A DNA stretch of 40,051 nucleotides from Candidatus Woesearchaeota archaeon (GCA_964418495.1 CAYQLQ010000001.1:1-40051), one strand, 5' to 3'. Counted from the first letter of the stretch, positions 1-40,051 are shown. A program made the numbers and translations. Notes: generated from the letters alone by a model not told the origin.

Positions 1-2259
1 AATGATTTTACAATTTCTGGTTGGACTTTAGCGTTGAATAATGGGAGTGTTGTAAATAATTTAGAAAATCTAACTATTGGTGCTGGAGGAATATTAACTC
101 ATCAGCCAAATTATGTTACAGACCAATATCATTTAGAATTTAATTTAACAAAGATGATAATACAAGAAGGGGGTGCAATTGATGTTAGTAAAATGGGGTA
201 TGGCGGGGGTTATGGGATAGGTAAAGGTGGGGCGTCTACTAATGGTGGGGGTGGCGCAGGGTATGGTGGAGTGGGCGGTGCAGGAAAAAGTGGTACTGCT
301 GCAGGGGGAATAACTTACGGGAATATAACTTTCCCAGATGTTCTTGGGAGTGGTGGGGGACATGGAAATAGAATAGATTATAATGCACGAGGAGGTTCAG
401 GAGGAGGATTTGTGAAGATAACTTCTGCAATTATTAATATTTCTGGGACAGTATCTTCTAATGGCGAGAACGGTCAGGGAGGGGGTAATTATGCTGGGGG
501 CGGTGGTTCAGGTGGAAGTGTCTGGCTTGTTACAAATAGTGTTGTAGGCACAGGGAGTATTACTGCAAATGGGGGAGCCGGGGGTAATGCGGTTAGTGAC
601 GGTGGTGGAGGTGGAGGAGGAAGAATCCACATACAGGCAGGTGATTTTAGTTTCTTAGGAACCTTGACAAGTTTAGGTGGAGATGGTCCTGGCACTGCAA
701 CTGATGGTGAAAACGGAACAATTCTTACAGATGCTGACGGACCGACGGTTGCGATTGTGTATCCTGCAAATACAACTTATACTGCGAATGTTTCTGAATT
801 GAATTATACTATTTCAGATGCAACAGGTTCAGACAGATGTTGGTATTCTGTTAATAGTGGGGATGTGAATTCGTCGACGGTGGCGGCAGGAACAAATTTT
901 ACAGATGTTGAATCGTCAGAAGGAAGCAACACATGGACACTTTATTGTAATGATACTTTAGGAAATGAGAATTCTACAAGTATGACTTTTGCAAGAGATA
1001 CAATAAATCCACAAGTAGTAATTGAGAGCCCTTCATCAGGATGGCACAATGTGTCTATTCTGGATTATAATGTTTCAGTAGATGAAGCAGTAAGTTCCTG
1101 CGAGTGGATTGCTACTGGTATGGATACTCCTGAAACAATGAGTGAATTTAATTCAACTTATTATAATTACACTAAATCAGGATTATCAGATTCAGGGCAG
1201 GGAGGGTTAATATCTCTAACTTTTACATGTACAGATTTATTAGGAAATGTGAATGATACCGAAGTAGTTTCCTTTAGTATTGATACAACAAATCCGCAGA
1301 TTGATTATGATACTGGAACAGAAGAGGATGGAGCAAAGACAGATGCAGATAGTATTTATGTAGCTGTAGAGGTAACAGAGGTAAATGAAGAATCAACTAT
1401 CTTCACTTTATTTAATTCAACAGGGGAGGTAAATTCCACAATGTTTACTGATACTACAAGAAATATAAACTGGACGAGTTTGCCTGACGGGGATTATTAT
1501 TACAACGTCACAGTTAATGATACAATGGGGCATGTAAATTACACCGCGACGCGAACGATCACTCTTTTATCCTCGTGCCTTGGTTTGAGTGGTTGTGCGG
1601 AAGACAGCAACTGTGTTGTTGATGCAGATTGTGTTCTTCATTCTGGATTGTGCACAGGCGGAATCTGCCAGTTTGCGAATTTCACTATAAACGCATCTAT
1701 GTATAGTTTGTATGATTCTGTTGACGGAAGAAATTTAGTCATGAATATCTCGGATAAAATTTTGTTTTTAACTGGAAATAAGATTGAGTTTTCTGGGAAG
1801 AACGGGACGCAAGGCGGAGACGCGGGAATTTTGAACATCACAACGCAGGCGGGGAAATTATTCAACACAACTTCGGGAGTGATTGTGGGGCGGGGGGGAT
1901 ACTCAAGTGCGGGTGGAAACGTTGGAGGAAATGGAGGAATTTTCCAGATGAATTATTGGGGGAAGATTCGGAACTTTACAGATAGTAGTTCAATAACTGT
2001 AACAGCAGGAGATTCTTTGGATAGTGGTTATGGGGCAAACGGAACAATTGTAATGAACCGTGATACAACGACGACGCCGAGGGATGTGGATGTGACGGAT
2101 AATGGAATTGTGAATGGTGGAGACCTTATCCAGATTAGGAATAATTATAATAAACAGTTAGGAGATGTTGGTTATAGTGTTAATTATGATATTAATGCGG
2201 ATAGCAACTTGAATATTAAGGATATTTATAAGATTGGTTTCGAGTATCTAACCAGATAA
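1..2259 (+). CDS. Large surface protein with its 5' end outside the window. It has Gly-rich solenoid-like repeats, three Ig-like modules, a Cys-rich linker, a second Gly-rich block and a C-terminal dockerin-like double Ca-loop.
   Basis: Frame 1 is open from nt 1 (NDFTISGWTLA precedes the track's TTG at 34). There are GGxGG runs. The ~95-aa modules open with DGPTVAIVYP, DTINPQVVIESP and DTTNPQIDYD. The tail DVTDNGIVNGGD...DINADSNLNIKD fits a 12-residue dockerin/EF-hand loop twice. N-x-S/T sequons are numerous. Confidence 0.7.
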   Translation, partial: NDFTISGWTLALNNGSVVNNLENLTIGAGGILTHQPNYVTDQYHLEFNLTKMIIQEGGAIDVSKMGYGGGYGIGKGGASTNGGGGAGYGGVGGAGKSGTAAGGITYGNITFPDVLGSGGGHGNRIDYNARGGSGGGFVKITSAIINISGTVSSNGENGQGGGNYAGGGGSGGSVWLVTNSVVGTGSITANGGAGGNAVSDGGGGGGGRIHIQAGDFSFLGTLTSLGGDGPGTATDGENGTILTDADGPTVAIVYPANTTYTANVSELNYTISDATGSDRCWYSVNSGDVNSSTVAAGTNFTDVESSEGSNTWTLYCNDTLGNENSTSMTFARDTINPQVVIESPSSGWHNVSILDYNVSVDEAVSSCEWIATGMDTPETMSEFNSTYYNYTKSGLSDSGQGGLISLTFTCTDLLGNVNDTEVVSFSIDTTNPQIDYDTGTEEDGAKTDADSIYVAVEVTEVNEESTIFTLFNSTGEVNSTMFTDTTRNINWTSLPDGDYYYNVTVNDTMGHVNYTATRTITLLSSCLGLSGCAEDSNCVVDADCVLHSGLCTGGICQFANFTINASMYSLYDSVDGRNLVMNISDKILFLTGNKIEFSGKNGTQGGDAGILNITTQAGKLFNTTSGVIVGRGGYSSAGGNVGGNGGIFQMNYWGKIRNFTDSSSITVTAGDSLDSGYGANGTIVMNRDTTTTPRDVDVTDNGIVNGGDLIQIRNNYNKQLGDVGYSVNYDINADSNLNIKDIYKIGFEYLTR

Positions 2260-2273
2260 GCAAAACAATAAAG

Positions 2274-2281
2274 CTTATAAA
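2274..2281 (+). promoter_or_regulatory. TATA-like box (CTTATAAA)
   Basis: The last base lies 22 nt before ATG 2303, the same spacing seen at more than 20 other genes in the window. Confidence 0.55.
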
Positions 2282-2302
2282 TCTGGTTTTTGAGTTAGGA
2301 GG

Positions 2303-3442
2303 ATGGGAAGAATAACAAGTGGGCTGAAAACCCTTGCAGGAATTTTAGGAATGGTTGGAGCATCATATGCTTCTGGGGCACATATTGCCATTGGCGCAGA
2401 TAATGGGCAATTTAAGTCTGGACAAGTGCATAGTTTGTGGGTAGGTGCGGAGAATACTGGTCTAGAAAATCAACCCACCGATGGACTTGATTGGAGAGTA
2501 ACTGTGCCAAGTTATATTGAAGTTTTAAGTATATCAAGACCAGAGTCAGATATGGACTTTTTTCAAGGGCCCATGTTTTTTGAAATTTTACAGTTGCCTC
2601 CAAAGGGTTGTGGGAGAATTGTAAGAGACTATGGTGCAGGACCTGTAAATTCTGGACCAAATCTAAAGCCGGTGGCTATGTATACTTTTAGAATTAATCC
2701 AGATGTTCCAGAAGAGGATCTTCCAGTGAATGGGAGTTTTAATTTATCAGATACTAATTTTTGGAGTCCTGATGGGAATGAACAGCCGCATACGTCTTCT
2801 GGTTTTGATTTTACTACAGGCACCCTTGAGAATCGCGTGACTTTTTATAGTATTCCTAGCACAGGAGTTTGGGAGGAGGGGGTTGTGAATACTTTTGGAG
2901 TTTATATTAATTCAAGGGAAATGCCTCTTACTAAGATTGGTGAGGTTGGTTGGAGCTTGAAGGTTCCTGATGGAATTAATATTATTGAGGGGATGATTCC
3001 AGCAACAGAGGAAGATTTTTTTGGGGGATATGATATGGGGGTGAATACTGTGGGTTCCTTTGTGGATCCCTTAGGTTATCTCGGAGGTAATCAGAGGAGT
3101 GTTTCAGGTTTAGAAGGACCTTCGGATTCATTTAAACTAATTGGAAATTATTCTGCGTTTGCAGATGAAACTTTTACAGGGAGGGGCACTTTTGGTTTTG
3201 ATAAAGATTCTTGTTGGGTTAGTGATATTGGCGGGCAAGAACTTCCTGTTCATTTTGCTAGTTTAGGATTTCAATCTTCAAATTATGTTCCAGAACCTTC
3301 GACACTTTTGGGCTTAGGAATTGGTGCCGGAGGATTAGCGGTTAAACTTTTGCATTCTGGAAATGTTCCGGAGAATCATTCTGAAACAATTGGTTCGCGA
3401 AATTGCCGGCGTGCTTATTCAGAGAGTTCTGTTACTTGTTAA
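2303..3442 (+). CDS. Secreted protein with two internally duplicated beta-sandwich-like halves and a PEP-CTERM-like C-terminal motif
   Basis: The N-terminus is hydrophobic (GILGMVGASYASGA). The two halves align by eye: DGLDWRVTVPSYIEVLSISRPESDMDFFQG vs EVGWSLKVPDGINIIEGMIPATEEDFFGG. The C-terminus reads VPEPSTLLGLGIGAGGLAVKLL. Confidence 0.6.
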   Translation: MGRITSGLKTLAGILGMVGASYASGAHIAIGADNGQFKSGQVHSLWVGAENTGLENQPTDGLDWRVTVPSYIEVLSISRPESDMDFFQGPMFFEILQLPPKGCGRIVRDYGAGPVNSGPNLKPVAMYTFRINPDVPEEDLPVNGSFNLSDTNFWSPDGNEQPHTSSGFDFTTGTLENRVTFYSIPSTGVWEEGVVNTFGVYINSREMPLTKIGEVGWSLKVPDGINIIEGMIPATEEDFFGGYDMGVNTVGSFVDPLGYLGGNQRSVSGLEGPSDSFKLIGNYSAFADETFTGRGTFGFDKDSCWVSDIGGQELPVHFASLGFQSSNYVPEPSTLLGLGIGAGGLAVKLLHSGNVPENHSETIGSRNCRRAYSESSVTC

Positions 3443-3480
3443 ACAATAACATTTAAAATATAGTTTTTGTTAGTTAGTTT

Positions 3481-4764
3481 ATGAATAAAAGAGGGTTAGT
3501 TGTTTTTGTTTTGTTAGCGGTGGTGCTTGTTGGATTTGCTTCGGCAGCGACGAGCGTTAGCATGACGACGGTTAGTTCTACGAAAAAGACAGTTAATATT
3601 GCAAGTGCTGTGAATCTTTATGCGTATGAAGTTGCGTTTGATTATACTTCTTCAATAAGTTCTGTTGACGACGCGAATTTTTTAGGTTCTGATTTTGCGA
3701 GCACGACTTCGAGTAGTAATGAAAAAACAAATATTCTTTATGTTTATAGTTCGCGGTTGGACAGTGCGCAACAGGGAATTAGCGGAAGCGGGCAGTTGTT
3801 TGATGTTACTCACGATGGAACTCTTTCGTTGAGATATGCGATGTTTGTTACAAATGATTCTACAGAGACGTTAGTGCTTTACAATGTAAGTTCTGTAACT
3901 TGTGGGGATGGGACTTGTGAAGGGACAGAGACTTGTGCTAATTGTCCTTCTGATTGTGGGCAGTGCGCGAGCGGGGGGTCAACTGGTGGAGGAGGGGGAG
4001 GAAGCGCGCCACCTTCGTTAGACACCCTTACTTCAAGTCCGTCGTCGTTTAATCTTGCAGGAACTTTCGGACTTTCTGCTCCGGGGAAAATTTCTCTTAC
4101 TAACACAGGGGATGTTGCGCTTTCAGTAACTCCAAAACTTTCAGGGCTTTTGGGAATTGTTAACTTTAAAAAATCTTTAGTTAATATTGCGCCAGGGGCG
4201 ACGGAGATTTTGGAGTTTGATATTGTCTCGTCTTCAGAGCCGGGAATTTATACTGGGAAATTAATTTTTTCTGCGAATAATAAAAATCTTGAAGTTCCTT
4301 TTGCGCTGAATGTTCGTTCGGAATTGAGTTTGTTTGACGTTTCAGTTGACCTTGCTGACGAGTTTAAACATGTTTCTTCTGGGGATAAAATAACGTCGCA
4401 GATAACTCTTCTTCAGGCAGGACTTCAGGAAAAAATGGACGTGACCTTGAATTATGTTGTTAAGGATTTCGACGGAAATGTTCATCTTACAGAAAGTGAG
4501 ACTGTGATGGTTTTCCAACAGAAAAGTTTTAACAAGGAAATTGATACGCATCTTCTTGCACCGGGGGATTATGTGTTGGGCGCAGAAGTTATTTATCCGG
4601 GGGGAATAGCGACGGCAAGTTCGCAGTTTAGTGTGGTTGATAATTCTCTTATTGGAAAGTCAAGTTTGATTTACTGGATTCTTCTCGCTTCGGTGTTGAT
4701 TGTTTTCGTGATAATTATTATTGTCCTCGTGAAATTTAGAAAACTTCCGAGGAGGGCAAAATGA
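3481..4764 (+). CDS. Membrane-anchored surface protein: signal peptide, cohesin-like N-domain, Cys-rich knot, poly-Gly linker, two beta-sandwich domains and a C-terminal TM
   Basis: The signal peptide is VVFVLLAVVLVGFASA. VNLYAYEVAFDYTSSISSVDDANFLG resembles a cohesin core strand pattern. Other elements are CGDGTCEGTETCANCPSDCGQC, GGSTGGGGGGS and the C-terminal LIYWILLASVLIVFVIIIIVLV followed by RKLPRRAK. Confidence 0.6.
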   Translation: MNKRGLVVFVLLAVVLVGFASAATSVSMTTVSSTKKTVNIASAVNLYAYEVAFDYTSSISSVDDANFLGSDFASTTSSSNEKTNILYVYSSRLDSAQQGISGSGQLFDVTHDGTLSLRYAMFVTNDSTETLVLYNVSSVTCGDGTCEGTETCANCPSDCGQCASGGSTGGGGGGSAPPSLDTLTSSPSSFNLAGTFGLSAPGKISLTNTGDVALSVTPKLSGLLGIVNFKKSLVNIAPGATEILEFDIVSSSEPGIYTGKLIFSANNKNLEVPFALNVRSELSLFDVSVDLADEFKHVSSGDKITSQITLLQAGLQEKMDVTLNYVVKDFDGNVHLTESETVMVFQQKSFNKEIDTHLLAPGDYVLGAEVIYPGGIATASSQFSVVDNSLIGKSSLIYWILLASVLIVFVIIIIVLVKFRKLPRRAK

Positions 4765-5927
4765 ACCGTAAAAGAATTTTGATTGTTTTTGGAGTGGTTG
4801 TGGCTCTTGCGATTGCTGGATATTTTATATTTTTTCATGGAGGAAATGGTTCTTTTACAGTTGATACGATTCTTTTGAAATCTGTGATAAAGCAGGGGGG
4901 CGTTCTTTCGAATAATGTTGAAATTAAAAGTTTGGAGGGTGGGCAGAATTTTCGGGTTTATCTTGAAGGTGTGAGTGATATGTTTTCGCCGAGCGAGACA
5001 GAATTTGTTTTGGGTGATGGGGAATCCACGACGCTGAAAATTACTTTTGACGACGGAGAACATCCCCCTGGGGTTTATGTTGGTGAGCTTGTTATTGAAG
5101 GGGGGGGCAATGAAAAAAGAATTCCGGTGATTCTTGATATTCAGGGCGCGTTTTCAAATTTCGCTTTGAATCTTCAGGCAGGTCCAAGTTACAAACAGGT
5201 TTCTCCGGGCGAGACTGTGTCTGTGGAAATACGGGCGTTTAATCTTATTGAAAATCCTGCGAGGACCGTGGATGTTGTTTATTCAGTTTTGAATTCAAAA
5301 GGAAGCGTGGTTATTTCGGAACAGGATTCTCTTGCGATGGGTTCTTCAATAACAAAAACTTTTTCCCTTCCTGAAGATTTGCCGTTGGGTGCTTATGTTT
5401 TTACTGCGGTTGCTATGGACGAAGCTTCTGTTGGGACAGCGAGTTATTTGTTTAAAGTTGTTGATAAAAAAACTTCTTCTGTCGCAGGGTCGGATTCTAT
5501 TTATCTCGTGATTTTTATTTTTGCGTTTCTTTTTGCGATTGTCCTTTTGGTAATTTATATGTTTTATGAGAGAAATAAATTATTTTTGGAATTAAGAAAA
5601 CAGCAGACTTGTGAGATGAAAAATCTTGTTGAGAAACTTCGGGAAAAAGAGAAAGTTGCGATTGCGAGAGCTAAGAAGCCTGAGAGAAAGATTGTCGTCG
5701 AGAAGTTTAAAAAAATTGAGAAGAGCGTTGTTGCGAAAGTTAAGCAGAAGCAGAAAAAGCAGAGAATTGAATTTAAGAAATTGAAAAAGCAGAATCGGAA
5801 AAGCGAGATGGAGAAGAAATTGCAGATGTGGAAGAAAGAAGGATTTAATGTTGGTGAGTTTGCGTCGAATAGAAAAGTTACGGGGAAAGATGTTCGGAAA
5901 TTGACGGGGCAGGGGTATCGGATTTAA
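4761..5927 (+). CDS. Bitopic membrane protein and paralog of the C-terminal half of the upstream gene, with a Lys-rich cytoplasmic tail
   Basis: It overlaps the upstream stop by ATGA. PPGVYVGELVIEGGGNEKRIPVILDI matches EPGIYTGKLIFSANNKNLEVPFALNV, and LPLGAYVFTAVAMDEASVGTASYLFKVVD matches LAPGDYVLGAEVIYPGGIATASSQFSVVD. It has two TM segments and a K/E tail. Confidence 0.6.
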   Translation: MNRKRILIVFGVVVALAIAGYFIFFHGGNGSFTVDTILLKSVIKQGGVLSNNVEIKSLEGGQNFRVYLEGVSDMFSPSETEFVLGDGESTTLKITFDDGEHPPGVYVGELVIEGGGNEKRIPVILDIQGAFSNFALNLQAGPSYKQVSPGETVSVEIRAFNLIENPARTVDVVYSVLNSKGSVVISEQDSLAMGSSITKTFSLPEDLPLGAYVFTAVAMDEASVGTASYLFKVVDKKTSSVAGSDSIYLVIFIFAFLFAIVLLVIYMFYERNKLFLELRKQQTCEMKNLVEKLREKEKVAIARAKKPERKIVVEKFKKIEKSVVAKVKQKQKKQRIEFKKLKKQNRKSEMEKKLQMWKKEGFNVGEFASNRKVTGKDVRKLTGQGYRI

Positions 5928-5971
5928 AATAGTAAGATATAAAAACAAATTTTGTTTATTAAAGTAATAAC

Positions 5972-7549
5972 ATGGTGAAAAAAAAGAGGGCGAAGAAGGT
6001 GAAGTCTGGAGAAGTTGTTAAAAATAATTTTGAGATTTTCGCGCAGGGTGTTACGAGGCTGAAAGAGTTGAAGGCAGAGTTGGATTCTATAGACACGCGG
6101 GGATTTGCTCGGGAGGAACAGGCGATTCGGGCGAAGTTGAAAAATGTTTCTGATATTCCGACGATAGAAAGAGAAATGAAAATTTTGCGGGCGAAAATAA
6201 ACCGGAAATATAAGCCGAGGAAGAAAGCGAGTCCGGTGAAAAAGATTAATAAAAAAATTGAGGATTTGCAGGACGATGTGCAGGATGTTTCGCGGTTGAA
6301 GGGCGAGATAAAAAATTTGTCGAAGAAGATAGAAGAAATGAATAAGAAAAAGCGGATGAAAATTGACGTCGGCGTTGGTTCTGTTGTGGATTCTAATTTT
6401 GATAATTTTCTTGGGGAGATAAAAGCAGAACTTTCTGGAAGAGTGAAATCGCGGGAGAAAGAACTTTCGGAAAATTTGAAGGCGGATTTGAAAGCGAGAG
6501 AGGAAAAGTTCGCGGGGCTTTATTCTGAATTGGCGAGGGATTTTAATAATCGGAAAAATAAACTTGAGAAAAAACTTGCGAAGAGATATCAGCAGAAAGT
6601 TCAGAGTAAATTGAAGAAAGAAGTTTCTGAAAAGTTTAATGAGAAACTTCGGAGCAAGTTGGATTCGGAGAAAGAAAATGCGAAGAGGAAATATTTACAA
6701 GAAGTTAAAAAATCGGAACAGCAAGAGTTGGAGCGGCATAAGAAAATTCTTGCGAATAAACTTCGTAGAAAGTTTGCGAAGAAATTAGAAGTTTTGAGAG
6801 CAGAGGAGAAAAAGTATTTGGATAATTTGAGTCATAAAGAAAAAGAGTTGCATGAGAATTTGAAAAGAGAGCGGAAGGCGTTGGAAAATTCTTTGAAGAC
6901 GAAAGAGAGCAACGACAGGAAGAAACTTCTGGGTGAAAGAGATGAATTGGTGAAACAGCGACGGGAATTGGGAAATCGTGTTGAGGCGTTGGAGTTGATG
7001 AGGAAATCTTTGAAAGACGACGCGAAGAAGAAAATTAGTGCGACAGAAAAGTCGCTTCGGGGGGAAGAGAAAAAGAAAGTTCGGCAGGAAATGCGAAAAG
7101 CAAAAGCAGAGATTAAAAAAATCCGGAGAGATTATTCTGAGAAAGAGAAGGTGCTCCGGAAAAAGGAAGAGGATTTTTCCCGACGGTTTAAGCAGAGATT
7201 GGGGAATCTCACAGAGGGGTTGATTCGCGAGAAAAAAGAGCGCGAGGAGATTATGAAAGAACGGGATGTTTTAGGACGCGCGAAACTTTCGTTGGAGCAA
7301 GAGAAACAGAAATTTGCAATTGACAGCGAGTTGGAGAAAAAGAAAGTAAAGGAAAATCTTGTGGAAGAGTTTCATCGAAAACTTCAGAAAGAAATGGCGA
7401 GTCGGGAGAATTCGTTGCGGGAGAATTTGAGAAATGAATATGAATTGAAGTTAAAGAAAAAAATACAGGAACAGGAAGAGGCGCTGAAAAAACGGAAACT
7501 TGATTTGGAACTTGAGATTCAGAAACGAATGAAAGAAGCTTTGAGTTAA
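5972..7549 (+). CDS. 525-aa K/E/R-rich predicted coiled-coil protein with no signal peptide
   Basis: The long ORF is almost uninterrupted charged heptad-like sequence (EKELSENLKADLKAREEKF...). No enzymatic motif was seen. Confidence 0.5.
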   Translation: MVKKKRAKKVKSGEVVKNNFEIFAQGVTRLKELKAELDSIDTRGFAREEQAIRAKLKNVSDIPTIEREMKILRAKINRKYKPRKKASPVKKINKKIEDLQDDVQDVSRLKGEIKNLSKKIEEMNKKKRMKIDVGVGSVVDSNFDNFLGEIKAELSGRVKSREKELSENLKADLKAREEKFAGLYSELARDFNNRKNKLEKKLAKRYQQKVQSKLKKEVSEKFNEKLRSKLDSEKENAKRKYLQEVKKSEQQELERHKKILANKLRRKFAKKLEVLRAEEKKYLDNLSHKEKELHENLKRERKALENSLKTKESNDRKKLLGERDELVKQRRELGNRVEALELMRKSLKDDAKKKISATEKSLRGEEKKKVRQEMRKAKAEIKKIRRDYSEKEKVLRKKEEDFSRRFKQRLGNLTEGLIREKKEREEIMKERDVLGRAKLSLEQEKQKFAIDSELEKKKVKENLVEEFHRKLQKEMASRENSLRENLRNEYELKLKKKIQEQEEALKKRKLDLELEIQKRMKEALS

Positions 7550-7636
7550 GGAATTAAAATTATTCTTTTATTTATTACTAATAATTAATGAATTTATTGA
7601 CGAAAGATTTTTATACTTCTTTCTTGTTTTTATTTT

Positions 7637-7900
7637 ATGATACTTAGAGAGATTGTCTTGGGACCTACCGAGGAAAATAAGCGAGAGATTATTTATGGGA
7701 ATTTTGGGAGACAGGTAATCGTTAAAGACATTCATGAAGGTTTGTGTCATGGGGTTCTTTTAGAGGAAGGTTCTGATAAGGAGGTCTATCAGATGAAGAT
7801 TGAAGATGCGAGAGGACGAAGACAACTTCACTATAATGATTTACTTCAATTAATCGCTTTATACAGTGATCGGAGATTTCCGCTTCCAAAAATTAGATAA
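7637..7900 (+). CDS. Small hypothetical protein (87 aa)
   Basis: The ORF has TTTTTATA at 7608..7615, ending 22 nt before its ATG. No recognisable motif was seen. Confidence 0.4.
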   Translation: MILREIVLGPTEENKREIIYGNFGRQVIVKDIHEGLCHGVLLEEGSDKEVYQMKIEDARGRRQLHYNDLLQLIALYSDRRFPLPKIR

Positions 7901-7911
7901 AATTATTATTT

Positions 7912-8544
7912 TTAAGGAATTCTCCTCGGTAATCTGATGTCTGAATTTTCTTTTATTTTTTTTATTCGTGGTTTTCGAGGTGCTTTCGGTTTTGGGCGAA
8001 GAGTTTTTGCGAGTTCGTCGAGTTCGGCAGGTTCGGCTTTGGTTCTTGGCGACGCGAGGTTTTCGTTTTCGTAAATCGGTAGAACATTCATGAGGGAGTG
8101 GCCGAAGAGGTTTGCGGTTTCTATTAAAATGTCTTTTGGTTTTAGAACTGATTTTATTTTTTTCGCGATTTTTTTCGCGAGGGCGAGAACCTGCGACGGG
8201 AGTTTGTCGGCTGTTTCTAAATGTTCTTTTGGGAGAATGAGTGTGTGTCCTTTGGAAATTGGATTCAGTTCGAGGACTGCGAGTGCTTTTTTATTTTCTC
8301 CGATTTGTGCTGACGGAATTTTTCCTTCGGCAATTGAACAGAAAACACATTGTTGTTCTGACGGCGAGCCGGCTTCACCGGATTTTACTAAATTGTTTTG
8401 AATTAGAAATTGCTCGAGTTGTTCAGAGTTCATTGAATTGATTTGCTCGATTGCCTGCGCTTTTTTGTCGTCGGGAAAAGTTGAATCTATCTGCCCGATG
8501 AGTTGTTTTTTTATCTGGGGGATTTGGTCTTCTTGAAGAGTCAT
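7912..8544 (-). CDS. HIT-fold protein with a degenerate histidine triad, an N-terminal helical extension and a basic tail
   Basis: CVFCSIAEGKIP and GHTLILPKEH match the HIT fold, but the triad position reads GHSLMNVLP (H-x-L-x-N). I chose the ATG at 8544; the track's GTG at 8553 is an alternative. Confidence 0.6.
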   Translation of the reverse strand: MTLQEDQIPQIKKQLIGQIDSTFPDDKKAQAIEQINSMNSEQLEQFLIQNNLVKSGEAGSPSEQQCVFCSIAEGKIPSAQIGENKKALAVLELNPISKGHTLILPKEHLETADKLPSQVLALAKKIAKKIKSVLKPKDILIETANLFGHSLMNVLPIYENENLASPRTKAEPAELDELAKTLRPKPKAPRKPRIKKIKENSDIRLPRRIP

Positions 8545-8549
8545 TTTAT

Positions 8550-9026
8550 TCACCTAGCTCTTTCTCTTAATTTAATTTTTATAAATCGCTCTCTTATCCA
8601 TTTATCAATTAAAATGAGGAATCCTCCAACAAAAATTATTCCGATTGTTATTTCGAGGCTAATATCCGTACTAAATGGAGAGACTTGGTTGAAGATGTAT
8701 ATGTTCATTATTAGGTAAAATCCCCAGAGAATTCTTCTAGAGGTGCTTCGCAGGTCTATAGAATAAATAAAAAAGAATACGATTATAAACGGAACTGCGA
8801 GGAGGATGATTGTTCCTAAGGAACTGTAAGTGTGTGCTAGAAAATCAATTTGATCCAGAGTCATATATCTTACTGCGAGTATTGCGATAATCACTCCGAT
8901 TATATAAGAGATGCTTTTGTTTTTTTTGAAGATTGTTATTTTTAATGCTTGTGAGACTACAAGAAAGATTATCAAGAATAGCGAGAGATTCAATATTAAA
9001 TTATCTGTTAAAAATTCTAAGTTCAT
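8550..9026 (-). CDS. 4-TM membrane protein, the short member of a local three-paralog family
   Basis: It shares IIGVIIAILAVRYM...LLAVPFIIVFFF...RRILWGFYL with the two neighbouring genes. Confidence 0.6.
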   Translation of the reverse strand: MNLEFLTDNLILNLSLFLIIFLVVSQALKITIFKKNKSISYIIGVIIAILAVRYMTLDQIDFLAHTYSSLGTIILLAVPFIIVFFFIYSIDLRSTSRRILWGFYLIMNIYIFNQVSPFSTDISLEITIGIIFVGGFLILIDKWIRERFIKIKLRERAR

Positions 9027-9034
9027 TTTTTATT

Positions 9035-9829
9035 TTAATCTTCCTCTAGTTCTAATATCGCCCGATTTATCCTATCCCGTTCCCTCTTATAATAGCCCCT
9101 GTCTACTACACTCTTGCTGAAATCTGCTCTGAGTTGTTGCATTTCTCTGAGTAATTCTCTCTTTGTTCTTTCGCTACTTTCTCTGTTAATTTCTCTCATC
9201 CCAGACATTCCAAAATATCTGTGGAAACTTTTATCAAAATATGCGGCTAATCCTGCTGCGATAATTATTGAGATGTATATCCCGTTTGAGAGTGATGAGA
9301 GTTCTGAAAATTTAGAGAACCAGATTGCTATGAAGATTGCGCCATAAAAAATCCATCCTATTTTTCTTCCGAATTTTTTAATATTTGAGTTGTGGAGAAA
9401 ATAAAAGAAGATAATAAATGGGAGGAGGGTGGTAATTGCGACGCCGAGAGCTCCATAGGGGATTAAGATTCCTTCAACCAGTTCACTTTGTTTAATAAAT
9501 CGGATTGCTAAAACTGAGACTATTATCGCGATGGTAACACTTAGTTTACTATTATCTTTTCCGAGAGGGGTTTTACTAATTACTTTATTTGAGATTAATA
9601 CAAGAAGAAGTAATAAGAGAATCTTTGCGAAGAAAAATTTGCTTCCTTCGGCGTCGCCAATTATTTTTTCGAAGAATGGCGTTGCAATCCCACGCATGCT
9701 TTCAAGTACTTTTCCGACTATTTCTTTTGCAGTATTAAATTCTTGAGAAGCCGCGTTTATTGTTCCTGCTCCGAATAAAATTAAAATTGTTAAGATAAAG
9801 ACGATTCCAATAACTTTCTGTTTCACCAT
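9035..9829 (-). CDS. Membrane protein, paralog family member, with a signal/anchor and a charged coiled C-tail
   Basis: AIIVSVLAIRFI...TLLPFIIFFYFL...RKIGWIFYG aligns with the paralogs. TATA (minus) at 9851..9858 lies 22 nt from the ATG at 9829. Confidence 0.6.
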   Translation of the reverse strand: MVKQKVIGIVFILTILILFGAGTINAASQEFNTAKEIVGKVLESMRGIATPFFEKIIGDAEGSKFFFAKILLLLLLVLISNKVISKTPLGKDNSKLSVTIAIIVSVLAIRFIKQSELVEGILIPYGALGVAITTLLPFIIFFYFLHNSNIKKFGRKIGWIFYGAIFIAIWFSKFSELSSLSNGIYISIIIAAGLAAYFDKSFHRYFGMSGMREINRESSERTKRELLREMQQLRADFSKSVVDRGYYKRERDRINRAILELEED

Positions 9830-9850
9830 CCCCTAAAATAGATTTGATTA

Positions 9851-9858
9851 CTTATAAA
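9851..9858 (-). promoter_or_regulatory. TATA box (TTTATAAG on the minus strand)
   Basis: It lies 22 nt upstream of minus-strand ATG 9829 and forms a divergent promoter pair with 9875..9882. Confidence 0.55.
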
Positions 9859-9874
9859 CTTTTTGAGCGAAATA

Positions 9875-9882
9875 TTTATAAA
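9875..9882 (+). promoter_or_regulatory. TATA box (TTTATAAA)
   Basis: The last base lies 22 nt before ATG 9904. This argues against the track's TTG start at 9844. Confidence 0.6.
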
Positions 9883-9903
9883 GTGGTTTTTCATAAAAAA
9901 GAT

Positions 9904-10755
9904 ATGTTCAACAAAAAAAGAGGAGAATCGAAAACTGTTGCTACAGTTCTAAGTGTTATTTTTGGAGCTTTTATTTTGGCGTTCTTAATTATGACTGTTG
10001 TGAATTGGAATCAAGGTGCTTTAACCTCAATTCAACTCGCTACTGATGGGATTTCTAATTTTTCTATGAAAGTGATTAAACCTCTTCTTGGGTTTTTATT
10101 GGATCTAGATCATGCAGAAAAAGGTAATGAGTTTTTGATGGTGTTAGCTTTTATTTTGGTTGCTATAATTGTTGTTGGAACTTTAGATTCAGTGAATCTT
10201 TTTGGTGAGGATGGGACCGCTAGAGGGGACTATATTAATTTAGCGGTGGGGATTATTGTTTCTATTATTGGAGTTAGATATATGCCGTCTGACCTTTGGG
10301 CTTCTATGACTGCTCCTTCAAGTGCCTTTGTTGCGACTATTCTTATAGGACTTCCTTTTCTAGCTATGTTTTTTGTTACTAGAAAAATCAAAATGCCTGT
10401 TGTTCGAAAGTTTGTTTGGGGATTTTATTTGGTCTTTGTTGTTTATCTTACAGTAACTGGAGAAAATCCTTCAAGTATTAATACTGCATATGGAATTTTT
10501 GCGGTTTTAGCAGGGTTGATGATTGTTCTTGATGTAAGGATAAGGCGTTGGATGAATACGGAGTTTCTTGGAAAGAAGACTGTTGATGATGTTAAAGCAG
10601 ATTATGCTGCGTTGAGAATAGGGGAACTTACAAATGACGTGGGAAGGTTGAATGAATCAAAGAAAAGTGCTACGGGAATAGCATTAATTAATATTAATAA
10701 GCAGATTAAAACAAAAGAGAAACAAATTAAAGACTTAGCTGCGGATGTTGAGTAA
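9904..10755 (+). CDS. Membrane protein, paralog family member, with a charged coiled C-tail
   Basis: GIIVSIIGVRYM...LIGLPFLAMFFV...RKFVWGFYL aligns with the paralogs. The start was moved to ATG 9904 on promoter spacing. Confidence 0.6.
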   Translation: MFNKKRGESKTVATVLSVIFGAFILAFLIMTVVNWNQGALTSIQLATDGISNFSMKVIKPLLGFLLDLDHAEKGNEFLMVLAFILVAIIVVGTLDSVNLFGEDGTARGDYINLAVGIIVSIIGVRYMPSDLWASMTAPSSAFVATILIGLPFLAMFFVTRKIKMPVVRKFVWGFYLVFVVYLTVTGENPSSINTAYGIFAVLAGLMIVLDVRIRRWMNTEFLGKKTVDDVKADYAALRIGELTNDVGRLNESKKSATGIALININKQIKTKEKQIKDLAADVE

Positions 10756-10796
10756 CTTTCCTTAATATTTAAAAACTGTTTATTCTTTATTGGACT

Positions 10797-11492
10797 ATGA
10801 AAGAAGTGAAATTTGTTTTTTTTATTTTGTGTATGGTTCTTCTTAGTTTTGTTTTTGTTAGTGCGGCGAATCCTCTTGGGAGTTTGGATGGAACTGTTGA
10901 TAAAATCGGCGATACGAGAGAAAAAGTAGGAGATGTTGTTGAGGATGTTGGTTCTACAGAATATTGGGAACAGAAATGGGATTATCTGGGGAATGAAGGG
11001 AGTAAAATTTTATTAGAGAACCCTAGCGTTGCCAAGGTTGATGCTTCTCTCAAAAAGTTTTCTATTGTATTTAATATTCTTTTCGGTGCACCTTACGCTC
11101 TTTCTCTCGCGTTGCTTTTTATTATTGTTCTTTGGATATTTTTCACAATTAATTTTTCCAGACTTGTCGGGGCAACAGGTTTTTTCGACGGTGTCTATAA
11201 GTGGGTTGGAGGAATTTTGATTTCAGTTATTTTAGCACAGACTGGTTTTTTTAAACATTTAGTTATCTTCTTCGGAAATTTAGTTTTTTCTCCGGATTAT
11301 TCTTGGATGAGGGTCCTTGTTTTTTTCTTGATTGGGGTGGCGTTTGTGCTTGTTGAATTTGGAGACAGAGCACTTGCAGCGTATCTCAAAAAGAAGATGG
11401 AGTTTTCTGCAGAAAAGAAACTAAAAAAAATTCAAGAGGCGCTACTTGCGAGAGAAACAGCTAGAGAAGAGACTTCTAAGTTGGCAGATTAA
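10797..11492 (+). CDS. Signal peptide plus multi-TM membrane protein with a charged C-tail (unknown family)
   Basis: The signal peptide is FFILCMVLLSFVFVSA. There are about 4 hydrophobic spans and the tail KKKMEFSAEKKLKKIQEALLARE. TTTAAAAA at 10768..10775 lies 22 nt from the ATG. Confidence 0.55.
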   Translation: MKEVKFVFFILCMVLLSFVFVSAANPLGSLDGTVDKIGDTREKVGDVVEDVGSTEYWEQKWDYLGNEGSKILLENPSVAKVDASLKKFSIVFNILFGAPYALSLALLFIIVLWIFFTINFSRLVGATGFFDGVYKWVGGILISVILAQTGFFKHLVIFFGNLVFSPDYSWMRVLVFFLIGVAFVLVEFGDRALAAYLKKKMEFSAEKKLKKIQEALLARETAREETSKLAD

Positions 11493-12109
11493 GAAGATTT
11501 AGAAAATTTTGCTTTTATTTTTTCCTTTACTTCCCGCATTCCTTCGATTGCTCCTAATTTTGTTGCCCTTGCAATTTTTGCAGACTCTTTCATTGTTTCT
11601 TTTAAATACCTCGCACAGATATAGATTATTATTAGAATAATAATCCCAAAACCCATCCAGAAAGCTGACGCCCAGTTTGGAAGTTTCGCGAGTTCTCCTA
11701 TTTTTTGCCAAAGGTTCACTGCATATTGCATAGTCCCTGAAGCGGAAGCCATTAGTGTAATGATTACTGAGACTGTCCAGCCAGTTACTTTGCTTTCAAG
11801 ACCCATTGATAATGCTTGTTGTAAAATAAGAACTGCTAGAATAAAAAATCCAATCATCATCACAACTTCTCTAAATTTTACTTCTTCTAACTTGAAGATT
11901 AATTTAAAAATTCCTTGAAGATTCTCCGGAATTAAGGGTTCTTCAGTTAATTCAATATTGAATAAATTATTTTCTGGTTGGGCGGTTTGTTCTTTAGAAC
12001 CTGGCTCGGGGTTTGGAAGAGTCGCGTCTTCTGCGACGAGGGTGTTTGTTAGCAGTAAAGTAATCACTATAATTAATGGGAGTAAATATAAAATCTTTCC
12101 TCTTTTCAT
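11489..12109 (-). CDS. Signal peptide plus multi-TM membrane protein with a charged C-tail (unknown family)
   Basis: The start was set to ATG 12109 (MKRGKILYLLPL...). Minus-strand TTTAAATA at 12131..12138 lies 22 nt upstream. The stop overlaps the convergent gene's stop by 4 nt. Confidence 0.55.
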   Translation of the reverse strand: MKRGKILYLLPLIIVITLLLTNTLVAEDATLPNPEPGSKEQTAQPENNLFNIELTEEPLIPENLQGIFKLIFKLEEVKFREVVMMIGFFILAVLILQQALSMGLESKVTGWTVSVIITLMASASGTMQYAVNLWQKIGELAKLPNWASAFWMGFGIIILIIIYICARYLKETMKESAKIARATKLGAIEGMREVKEKIKAKFSKSS

Positions 12110-12263
12110 AACAAAACTGAACAATAGAATTATTTAAACTTTTTCTATAAGGAATATCTCCCAGTCTTGGAGATCTCAATATCGTTAAGGAGAAGGAGTT
12201 GGAAGAAGAATGTCTTTGGAAAGATTTGGGAGGAATGTTTGAGGACGAAGAATAACCAAACAA

Positions 12264-12271
12264 TTTAAAAA
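12264..12271 (+). promoter_or_regulatory. TATA-like box (TTTAAAAA)
   Basis: It lies 22 nt before ATG 12293. Confidence 0.55.
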
Positions 12272-12292
12272 CCATTTTTTCTAATTGAGTTT

Positions 12293-12565
12293 ATGGGAAC
12301 AGTACTTTTGAAAATAAAACTTATGCCAGAATCTCCTGATGTGGATTTGGAAGTTATGAAAAAGATAGTGATTAGCGAGGTAGAGAAAGGGCAGGGGAAG
12401 AATATTTTTTTTGAGGAAGAGTTGATTGCATTTGGTTTGAAAGCGTTGATTGTTTCGTTTGCTATTGACGAGAGCGTCGAGCTTGATCCCCTTGAGACGG
12501 CTTTGGGAAAGATAGAATCTGTTAGTTCTGTGCAAGTTGTTGATATGCGAAGAGCGTTTGGTTAA
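12293..12565 (+). CDS. Translation elongation factor aEF-1 beta
   Basis: At 90 aa, VLLKIKLMPESPDVDLE...IAFGLKALIVSFAIDE...VQVVDMRR matches the archaeal EF-1beta size and pattern. Confidence 0.8.
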   Translation: MGTVLLKIKLMPESPDVDLEVMKKIVISEVEKGQGKNIFFEEELIAFGLKALIVSFAIDESVELDPLETALGKIESVSSVQVVDMRRAFG

Positions 12566-12622
12566 TTATTCTAGAGATTAAATTATAACAATACTTAAAA
12601 ACCTGCTTTGTTATTTTTTTAA

Positions 12623-13567
12623 ATGGGGGATGAGAATTACCAAAAGCTTCTGGGGAAAATTTCTGGAGTAGCGGGAGTTGCTGTCGAGGAGTTGGACCGC
12701 AAAGTTGAGGCGAAGCGGGCGAAGTTGTCGGGGTTGATTTCTAAGGAAGGGGCGGCGCAGATTATTGCTGCGGAGTTGGGGGTTTCTTTTGAAAATGAAA
12801 AATTAAAAATTGATGAGCTTGTTCCTGGAATGCGGAAAGTAAATGTGGTTGGGAAAATTATTCAGGTTTTTCCTGTTCGGACTTTTGAGAGAAACGGACA
12901 GACAAATAAAGTCATGAATTTTGTTTTTGCTGACGATACTTCGAATGTTCGGGTTGTTCTTTGGGATACGCATCATATTGATTTATTTGAGAGGGGGCTT
13001 TTGGGAGTTGGAAAAGTTGCGGAGATTGGAAGTGGAAGTGTTCGGGATAATGAGATTCATCTTGGAAGTTTTTCAGAACTAAAACCGAGCACAGAAGTTT
13101 TTGAAAATGTTCAGACAGAAAAAGTTGTGAAGGAAAAGAGTATTATTGATTTTAAGCCGTCGGACAGCGCGAGTGTTCGGGCTTTTATTGTTCAGAGTTT
13201 TGACCCGCGGTTTTTTCATGTTTGTCCTGAATGTAAAAAGAAAGCTGTTGAAGAAAACGGCGGGCATGTTTGCGCAGAGCACGGAAAAGTTGTTCCGGAA
13301 AAAAGAGCGTTGGTTAATTTTGTAATTGACGACGGAACCGAGACTATACGGACGGTTGTGTTTTCTGATTTGCTTCCTTCGTTGGGATTGACTGCGCTCG
13401 AAGACGCGAATTTGCTTTCTCAACAAAAAGAAAACCTGCTCGGAAGGGAAATGATTTTTTCTGGGAATGTTCGGATAAATCGGTTTTTTAATAATCCGGA
13501 ATTCATCGTCGACGGAGTGAAGGATCTGGATATTGGCGAGCTTGTTGCGAAACTTGAGACGAAATAG
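12623..13567 (+). CDS. Replication protein A-like ssDNA-binding protein (OB folds plus a Zn knuckle)
   Basis: The N-terminal LSGLISKEGAAQIIAAELGV is typical of archaeal RPA. Other evidence is the OB-like VNVVGKIIQVFPVRTF and the CPECKKKAVEENGGHVCAEHG Zn site. Confidence 0.7.
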   Translation: MGDENYQKLLGKISGVAGVAVEELDRKVEAKRAKLSGLISKEGAAQIIAAELGVSFENEKLKIDELVPGMRKVNVVGKIIQVFPVRTFERNGQTNKVMNFVFADDTSNVRVVLWDTHHIDLFERGLLGVGKVAEIGSGSVRDNEIHLGSFSELKPSTEVFENVQTEKVVKEKSIIDFKPSDSASVRAFIVQSFDPRFFHVCPECKKKAVEENGGHVCAEHGKVVPEKRALVNFVIDDGTETIRTVVFSDLLPSLGLTALEDANLLSQQKENLLGREMIFSGNVRINRFFNNPEFIVDGVKDLDIGELVAKLETK

Positions 13568-13568
13568 T

Positions 13569-13576
13569 TTTATAAA
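13569..13576 (+). promoter_or_regulatory. TATA box (TTTATAAA)
   Basis: It lies 22 nt before ATG 13598. This favours 13598 over the track's GTG at 13580. Confidence 0.6.
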
Positions 13577-13597
13577 TAAGTGTTTCTATTTTTTTAT

Positions 13598-14461
13598 ATG
13601 AAAAGAGTGCTGATTTTTTTTGTGGTGTTATTTAGTTTGGTTGCTTTGGTTTGTGCGGGCACGCATACTTTGGAGATTATCCCTGAGGCTATTGCTCCGA
13701 CAGTGGTTTTGGTTTCTCCTACAACCGGACAGGATTTTTCAGGCGCAAGTTCTTTTTTTAATATTACTTTTACTGTTACAGATGACTCGTCGATTGAAAA
13801 TTGTTCTGCGACTGTTTCTGGGACGGTTTATCCAAACGAAAGTTCTATTTCAAAAACCGCTACAAATGGGATTGGAACGACTTGGGCGGCGGGTTCTTAT
13901 GTTGTTTATGTGAATTGCACCGACGCTGCGAATAATGTCGGGGGCTCGAGCATAATTCCTTTTACAATCACTGCTCCTGCGAGTCCTCAGACAGGTTCAG
14001 GTAGTTATCCGATTTATAGTGTAAATGAAAAAACAATTCAGCAAGGATATTCAAAAGGGATGGAGGCGGGTTGGAAAATTGATTTTCTGATTGAAAATGA
14101 AAGTCATGTTCTTCGGGTAAATTCGGTTTTGTCGTCGGAAATTTCAATTACAGTTTCGAGTGAATCGCAGAATGCTATTTTGAAAATTGGAGAAGAAAAA
14201 AAATTCGAGCTTACTGGAGACGAATTTTATGATTTTTATGTTCGGTTGGATAATATTAGCGGAATCCGCGCAGAGATTTTCGTTCAAGAAATTTCAGAAA
14301 GAATTTCTGATGAAGCAGGAATAACAGGAGAAGCAGTTGGCGATTCTTTGAAGGATTTGTTTTCAGAAGAAGGAAATTCTTTTTTAGTTTGGGGAATTGT
14401 TATTCTCGTCGGAATTGGAATTGTTTCTTTGATTTATTTTTTGAGGGGAAGGAAAAAATAA
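13598..14461 (+). CDS. Surface protein: signal peptide, Ig-like module, conserved pre-anchor module and a C-terminal TM
   Basis: The signal peptide ends CAG|THTLEI. The module APTVVLVSP...VNCTDAANNVG follows. The segment at 14006..14299 is homologous to 22738..23022. The TM FLVWGIVILVGIGIVSLIYFL is followed by RGRKK. Confidence 0.65.
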   Translation: MKRVLIFFVVLFSLVALVCAGTHTLEIIPEAIAPTVVLVSPTTGQDFSGASSFFNITFTVTDDSSIENCSATVSGTVYPNESSISKTATNGIGTTWAAGSYVVYVNCTDAANNVGGSSIIPFTITAPASPQTGSGSYPIYSVNEKTIQQGYSKGMEAGWKIDFLIENESHVLRVNSVLSSEISITVSSESQNAILKIGEEKKFELTGDEFYDFYVRLDNISGIRAEIFVQEISERISDEAGITGEAVGDSLKDLFSEEGNSFLVWGIVILVGIGIVSLIYFLRGRKK

Positions 14462-14462
14462 A

Positions 14463-14918
14463 ATGATGTTGAAGACGCACCTCGCGGTCGCGGTTTTTTT
14501 CGCGCTGTTGTTTCTTCCGTTTATAGAATATAAGACTGCGTTTATTTTTATGGTTTTGATTGCGACATATTTTCCTGATGTGGATTCGCCGAATTCCAAA
14601 ATTGGTTCGCGCTGGTATTTTCGTCCGTTGCAATGGATTGCGAGCCATCGGGGATTTTTTCACAGTTTGATTTTTCTAATTCTGATGACTGCGCTTTTTG
14701 TTTTATTTTTTCCTATTGTAGCCGCGGGATTTTTTCTTGGTTATTTTTTGCATATTTTTTCAGACAGTTTTACTGTTGAAGGAATTCGATTTTTCTATCC
14801 CTTTGGAAAAACAAGTTCGTGGAGAATTCGGACAGGCGGAAGTGTGGAGATGTTGATTTTTTTAGGGTTTGCGATAGCGGATGTTGTTCTTGCGGTAGTG
14901 CTGTTTAGTATAGTCTAA
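14463..14918 (+). CDS. DUF457/YdjM-like membrane-bound metal-dependent hydrolase
   Basis: The protein is multi-TM with THLAV...FPDVDSPNSKIG...RGFFHS...HIFSDSFT His/Asp motifs. The gap to the upstream stop is 1 nt. Confidence 0.6.
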   Translation: MMLKTHLAVAVFFALLFLPFIEYKTAFIFMVLIATYFPDVDSPNSKIGSRWYFRPLQWIASHRGFFHSLIFLILMTALFVLFFPIVAAGFFLGYFLHIFSDSFTVEGIRFFYPFGKTSSWRIRTGGSVEMLIFLGFAIADVVLAVVLFSIV

Positions 14919-14942
14919 GATATATTCAGCAGACGAACAATC

Positions 14943-14950
14943 TTTATAAA
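14943..14950 (+). promoter_or_regulatory. TATA box (TTTATAAA)
   Basis: It lies 22 nt before the radA ATG at 14972. Confidence 0.6.
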
Positions 14951-14971
14951 GTCGGGATTTTTGGGTATTCT

Positions 14972-16003
14972 ATGGCAATCAAGGAAGAGGCGAAAAAAAT
15001 TAAGGAAGCTGTTTCTGGGGAAAGCGAGGTGGCGGAGAAAAAAGAGGTTGAAAAAAAGGAGCCGTGTCTTACGGACTTGCCTGGAATTGGGCCGGCTGTT
15101 GCGGCGAAAATTGAAAGTGCTGGAATTTTTGATTTAATGTCTTTGGCTGTGATGAGCCCGAATGCTCTTGCAGATATTGCAGGTGTTGGTGCGGCTGTTG
15201 CGCGAAAAGCAATTCTTGCGGCGAGGGATTTGCTGGAACTTGGATTTACCGACGGTATGGAATTTGCAAGGAAAAGAGAAAATGTTTCTTATCTTACAAC
15301 AGGAAGTCAAAATTTGAATGAGCTTCTGGGGGGAAAAGGTGTGGAGAGCCGCGCGATTACAGAGGCGTTTGGCGCGTATGGTTCTGGGAAGACACAGTTG
15401 GGTTCGACTCTTGCTGTGAATGTTCAGTTGCCGTTTGAAAAAGGCGGAGCAAATGGGAAGTGCGTTTTTATCGATACTGAAGGAACTTTTCGCCCGGCGA
15501 GGATAAAACAGATTGCGGAAAAAATGGGTGCGAATGCAGAAAAAGTTTTGAAGAATATTCTTGTTGCGCGGGCGTTTAATTCTGATCATCAGATTCTTCT
15601 TTTGGAGAAGGTGAGCGAGATGATTAAAAAAGGCGAGCCGATTAAGTTGATGATTATAGATTCTTTGACTGCGCATTTTCGGGCGGAGTTTGCAGGACGA
15701 GGACAACTGGCAGACAGACAACAGAAATTGAATCGTTATATGCACGACTTGATGAAACTCGCAGAGACGCACAATCTTGCGGTTTACGTTACAAATCAGG
15801 TTATGGCGAATCCTGCGCAGATGTTTGGGGACCCGACAACAGCAATTGGAGGAAACATTGTCGGGCACGCGTCGACTTATAGGATTTATCTTAGAAGAGG
15901 AAAAAAAGGAAGCCGAGTTGCTAAGTTAATTGATAGTCCGAATCTTCCTGACAACGAGGCGGTTTTCTTTGTTACTGACGCCGGAGTTGTTGACGAAGAA
16001 TAG
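14972..16003 (+). CDS. radA: DNA repair and recombination protein RadA
   Basis: It has an N-terminal HhH (LTDLPGIGPAVAAKIESAG), Walker A GAYGSGKTQ, Walker B LMIIDSL and the archaeal RadA length. Confidence 0.95.
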   Translation: MAIKEEAKKIKEAVSGESEVAEKKEVEKKEPCLTDLPGIGPAVAAKIESAGIFDLMSLAVMSPNALADIAGVGAAVARKAILAARDLLELGFTDGMEFARKRENVSYLTTGSQNLNELLGGKGVESRAITEAFGAYGSGKTQLGSTLAVNVQLPFEKGGANGKCVFIDTEGTFRPARIKQIAEKMGANAEKVLKNILVARAFNSDHQILLLEKVSEMIKKGEPIKLMIIDSLTAHFRAEFAGRGQLADRQQKLNRYMHDLMKLAETHNLAVYVTNQVMANPAQMFGDPTTAIGGNIVGHASTYRIYLRRGKKGSRVAKLIDSPNLPDNEAVFFVTDAGVVDEE

Positions 16004-16024
16004 TTGTTCTGTATTCCCATAATC

Positions 16025-16032
16025 TTTATAAA
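16025..16032 (+). promoter_or_regulatory. TATA box (TTTATAAA)
   Basis: It lies 22 nt before ATG 16054. Confidence 0.6.
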
Positions 16033-16053
16033 TGGAGAACTGGAGAGATAATT

Positions 16054-16923
16054 ATGGATGCAAGGAAAGTTTCCTTTTTATTTGTAGGATTTCTTCTATT
16101 AGTTGTTGTTATGGGGGCTGTTTCTGCAGGAGTTCATACGCTGGAGATTTATTCTGAAGGTTCAGGAAATGTGTCTGTAAGTGCACCGAGAATAAGTTAT
16201 GCTTCGATTTTCTATCGGGATAAATTCAACAATGCCACTGACCATTGCAAGAGTTTTTTGGCTGAAGGACAGGAAAGCGAGAATTTTGTTTTGGGAGGAA
16301 ATCTTTCTGGAAATGTTGTGAATTATGTTTCTGGAATTACAGGGGTGAAAATTGTTTTTAATCAGGAAGTTAATATTTCTAATTTGTATAGGGTTTTGCG
16401 ATTTGAAGCTACACCGGCAAATTCTAGAAATACAAATTTTATTTCTTTTTCCCCTAGTTATTCTGTTGAATATTTTTCAGGGAATAGAGAATTGAGAATA
16501 AGTTTTGCCGACGGAGAAATTAAAAATCGGTGGTTGAAAATTATTGTTAATGCCTCGGAGGTTTTTTCTGAGAATTTGGGTTTGGAGGGGGATGTTGAGG
16601 TGCCGTTGAACTTTCCGTCGGGGAATGGGGAAGAAGGGGGAGATGTGGTTTTTATAATTGGAAGCAAGGTTGGGGATGTTGATGGAAATTATTACACTCT
16701 TCCGAATGACGCGGTTCGGGCGAGAGTGAATGTTGGAGGTTCGCCGGTTGGAATTTGTAATGCTTATGACGTCGACAAAAACGGATATGTTCTTCCTAAC
16801 GATGCGATTCTTGTTCGAAATTCAGTCAGTGGAATTCCTCTTCTGAAACTAAATTCAGGGTGGTCAAGTTCAGGAATTATTTCTCTAATTCTTAGGATGG
16901 GTAGTTTTATAAATTTGAAATAG
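16054..16923 (+). CDS. Secreted protein with a C-terminal dockerin-like repeat pair
   Basis: The signal peptide ends SAG|VHTLEI. GDVDGNYYTLPNDAVRARVNV and YDVDKNGYVLPNDAILVRNSV are two Ca-loop-plus-helix repeats. Confidence 0.6.
   Translation: MDARKVSFLFVGFLLLVVVMGAVSAGVHTLEIYSEGSGNVSVSAPRISYASIFYRDKFNNATDHCKSFLAEGQESENFVLGGNLSGNVVNYVSGITGVKIVFNQEVNISNLYRVLRFEATPANSRNTNFISFSPSYSVEYFSGNRELRISFADGEIKNRWLKIIVNASEVFSENLGLEGDVEVPLNFPSGNGEEGGDVVFIIGSKVGDVDGNYYTLPNDAVRARVNVGGSPVGICNAYDVDKNGYVLPNDAILVRNSVSGIPLLKLNSGWSSSGIISLILRMGSFINLK
16906..16913 (+). promoter_or_regulatory. TATA box (TTTATAAA)
   Basis: It lies 22 nt before ATG 16935, the second ATG of the track ORF. Confidence 0.55.
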
Positions 16924-16934
16924 ATTGAATGAAT

Positions 16935-18911
16935 ATGAAATTGAAAATATTGTTTTTGGTGGGGGTTCTTTTTATTGGGATGTTAGGAATGGGGAGTGCT
17001 GTGACAAATTTAGTTGTATGTGATAATCTAAACTCTGATGGAGAGTATTATGTTTTGTTAGGAGATGTCAGTGAATCTAATGATTGTTTTAATATTTCTG
17101 CAAGTAATATTGTTCTTGATGGTGCGGGTTATAGTATAAGTACTTCTGGCTCTAGGGCAATATATAGCACAAATGTGAATAATATCACGATAAAGAATGT
17201 GACTCTTACGGGAAACAGCTTGGGGATTGATTTCAACGGGGTTAATGATTCTCTAATTAAGAATGTTTCTGTCAAATCTAATAGTAATGGGGTTAAAATT
17301 TATGGTTCTTTTAATTTGAGTATAGAAAATGCGAGCATTGTTTCAAATGTTGTTGATGGGCTTATTATTTTTGGTTCTAATCAAACAAATCTTAATAATT
17401 TGAATCTTTCTAGTAATCGTGTTGGGTTGAATCTTTCTCTTAGTTCGAATACTGTCGCAAATAATCTTTTTGCAGATTATGTGGGTGTGGGTATCTATTT
17501 TGAAAATAGTTCAGATAATCATTTTTCTGGATTAGATATAAATCATGATAATGTGGGGAACAGCTTAAGTGGCGTTTTTTATGGTATTTTTTTATTAGAT
17601 AGCCAAAATAATTTCTTAAAGAATATAACCATTACAGATATATCTCAATCTTCAGCATATATTAAATCTTCAGATAATGTGGAGATATCCAATTTTTCAA
17701 CAGTAGGACCCTGCGATTTGTTTTATACACAGTCGTCTAATAATCAATCTTACAATAACTTTAATATGGTAAGTTCAACGGGGTCATGTGATGCTCTTTT
17801 TTTGGTTTCTGTAAGTAACAGTACTTTTAGAGATATCCAAGCAAGCAATGTTTCGGAAGGGGATGGGGTTTATCTCAGTTCTGCAAGTGAGAATAATCTT
17901 TTTGTGAATGTTACTTCTTATAATAATTTTTGGGGAATTCAGGTACTTGTTACGGCACAAAATAATACTATTATAAATAGTAGTTTAAATGATAACAATA
18001 TCAGTCTTTATCTCAAGGGTCTTGGAATAAATGAAACACACATAATCGACACATATATCGATACTTATAATTTTTCTCAGGCAAATGGAATAGATTTTTT
18101 GGTTACTGGTAAAGGGAAAATATCTTTTCTTAATCCAATAATCGCAAACGGTTCTAATTTAAGTAGGGATGTTTTTATAGATACCAATTTTGTTTCAGTT
18201 AATTCTTCTGTTTTGGGATTGAACAGCAGTGCGAATATAACTTTATATGGCTTATCAACTAGTACTAATAAGCCGTCAATTCTAAGAGATGGTGTTGCTT
18301 GTAGTGGTCTAGTCTGCAATAATTTTACCTCTTTAAACGCAGGTACGGTAATCTTTAATGTTGCTTCTTGGACTAATTATAGTGTGGGGCCAGATCCTGC
18401 ATTTTGGCAGGGAACCTGCGGGCAGACGATAACTACAGATACAACTTTGACACAGGATATAACTGGATGTACTGGTAACGGGATTGTTATAGGGGCGAAT
18501 GGAATCCTCCTGGATTTTAACGGTTACAATCTTACGGGAGATAATGGGACGACAGATTATGGGGTTTTTATTGTAGGATACAATGAAACGACAATTGTAA
18601 ATGGAAGGGTTTATAATTTTGGTAGGGGAATTTTCTTTAATGGAAGCGAGACAAATGTCTTAAATAATTCTATTTCTTCTAATAATTATGGAATTTCTTT
18701 TTTTACAAGTCTATACAATTTCATTAACCATGCTCTTGAATCTTTAACTCTTACCTTAGAAGGGAATGATACTACTGAAGTTATTGTAACAATGAACGAT
18801 TCTTCTAAAATCTATGTTGTTGAGTTTGACAGTGTCGCGTGCCCGTCGGCAAATTGTGTTATTAATTCTCAGTCGAATGGAGTTTTGAATTTGAGTTTGA
18901 CTTTGGATTAA
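16935..18911 (+). CDS. Secreted right-handed parallel beta-helix (PbH1/NosD-like) repeat protein, sequon-dense
   Basis: It has a signal peptide. Repeated ~22-aa units occur (NITIKNVTLTGNSLGIDFNGVNDSLIKNVSVKSNSNGVKIYGS...). I counted about 35-40 N-x-S/T sequons by eye. Confidence 0.65.
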   Translation: MKLKILFLVGVLFIGMLGMGSAVTNLVVCDNLNSDGEYYVLLGDVSESNDCFNISASNIVLDGAGYSISTSGSRAIYSTNVNNITIKNVTLTGNSLGIDFNGVNDSLIKNVSVKSNSNGVKIYGSFNLSIENASIVSNVVDGLIIFGSNQTNLNNLNLSSNRVGLNLSLSSNTVANNLFADYVGVGIYFENSSDNHFSGLDINHDNVGNSLSGVFYGIFLLDSQNNFLKNITITDISQSSAYIKSSDNVEISNFSTVGPCDLFYTQSSNNQSYNNFNMVSSTGSCDALFLVSVSNSTFRDIQASNVSEGDGVYLSSASENNLFVNVTSYNNFWGIQVLVTAQNNTIINSSLNDNNISLYLKGLGINETHIIDTYIDTYNFSQANGIDFLVTGKGKISFLNPIIANGSNLSRDVFIDTNFVSVNSSVLGLNSSANITLYGLSTSTNKPSILRDGVACSGLVCNNFTSLNAGTVIFNVASWTNYSVGPDPAFWQGTCGQTITTDTTLTQDITGCTGNGIVIGANGILLDFNGYNLTGDNGTTDYGVFIVGYNETTIVNGRVYNFGRGIFFNGSETNVLNNSISSNNYGISFFTSLYNFINHALESLTLTLEGNDTTEVIVTMNDSSKIYVVEFDSVACPSANCVINSQSNGVLNLSLTLD

Positions 18912-19498
18912 TCTAGAATTAGAGGTTCTTTTGCTTTTCTGTCTCGGACTTTTTCAAGTGCTTTTTTTATTCTTTCAATATCTGTGCCGTCGTACCTGAT
19001 TACTTGGGGATGAGAGTAGTCCTTATTGTGTGGATGTGCCGGCATTATTACAAGTCCGCGCGAACGGTGGGAAAGCCAGCTGTCGACGTAATCAGGGAAA
19101 TCATCGACGAGGATTTTTCCGTAAACAAGACTTTTATCTCGTGTTATTGTTATGTCGATATCGCCTAAATTTTTTCTTATCCATTTTACTTTTCCAGACC
19201 AAGCGGCTGGATTTTTCCTTGGGCCTTGTGTTAGTATTACAATCTTATATCCGAGTTTCTGTGCGATTGTAAGAATGTCCCATCCGAGTTTGAAACGCGG
19301 AAGAGTTTCCCACCATTCTTCGGAATTTCGTATAATATCCATTCTTTTCCGAATATGCTCTGGAACTTCCCTCAAATTTTCAGGGAGAGGTTTTTCATCC
19401 GGACTTTTTAATTCTTCTAAATTTTTCTTTAACGCAGAATCATAATCACAGAGTGTTCCGTCCATGTCGAAAAGTATGAGATTCTCTGTTCTTTCCAT
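18908..19498 (-). CDS. HAD-superfamily hydrolase, 5'(3')-deoxyribonucleotidase-like
   Basis: It carries the FDMDGTLCDY motif I, VILTQGP and ILVDDFP. Its size and pattern resemble NT5C-type nucleotidases. Confidence 0.6.
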   Translation of the reverse strand: MERTENLILFDMDGTLCDYDSALKKNLEELKSPDEKPLPENLREVPEHIRKRMDIIRNSEEWWETLPRFKLGWDILTIAQKLGYKIVILTQGPRKNPAAWSGKVKWIRKNLGDIDITITRDKSLVYGKILVDDFPDYVDSWLSHRSRGLVIMPAHPHNKDYSHPQVIRYDGTDIERIKKALEKVRDRKAKEPLILD

Positions 19499-19537
19499 AT
19501 CTCTTAGAAAGGAAGATTTCTTTTAAATATTTATATT

Positions 19538-19996
19538 CTAACAAGCATAGATTTTTTTGGTCTCCATTACGCAGTTTTCGAGTTTGAGTGTGATTTCTTT
19601 TGGTTCGGAAGTTTCAAGGAAATATGTTTTCACGCCGCTTTCGAGAATGTCGCAGTTAGCGCAGCCTTTTCCGCAGCACCATTCTTCGGTTTCTTCTGCG
19701 TTTTCGACGACAAAAGCCATTTCATCAATCTGGAAATTTTGTGAAAGGCGTTTTAATTTTATCTCGAGTTTTTGCGTTTCTGAATTGTAGCAGGTTTTTT
19801 CTATTGATATTTCTTGAGAGATTCCTTTGCTCATTTCAAAACAGGAGATTTCTGGCGAGGCAAGGACTTGGTTGCTCAGACTTTTGAAAGTTATCCAAAC
19901 TGTCGAGACTGTCGCGATTCCGAGGAGAATTAACAGGAATGTTCCGACGACAGCAGAAAGGGCTTTTTTATTTTTGGAGATTAATTTTGTTTTCAT
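19538..19996 (-). CDS. Small Cys-rich protein with an archaeal class III (type IV pilin-like) signal peptide
   Basis: MKTKLISKNKKA|LSAVVGTFLLILLGIATVSTVW resembles prepilin/DUF1628-type N-termini. The mature part has 8 Cys. An alternative ATG at 20032 would overlap the upstream gene by 35 nt. Confidence 0.5.
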   Translation of the reverse strand: MKTKLISKNKKALSAVVGTFLLILLGIATVSTVWITFKSLSNQVLASPEISCFEMSKGISQEISIEKTCYNSETQKLEIKLKRLSQNFQIDEMAFVVENAEETEEWCCGKGCANCDILESGVKTYFLETSEPKEITLKLENCVMETKKIYAC

Positions 19997-19997
19997 T

Positions 19998-21089
19998 TTA
20001 TTTTTTGCACGGACTTGCTCCGAGGTTTTCAAGATTTACTTCTGCGAGGGTTTGGGAGTCTAAAATTATTTTCAAAGTTTTTGCGTTTTCAATTATTGGA
20101 ATTTTAAGAAGGAAGTTTCTTTCGGATGCGAGAACCGAGCCGTCGATTTGTTCTTCGCCTTCAGCGTCGGTGAAAATTAATTCTGGGTTGAATTCTCCTG
20201 CGAGGTCAGAGTTGTCTGATAGAATTATTGAATAGTCGAAGTTTCCTGTTCCAGAATTTCCTACACATCCTCGAGCAAGCGAAGTTTCTTTTATAATTAC
20301 TTTTCCGTCTTGGTAGATTCCTTCAACAAGGGCGTACTTTTGCGACGAGCATTCTGTAGGATTACTGACGACGTTTCCTGTTATTGACGAGGAGGACGGA
20401 ATATTTTTTAGAATGATTTCTTCGTTGAAAGTTCCGTAGTTTTTTGAAGAAAGTGTTCGCATTACGCCGGTGTTTATTGAGCGATAGTAATTTTCTTTTG
20501 AACATCCGACTTCACAAGAATCTTCTTTGCCGTCGAAGTTTTCGCATTTTTTTACACAGTTTTCAGATTTTCTTGGGAGTGTCGCAGGCACGTACTCGTC
20601 GGCAAGGTTTGCAAACACGTGTCCGAATTCGTGGACCAGAACTTCTTTCGGGGAATTAGTGTTTATGCTCACGACATTCATGTATGCCGAGCTTCGGATG
20701 TTAGAGGGTTTTGTTTCTGGAACGATGATGAAATCATTTGGGCATGACGCGGATTTTTTTATTAGTTCTTTTGAATAGCAGAGTATGGCGATGTTTTTGT
20801 ATAGTTCGCATTTTGGGGCGTAATCGTCGATGTAAAATATGTTGAACGCATTTTTGTTTTCTGAAAATGGTTCGGTGTTCAGAAGAAATTCTGAATATTC
20901 TTTTGCGGTTTCCTCGTCGGAGAAAAATACTAAGTTGATTTTTCCGTCGCCCTTATAGGAAATCGTTTTGCAGTTTTCTAAAATTTCAGGGCTTAGGTTT
21001 TCTTTTTTATTTATCGCGAGAACGACGAGCGACGAGACTATTACTAGAAGACAGACTATTGAAATTATTCCGAGGGTTTTGTTTTCCAT
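19998..21089 (-). CDS. Membrane-anchored M64-like zinc metallopeptidase
   Basis: It has an N-terminal TM. INLVFFSDEE...FNIFYID and HEFGHVFANLADEY match the M64 (IgA-peptidase-like) signature as I recall it. Confidence 0.65.
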   Translation of the reverse strand: MENKTLGIISIVCLLVIVSSLVVLAINKKENLSPEILENCKTISYKGDGKINLVFFSDEETAKEYSEFLLNTEPFSENKNAFNIFYIDDYAPKCELYKNIAILCYSKELIKKSASCPNDFIIVPETKPSNIRSSAYMNVVSINTNSPKEVLVHEFGHVFANLADEYVPATLPRKSENCVKKCENFDGKEDSCEVGCSKENYYRSINTGVMRTLSSKNYGTFNEEIILKNIPSSSSITGNVVSNPTECSSQKYALVEGIYQDGKVIIKETSLARGCVGNSGTGNFDYSIILSDNSDLAGEFNPELIFTDAEGEEQIDGSVLASERNFLLKIPIIENAKTLKIILDSQTLAEVNLENLGASPCKK

Positions 21090-21119
21090 AAAGAATAGAG
21101 TAGAGGGAGATTTAAATAA

Positions 21120-21620
21120 TTATTCGTTGAAGCAAATTATGTCGTGGACGGTTTTGTAGGAGTGGAGTTCTTTGTCGTCGAACCAGAGAGGGATTTCTCT
21201 TTTCGCGTCGTCGGAATTTGCAGATGCGTGGATTAAATTTTTTACAGAGAGTTTGTTGTTGTTTGCGAAACTTTTTGAAATGTGCGCGAAGTCTCCGCGG
21301 ATTGTTCCGCTTGGGGATTCGTTTGGATATGTCGAGCCGACAATTTTTCTTGCGACATTTATTCCGTCGACACCCTCGAGAACTATTGCGATTACTGGTC
21401 CTGAACGAACGTAATCAATTAAATCTTGACGAACTCTTTCCCCATGTTTTTTTGAGATTGATTCGTCGTAATGTTTTTTTGCGAATTCTTCGTCGAGCCA
21501 TTTCATTTTCATACCGACAATTTTCAATCCGGCATCTTCGAAACGCATTATGATTTTACCGACGAGGTTTCGGATTATCCCGTCGGGTTTTATTAAAATA
21601 AGTGTTTTTTCTTTTGTCAT
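21120..21620 (-). CDS. ndk: Nucleoside diphosphate kinase
   Basis: The motifs are TLILIKPDG...GTIRGDFA...NLIHASAN (catalytic His). Confidence 0.9.
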   Translation of the reverse strand: MTKEKTLILIKPDGIIRNLVGKIIMRFEDAGLKIVGMKMKWLDEEFAKKHYDESISKKHGERVRQDLIDYVRSGPVIAIVLEGVDGINVARKIVGSTYPNESPSGTIRGDFAHISKSFANNNKLSVKNLIHASANSDDAKREIPLWFDDKELHSYKTVHDIICFNE

Positions 21621-21641
21621 TGGAATTTTTTGTTGGGGGAG

Positions 21642-21649
21642 TTTATAAG
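21642..21649 (-). promoter_or_regulatory. TATA-like box (CTTATAAA on the minus strand)
   Basis: It lies 22 nt upstream of the ndk ATG at 21620. Confidence 0.55.
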
Positions 21650-21708
21650 TTTATTGATTGTTGTGAAGAAAAGATTTATAAATGGTATTCACTGCATTAA
21701 TTTAGAAG

Positions 21709-23184
21709 ATGAAAAAGAGGTTGGTGATTTTTACATTAATTTTATTATTAGGAATTATGCCGTTTTTGTCTGCAACGGTATAAGTTCGTTCTCCGGCGAA
21801 TAGTTCTTTTAATAGAGCAAGCACTTTTTTTAATGTTAGTTTTGTAAATGTCACGGATTTGAAAGACCCAGTGAATGCAACGTTTTATTATAATCTCAGC
21901 GGAACGTGGACTAAGATTGGGAATACTTCTTATACAGACGGGTGTTATATTGATATCGGGGGAATTTATGGACATTGTAATGTTACTCTTGACACGTCGG
22001 GTTTAATTGATGGGAACTATAGCATTAATGCGACAATAAGCAACGGGACAGATACCCTCAACGCAACGATTCTGACTTACTGGGTTATTTTTGATAACAC
22101 TGCGCCAGTGGTTGAGGCGGCGAATATAACTGCCCCTACAAGTTCAAGTTCTTATGCTGGAACAATTCTCCTGAATGCAACTGTTACTGACGCAACTTCC
22201 AAGGTCGCAAGTGTTTTCTTTAATATAACTAATTCTTCTGGAGGTCAAAGTGCTGTGGCAACTGCGGCAAATACTGCAGGAACAAATTATTGGAATACAA
22301 CTTATGCGACAACAGGTTTATCAGATGGTGTTTATAATGTGACTGTTTGGGCGACAGATAATTCTGGAAATATTAATAATACCGCTTTGGTTCATACGCT
22401 TACTGTTGATAATACTGCTCCAGGGATTACTATCACCAAATCAAGTTCCACCCAAACTTCCTTGACGCTCTCTGTGGCGATTACAGATACCCTTTCTGGA
22501 ATTAATACTTCTTGTGGTGTTGATAGGGAAGGTGCGACAGTTACTGGCACTGGTGCTACTCAGACAATTACAGAGTCTTCTTTAGCGTGTGGGAACTCTT
22601 ACACTTATGTTGTTACTTGCGCGGATAATTTAGGGAATTCTTTAACTGTGACAAGTGCTTTGATGCAAGCTACTATTTGCTCGGGAGGTCTTCCAGCAAA
22701 TACTGGGGGGACATCTACTCCAACTTGGACTACAACCTATGTTGCTTCAAATGAAGAATTGGAAACTGGTTATAGAAAGGAGATGTCTTCTAAAACAAGA
22801 GTGAAGGTTAGAGTCGGAGGACAAGACCACCATGTTGGAATTACTGAGATAACTGCTACAGAAGCAACAATTAGAATTGAGAGTGATCCAATTATTGTTA
22901 AGCTTTCTATTGGAGGAGAAACTAAGGCAGATGTTGATGACGATGGTATCTATGATGTTTATGTGAAACTTGAGAGTATTTCTAATAATAAGGCAGAAGT
23001 TACAATAAGAAAAATTTCAGAAGAAATTCCTGAAGGGGGGGAATCTACTTCTGTGGAAGGAGGAGAGATTGTTACAGAGGGCGAAGAGGAAGAGGGAAGT
23101 ATGCCTGTTTGGATTTGGGCGATTATTATTGTTGTGGTTGTGGCTGCTTTAGGTGTTGGAATTAATAAAGCAAGACAGAAGTAA
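21709..23184 (+). pseudogene. Surface protein (signal peptide, Ig-like modules, pre-anchor module, TM) interrupted by one in-frame TAA at 21781..21783
   Basis: ATG 21709 encodes MKKRLVIFTLILLLGIMPFLSATV, then TAA. The same frame continues VRSPANSSFNRASTFFNVSFVNVTDLKDPVNAT... into the track ORF, whose 'M' at 21859 is a TTG. Confidence 0.6.
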
Positions 23185-23226
23185 ATGATTAGAAAAGTAT
23201 TTAATTAGTTCTTTTTATTGAGTTAT

Positions 23227-24441
23227 ATGGATTCAACCTGGATGATTGGAGATTTGCATATTCATTCGCGGTTTTCTCGCGCGTGTAGTAAGAATATTAA
23301 TTTTCCGAATCTTGTGAAATGGGCGAAGGTGAAAGGATTGCATCTTTTGGGAACGTCGGATTTTACGCATCCGCAATGGTTGGAAGAAATTAAAATAAAT
23401 CTTGTTGAGAAGAACGGGTTGTTTTATTATGAGGATTTTCCTTTTGTTTTGTCTGGGGAAATTTCGTTGATGTATACTCAAGGACGTGGAAGGAGAGTTC
23501 ATCTGGTTCTTCTTGCACCGTCGCTGGAAGTTGTGGATAAGATTAATTCTTATTTTGATACAAAGGGTCGGAGAGATTATGATGGGCGCCCGATTTTTAA
23601 GATTCCGTGCGACGAGTTTGTTCGTGAGATGAAAAATATTTCAGAGGAGATTGAAGTTATTCCTGCGCATATCTGGACGCCGTGGTTTGGGATGTTGGGA
23701 AGCAAATCTGGTTTTGATTCTTTGAAAGAATGTTTTGGGGATGAGACGAAAAATATTTTTGCTATAGAAACTGGAATGTCGTCGGACCCTGAAATGAATT
23801 GGAAAATGTCTGAACTTAATGATAAGGCGATTGTGAGTTTTTCTGATTCGCATTCGTTCTGGCCGTGGAGGATAGGGCGAGAGGCGACGATTTTTAAGAA
23901 GGCGGATTCTTACTCTGAGTTAATTCGACAGATAAGAGAAAATGATTTCATCGGGACAATTGAAACTGACCCTGCGTATGGAAAGTATCACTGGGATGGG
24001 CATCGGAATTGTGGGATTTCTTTTGAGCCGGCGAAGACGCGGGAGATTGGAGGGGTTTGTCCTAAGTGCGGAAATGCTTTGACTATTGGGGTGGAAAATC
24101 GCGTAGATGAACTTGCTACGCAAAAGCCGGAAGATGCGCAAGGAAGAAAAAATTTTCACAAACTTCTTCCGTTAACAGAGATTATTTCTGCGGTGTGCGG
24201 AAGCGGACTTGCTACCAAGAAAACTTGGGCGATTTATAATTCTTTTATTGAGAAATTTGAAAATGAATTTGAAGTTTTATTGTTTGTTCCATTTGAAAAG
24301 TTAATGAAAGAATTTCCAGACGACGATAAAATGATTAATGCGATAATGAAAAACCGCGAGGGAAAAATAAAAGTAAAGCCGGGTTACGACGGAGTTTATG
24401 GGGAAGCGGTTATTGGGGATTCGCAGAAACTTTTGGTTTGA
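23227..24441 (+). CDS. Endonuclease Q-like PHP-domain nuclease
   Basis: GDLHIHSRFSRACS...GLHLLGTSDFTHPQWL and the CPKCG Zn knuckle resemble Pyrococcus EndoQ as I recall it. I chose the ATG at 23227; the track uses TTG at 23218. Confidence 0.7.
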   Translation: MDSTWMIGDLHIHSRFSRACSKNINFPNLVKWAKVKGLHLLGTSDFTHPQWLEEIKINLVEKNGLFYYEDFPFVLSGEISLMYTQGRGRRVHLVLLAPSLEVVDKINSYFDTKGRRDYDGRPIFKIPCDEFVREMKNISEEIEVIPAHIWTPWFGMLGSKSGFDSLKECFGDETKNIFAIETGMSSDPEMNWKMSELNDKAIVSFSDSHSFWPWRIGREATIFKKADSYSELIRQIRENDFIGTIETDPAYGKYHWDGHRNCGISFEPAKTREIGGVCPKCGNALTIGVENRVDELATQKPEDAQGRKNFHKLLPLTEIISAVCGSGLATKKTWAIYNSFIEKFENEFEVLLFVPFEKLMKEFPDDDKMINAIMKNREGKIKVKPGYDGVYGEAVIGDSQKLLV

Positions 24442-24541
24442 TAAATTTGTAGTGCGCTGAAGATGTAGGGTAACTGCATTTTGGGCATTTTTCTTCGAGA
24501 GTATATGTTCTGCATTTTGAACATTTTTTTAAAAGAGTCAT
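24410..24541 (-). CDS. nop10: H/ACA RNP protein Nop10 (43 aa, below the ORF-track cutoff)
   Basis: My hand translation is MTLLKKCSKCRTYTLEEKCPKCSYPTSSAHYKFIKPKVSANPQ*. The Zn-ribbon CxxC-x(9)-CxxC with YTL is the Nop10 hallmark. Its ATG overlaps the aIF2-alpha stop (ATGA), and aIF2alpha-nop10 linkage is common in archaea. Confidence 0.7.
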   Translation of the reverse strand: MTLLKKCSKCRTYTLEEKCPKCSYPTSSAHYKFIKPKVSANPQ

Positions 24542-25245
24542 TTTTCATTTATTTGAAAATTCATTTTACGGTTTTCTGCTTGCTCGCTGATTTCTTTAAG
24601 CACGGATTTTATTTTGTTGTCTGCGGTTTTAATATTCTCGGATTCTGCTTTGATAAGATACTTCCCTGCAGAGATGTATTTGATTTCCGCGTCTTTTATT
24701 TTTCCCAGCAATTCTTTTATTTGTTTTATCCCTTCGGGATTTGTCGTTGAAAGAGAGAATTCTTTTTTGAGTTCAAAGATTCTTGTTTTTTGTTCTTTTA
24801 GAATTTTGAGAATCTTGTCTGCTTCGGTTTTACCGACGAGCTTTTCAAATATTTTTGAGTCTTCTCTGGCATCCTGAAAAAATTCGTAAAGCGAAGAAGT
24901 TTCGAGAATTTTTTCTATCACTTTTCCAGCCTTGTCGCGGAGAAGACCCTGAAGAATGTTTTTGTAGCTTTTTTCTTCGTTGTGCCTTTCTTTAACTTCT
25001 TTTTCTTCTTTTTGACTTACTCTTCTTAGGGAAAGATGAATGTTATCTGAAGAATCCATCCGGAGGATTTTGCAGACGATTTGTTTTTTTGGAACGACGT
25101 AATCACGAATGTTTCGGATTCTTCCAGGGGCGATTTCGCTAAGAATTATTGTCCCGTCTCCGCCACCGTCTATCTTTACAAATACCATTGTTTTTTCTAT
25201 TTTATCAACGGTGCAGAGCACTATGTCGCCTTCTTCATATGTCAT
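24538..25245 (-). CDS. Translation initiation factor aIF2 alpha subunit
   Basis: It has an N-terminal S1 fold (EGDIVLCTVDKIEKTMVFVKI...SEIAPGRIRNIRDYV...IHLSLRRV), a helical middle and an alpha-beta C-domain. Confidence 0.7.
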   Translation of the reverse strand: MTYEEGDIVLCTVDKIEKTMVFVKIDGGGDGTIILSEIAPGRIRNIRDYVVPKKQIVCKILRMDSSDNIHLSLRRVSQKEEKEVKERHNEEKSYKNILQGLLRDKAGKVIEKILETSSLYEFFQDAREDSKIFEKLVGKTEADKILKILKEQKTRIFELKKEFSLSTTNPEGIKQIKELLGKIKDAEIKYISAGKYLIKAESENIKTADNKIKSVLKEISEQAENRKMNFQINEK

Positions 25246-25269
25246 AAATTATTTAGAAATGACGGGGTT

Positions 25270-26607
25270 TTAAATCTTTACTTCTTCTACCTCGAGATGT
25301 TTTTTTAAAAGTTCTATGAATTGTTTTTCGTTTTCTTTTAGTATGAGGCAACCTGCGGCGAGTTCGTGTCCGCCGACTTCTCCTTCGAGAGTTTGCATTA
25401 TTCTGCCGAGGGTTTCCCGGAGGTTTCTGCCGCTGCGCCCGGCGTTTCTCGCGGATATTTTTATTTTGTCGTCGGAGTGCGCCATTGTCACGATGACTGT
25501 TCCTTTTTCGTAGATTGATGAACTGGAGATTATGCTTGCGATTGTTCCTACAATTGTGTCTTTGATTTGGTCTTTCGCGTTGATTATTACAAATCCTGCG
25601 CCTTGGATTTTTTCTGTTTCTTCGGCGAATCTTAATCCGGAGATTAGGTGCTGTTTGTATTTTACGTGAATTGATTCTGCGCGTTTTCTTGCGGACGGAA
25701 GTTCCATACAGAATTGAATTGCGGTCGGACTTTCGCCGAGGCGCGAGCAGGCGTTTATCATGGCGCTTAGCTCTCTTGCGTCTTCAAGTTTGTTGAAAAA
25801 TTTCAGAAGGTAAATGTTTCCAAGAATTTCTTCGTGGCTTGCCTTGGGTTTTCTGAGAAGAATTGCAGTCACGAGTTTTTCCATTTCTTCTTTGTTGAGA
25901 TTTATTATACTTGGATATTTTCCGTTGACAGGGTTGAGTCCGGTTTCGCGGAGAAGTTCGAGAACGCCTTTGACGTTGCCGGTTACTTCGGGGATGTAAG
26001 GATTTGAGGAATATTCGAGGGTGCGATTTAACGGGCGCGTCGAGGGATAAATCAGAAGGCCTTTTTTTATTTGGATTTCGCCGTCTTCGAGAATGCCGTT
26101 GTTGAGTTTGCTTATTTCAGCGTCGAGGCGGTCGCCAATCATTCCGAGGATTGCGAGTTTTGCGAGTGCTTTGTTTTTTGGGTCAATTGCTTTACAAAAT
26201 AGATAGGTAAGTCCTGAGGCGCTTATTTTTTGCTTCTCGAGAAGTTCTGGATTTAGGAGATTAATTCCCGGAGGGACTTTGTTGGGAATCTCGTGATGGT
26301 CTATTACAAAAATATCTTTTCGATTTAGTTTTTCCAAATCTGCGAGATTTCCTGAAGCAAGGTCGAGAAAAAGTAGCACTTTGTCGTCTGGAAGTTTTTC
26401 GATTAAACTTTTTTCCAGATTTTTTACAATTTGCACTGAGAATTTTTTGTCGAGGGCTTTGAGGGTTTTTATCATAATTGTCGCGGAGGTTATTCCGTCT
26501 GTGTCGTGGTGGCTGATGATTAGAACTTCTTTGTTTTCTGTTTCTTCTAGAAATTTTGGGACGATTCTTTGGATTTCTTTTTCAAGTGTTTTTCCCTCTT
26601 TTTGCAT
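25270..26607 (-). CDS. DHH/DHHA1 phosphoesterase, RecJ/GAN (Cdc45-like) family
   Basis: The motifs are ISHHDTDGITSA, VIDHHE and the DHHA1 GGHELAAG. Confidence 0.75.
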   Translation of the reverse strand: MQKEGKTLEKEIQRIVPKFLEETENKEVLIISHHDTDGITSATIMIKTLKALDKKFSVQIVKNLEKSLIEKLPDDKVLLFLDLASGNLADLEKLNRKDIFVIDHHEIPNKVPPGINLLNPELLEKQKISASGLTYLFCKAIDPKNKALAKLAILGMIGDRLDAEISKLNNGILEDGEIQIKKGLLIYPSTRPLNRTLEYSSNPYIPEVTGNVKGVLELLRETGLNPVNGKYPSIINLNKEEMEKLVTAILLRKPKASHEEILGNIYLLKFFNKLEDARELSAMINACSRLGESPTAIQFCMELPSARKRAESIHVKYKQHLISGLRFAEETEKIQGAGFVIINAKDQIKDTIVGTIASIISSSSIYEKGTVIVTMAHSDDKIKISARNAGRSGRNLRETLGRIMQTLEGEVGGHELAAGCLILKENEKQFIELLKKHLEVEEVKI

Positions 26608-26648
26608 TTAAGTTTTACCAGAATGTGTTTAATAAAGTTTTATGTGCT

Positions 26649-27002
26649 CTACTCTACCTTGAAATATTTTTTGAGTTTTCGGAACTGGGCGAATATTCGG
26701 TCCTTTTCACGCATGGATCTTTTGTCCTGCTTGTTTTTTGCGTAATGGGTTTTCACTCTTTCGAGTTTCTCTTCCACGTTTTTCAGGTCGGGATTTATGT
26801 ATTTTTCTCCGAGAATTTTTGATATTTTTTTGTTATATTCTTTAGGATGAATTCCTTGCTTTCGGAGTTCTTCTCCGATTTTTTCCGAGGTTAAATCTTT
26901 TTTCGCGAGTTCTAGAACTTTCTTTTCAAATTCTTCTTGAGTTATTTTCTTCTTTTCTTTCTCTGGTTTTTTCTTCGGCTTTTCGGTTTTTGCTTTTACC
27001 AT
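26649..27002 (-). CDS. Ribosomal protein uS15 (S15P/S13e)
   Basis: LTSEKIGEELRKQGI...HYAKNKQDKRSMREKDRIFAQFRKLKKYF follows the S15 pattern. Confidence 0.8.
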   Translation of the reverse strand: MVKAKTEKPKKKPEKEKKKITQEEFEKKVLELAKKDLTSEKIGEELRKQGIHPKEYNKKISKILGEKYINPDLKNVEEKLERVKTHYAKNKQDKRSMREKDRIFAQFRKLKKYFKVE

Positions 27003-27046
27003 GTTTAATAGTGATAAAATTGGTTTAAAAGTCTTTTGTAGTAAGT

Positions 27047-27054
27047 TATTTAAA
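27047..27054 (+). promoter_or_regulatory. TATA-like box (TATTTAAA)
   Basis: It lies 22 nt before ATG 27076. The partner minus-strand box at 27024..27031 lies 22 nt from the uS15 ATG at 27002. Confidence 0.5.
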
Positions 27055-27075
27055 TTGAATTTGGTTTTATTGGGA

Positions 27076-27888
27076 ATGGGTAAAAGTATTGGTGTGATAA
27101 GTTTGAAAGGGGGCGTAGGGAAGACGTCGAGTGTTGCGGCTCTTGGGTCGGCTCTCGCGGATTTTGGGAAGAGTGTTTTATTAGTTGATGCGAATTTTTC
27201 AGCTCCGAATCTTGGGCTTCATTTTAATCTTGTTGACCCGGAAGTTACACTGCATCATGTTCTTGACAGAGTTGGGAGGTTGAGGGATTCAATTTATAAT
27301 ATGGGGAAGGTGCATCTGATGCCGTCGTCGCTGTTTTATTCGCGGGCGATTAATCCGTTGCGGTTGAGGAACGCTATTAAGAATCTTAAGCGTCGGTATG
27401 ATGTTACGGTTATTGATTCGTCGCCGTCGCTGGGGGACGAGACTCTTGGGGCGATGTTGGCTTCTGACGAGTTGCTTGTTGTGACGACGCCGGATGTTCC
27501 GACGCTGAGCACGACGCTGAAGTCTGTTAAACGGGCTCGGCAACAGGGGGTTCCGATTACAGGATTGGTTCTTAATAAAGTTCATAATAAAGATTTTGAA
27601 GTTTCTATCGACGATATTGAGAGCACGGCAGAGGTTCCTGTTCTTGCGGTTATTCCTCATGATTTGAATATTCTGAAGGCGTTGAGAAATGCGTTGCCGA
27701 TTACAGATTTTAAACCGAAGGCTGAAGCGAGTGAGGAATTTCGGAAACTTGCGGGTGCGATGATTGGGCAGAAATACAAACCGTTTGAGTGGAAAAAATT
27801 CTTTCAGGTTTTTACGCCGTCGAGGGAAGAGATTAATCGGGAGATTTTGTATCGGCGGGTTTTTCGTGACGAGCCCAGAAATCTTTAA
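27076..27888 (+). CDS. MinD/ParA-type P-loop ATPase
   Basis: It has the deviant Walker A, SLKGGVGKTS, and Walker B, VTVIDSSP. The start was set by promoter spacing; the track's 27001 start would overlap the uS15 start. Confidence 0.8.
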   Translation: MGKSIGVISLKGGVGKTSSVAALGSALADFGKSVLLVDANFSAPNLGLHFNLVDPEVTLHHVLDRVGRLRDSIYNMGKVHLMPSSLFYSRAINPLRLRNAIKNLKRRYDVTVIDSSPSLGDETLGAMLASDELLVVTTPDVPTLSTTLKSVKRARQQGVPITGLVLNKVHNKDFEVSIDDIESTAEVPVLAVIPHDLNILKALRNALPITDFKPKAEASEEFRKLAGAMIGQKYKPFEWKKFFQVFTPSREEINREILYRRVFRDEPRNL

Positions 27889-27937
27889 AAGTGCCGGGGT
27901 TGGAGAATTCAGAAAAAGATTAAGGGAAAAAAGAAGA

Positions 27938-28894
27938 TTAATTGGAAAACTCATTCAATTCAGAAGCTATATTCCTAAAGTTTAATCTTTTAATTTTTTT
28001 ATATTCTTTTGCGTTTAGGGGGTATTTTGAATTGGGATTTTGGATAATTCCAATTGAATAGAAAATTCCATTGTATTTTATTTGTCTTTTATAGAAAACA
28101 ATTGCACTGATATACCCCGAAAGGGGTTCTTTATCTGAAATAGAATTATTATCTCTGTCCCAATATTCATGGACTACTCTTCCACTTGTGTTTTCTCTAA
28201 AAAAATTTAATCTTAATTCTCCCTCTACTGAATTTTCTATATCATATTCATCAATCTCTGAATAAGAAGTGTTTATCACTAAGATTAAAGGAGTGTTTAT
28301 TGATTCTTTTACAGGGATTATTTGTCTTTGCAATTTATCTAATATCTTAGCCTTAGACCTATTTGGGATTGTTATAGCTTTCTTAGAATTTTTTAATAGT
28401 TCGTATGTTTCAGGAGTTGTAATCTCAAACAAAACCTCTCTTTTATCTAAAATTATTCCAGAATCTAACCTTTTGAATATTATTCCGGATTTTATTTTTG
28501 GCTCTAATTTTAAAACATATCTATTTGCAAAATATCCATTAATCTCTAATTCAGATAATGTATGAAAAAACTGCTTAGAATTCTTTAAGTTTTTTAATAG
28601 ATTTCCAAACCCGTTTTTCTCTTTAAGTTCCTTGAAACATTTATTGATATATTCTAAATGGGCAGAACCCGAATAATACATATCAAGATACATATCTGCC
28701 CAAAGCTGTTTCCAAATATCCTCTGAGTTCAATAGAATTTTGGCTTCCTCAAAACGCTTAGGTTTTCTAAGAGTATAACGTTTGTAAATCCATTTTATTG
28801 GATGTTTTGACTTTGAATTAAGTTCGCTTCTAATCCAATTTTCCATAATCTTTAATTCAGGAAATTCTTTGAATAATCTATCTAATTTTTTCAT
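27938..28894 (-). CDS. Orphan hypothetical protein (318 aa), very AT-rich, adjacent to the tRNA
   Basis: The long ORF has codon-consistent composition. The start was set to ATG 28894 because the track start at 28972 runs into the tRNA. There is a possible nuclease-like E...D...E-x-[KT] pattern (SELEINGYF / RLDSGIIL / VLFEITTPE), which is unverified. Confidence 0.5.
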   Translation of the reverse strand: MKKLDRLFKEFPELKIMENWIRSELNSKSKHPIKWIYKRYTLRKPKRFEEAKILLNSEDIWKQLWADMYLDMYYSGSAHLEYINKCFKELKEKNGFGNLLKNLKNSKQFFHTLSELEINGYFANRYVLKLEPKIKSGIIFKRLDSGIILDKREVLFEITTPETYELLKNSKKAITIPNRSKAKILDKLQRQIIPVKESINTPLILVINTSYSEIDEYDIENSVEGELRLNFFRENTSGRVVHEYWDRDNNSISDKEPLSGYISAIVFYKRQIKYNGIFYSIGIIQNPNSKYPLNAKEYKKIKRLNFRNIASELNEFSN

Positions 28895-28942
28895 AAATAT
28901 ATAAGAAAAGATAACTAAATAAGTTTTACTCAATTTTTGAAA

Positions 28943-29061
28943 TAGCCCCACCAGGATTCGAACCTGGGTCACAGCCTTTCTTCATCTCCAAGACGGAGAA
29001 GTGCCGAGTGTAAGCACTCAATCTCAAAGGGCTGCATACTTGACCGCTGTACTATGGGGCT
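28943..29061 (-). tRNA. tRNA-Gln (anticodon UUG) with a 46-nt intron at the canonical 37/38 position and no encoded CCA
   Basis: Hand-folded: acceptor AGCCCCA/TGGGGCT, D arm GTAC-AGCGGTCAA-GTAT, anticodon stem CAGCC/GGCTG, loop CTTTGA|intron|A, and T arm CCAGG-TTCGAAT-CCTGG. The intron spans 28978..29023. Confidence 0.85.
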
Positions 29062-29085
29062 CTGGATATTGGAGTTCTGTTTTGT

Positions 29086-29093
29086 TTATTAAA
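29086..29093 (-). promoter_or_regulatory. TATA box (TTTAATAA on the minus strand) for the tRNA
   Basis: It lies 25 nt upstream of the mature tRNA 5' end at 29061. Confidence 0.5.
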
Positions 29094-29108
29094 GTTTTGT
29101 TGTGAGAA

Positions 29109-29849
29109 TTAATGCTTATACCGTCCTCTTTTTTCAACGGCAGTTAATCTTTCGAGAACTTTTTTTGCGTCAGCGGGAAATTCTTTTTCATAACTTTTTT
29201 CCACGGCGTTCCAGAGTTTTCCCCAGTTTTGAAAATGTTTTGCTTCGAGGGCTTGTTTTAGAAGATGCAGGTCGACGGCTTTGTCTTCGAATTTTCCGTT
29301 TTGGTAGCTGAGTCCGAAGTCTATGAAATAAACCATCGGCGCTGACGCGCGATTTATTGTTTCGAAATCAGCTTCGCTAGATTTCTCCACAGAATTTTTA
29401 GTAAGGGAGGAATTTTTTTTGTTTGGTGTTTTAATTAATCTTGAATCCGGGGATATTGACAGAGGTTCGACATAAATCATATTAGATGTTGTGAGGTCGC
29501 TGTGGATGATTCCTGCGTTGTGGAGTTTGGAAATGTTTTGGCTGATTTGTTTGCAGATTGTGAGTTGTTGTTCCTCTGGAAACGAGTTTAAATGTTCGGA
29601 GAGTTTTTTACCGTCGATAAATTCCATAATAATTTCTTTTGTTTTTTCGTCGGATTTTATTACTTTTGGAACTGGAATTATTTTTCCTGCTTTTTCAAGA
29701 AGTTTGGCTTCTCCGCGCGTTCGGAGTTTGCGGATTTTGTCGTCGATTTGTGGGAGACGGTAGGATTTTGGAACGCGGGATTTGATTATTTGATTTTCTG
29801 TTAGGGTGATGATTGCTTCTGCGCCTTGCGAGAGAATTTTATTTGGCAT
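29109..29849 (-). CDS. bud32: Bud32/Kae1-associated serine protein kinase (KEOPS subunit) with an internal insertion
   Basis: The motifs are GAEAII...KSRVPKSYR...LRTRGEAKLL...IIHSDLTTSNMI...FIDFGLS. About 45 extra residues lie between the catalytic loop and DFG. Confidence 0.8.
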   Translation of the reverse strand: MPNKILSQGAEAIITLTENQIIKSRVPKSYRLPQIDDKIRKLRTRGEAKLLEKAGKIIPVPKVIKSDEKTKEIIMEFIDGKKLSEHLNSFPEEQQLTICKQISQNISKLHNAGIIHSDLTTSNMIYVEPLSISPDSRLIKTPNKKNSSLTKNSVEKSSEADFETINRASAPMVYFIDFGLSYQNGKFEDKAVDLHLLKQALEAKHFQNWGKLWNAVEKSYEKEFPADAKKVLERLTAVEKRGRYKH

Positions 29850-29850
29850 A

Positions 29851-31221
29851 TTAAAACCTCATTTTCTTTCCGAATTTTTTCATCATCTTCTGCATTTGTT
29901 TTTGCGAGATTCCTTTTGACGGGTCGAAGTCCATGCCAGATGCTCCGTCCTTTACCATGCTTGAGAGAACTTTGTATTGTTTGAGAAGTGAGCGGATGTC
30001 TGAGTTGTTGACGCCGGCACCTTTTGCGATTCGGCCAATTCGCGAGGTTTGTTTTTCGAGAAGTTCGGGGTTTTCTTTTTCTTCAGGAGTCATTGATTTT
30101 AGAATGTGTTCCCACTTGGAGATTTTTTCTTGTTGGTTCCCGAGAAGGTTGTCGGGGATTTTCGCAGAGCCGAGCCCGGGAATCATTGATTTTATTTTTT
30201 CAAAACCGCCGAGGGAATTCATTGATTTGACTTGTTCGATTACATCTTCGAGGGAGATTTTTCCTTCTTCTAATTTTTTTTGCATGGCTTCTTGTTTTCC
30301 TTCGTCTGTCACAGAACGGACTTTTTCGAGGAGGGTTTGTAGGTCGCCCATTCCGAGGAGGCGGGAGAGGAAAGTTTCGGGGTTGAAGGGTTCGATGTCG
30401 TTTATTTTTTCACCGTTTGTTATGAAATAAACCGGGGCTTCGACTTCGGCGCAAGCTGTTAGCGCGCCTCCTGCTTTTGCAGTTGAATCCATTCGTGTGA
30501 TTATTACTCCGGAAATTTTCAGAGCTTTTTGGAAATCTTGCGCTTGTTGTTTTGCTGCTTGCCCGATGTCTGCGGGCATGACGAGAATTGTTTCTGTCGG
30601 CTGGATTTCTTTTCCGAGGGATTTTATTTCTTTTACTAATTCAGCGTCGAGGTTGTGGCGCCCGGCAGTGTCGATGAGAACAACAGAATAATTTTTTAAT
30701 TTAGGGAGGATTTTTTCCCAGGTTTTTATTGCGTCGGTTTCTTCTTCTTCGATAAATGCGGTTAATTTGTTTTTTTCCGCGAGTTGGCGGAGCTGTTCTT
30801 TGGCGGCGGGACGATGGACATCGAGTCCTACCAGTGCGGTTTTTTTTCCGCGTTTTGCAAAATAATTTCCGAGTTTTGAGATTGTGGTTGTTTTCCCTGC
30901 GCCGTAAAGCCCGAGGAGCATTATTCTATTTTGTCCTTCGGAAAGTTTGAGTTCTTGTTTTTTCCCGAGAATCGCTTCGAGTTCGTCGTGGAGCACTTTT
31001 ATTAGGTGTTCTTTTTTTTCAATTCCTGCGATTCTTTCGTCAGAAGCAGATTGCCGGAGCTTGTCGGAGATTTGTTTTACGAGCGGAATGCTGACGTCGG
31101 CTTCGATTAATGCACGTTGGAGTTCTTTTACAATTGAGTCGACGAGGTTTTTGTCGAGGAAGATAGCGTTCGCTATTTTATTTGTTGCTTTTCGCAGGAC
31201 TTCGCCGAGTCGTTCTAACAT
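29851..31221 (-). CDS. srp54: Signal recognition particle protein SRP54
   Basis: The NG domain motifs are GLYGAGKTTT, DTAGR and TRMD. The M domain is Met-rich (KQMQKMMKKF). Confidence 0.95.
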   Translation of the reverse strand: MLERLGEVLRKATNKIANAIFLDKNLVDSIVKELQRALIEADVSIPLVKQISDKLRQSASDERIAGIEKKEHLIKVLHDELEAILGKKQELKLSEGQNRIMLLGLYGAGKTTTISKLGNYFAKRGKKTALVGLDVHRPAAKEQLRQLAEKNKLTAFIEEEETDAIKTWEKILPKLKNYSVVLIDTAGRHNLDAELVKEIKSLGKEIQPTETILVMPADIGQAAKQQAQDFQKALKISGVIITRMDSTAKAGGALTACAEVEAPVYFITNGEKINDIEPFNPETFLSRLLGMGDLQTLLEKVRSVTDEGKQEAMQKKLEEGKISLEDVIEQVKSMNSLGGFEKIKSMIPGLGSAKIPDNLLGNQQEKISKWEHILKSMTPEEKENPELLEKQTSRIGRIAKGAGVNNSDIRSLLKQYKVLSSMVKDGASGMDFDPSKGISQKQMQKMMKKFGKKMRF

Positions 31222-31325
31222 GGTAGAATTAGTTTATTATAGGTTATTAAATTTTGGGTTTCTTAAAAAAGTTACTTATGTAAATAATTTTCAAGAGGGA
31301 TATAAATAATATTTTTTAAAGGATT

Positions 31326-31385
31326 AAAAAACATAAACAGGGTGAAAATCCGAAGACCAACACCCTCATCTAACCGAAGTTAGAT
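31326..31385 (-). ncRNA. Candidate ~60-nt small RNA with two adjacent hairpins, each capped by C(UUCG)G
   Basis: On the minus strand the hairpins are CATCTAAC-TTCG-GTTAGATG (31386..31367) and GGGTGTTGGTC-TTCG-GATTTTCACCC (31365..31340), followed by a T6 run (31331..31326). TTTAAAAA at 31414..31407 lies 22 nt upstream of 31385. Confidence 0.35.
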
Positions 31386-31451
31386 GATTCTTTAATGGAG
31401 AGGGACTTTTTAAAACTTTCGGTTTTGGTTTATCCCCGATTAAAATTATTT

Positions 31452-32645
31452 TCACAATCCTAATTTTTTTATGAATTCTTGTTTGTCGAAGATTTCTATT
31501 TTTTCATATTCCTGTCCAGTGCCGAGGAAGAGGATTGGTTTTTTTGTGACGTATCCGACGCTGAGTGCTGTGCCGCCTTTTTCGTCGATGTCTGCTTTGC
31601 TTAAAATTATCCCGTCAATTCCGATTTCCCAGTTGAAGGTTTTGATTTGTTCGACAGCGTCGTTGCCGGTGATTGATTCTCCGACGAAGATTTTTGTGTC
31701 GGGTTTGCAGACGCGCGCGACTTTTTCAATTTCTTTTAACAGGTTTTTTGAGGTGTGGATTCTTCCGGCTGTGTCGATGAGAACAGCGTCGATGTGGTTT
31801 TTTTTCGCGTATGCTATTGCGTCGAATCCGACTGCTGCGGGGTCTGCCCCGTATTCCTGCGCGATGACTTTGACGCCGACGCGCTCGCCGTGTTTTTTCA
31901 GTTGTTCGATTGAGGCGGCACGGAAAGTGTCTGCTGCTGCGAGAACGCACGACAGATTTTTTTCCTTTAGCATCACTGCGATTTTTGCCGCGGTTGTTGT
32001 TTTTCCGCTTCCGTTTATTCCGCAGAATAAAATCACATACGGCTTTTCTTTTTTGCTTTTTATTTGCTCTACAATGTCAAACGGCTCGACTAAAATCTCC
32101 TCGATTATTTCTTTTAGCGTGTCGTAGATTTCGCCTTCGATTTCTTTTCTCAGCAATTCTTTTCCGACGATGTTTTCTCTTAATTCTCTTATTATTTTTT
32201 CAGCGACTTCGAGCGCGACATTGTTTTCAAGAAGAAGCATTTCCAGTTCCTCGGCGTAGACTTCAAATTCTTTTTCTGCGATTTTTACTTTTGAAATTCT
32301 GGAAGTTATTTTTGAGAAGAATCCTTGCTTGGGTTTTTCTTCTGAAGGTTTTTGATTTTGCTTAGGTATTCCCGCCCGCCCGCCCTCTTCTTCTCGCTCC
32401 GCTCGTGGATAATTAGTCTTAGCAAAATTTTCCTTTTCTTCAGAAATTTCTTTTAGTCTCTCCAAATCAGGCTCCACTTTTTGAGTTGCAACATTGAACT
32501 TTTGAGGCACAGGAATTTCTTTTTTAGGCGCGGATTTTTTCTCTTTCTTGACAAGTTTTTCTTTTGGTTCTTCAACTGGCTCTGGCGCTTTTTCAGATAT
32601 TTTTCTCGCCCAGCTTTTCAGTTTTTCCCTCAGTTTTCCAAACAT
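31452..32645 (-). CDS. ftsY: SRP receptor FtsY
   Basis: It has a charged A-domain, then NG-domain motifs GINGSGKTTT, DTAGR and SKAD. The ATG at 32645 has ATTATAAA 22 nt upstream. The track's 791-aa ORF is an over-extension. Confidence 0.9.
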   Translation of the reverse strand: MFGKLREKLKSWARKISEKAPEPVEEPKEKLVKKEKKSAPKKEIPVPQKFNVATQKVEPDLERLKEISEEKENFAKTNYPRAEREEEGGRAGIPKQNQKPSEEKPKQGFFSKITSRISKVKIAEKEFEVYAEELEMLLLENNVALEVAEKIIRELRENIVGKELLRKEIEGEIYDTLKEIIEEILVEPFDIVEQIKSKKEKPYVILFCGINGSGKTTTAAKIAVMLKEKNLSCVLAAADTFRAASIEQLKKHGERVGVKVIAQEYGADPAAVGFDAIAYAKKNHIDAVLIDTAGRIHTSKNLLKEIEKVARVCKPDTKIFVGESITGNDAVEQIKTFNWEIGIDGIILSKADIDEKGGTALSVGYVTKKPILFLGTGQEYEKIEIFDKQEFIKKLGL

Positions 32646-32666
32646 AGAAATGGGAAGGGGAAGGGA

Positions 32667-32674
32667 TTTATAAT
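32667..32674 (-). promoter_or_regulatory. TATA box (ATTATAAA on the minus strand)
   Basis: It lies 22 nt upstream of the ftsY ATG at 32645. Confidence 0.55.
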
Positions 32675-32694
32675 AGTTTCTTTGGATATAAATT

Positions 32695-32702
32695 TTTATA
32701 AA
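32695..32702 (+). promoter_or_regulatory. TATA box (TTTATAAA)
   Basis: It lies 22 nt before the apgM ATG at 32724. Confidence 0.6.
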
Positions 32703-32723
32703 GCGGGATGTTTTAGATATTGT

Positions 32724-33968
32724 ATGAAAGGCGTGCTTGTGATTTTGGATGGAATGGGTGATTTGCCTGCGAAGGTGCTGGGGGACGAGACGCCGTTGGA
32801 CGCGGCGGAAATGCCGAACCTGGATTTTTTGGCGACGCGGGGCGAGTTGGGTTATATGTATTCTGTCAAGCCGAGTTTTGTGCCGGAATCTGACGAGGCG
32901 ATTATTTCTATTTTTGGAAACGAGCAGATGGACAGCACGAGAGGACAGTTGGAAGTTCGCGGGACGGATTTGAAACTGACGCGGGGAGATTTGGCGTTGC
33001 GGGTTAATTTTGCGACTGTGGATTCTCTTGTGAGCGGGAAGATTATTGACCGGAGAGCCGGAAGAACGCTGACGACAAAAGAAGCAGAGGAACTTGCGCG
33101 GGCGTTGAATAATAATATAAGTCTGCCTGTGAAATTTGTTTTTGAGCCGACGATACAGCATCGGGGAGTTCTGATTTTTCGCGGAGGTTTTTCCGACGAT
33201 ATCACAGGGAATGATGCGACTTATACTGAAGGAAAATTTCACGAGAGCGATAAGGCTGGTTTTTGCAAGCCGACGAATGACGACGAGAATGCGCAATATA
33301 CCGCGAATATTGTGAATGAGTTTGTGGAAAAGGCGTATGAGATTCTTAATTCGCATCCTATTAATGAGGAACGGCGACGGCGGGGTTTGATGCCGGCGAA
33401 TTTTCTGCTGGTGCGGGGCGCGGGAATTGAGCCGCCGAAACTTAATCTTTACAAAAAATGGGCGGCGATGGTCTATATGCCGTTGGAAATGGGATTTGCC
33501 CGGGCGTCGGGGATGGAAGTTTATTCTTTTGATTATCCTGATTTGAAGACGCTGGATTCTTACGACAATCTTCACGACGGGCTGAGACTTGCGTGCAAAT
33601 ATTCGATTAAGGCGCTGAAGAAATTTTGGAAGACGAAAGATTATATTTATATTCACATTAAGGAGACAGACACGCCGGGGCACGATAATAAGCCTGTGGA
33701 GAAGAAGGAGATGTTGGAATATATTGACAAGACGTTGTTTAAGTTTTTGCGGAAGTTTGCGCCGCCGAGGAAAATTAAGGTTGTTGTGACTGCGGACCAT
33801 GCGACGCCGTGCAAAATGAAAACGCACACCGCGGACCCTGTTCCGGTTTTGCTTTACAATGATTCGATTCCAGAAGCGAAAAAACTTTCCGAGCGGAACG
33901 CGAGAATCGGGACTCTTGGGAGAATTATGGGAAAGGAGCTTTTGAAGAAAGTTGGCTTTGATAAGTAG
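32724..33968 (+). CDS. apgM: Archaeal-type cofactor-independent phosphoglycerate mutase (ApgM)
   Basis: The motifs are VLVILDGMGD...IHIKETDTPGHD...VVVTADHATP. Confidence 0.85.
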   Translation: MKGVLVILDGMGDLPAKVLGDETPLDAAEMPNLDFLATRGELGYMYSVKPSFVPESDEAIISIFGNEQMDSTRGQLEVRGTDLKLTRGDLALRVNFATVDSLVSGKIIDRRAGRTLTTKEAEELARALNNNISLPVKFVFEPTIQHRGVLIFRGGFSDDITGNDATYTEGKFHESDKAGFCKPTNDDENAQYTANIVNEFVEKAYEILNSHPINEERRRRGLMPANFLLVRGAGIEPPKLNLYKKWAAMVYMPLEMGFARASGMEVYSFDYPDLKTLDSYDNLHDGLRLACKYSIKALKKFWKTKDYIYIHIKETDTPGHDNKPVEKKEMLEYIDKTLFKFLRKFAPPRKIKVVVTADHATPCKMKTHTADPVPVLLYNDSIPEAKKLSERNARIGTLGRIMGKELLKKVGFDK

Positions 33969-34013
33969 ATTCCATCACAATAATTCTTTTAAACTTGAGG
34001 GGTGTGGAGATTT

Positions 34014-34430
34014 ATGGGAGCAATGTTTTTTGAATATGAAGTAGGGATTAGACCTGTGGATTGGAGAGTTCAGGGATCAAGGAAGGAGCGCTGCGTTAGT
34101 TTTTATCAGCGAGGGGGAGATGCGGTTGTAAGGGCGGATGGACAAACCGGTATTGGTTATGTTTTAGGAGAACCTTTGATTATGGATTCTGGATTAACGA
34201 CCGCACATTTTAATGCTCTTTCTCTTGTAGCACAAATTCCCAGAACCGAAGGTCCTATTGAGCGAGATTTGAAAGCAGCACTGAAGGTTTTTGGAAACCA
34301 AAGATTTAATCAGTCAGCACAGGGAGATGTTGTTTTTTACGCAGAGATTTGCCCTCTTGGGCGACCTACGAATGTTGAACCGATTCATATGAGATTTTCT
34401 CCCTCGGGTGTAGAGGTTCTGGTGTCTTGA
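34014..34430 (+). CDS. Orphan hypothetical protein (138 aa), noticeably more GC-rich and less Lys-rich than its neighbours
   Basis: The ORF has CTTTTAAA at 33986..33993, about 21 nt before ATG 34014. No motif was recognised. Confidence 0.4.
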   Translation: MGAMFFEYEVGIRPVDWRVQGSRKERCVSFYQRGGDAVVRADGQTGIGYVLGEPLIMDSGLTTAHFNALSLVAQIPRTEGPIERDLKAALKVFGNQRFNQSAQGDVVFYAEICPLGRPTNVEPIHMRFSPSGVEVLVS

Positions 34431-34441
34431 GTATAGCAATT

Positions 34442-34449
34442 GTTAAAAA
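34442..34449 (+). promoter_or_regulatory. TATA-like box (GTTAAAAA)
   Basis: It lies 22 nt before the first ATGATAAC at 34471. No comparably spaced box precedes the GINS ATG itself. Confidence 0.4.
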
Positions 34450-34470
34450 CCGAAGGTTTGTTGTATTTTT

Positions 34471-34509
34471 ATGATAACTTGTGACGAAATCGCAGGAGAC
34501 TTCGAATGA
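34471..34509 (+). other. Mini-ORF 1 (MITCDEIAGDFE*) whose stop overlaps the next ATG as ATGA
   Basis: Hand translation. It begins with the same ATGATAAC as the GINS gene. Confidence 0.35.
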
Positions 34510-34661
34510 TAACCTATAACGACATCCACGAATCTGGAGGACACCTACGGTTTCCTTCCACTAACCTTCCCTCTCGACACTGTGAAGCGATTTCTTTAAA
34601 TGCCTCCGACGGAAATCGCGACTTCGAAATATTCATTAAATTTTTATGGAGTTTAGAATGA
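34506..34661 (+). other. Mini-ORF 2 (51 codons, MITYNDIHE...) that duplicates the first 9 GINS codons. Its stop overlaps the GINS ATG as ATGA.
   Basis: Hand translation. Segments 34506..34532 and 34658..34684 are identical at 23 of 27 nt, including a 14-nt perfect run. Confidence 0.35.
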
Positions 34662-35212
34662 TAACCTATAATGATATTTACGAAGCCTCACAGAAGGAGC
34701 GGTATTCTGAGAGATTGCAGAAACTTGGGAAGAATTTTGTTATTGATGTGGCGGATTATCTTCGGGACAAGAAGGAGATGGCTGCGAAAGAGAGCGATGA
34801 GTTTTCTGATGTGATTATAAAAACAAAGAAGCAACTTGAGAATGCGATTACGTTGTTTAAGGAGTTGATGTTGCGACGGCGGAAGAAAATTCTGACGCTG
34901 GTTTTGATTGCGGCGGAGACTGGAATTTCGAAACAGGATTTTGAAAATATGTTGCTTTTTGAGAAAGAACTTTTTGAGGAATTTATGAAATGTATTGACG
35001 CGTCGGACAAGACAATGAACGAACTTATGCACGGCAAGGCGAACGGCGATGTTATGAATGAGCTTGTTGTTTTTCTCGACGATGTGGAGGAATTTTTGGG
35101 GCTTGGGCAGGAAAAGATGGGGCCGTTTGTAAAAGGGCAGATGGCGAATATTCCTAAGAATGTTGCGCAGATTCTTGTGGAGGACAAGAAGTGCGAGATT
35201 GTAGAGGAGTAA
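34658..35212 (+). CDS. GINS complex subunit (Gins51/Gins15-like)
   Basis: The motifs are YNDIYEASQKERYSERLQKL...RRRKKILTLVLIAAE and the C-terminal VVFLDDVEEFLGLGQEKMGPFVKGQMANIPKNVAQILVE, which resembles the archaeal Gins51 B-domain. An alternative ATG lies at 34646. Confidence 0.65.
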   Translation: MITYNDIYEASQKERYSERLQKLGKNFVIDVADYLRDKKEMAAKESDEFSDVIIKTKKQLENAITLFKELMLRRRKKILTLVLIAAETGISKQDFENMLLFEKELFEEFMKCIDASDKTMNELMHGKANGDVMNELVVFLDDVEEFLGLGQEKMGPFVKGQMANIPKNVAQILVEDKKCEIVEE

Positions 35213-35213
35213 A

Positions 35214-35221
35214 TTTAAAAA
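35214..35221 (+). promoter_or_regulatory. TATA-like box (TTTAAAAA)
   Basis: It lies 22 nt before ATG 35243. Confidence 0.55.
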
Positions 35222-35242
35222 TGACTTATTGTTGAAAATAAA

Positions 35243-36451
35243 ATGGTGTTTGAAAATGTCGAGAGGGTTTTGAAAAAGGTTGCTGGAATTATGGAACTTG
35301 GCGAGGCAGAGAAAAAAATTCTTTTGGAGCATCGGGGGATTAAGAGTGCGGAGTTGGAAGTTGGGGGGAAAAAATATCCTGCGTGGAGAATTCTTCATAA
35401 TGATTCGTTGGGACCTGGAAAAGGGGGAATACGTTTTCATCCCGATGTTTCTGAGGACGAAGTTAAGTCGCTTTCTTTTTGGATGAGTTTGAAAAATTCT
35501 CTTGCAGGTTTGCCTTATGGTGGGGCGAAGGGCGGAGTTAAAATTAATCCGAAGGAACTTAGCAAGAAAGAACTTGAAGAAGTGAGTCGGGAATATATCA
35601 GGAAGTTTTCAGAATTTCTTGGACAGGATAAGGATATTCCTGCGCCAGATGTTTATACTACTGCGGAAATTATGGGTTGGATGCTCGACGAGTTTGAGAA
35701 AATTAATGGGTGGCACGAGCCGGGAATGATTACAGGGAAGCCGTTGGAGTTGGGGGGAATTGCTTTGCGCGCCGACGCGACGTCGCAGGGAGGCGTGATT
35801 GTTCTTGAAGAATTTCTGAAAAAAATCGGAAAGTCGTCGTCGGAAATTCGCGTTGCGATTCAGGGTTTTGGCAACGCTGGAAAAAATGTCGCAGAAATTC
35901 TTGAAAAAAAAGGATTTCAAATTGTCGCGGTGAGCGATAGTTCAGGAGGAGTTTTTGAAAAGGAAGGTTTGAAAATTTCAGAAGTTGTCAAGAGAAAAGA
36001 GGAAACTGGAAAAGTTGGAGAGGGAATTTCAAATTCTGAACTTCTTGAATTGGATGTTGATGTTTTGATTCTTGCTGCGTTGGAAAATCAGATTACTTCT
36101 GAAAATGCAGACAAGATTCAGGCGGAATATATTCTTGAACTTGCGAACGGACCGATTAGCGCCGACGCTGATGAGATTTTATTTAAAAAAGAAATCGCGG
36201 TTTTGCCGGATATTCTTGCGAACGCAGGGGGAGTTGTTGTGAGTTATTTTGAATGGTGTCAGAATCGGACAGGTAATATTCTCGACGAGGATTATCTTAA
36301 AGAGAAACTTGGGAAAATTATGAGGGGTTCTTTTGAAAAAGTTTATGATTTTGCTTCGCGCGGAGTTAGTCTGCGGGAGGCGGCGTATGTAATTGCGATA
36401 AAGAGAATTCTGGCGGCGGAACGGGCGCGGGGAAATATTGGTTCTGAATAG
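35243..36451 (+). CDS. gdhA: Glutamate dehydrogenase (Glu/Leu/Phe/Val dehydrogenase family)
   Basis: The motifs are GPGKGGIRFHP and GGAKGG, with the Rossmann motif GFGNAGK. Confidence 0.9.
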   Translation: MVFENVERVLKKVAGIMELGEAEKKILLEHRGIKSAELEVGGKKYPAWRILHNDSLGPGKGGIRFHPDVSEDEVKSLSFWMSLKNSLAGLPYGGAKGGVKINPKELSKKELEEVSREYIRKFSEFLGQDKDIPAPDVYTTAEIMGWMLDEFEKINGWHEPGMITGKPLELGGIALRADATSQGGVIVLEEFLKKIGKSSSEIRVAIQGFGNAGKNVAEILEKKGFQIVAVSDSSGGVFEKEGLKISEVVKRKEETGKVGEGISNSELLELDVDVLILAALENQITSENADKIQAEYILELANGPISADADEILFKKEIAVLPDILANAGGVVVSYFEWCQNRTGNILDEDYLKEKLGKIMRGSFEKVYDFASRGVSLREAAYVIAIKRILAAERARGNIGSE

Positions 36452-36528
36452 GTATTCGAAACATTTAAATAGTCTCATGAATATGTATTCATAACTAAAT
36501 TAAGCTGTTTTACAGCGGAGAAAATAAA

Positions 36529-36774
36529 ATGCCGGGATTGGATAGAACAGGACCTTTAGGAAGAGGGGCTTTGACAGGGCGAGGTTGTGGACCTTGCGGA
36601 GCTGGTCTTCGAAGAGGATTTGGTTTTCGTAGAGGATTTGGTTTCAGAGCAGCTGTTCCGCAGGAAGTTTCTTTGACTTCAGAAGATGAGAAGAAAATTC
36701 TTGAAGTGGAGCTTGCTGAGATTGAAGCTGAAAAATCTGAGATTGCGAAAAGGTTAAAAGAACTGAAGAAGTAA
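36529..36774 (+). CDS. DUF5320-like small protein
   Basis: It has MPGLDRTGPLGRGALTGRGCGPCGAG, RGFGF repeats and a C-terminal coiled coil. GGAG at 36517..36520 lies 8 nt before the ATG, one of the few SD-like leaders in the window. Confidence 0.6.
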   Translation: MPGLDRTGPLGRGALTGRGCGPCGAGLRRGFGFRRGFGFRAAVPQEVSLTSEDEKKILEVELAEIEAEKSEIAKRLKELKK

Positions 36775-36781
36775 GAGAAAG

Positions 36782-37798
36782 ATGAATTCGAAAATTTTTG
36801 TTTCCATACTTGCAGTATTTGTTAATTTATTTCTTGCAGTTGGGAAACTTTTCATCGGATTTATCTCCAAGTCAGGTGCGATTTTTGCAGATGGAATTAA
36901 TTCTGCAACAGATGTTTTCTCGTCGCTGGTTGGATTTGTTGGGTTGAAGGTGGCGGAAAAACCTGCAGATAAGGAGCATCCTTATGGACACGGGCGTGCA
37001 GAAGTTATTTCGGGATTTGTGATTACTCTTATTATTTTTGTTTCTGGAATTTTTATTATTTTTGAAGCGATTCAGGAATTTTTCAATCCTTCTCTTCTCG
37101 CGTTGACGACGATTTCGTTTTTGGTGATGGGAATTTCAGCGGGAATTAATGGGGGGATGTCTTGGATAAAAGTTCATTTTGGTAAAAAGTATAATTCTGT
37201 TAGTTTGATTTCTGATGGGATTCATTCGCGGATTGATTTGTTTGTTTCGCTTGCGATTTTTGTTGGTTTGTTTTTTACAAAATATTATTCTCGGTTGGAT
37301 ACAATTCTTGCACTTTTTGTGGGGTTGTATATTCTTAGAGAATCTTGGATACTGGGGCGGGAGATGATTCATAATCTTATGGGGGGTTCGGCAGGAGAAG
37401 AAGTTGAGGCGAAGATTCGTGAGGTTTTGAAGAAGCGCGGAGTTGTTTTGAATTCTTTGAAAACACAGAAGTTGGGAGATAAGGATTTTGCAGAATTAAA
37501 TATTAGTTTGCCTTCGAGGTTGAAGGTTGAGAAAGCAGAGGAATTTGTGAAGAGCCTTGAGAAAAGTTTGTCTGACAGCGTCGCTGGTTTGGAATATCTC
37601 TCGATTCAGATTTCGTCGCACGATGTTGGAACGGGTTATCATCGTTTAGGAAATTTTGATGGTTTTGGAGGAGGGCCTGGAGGTTATTGTGTTTGTCCGA
37701 AGGGGGATTATAAAATAAAACATGAAAGAGGAAAGCCGTGTTCAAGTTTGAAATGTCCGACGCATAAAGTAAATTTGGTGAGGGAAAAAGATGAGTGA
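36782..37798 (+). CDS. Cation diffusion facilitator (CDF) metal efflux protein with an added Gly-rich Cys/His-knuckle tail
   Basis: It has 6 TM segments, ADGINSATD and HPYGHGRAEV, and a cytoplasmic alpha/beta domain. The extra tail is GGGPGGYCVCPKGDYKIKHERGKPCSSLKCPTHK. Confidence 0.85.
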   Translation: MNSKIFVSILAVFVNLFLAVGKLFIGFISKSGAIFADGINSATDVFSSLVGFVGLKVAEKPADKEHPYGHGRAEVISGFVITLIIFVSGIFIIFEAIQEFFNPSLLALTTISFLVMGISAGINGGMSWIKVHFGKKYNSVSLISDGIHSRIDLFVSLAIFVGLFFTKYYSRLDTILALFVGLYILRESWILGREMIHNLMGGSAGEEVEAKIREVLKKRGVVLNSLKTQKLGDKDFAELNISLPSRLKVEKAEEFVKSLEKSLSDSVAGLEYLSIQISSHDVGTGYHRLGNFDGFGGGPGGYCVCPKGDYKIKHERGKPCSSLKCPTHKVNLVREKDE

Positions 37799-38063
37799 AA
37801 ATGTCGGAGAATTGGTTTTGAAAAGAAGAGCGGCCAAAAAACTTTTTGGGATTGAAAAGGGGGATACAACAGAATTAATAGTGCAAATAAAAAGAATTTA
37901 TCGGCAACTTGCTATCCAACACCATCCTGATAGAAACCCAATTAATCCTGAAGAAGCAACAAGAACTATGGCAAGAATAAATGAGGCATATGAAATACTC
38001 TCAATTCCAGAATCAGGGGGAGAAAAACATATAAGAAGATTTTATGAGGATTTTATAATATAA
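37791..38063 (+). CDS. Stand-alone J-domain protein (90 aa)
   Basis: IKRIYRQLAIQHHPDRNP carries the HPD motif, and MARINEAYEILS is also present. It overlaps the CDF gene by 8 nt. Confidence 0.75.
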   Translation: MSENVGELVLKRRAAKKLFGIEKGDTTELIVQIKRIYRQLAIQHHPDRNPINPEEATRTMARINEAYEILSIPESGGEKHIRRFYEDFII

Positions 38064-38064
38064 A

Positions 38065-38550
38065 ATGGCAAGACCAAGAAGAATAAGAAGAATTTATTTT
38101 CAACCAGATGTGACTTATTTCAAGCCGGTAGGGATTCCGATGATTAATTTAAAGGAAGTTATATTGAACTTTGATGAATTAGAAGTAATTAGGTTAATAG
38201 ATTTTGAAGGAATGGGGCAAACTAATGCTGGAAAAAAGATGAAGATAAGTCAATCGACATTATCAAGATTGCTTAGAACTGGAAGAAAAAAATTAGCTAA
38301 TGCTATTATCAATGGTCAAGCAATTAAAATTCAAGGAGGTAAATTTAAAATGGCTATTTCAAAAGGAAGAGGTTTAGGTATGGGAAGAAGCAGAGGGTTT
38401 GATGGAGGGGGAAGAATGGGAGGATTTGCAGCAGGACCAGGAGGACTTTGTAAATGCCCCAAATGTGGTTATGAAGAACCGCAAATCAGAGGTCAACCCT
38501 GTATGAATAAAAAATGCCCTAAATGTCAGACTCAAATGATAAGAGGATAA
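38065..38550 (+). CDS. DUF134 (UPF0251) predicted DNA-binding protein fused to a Gly-rich Cys-knuckle tail
   Basis: The motifs are PRRIRRIYFQP...FKP.GIP...ELEVIRLIDFEGMGQTNAGKKMKISQSTLSRLL (HTH). The tail is GPGGLCKCPKCGYEEPQIRGQPCMNKKCPKC. Confidence 0.65.
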   Translation: MARPRRIRRIYFQPDVTYFKPVGIPMINLKEVILNFDELEVIRLIDFEGMGQTNAGKKMKISQSTLSRLLRTGRKKLANAIINGQAIKIQGGKFKMAISKGRGLGMGRSRGFDGGGRMGGFAAGPGGLCKCPKCGYEEPQIRGQPCMNKKCPKCQTQMIRG

Positions 38551-38565
38551 TAAAGGGAAAATAAA

Positions 38566-39375
38566 ATGAAAATTAAGAATATTATTATTTTACCAGGATA
38601 CAATAAGAGAAAAGAGAAAGAAAGTAAGAAGAAAATAGAAATTCTCGAAGGGCAAAAAATAGGAATAGTTGGGCATACAGGTTCAGGAAAAAGTCAATTG
38701 CTTTATGATATTGAAAAATTAGCTTATGGAGAAACAAAAACTAAAAGAAAGATTCTTATTAATGGAAAAAAACCAGATAAAAATTTGAAAACAGACCCAA
38801 CTATTAAAATAATTGGTTATTTAACTCAGCATATGAATTTTATGACAGATACAAGTGTTTATGATTTTTTAAAAACACATATAATAACAAGAGGAAAACA
38901 CAATACAAAAGAAGAAACAGAAAAAATTATAGAAAAAGTAATAAATGAAGCTAATAAAATAACTGGAGAAGAAATAAAAAAAGAAACTAATTTGCTTATT
39001 TTATCTGGAGGGCAATCAAGAGCCTTAATGGTCGCAGATTTGGCATATATAAGTGAATCTCCAATAATACTGATTGATGAAATAGAAAATGCAGGAATAA
39101 AAATAAAACAGGCTCTTAATATTCTTATTAAAAAAGGCAAGATAATATTTTTAGTTACTCATGACCCTCTTCTTGCTTTAGATACTGATAAAAGATTTGT
39201 TATGAAAAATGGTGGAATAAGCAAAGTAATTCATACTTCAATAAAAGAAAAAGGAATTGCGAATTATCTTTCATGGATAAATGATTATATCTTAGAGATA
39301 AGAGAAGAAATAAGGGAAGGTGAAAAAATAAACAAATTAAAATTAATCTGTACCCCGATGGGAGAAGAAAAATGA
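38566..39375 (+). CDS. Soluble ABC-type ATPase with no fused or adjacent permease in the window
   Basis: The motifs are Walker A GHTGSGKS, signature LSGGQS, Walker B IILIDE and H-loop VTHD. Confidence 0.8.
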   Translation: MKIKNIIILPGYNKRKEKESKKKIEILEGQKIGIVGHTGSGKSQLLYDIEKLAYGETKTKRKILINGKKPDKNLKTDPTIKIIGYLTQHMNFMTDTSVYDFLKTHIITRGKHNTKEETEKIIEKVINEANKITGEEIKKETNLLILSGGQSRALMVADLAYISESPIILIDEIENAGIKIKQALNILIKKGKIIFLVTHDPLLALDTDKRFVMKNGGISKVIHTSIKEKGIANYLSWINDYILEIREEIREGEKINKLKLICTPMGEEK

Positions 39376-40051
39376 AAATTGTAATTTTTGGAGGGACGCC
39401 CGGGAGCGGAAAAACAAGTATAATTAAATTTATAATTCAAGAATTAAAAGATTTAAAAATTCATTATGTTAAGTTTGATGTTTTAAGCACAGATGACGAT
39501 TTATTAATAAAACAGAAATTTGGGATAAGTACAGAAAATAAAATTTCTGGAGAAGCTTGTCCAGATCATTATGCTGCTTTAGAAATTCCAAAAATAATTG
39601 AAGAACATAAAGATAAAGATTTGATAATTATAGAAACTGCAGGTTTATGCTTAAGATGTTCTCCTTATGTAAATGAAGGATTAGCTGTGAATGTTTTGAA
39701 TATTTTAGCAGGAAAACCCTCTGGTTATGGTCCATTACTTACTGACGCAGATGTGATTGTTGTATCTAAAGGGGATTTAATTTCCCAGGCAGAAAGGGAA
39801 ATATTTAGGAGCAAGATTTTAGAAGTAAATAAAAATGGTTTGATAATTGATGGAAATGGTTTAACTGGAGAAGGAGCAATTGATGTAGCTGAGAGAATAA
39901 AAGAAATTTCAGAAGTAAAAAAGACTCTTACCTTAAAAAATTCTATGCCTACTGGAATTTGTGGTTATTGTTATGGAAATAAAATATTAGATTCTAAAGA
40001 AACATTAAATAGATATAATCAAGGAAAGGAATTGAAAGCAAGAGTTCCTAA
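39372..40051 (+). CDS. HypB/UreG/CobW-like (G3E-type) P-loop NTPase, 3'-truncated by the window edge. It is not in the ORF track.
   Basis: My hand translation is MKIVIFGGTPGSGKTS...GEACPDHY...IIIETAGLCLRCSPY...VVSKGDL...GLTGEGA...CGYCYG. It shares an ATGA overlap with the ABC gene. The motif order parallels HypB (GSGKT / ENVGNLVCP / NKxD). Confidence 0.55.
   Translation, partial: MKIVIFGGTPGSGKTSIIKFIIQELKDLKIHYVKFDVLSTDDDLLIKQKFGISTENKISGEACPDHYAALEIPKIIEEHKDKDLIIIETAGLCLRCSPYVNEGLAVNVLNILAGKPSGYGPLLTDADVIVVSKGDLISQAEREIFRSKILEVNKNGLIIDGNGLTGEGAIDVAERIKEISEVKKTLTLKNSMPTGICGYCYGNKILDSKETLNRYNQGKELKARVP

Follow-up and report, generated by a model that had tools for sequence, protein, structure and literature searches.

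Duplicated start copies around a dispersed two-hairpin repeat upstream of an archaeal GINS51 gene: the probable footprint of an insertion rescued by translational reinitiation

We analysed a 40,051-nt stretch of DNA, referred to here as the window, from a Candidatus Woesearchaeota archaeon (GCA_964418495.1, CAYQLQ010000001.1:1-40051). The host assembly is a 0.55-Mb, 84%-complete DPANN genome that is Pacearchaeota-like. The plus strand of the window carries the essential replication gene GINS51 at 34658..35212, encoding 184 aa with a Pfam match to Gins51_C (4.6e-9). The GINS alignment began at residue 1 in 39 of 41 related genomes, and 34658 is therefore the true GINS start. These relatives are MAGs labelled Pacearchaeota, Woesearchaeota or Nanoarchaeota. 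An ORF of 138 aa further upstream (34014-34430) showed no Pfam match and no homologue, and thus adds nothing to the mechanism. No tRNA or tmRNA was found in the spacer ahead of GINS.

The GINS promoter is a BRE/TATA-like box, TAGCAATTGTTAAAAA, at 34434..34449 on the plus strand, and GTTAAAAA (34442-49) within it ends 21 nt before an ATG at 34471. No box with leaderless spacing precedes 34658. In most relatives, a conserved box (caatYRttaaaaa) comes after the phosphoglycerate mutase gene, with the GINS ATG about 22 nt further on; the conserved promoter precedes the first ATG both here and in the relatives. Across the genome, TATA-like boxes ended 21-22 nt before the ATG in 186 of 567 long ORFs, and this very sharp peak indicates that the mRNAs of this organism are mostly leaderless. 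SD-like GGAG/GAGG motifs were enriched 4-12 nt before a minority of the starts. The genome-wide peak agrees with the original prediction, in which the only box with the usual spacing was placed before the first ATG and not before GINS. The spacing at 34471 is that of a leaderless mRNA, and judging from it, a transcript probably begins there.

Re-examination of the window sequence confirmed three copies of ATGATAAC, at 34471, 34506 and 34658, together with the nested mini-ORFs that had been described between them. The stop codon TGA of ORF1 (34471-34509, plus strand, 12 codons; unit 1) overlaps with the start ATG of ORF2 (34506-34661, plus strand, 51 codons, MITYNDIHE...; unit 2), whose own TGA belongs to the ATGA that overlaps the GINS ATG at 34658. 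The two ATGA junctions (34506-09 and 34658-61) lie on the same strand and have the stop/start overlap of coupled ORF pairs. The spacing is 35 nt for unit 1 and 152 nt for unit 2, each equal to 2 mod 3. ORF2 begins in the upstream copy of the GINS start and crosses a repeat element in the sole open frame of that element; homologous upstream ORFs occur in 25 other units. The start copies at 34506 and 34658 indeed differed at 4 of 27 nt, three of them third-position changes and one a first-position change (His/Tyr). The upstream, or decoy, copy of GINS codons 1-10 (34506..34535, plus strand) has kept GAATCTG, which the closest relative also carries in its real GINS.

The element in unit 2 has a two-hairpin core of about 81 nt (34539..34621, plus strand; nhmmer E=2e-6), and the covariance model of the unit, R1, matched 34524-34669 with 68.3 bits (E=1.4e-11), in agreement with the sequence and structure of the family. 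Stem P2 (34536..34558, plus strand), supported by folding and covariation, pairs GGAGGA-C-ACC with GGT-T-TCCTTC and is a compensated variant of the AAAARAACC/GGTTYTTTT stem of the family. Stem P3 (34587..34619, plus strand), supported by its inverted repeat and by covariation, pairs GCGATTTC with GAAATCGC and has a conserved loop (..AAATGCCTCCGACG). The tail of the element (34620..34657, plus strand) comprises a stub CTTCG, an A/T-rich insert, an in-frame ATG at 34646 and a GGAG. The stub (34622-26) pairs with the CGAAG of the start copies and represents a degenerate complement of the target, and the SD-like GGAG (34648-51) lies 6 nt before the GINS ATG.

The stretch had also been described as clearly more GC-rich than its surroundings. 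This description is weak: GC is 0.475-0.50 versus about 0.30-0.45 in the flanks, but coding parts elsewhere in the window reach 0.45-0.54, and the composition of the region is distinguished by a negative GC skew rather than by its GC content. An unusually stable local fold was rejected, as the z-score was only -1.4 for the window and for one related unit (G005).

Several short motifs occur twice, as originally described, and both members of each pair were located: GAAATCGC at 34486-93 and 34612-19, and GACTTCGAA at 34498-506 and 34620-28. In addition, GCGATTTC (34587-94) is complementary to each of the two GAAATCGC copies. From the direct repeats and a comparison with canonical tails in other genomes, 34483..34505 (plus strand) was recognised as an element-tail remnant within unit 1, containing the end of the P3 loop, the P3 3' arm GAAATCGC (34486-93), an SD-like AGGAG (34494-98) and a stub ACTTCGA complementary to the target (34499-505). 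ORF1 thus consists of ATGATAAC joined to ...GACGAAATCGC-AGGAG-ACTTCGA, the last part being the P1 stub, and in its tail it agrees with unit 2 and with units from other genomes. By this comparison, ORF1 is evidently the remnant of a second unit from which about 100 nt were lost by internal deletion, and such an origin would account for the duplicated GACGAAATCGC...GACTTCGAA and for the two possible partners of GCGATTTC. Arrays of two or three units were also found in two relatives (G156 and G078). An attenuator with mutually exclusive GCGATTTC helices had been among the explanations first offered for the locus. The upstream GAAATCGC is absent from single-unit relatives, and because the alternative helix is a local deletion remnant, the attenuator idea is left without support.

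The core is not confined to this locus. Members of the family share about 81 nt consisting of P2, a linker with YCCUC, and P3 with the loop WWWTGCCTCY. R1 matched 109 of 401 family genomes; most of these had several matches, the majority of them away from GINS. In an order-wide sample, 36 of the 37 positive genomes belonged to this Pacearchaeota-like family. In the genome studied here, nine copies were located at unrelated loci on 9 contigs. Two of them fill the introns of tRNA-Gly(GCC) and of one other tRNA, one begins at the base after the 3' end of tRNA-His, and the others lie between genes or at the ends of genes. Of the nine, the copy at GINS has diverged most, and the sequences closest to it by identity are other copies from the same genome. 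A simple partial tandem duplication of the promoter and 5' region, as first proposed, is not supported, as the promoter is single and the spacer belongs to a dispersed multi-copy element.

In an alignment of 41 distinct rows, pairing was preserved in 94.7% of the stem cells, compared to 82.5% in shuffles and 32-63% with slid partners. Double changes occurred in 21 of 25 stem pairs in the same alignment, which was fitted to the model and so leans towards structure. The three stems and their strong covariation bear out the earlier suggestion of an embedded structured element. The RNA-strand test on the stems gave 13 GU/UG against 20 AC/CA pairs and hence no signal; since GU/UG did not exceed AC/CA, there is no sign that the hairpins act as RNA of the plus strand, and a role of the stems at the DNA level is possible. 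Searches of Rfam 15 returned no match at E<=10 for the window region and none at E<=1 for 10 loci with well-preserved copies, while the copies of this genome gave tRNA matches only. A known RNA family was rejected on these permissive thresholds. Literature searches found no description of the element, and the family appears to be undescribed in the literature searched.

The original prediction depended on the repeat being present in related genomes, and the start duplication with the element was found at GINS in at least 25 of them. The pattern search for the GINS start identified 17 genomes, and the 80 closest GINS loci yielded more; the pattern undercounts carriers and missed, for example, L115. 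Two or three tandem start copies, 95-170 nt apart, were seen in many family genomes by this search. All of the fetched cases had one layout, in which a GINS-start copy of about 32 nt ending in ...GAAGCWGC is followed by a conserved spacer and then by the real start. In these relatives, the GAAGCWGC of the upstream copy pairs with GCWGCTTC to form P1, AAAARAACC-loop-GGTTYTTTT forms P2, and GCGATTTC-(TAATTGCCTCYGR)-GAAATCGC forms P3. Compensatory changes were observed in P1 (GAATCTGC/GCAGATTC) and in P3 (GTGGCATC/GATGCCAC).

Short repeats can be mis-joined in metagenome assemblies, and the cascade might accordingly be taken for an assembly artefact or for a recent neutral tandem duplication without wider meaning. 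However, at least 25 independent MAGs, produced by different studies, share this architecture, and the copies have diverged in a codon-aware manner. Recurrence in independent assemblies excludes an artefact in practice, and we regard this explanation as exceedingly improbable.

The presence of the element differs between near-identical GINS genes, one filled (L125) and one empty (L131). Carriers interleave with non-carriers on the GINS protein tree, with 23 changes for 29 carriers on a weakly supported tree with undercounted carriers. As a test of a single origin of the GINS-linked copies, the tree of the cores, with its 82 columns too few for good resolution, gave 13 changes compared to 16.2 in shuffles. 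The pairs of start copies ranged from identical to different at 6 of 32 nt. Repeated loss would be an easy route, since recombination between the direct repeats would precisely restore the ancestral gene, and repeated gain or transfer of whole units at GINS is possible beside it.

Wherever a duplication was visible, the order was copy A, core, an 8-10-nt reverse complement of the end of copy A, a short filler and copy B. This target duplication with its complement was found in the GINS units, at three other loci in relatives (L052, L056 and L061) and at one further copy in this genome (C21), and in degenerate form in the window. The duplicated segment measures 27-44 nt at GINS. It is 42 nt long at L056 and L061, covering the promoter plus ATGCAT, and 55 nt long at L052, an unrelated gene, where the ATG is included and the upstream ORF again ends in ATGA. 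At C21 it spans about 17-40 nt and takes in the C-terminal end and stop codon of an opposite-strand gene. The complementary segment differs by locus and is therefore made from the target, for which fold-back priming from the 3' end of the element may be put forward as a speculative source. It is possible, though we hold it to be doubtful, that the insertion chemistry itself copies the 5' or 3' end of a gene (the start codon, sometimes the promoter, or the stop) and writes the stem complementary to the target.

No parent IS, terminal inverted repeats or cognate transposase were found for the element. Y1_Tnp occurred in 39 of 109 carriers versus 76 of 292 non-carriers (OR 1.6, p=0.06), and none was found in this genome; the Y1 (IS200/IS605) transposase was rejected as the mobiliser on account of this weak, non-significant association and the absence of the gene here. 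The element also does not conform to an IS200/IS605-type palindromic element (PATE/REP), as its association with Y1 is unconvincing and target duplications are present. Nor does it conform to a MITE, as its flanking inverted repeat (P1) is target sequence that differs at each locus and the duplication spans 17-55 nt. The P3 motif was absent from viral contigs, and viral carriers were rejected.

Comparison of the GINS units among the genomes revealed that the reading frame between the start copies is kept. Thirteen of the 15 distinct spacer lengths were equal to 2 mod 3 (32, 56, 95, 131, 134, 137, 140, 143, 149, 152, 167, 170 and 212 nt), and at all 13 the upstream ORF has no stop until the TGA of the ATGA on the GINS ATG. 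In the two exceptions, 133 and 139 nt, the upstream ORFs terminate 13 nt into GINS and 1 nt short of its ATG, respectively. The ATGA junction was conserved in 24 of 26 related units. The probability of 13 of 15 at p=1/3 was estimated binomially as about 3e-5, a value that rests on about 15 length classes of non-independent units. The core has one open frame, and the insertion site in GINS phases this frame with the upstream start; beyond that phase, cores, tails and even unrelated inserts vary in length. The differences between start copies fell on third codon positions in 45 cases, first positions in 8 and second positions in 2, corresponding to 44 synonymous versus 10 nonsynonymous codon differences, with all of the nonsynonymous ones in the upstream copy. 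This synonymous bias fits translation of the upstream copy, while foreign GINS alleles imported by recombination could be an alternative source of it. Furthermore, GGAG or GGAGG was present 5-10 nt before the GINS ATG in most tails of other genomes.

ATGA coupling by termination-reinitiation has been established experimentally in Haloferax, where SD motifs, as in leaderless-rich archaea, serve to restart translation and not to initiate it de novo (Huber et al. 2019, PMC6728339; PMC10666635). The promoter spacing and the frame kept over 15 spacer lengths lend support to the original proposal that GINS is translated by termination-reinitiation from a leaderless transcript.

Two other routes to GINS would make the mini-ORFs superfluous. 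GINS could be expressed from a new internal promoter in the tail (TTCATTAAATTTTTA, 34632-46), or ribosomes could initiate independently at the GGAG. The extra A/T-rich stretch in the window tail does resemble a promoter box, and the GGAG stands 6 nt before the ATG in a genome where SD-like motifs are in use. However, CATTAAAT (34634-41), inside the A/T-rich tail insert, has the wrong spacing for a leaderless promoter, with its end 16 nt upstream of 34658 and 4 nt upstream of 34646 compared to the preferred 21-22 nt, and no such box occurs in the tails of other genomes. Independent initiation, moreover, leaves the 13 frame-keeping lengths among 15 unexplained. An internal start of either kind is thus distinctly unlikely.

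The second route is removal of the insert from the RNA at a BHB-like motif by the tRNA-splicing endonuclease, which would yield a normal leaderless GINS mRNA. The same element lies inside tRNA introns that are spliced in this way, the direct repeats would make excision of one period scarless, and broad-specificity splicing endonucleases have been reported from DPANN lineages (PMC3239211). However, a motif search of 18 units detected no one-period BHB with 3-bp flanking helices, and none was detected in the window at any setting; an archaeal mRNA BHB intron, with 3-nt bulges and a 4-bp helix, was thus not found in the units or in the window. The relaxed BHB matches were all-AU/GU self-pairing of the palindromic UGAUAU. 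Conservation of the frame and of the ATGA would also be needless if the insert were spliced out, and we consider excision highly improbable.

The structure and the duplicated start could also be read as a selected cis-regulatory leader of GINS, such as an attenuator, a riboswitch-like sensor, a thermometer or a protein-binding site. The folding of P1-P3, or pairing of the CCUCC loop with GGAG, would then set the ribosome supply to the GINS start. The covariation of the three-stem structure and the persistence of the arrangement across many genera would suit such a leader, as would the ability of the P1 3' strand to pair with either start copy. In addition, an imperfect 17-nt helix in the window (34622-38 with 34669-85) would enclose the GGAG and the AUG, and the loop UGCCUCC and the motif YCCUC are anti-SD-like, with GGAG carried in the tails. 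However, unrelated loci have the same core, among them tRNA introns and the 3' end of an opposite-strand gene, and at GINS this core is scattered on the weak tree and differs between the nearly identical genes of L125 and L131. The window copy is the most degenerate in the genome, the alternative GAAATCGC helix was found only in this genome, and the stems carry no RNA-strand signal. A regulatory leader, by whichever of these pairings, is unlikely in our view.

We conclude that the cascade is probably the footprint of a small non-coding mobile repeat in a leaderless essential gene, rescued by an upstream ORF and reinitiation; in this best reading it does not represent a purpose-built switch. 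Insertion of the element after GINS codon 11 would have duplicated the first 27-32 nt or so of the gene and created the short stem P1, in which the last bases of the upstream copy pair with a complementary segment immediately 3' of the core. The window would formerly have held two such units, the first of which shrank by about 100 nt to become ORF1, with the second persisting as ORF2. Because the promoter stays 21 nt before the first ATG, the mRNA would be leaderless, with ribosomes loading at 34471.

The frame conservation, the pattern of start-copy differences, the GGAG in the tails, the L052 locus and the Haloferax precedent all point to a five-step chain from 34471 through ORF1, 34506 and ORF2 to 34658. 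Ribosomes would read ORF1, stop at its UGA and restart at the overlapping AUG at 34506. They would then translate ORF2 across the element in its single open frame, stop at the UGA of the AUGA at 34658 and reinitiate on GINS, probably aided by the SD-like GGAG 6 nt upstream of the GINS AUG. What is observed is the family of elements with its copies and covariation, the repeated insertions at GINS, the conservation of frame and the promoter spacing, and from these we infer the transcription start, reinitiation itself and the mode by which the element moves.

An insertion rescued in this manner would show how an essential leaderless gene can survive after DNA has been inserted between its promoter and its coding sequence, with the duplicated start of the gene itself as the ribosome entry point and the ATGA junction handing the ribosome on. 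It would also provide natural evidence, replicated over many genomes, for termination-reinitiation in DPANN archaea, which to our knowledge nobody can yet grow for genetics. The locus adds a well-resolved case to an apparently undescribed family of elements that connects repeat DNA with in-frame insertion into reduced genomes and with the way archaeal tRNA introns arise, and the filled, decayed and empty variants of the GINS site form a series for studying how the element is inserted and lost. If, in addition, the doubtful reading were true that the insertion chemistry itself copies gene ends, the element would be a new kind of archaeal mobile DNA. It would be 'self-rescuing' where it enters essential genes and would directly give rise to new tRNA introns in DPANN archaea, with the GINS start as a site of repeated landing at which the process is visible at different ages.

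The arrangement can be compared with several known systems. Leader-peptide attenuators and regulatory uORFs of the erm/trp type have a short upstream ORF that overlaps RNA stems. The unit at GINS likewise places an upstream ORF over stems, with alternative pairings possible. However, it has no conserved peptide or run of regulatory codons, the repeat is a generic one, and the alternative helix is a deletion remnant. The element also resembles REP/BIME and the IS200/IS605-derived palindromic elements mobilised by Y1 HUH enzymes in being a small hairpin repeat. Insertion of the IS200/IS605 type causes no target duplication and requires a fixed target of 4-5 nt. Unlike these elements, the repeat described here is accompanied by target duplications, and its association with Y1_Tnp is weak, the gene being absent from this genome.

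According to the account of Fujishima et al. 2010 given in PMC4090602, the transposed tRNA introns of Thermoproteales are near-identical intervening sequences in different tRNA genes, which implies spread of the intron sequence at the DNA level. The element is similar to the introns covered by that account in filling introns of different tRNA genes. In contrast to them, 7 of the 9 copies here lie outside tRNA genes, no BHB is available at GINS for removal, and the host is a DPANN archaeon.

Archaeal ATGA coupling (PMC6728339; PMC10666635) has an ATGA overlap, an SD-like motif within the upstream ORF and mostly leaderless transcripts in common with the arrangement at GINS. In known ATGA pairs, however, both partners are real genes, whereas at GINS the upstream partner would be a junk ORF that arose when an insertion copied the leaderless start of the gene itself, with coupling suggested by the conservation of its frame.

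Rickettsia palindromic elements (RPEs) and other intragenic MITE-like repeats (reviewed in PMC10969869) are likewise short, gene-less, hairpin-forming and multi-copy in a reduced genome. Like RPEs, the element is tolerated in or at the edge of essential genes by virtue of one open, translatable frame. Unlike RPEs, it also forms tRNA introns, duplicates 17-55 nt of its target and leaves a stem complementary to that target. Furthermore, the GINS insert differs from RPEs in that it makes no in-frame fusion with the protein and instead forms a separate, ATGA-coupled upstream ORF.

Copies of the dispersed ~81-nt two-hairpin element in the window's own genome (assembly GCA_964418495.1) lie at the genes for tRNA-Gly(GCC), one other tRNA and tRNA-His (contig positions C12:2767-2951, C2:12059-12234 and C35:4872-5024). 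The first two genes carry introns of 95 and 104 nt, which consist almost entirely of element sequence, and at tRNA-His the element copy begins at the base immediately 3' of the gene. ARAGORN detects 26 tRNA genes in this genome and assigns introns to 9 of them. One tRNA gene in the window (28943-29061, minus strand; Rfam, 53 bits) was missed by ARAGORN under default settings, and its anticodon was miscalled with the intron option; its 46-nt intron does not contain the element.

A minus-strand gene, of which 149 aa are visible, has another copy at its 3' end (C21:5248-5370; positions 349-471 of locus L147). Because the last codons and the stop of this gene are duplicated at the element copy, the protein now ends in ...MPTWMTKNLELND in place of ...MPTWMTKNLNKNVF. 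Across the family, IS200/IS605-type Y1 transposase genes were present in 115 of the 401 genomes, all tiny, commonly in multiple copies each, and some of these genes contain in-frame stops.

Upstream of GINS, the promoter is separated from the phosphoglycerate mutase gene by a 138-aa ORF (window 34014-34430, plus strand), which has its own box at the leaderless spacing of ~20 nt. The corresponding place in the closest relative is empty, with no counterpart of the ORF. As the ORF had no Pfam match, and a search of 5.8 billion proteins returned no homologue, it is either an orphan gene or a recent insertion.

In a GINS-linked element copy of a related genome (L115, about 1300-1500), the loop of stem P2 contains an extra ~30-nt insertion, and the start copy now reads ATGATAAT (Thr to Ile), which together show nested change within the units. 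The GINS site also holds sequences other than the element, namely an insert of 212 nt with no relation to the ~81-nt core (L129, 1289-1501) and a 32-nt stub (L107, 1469-1501), each of which is read as an upstream ORF with its ATGA end on the GINS start. Two loci from different genera (706-1333 of L006 from genome G005; L027 from genome G201) have a gene for a DEDD/DnaQ-like 3'-5' exonuclease upstream of GINS, between its promoter and the duplicated start. The exonuclease gene starts with ATGAT... directly 3' of the promoter, and its ATGA end lies on the next start copy, forming a chain of three ATGA-linked ORFs at both loci: exonuclease, junk ORF and GINS.
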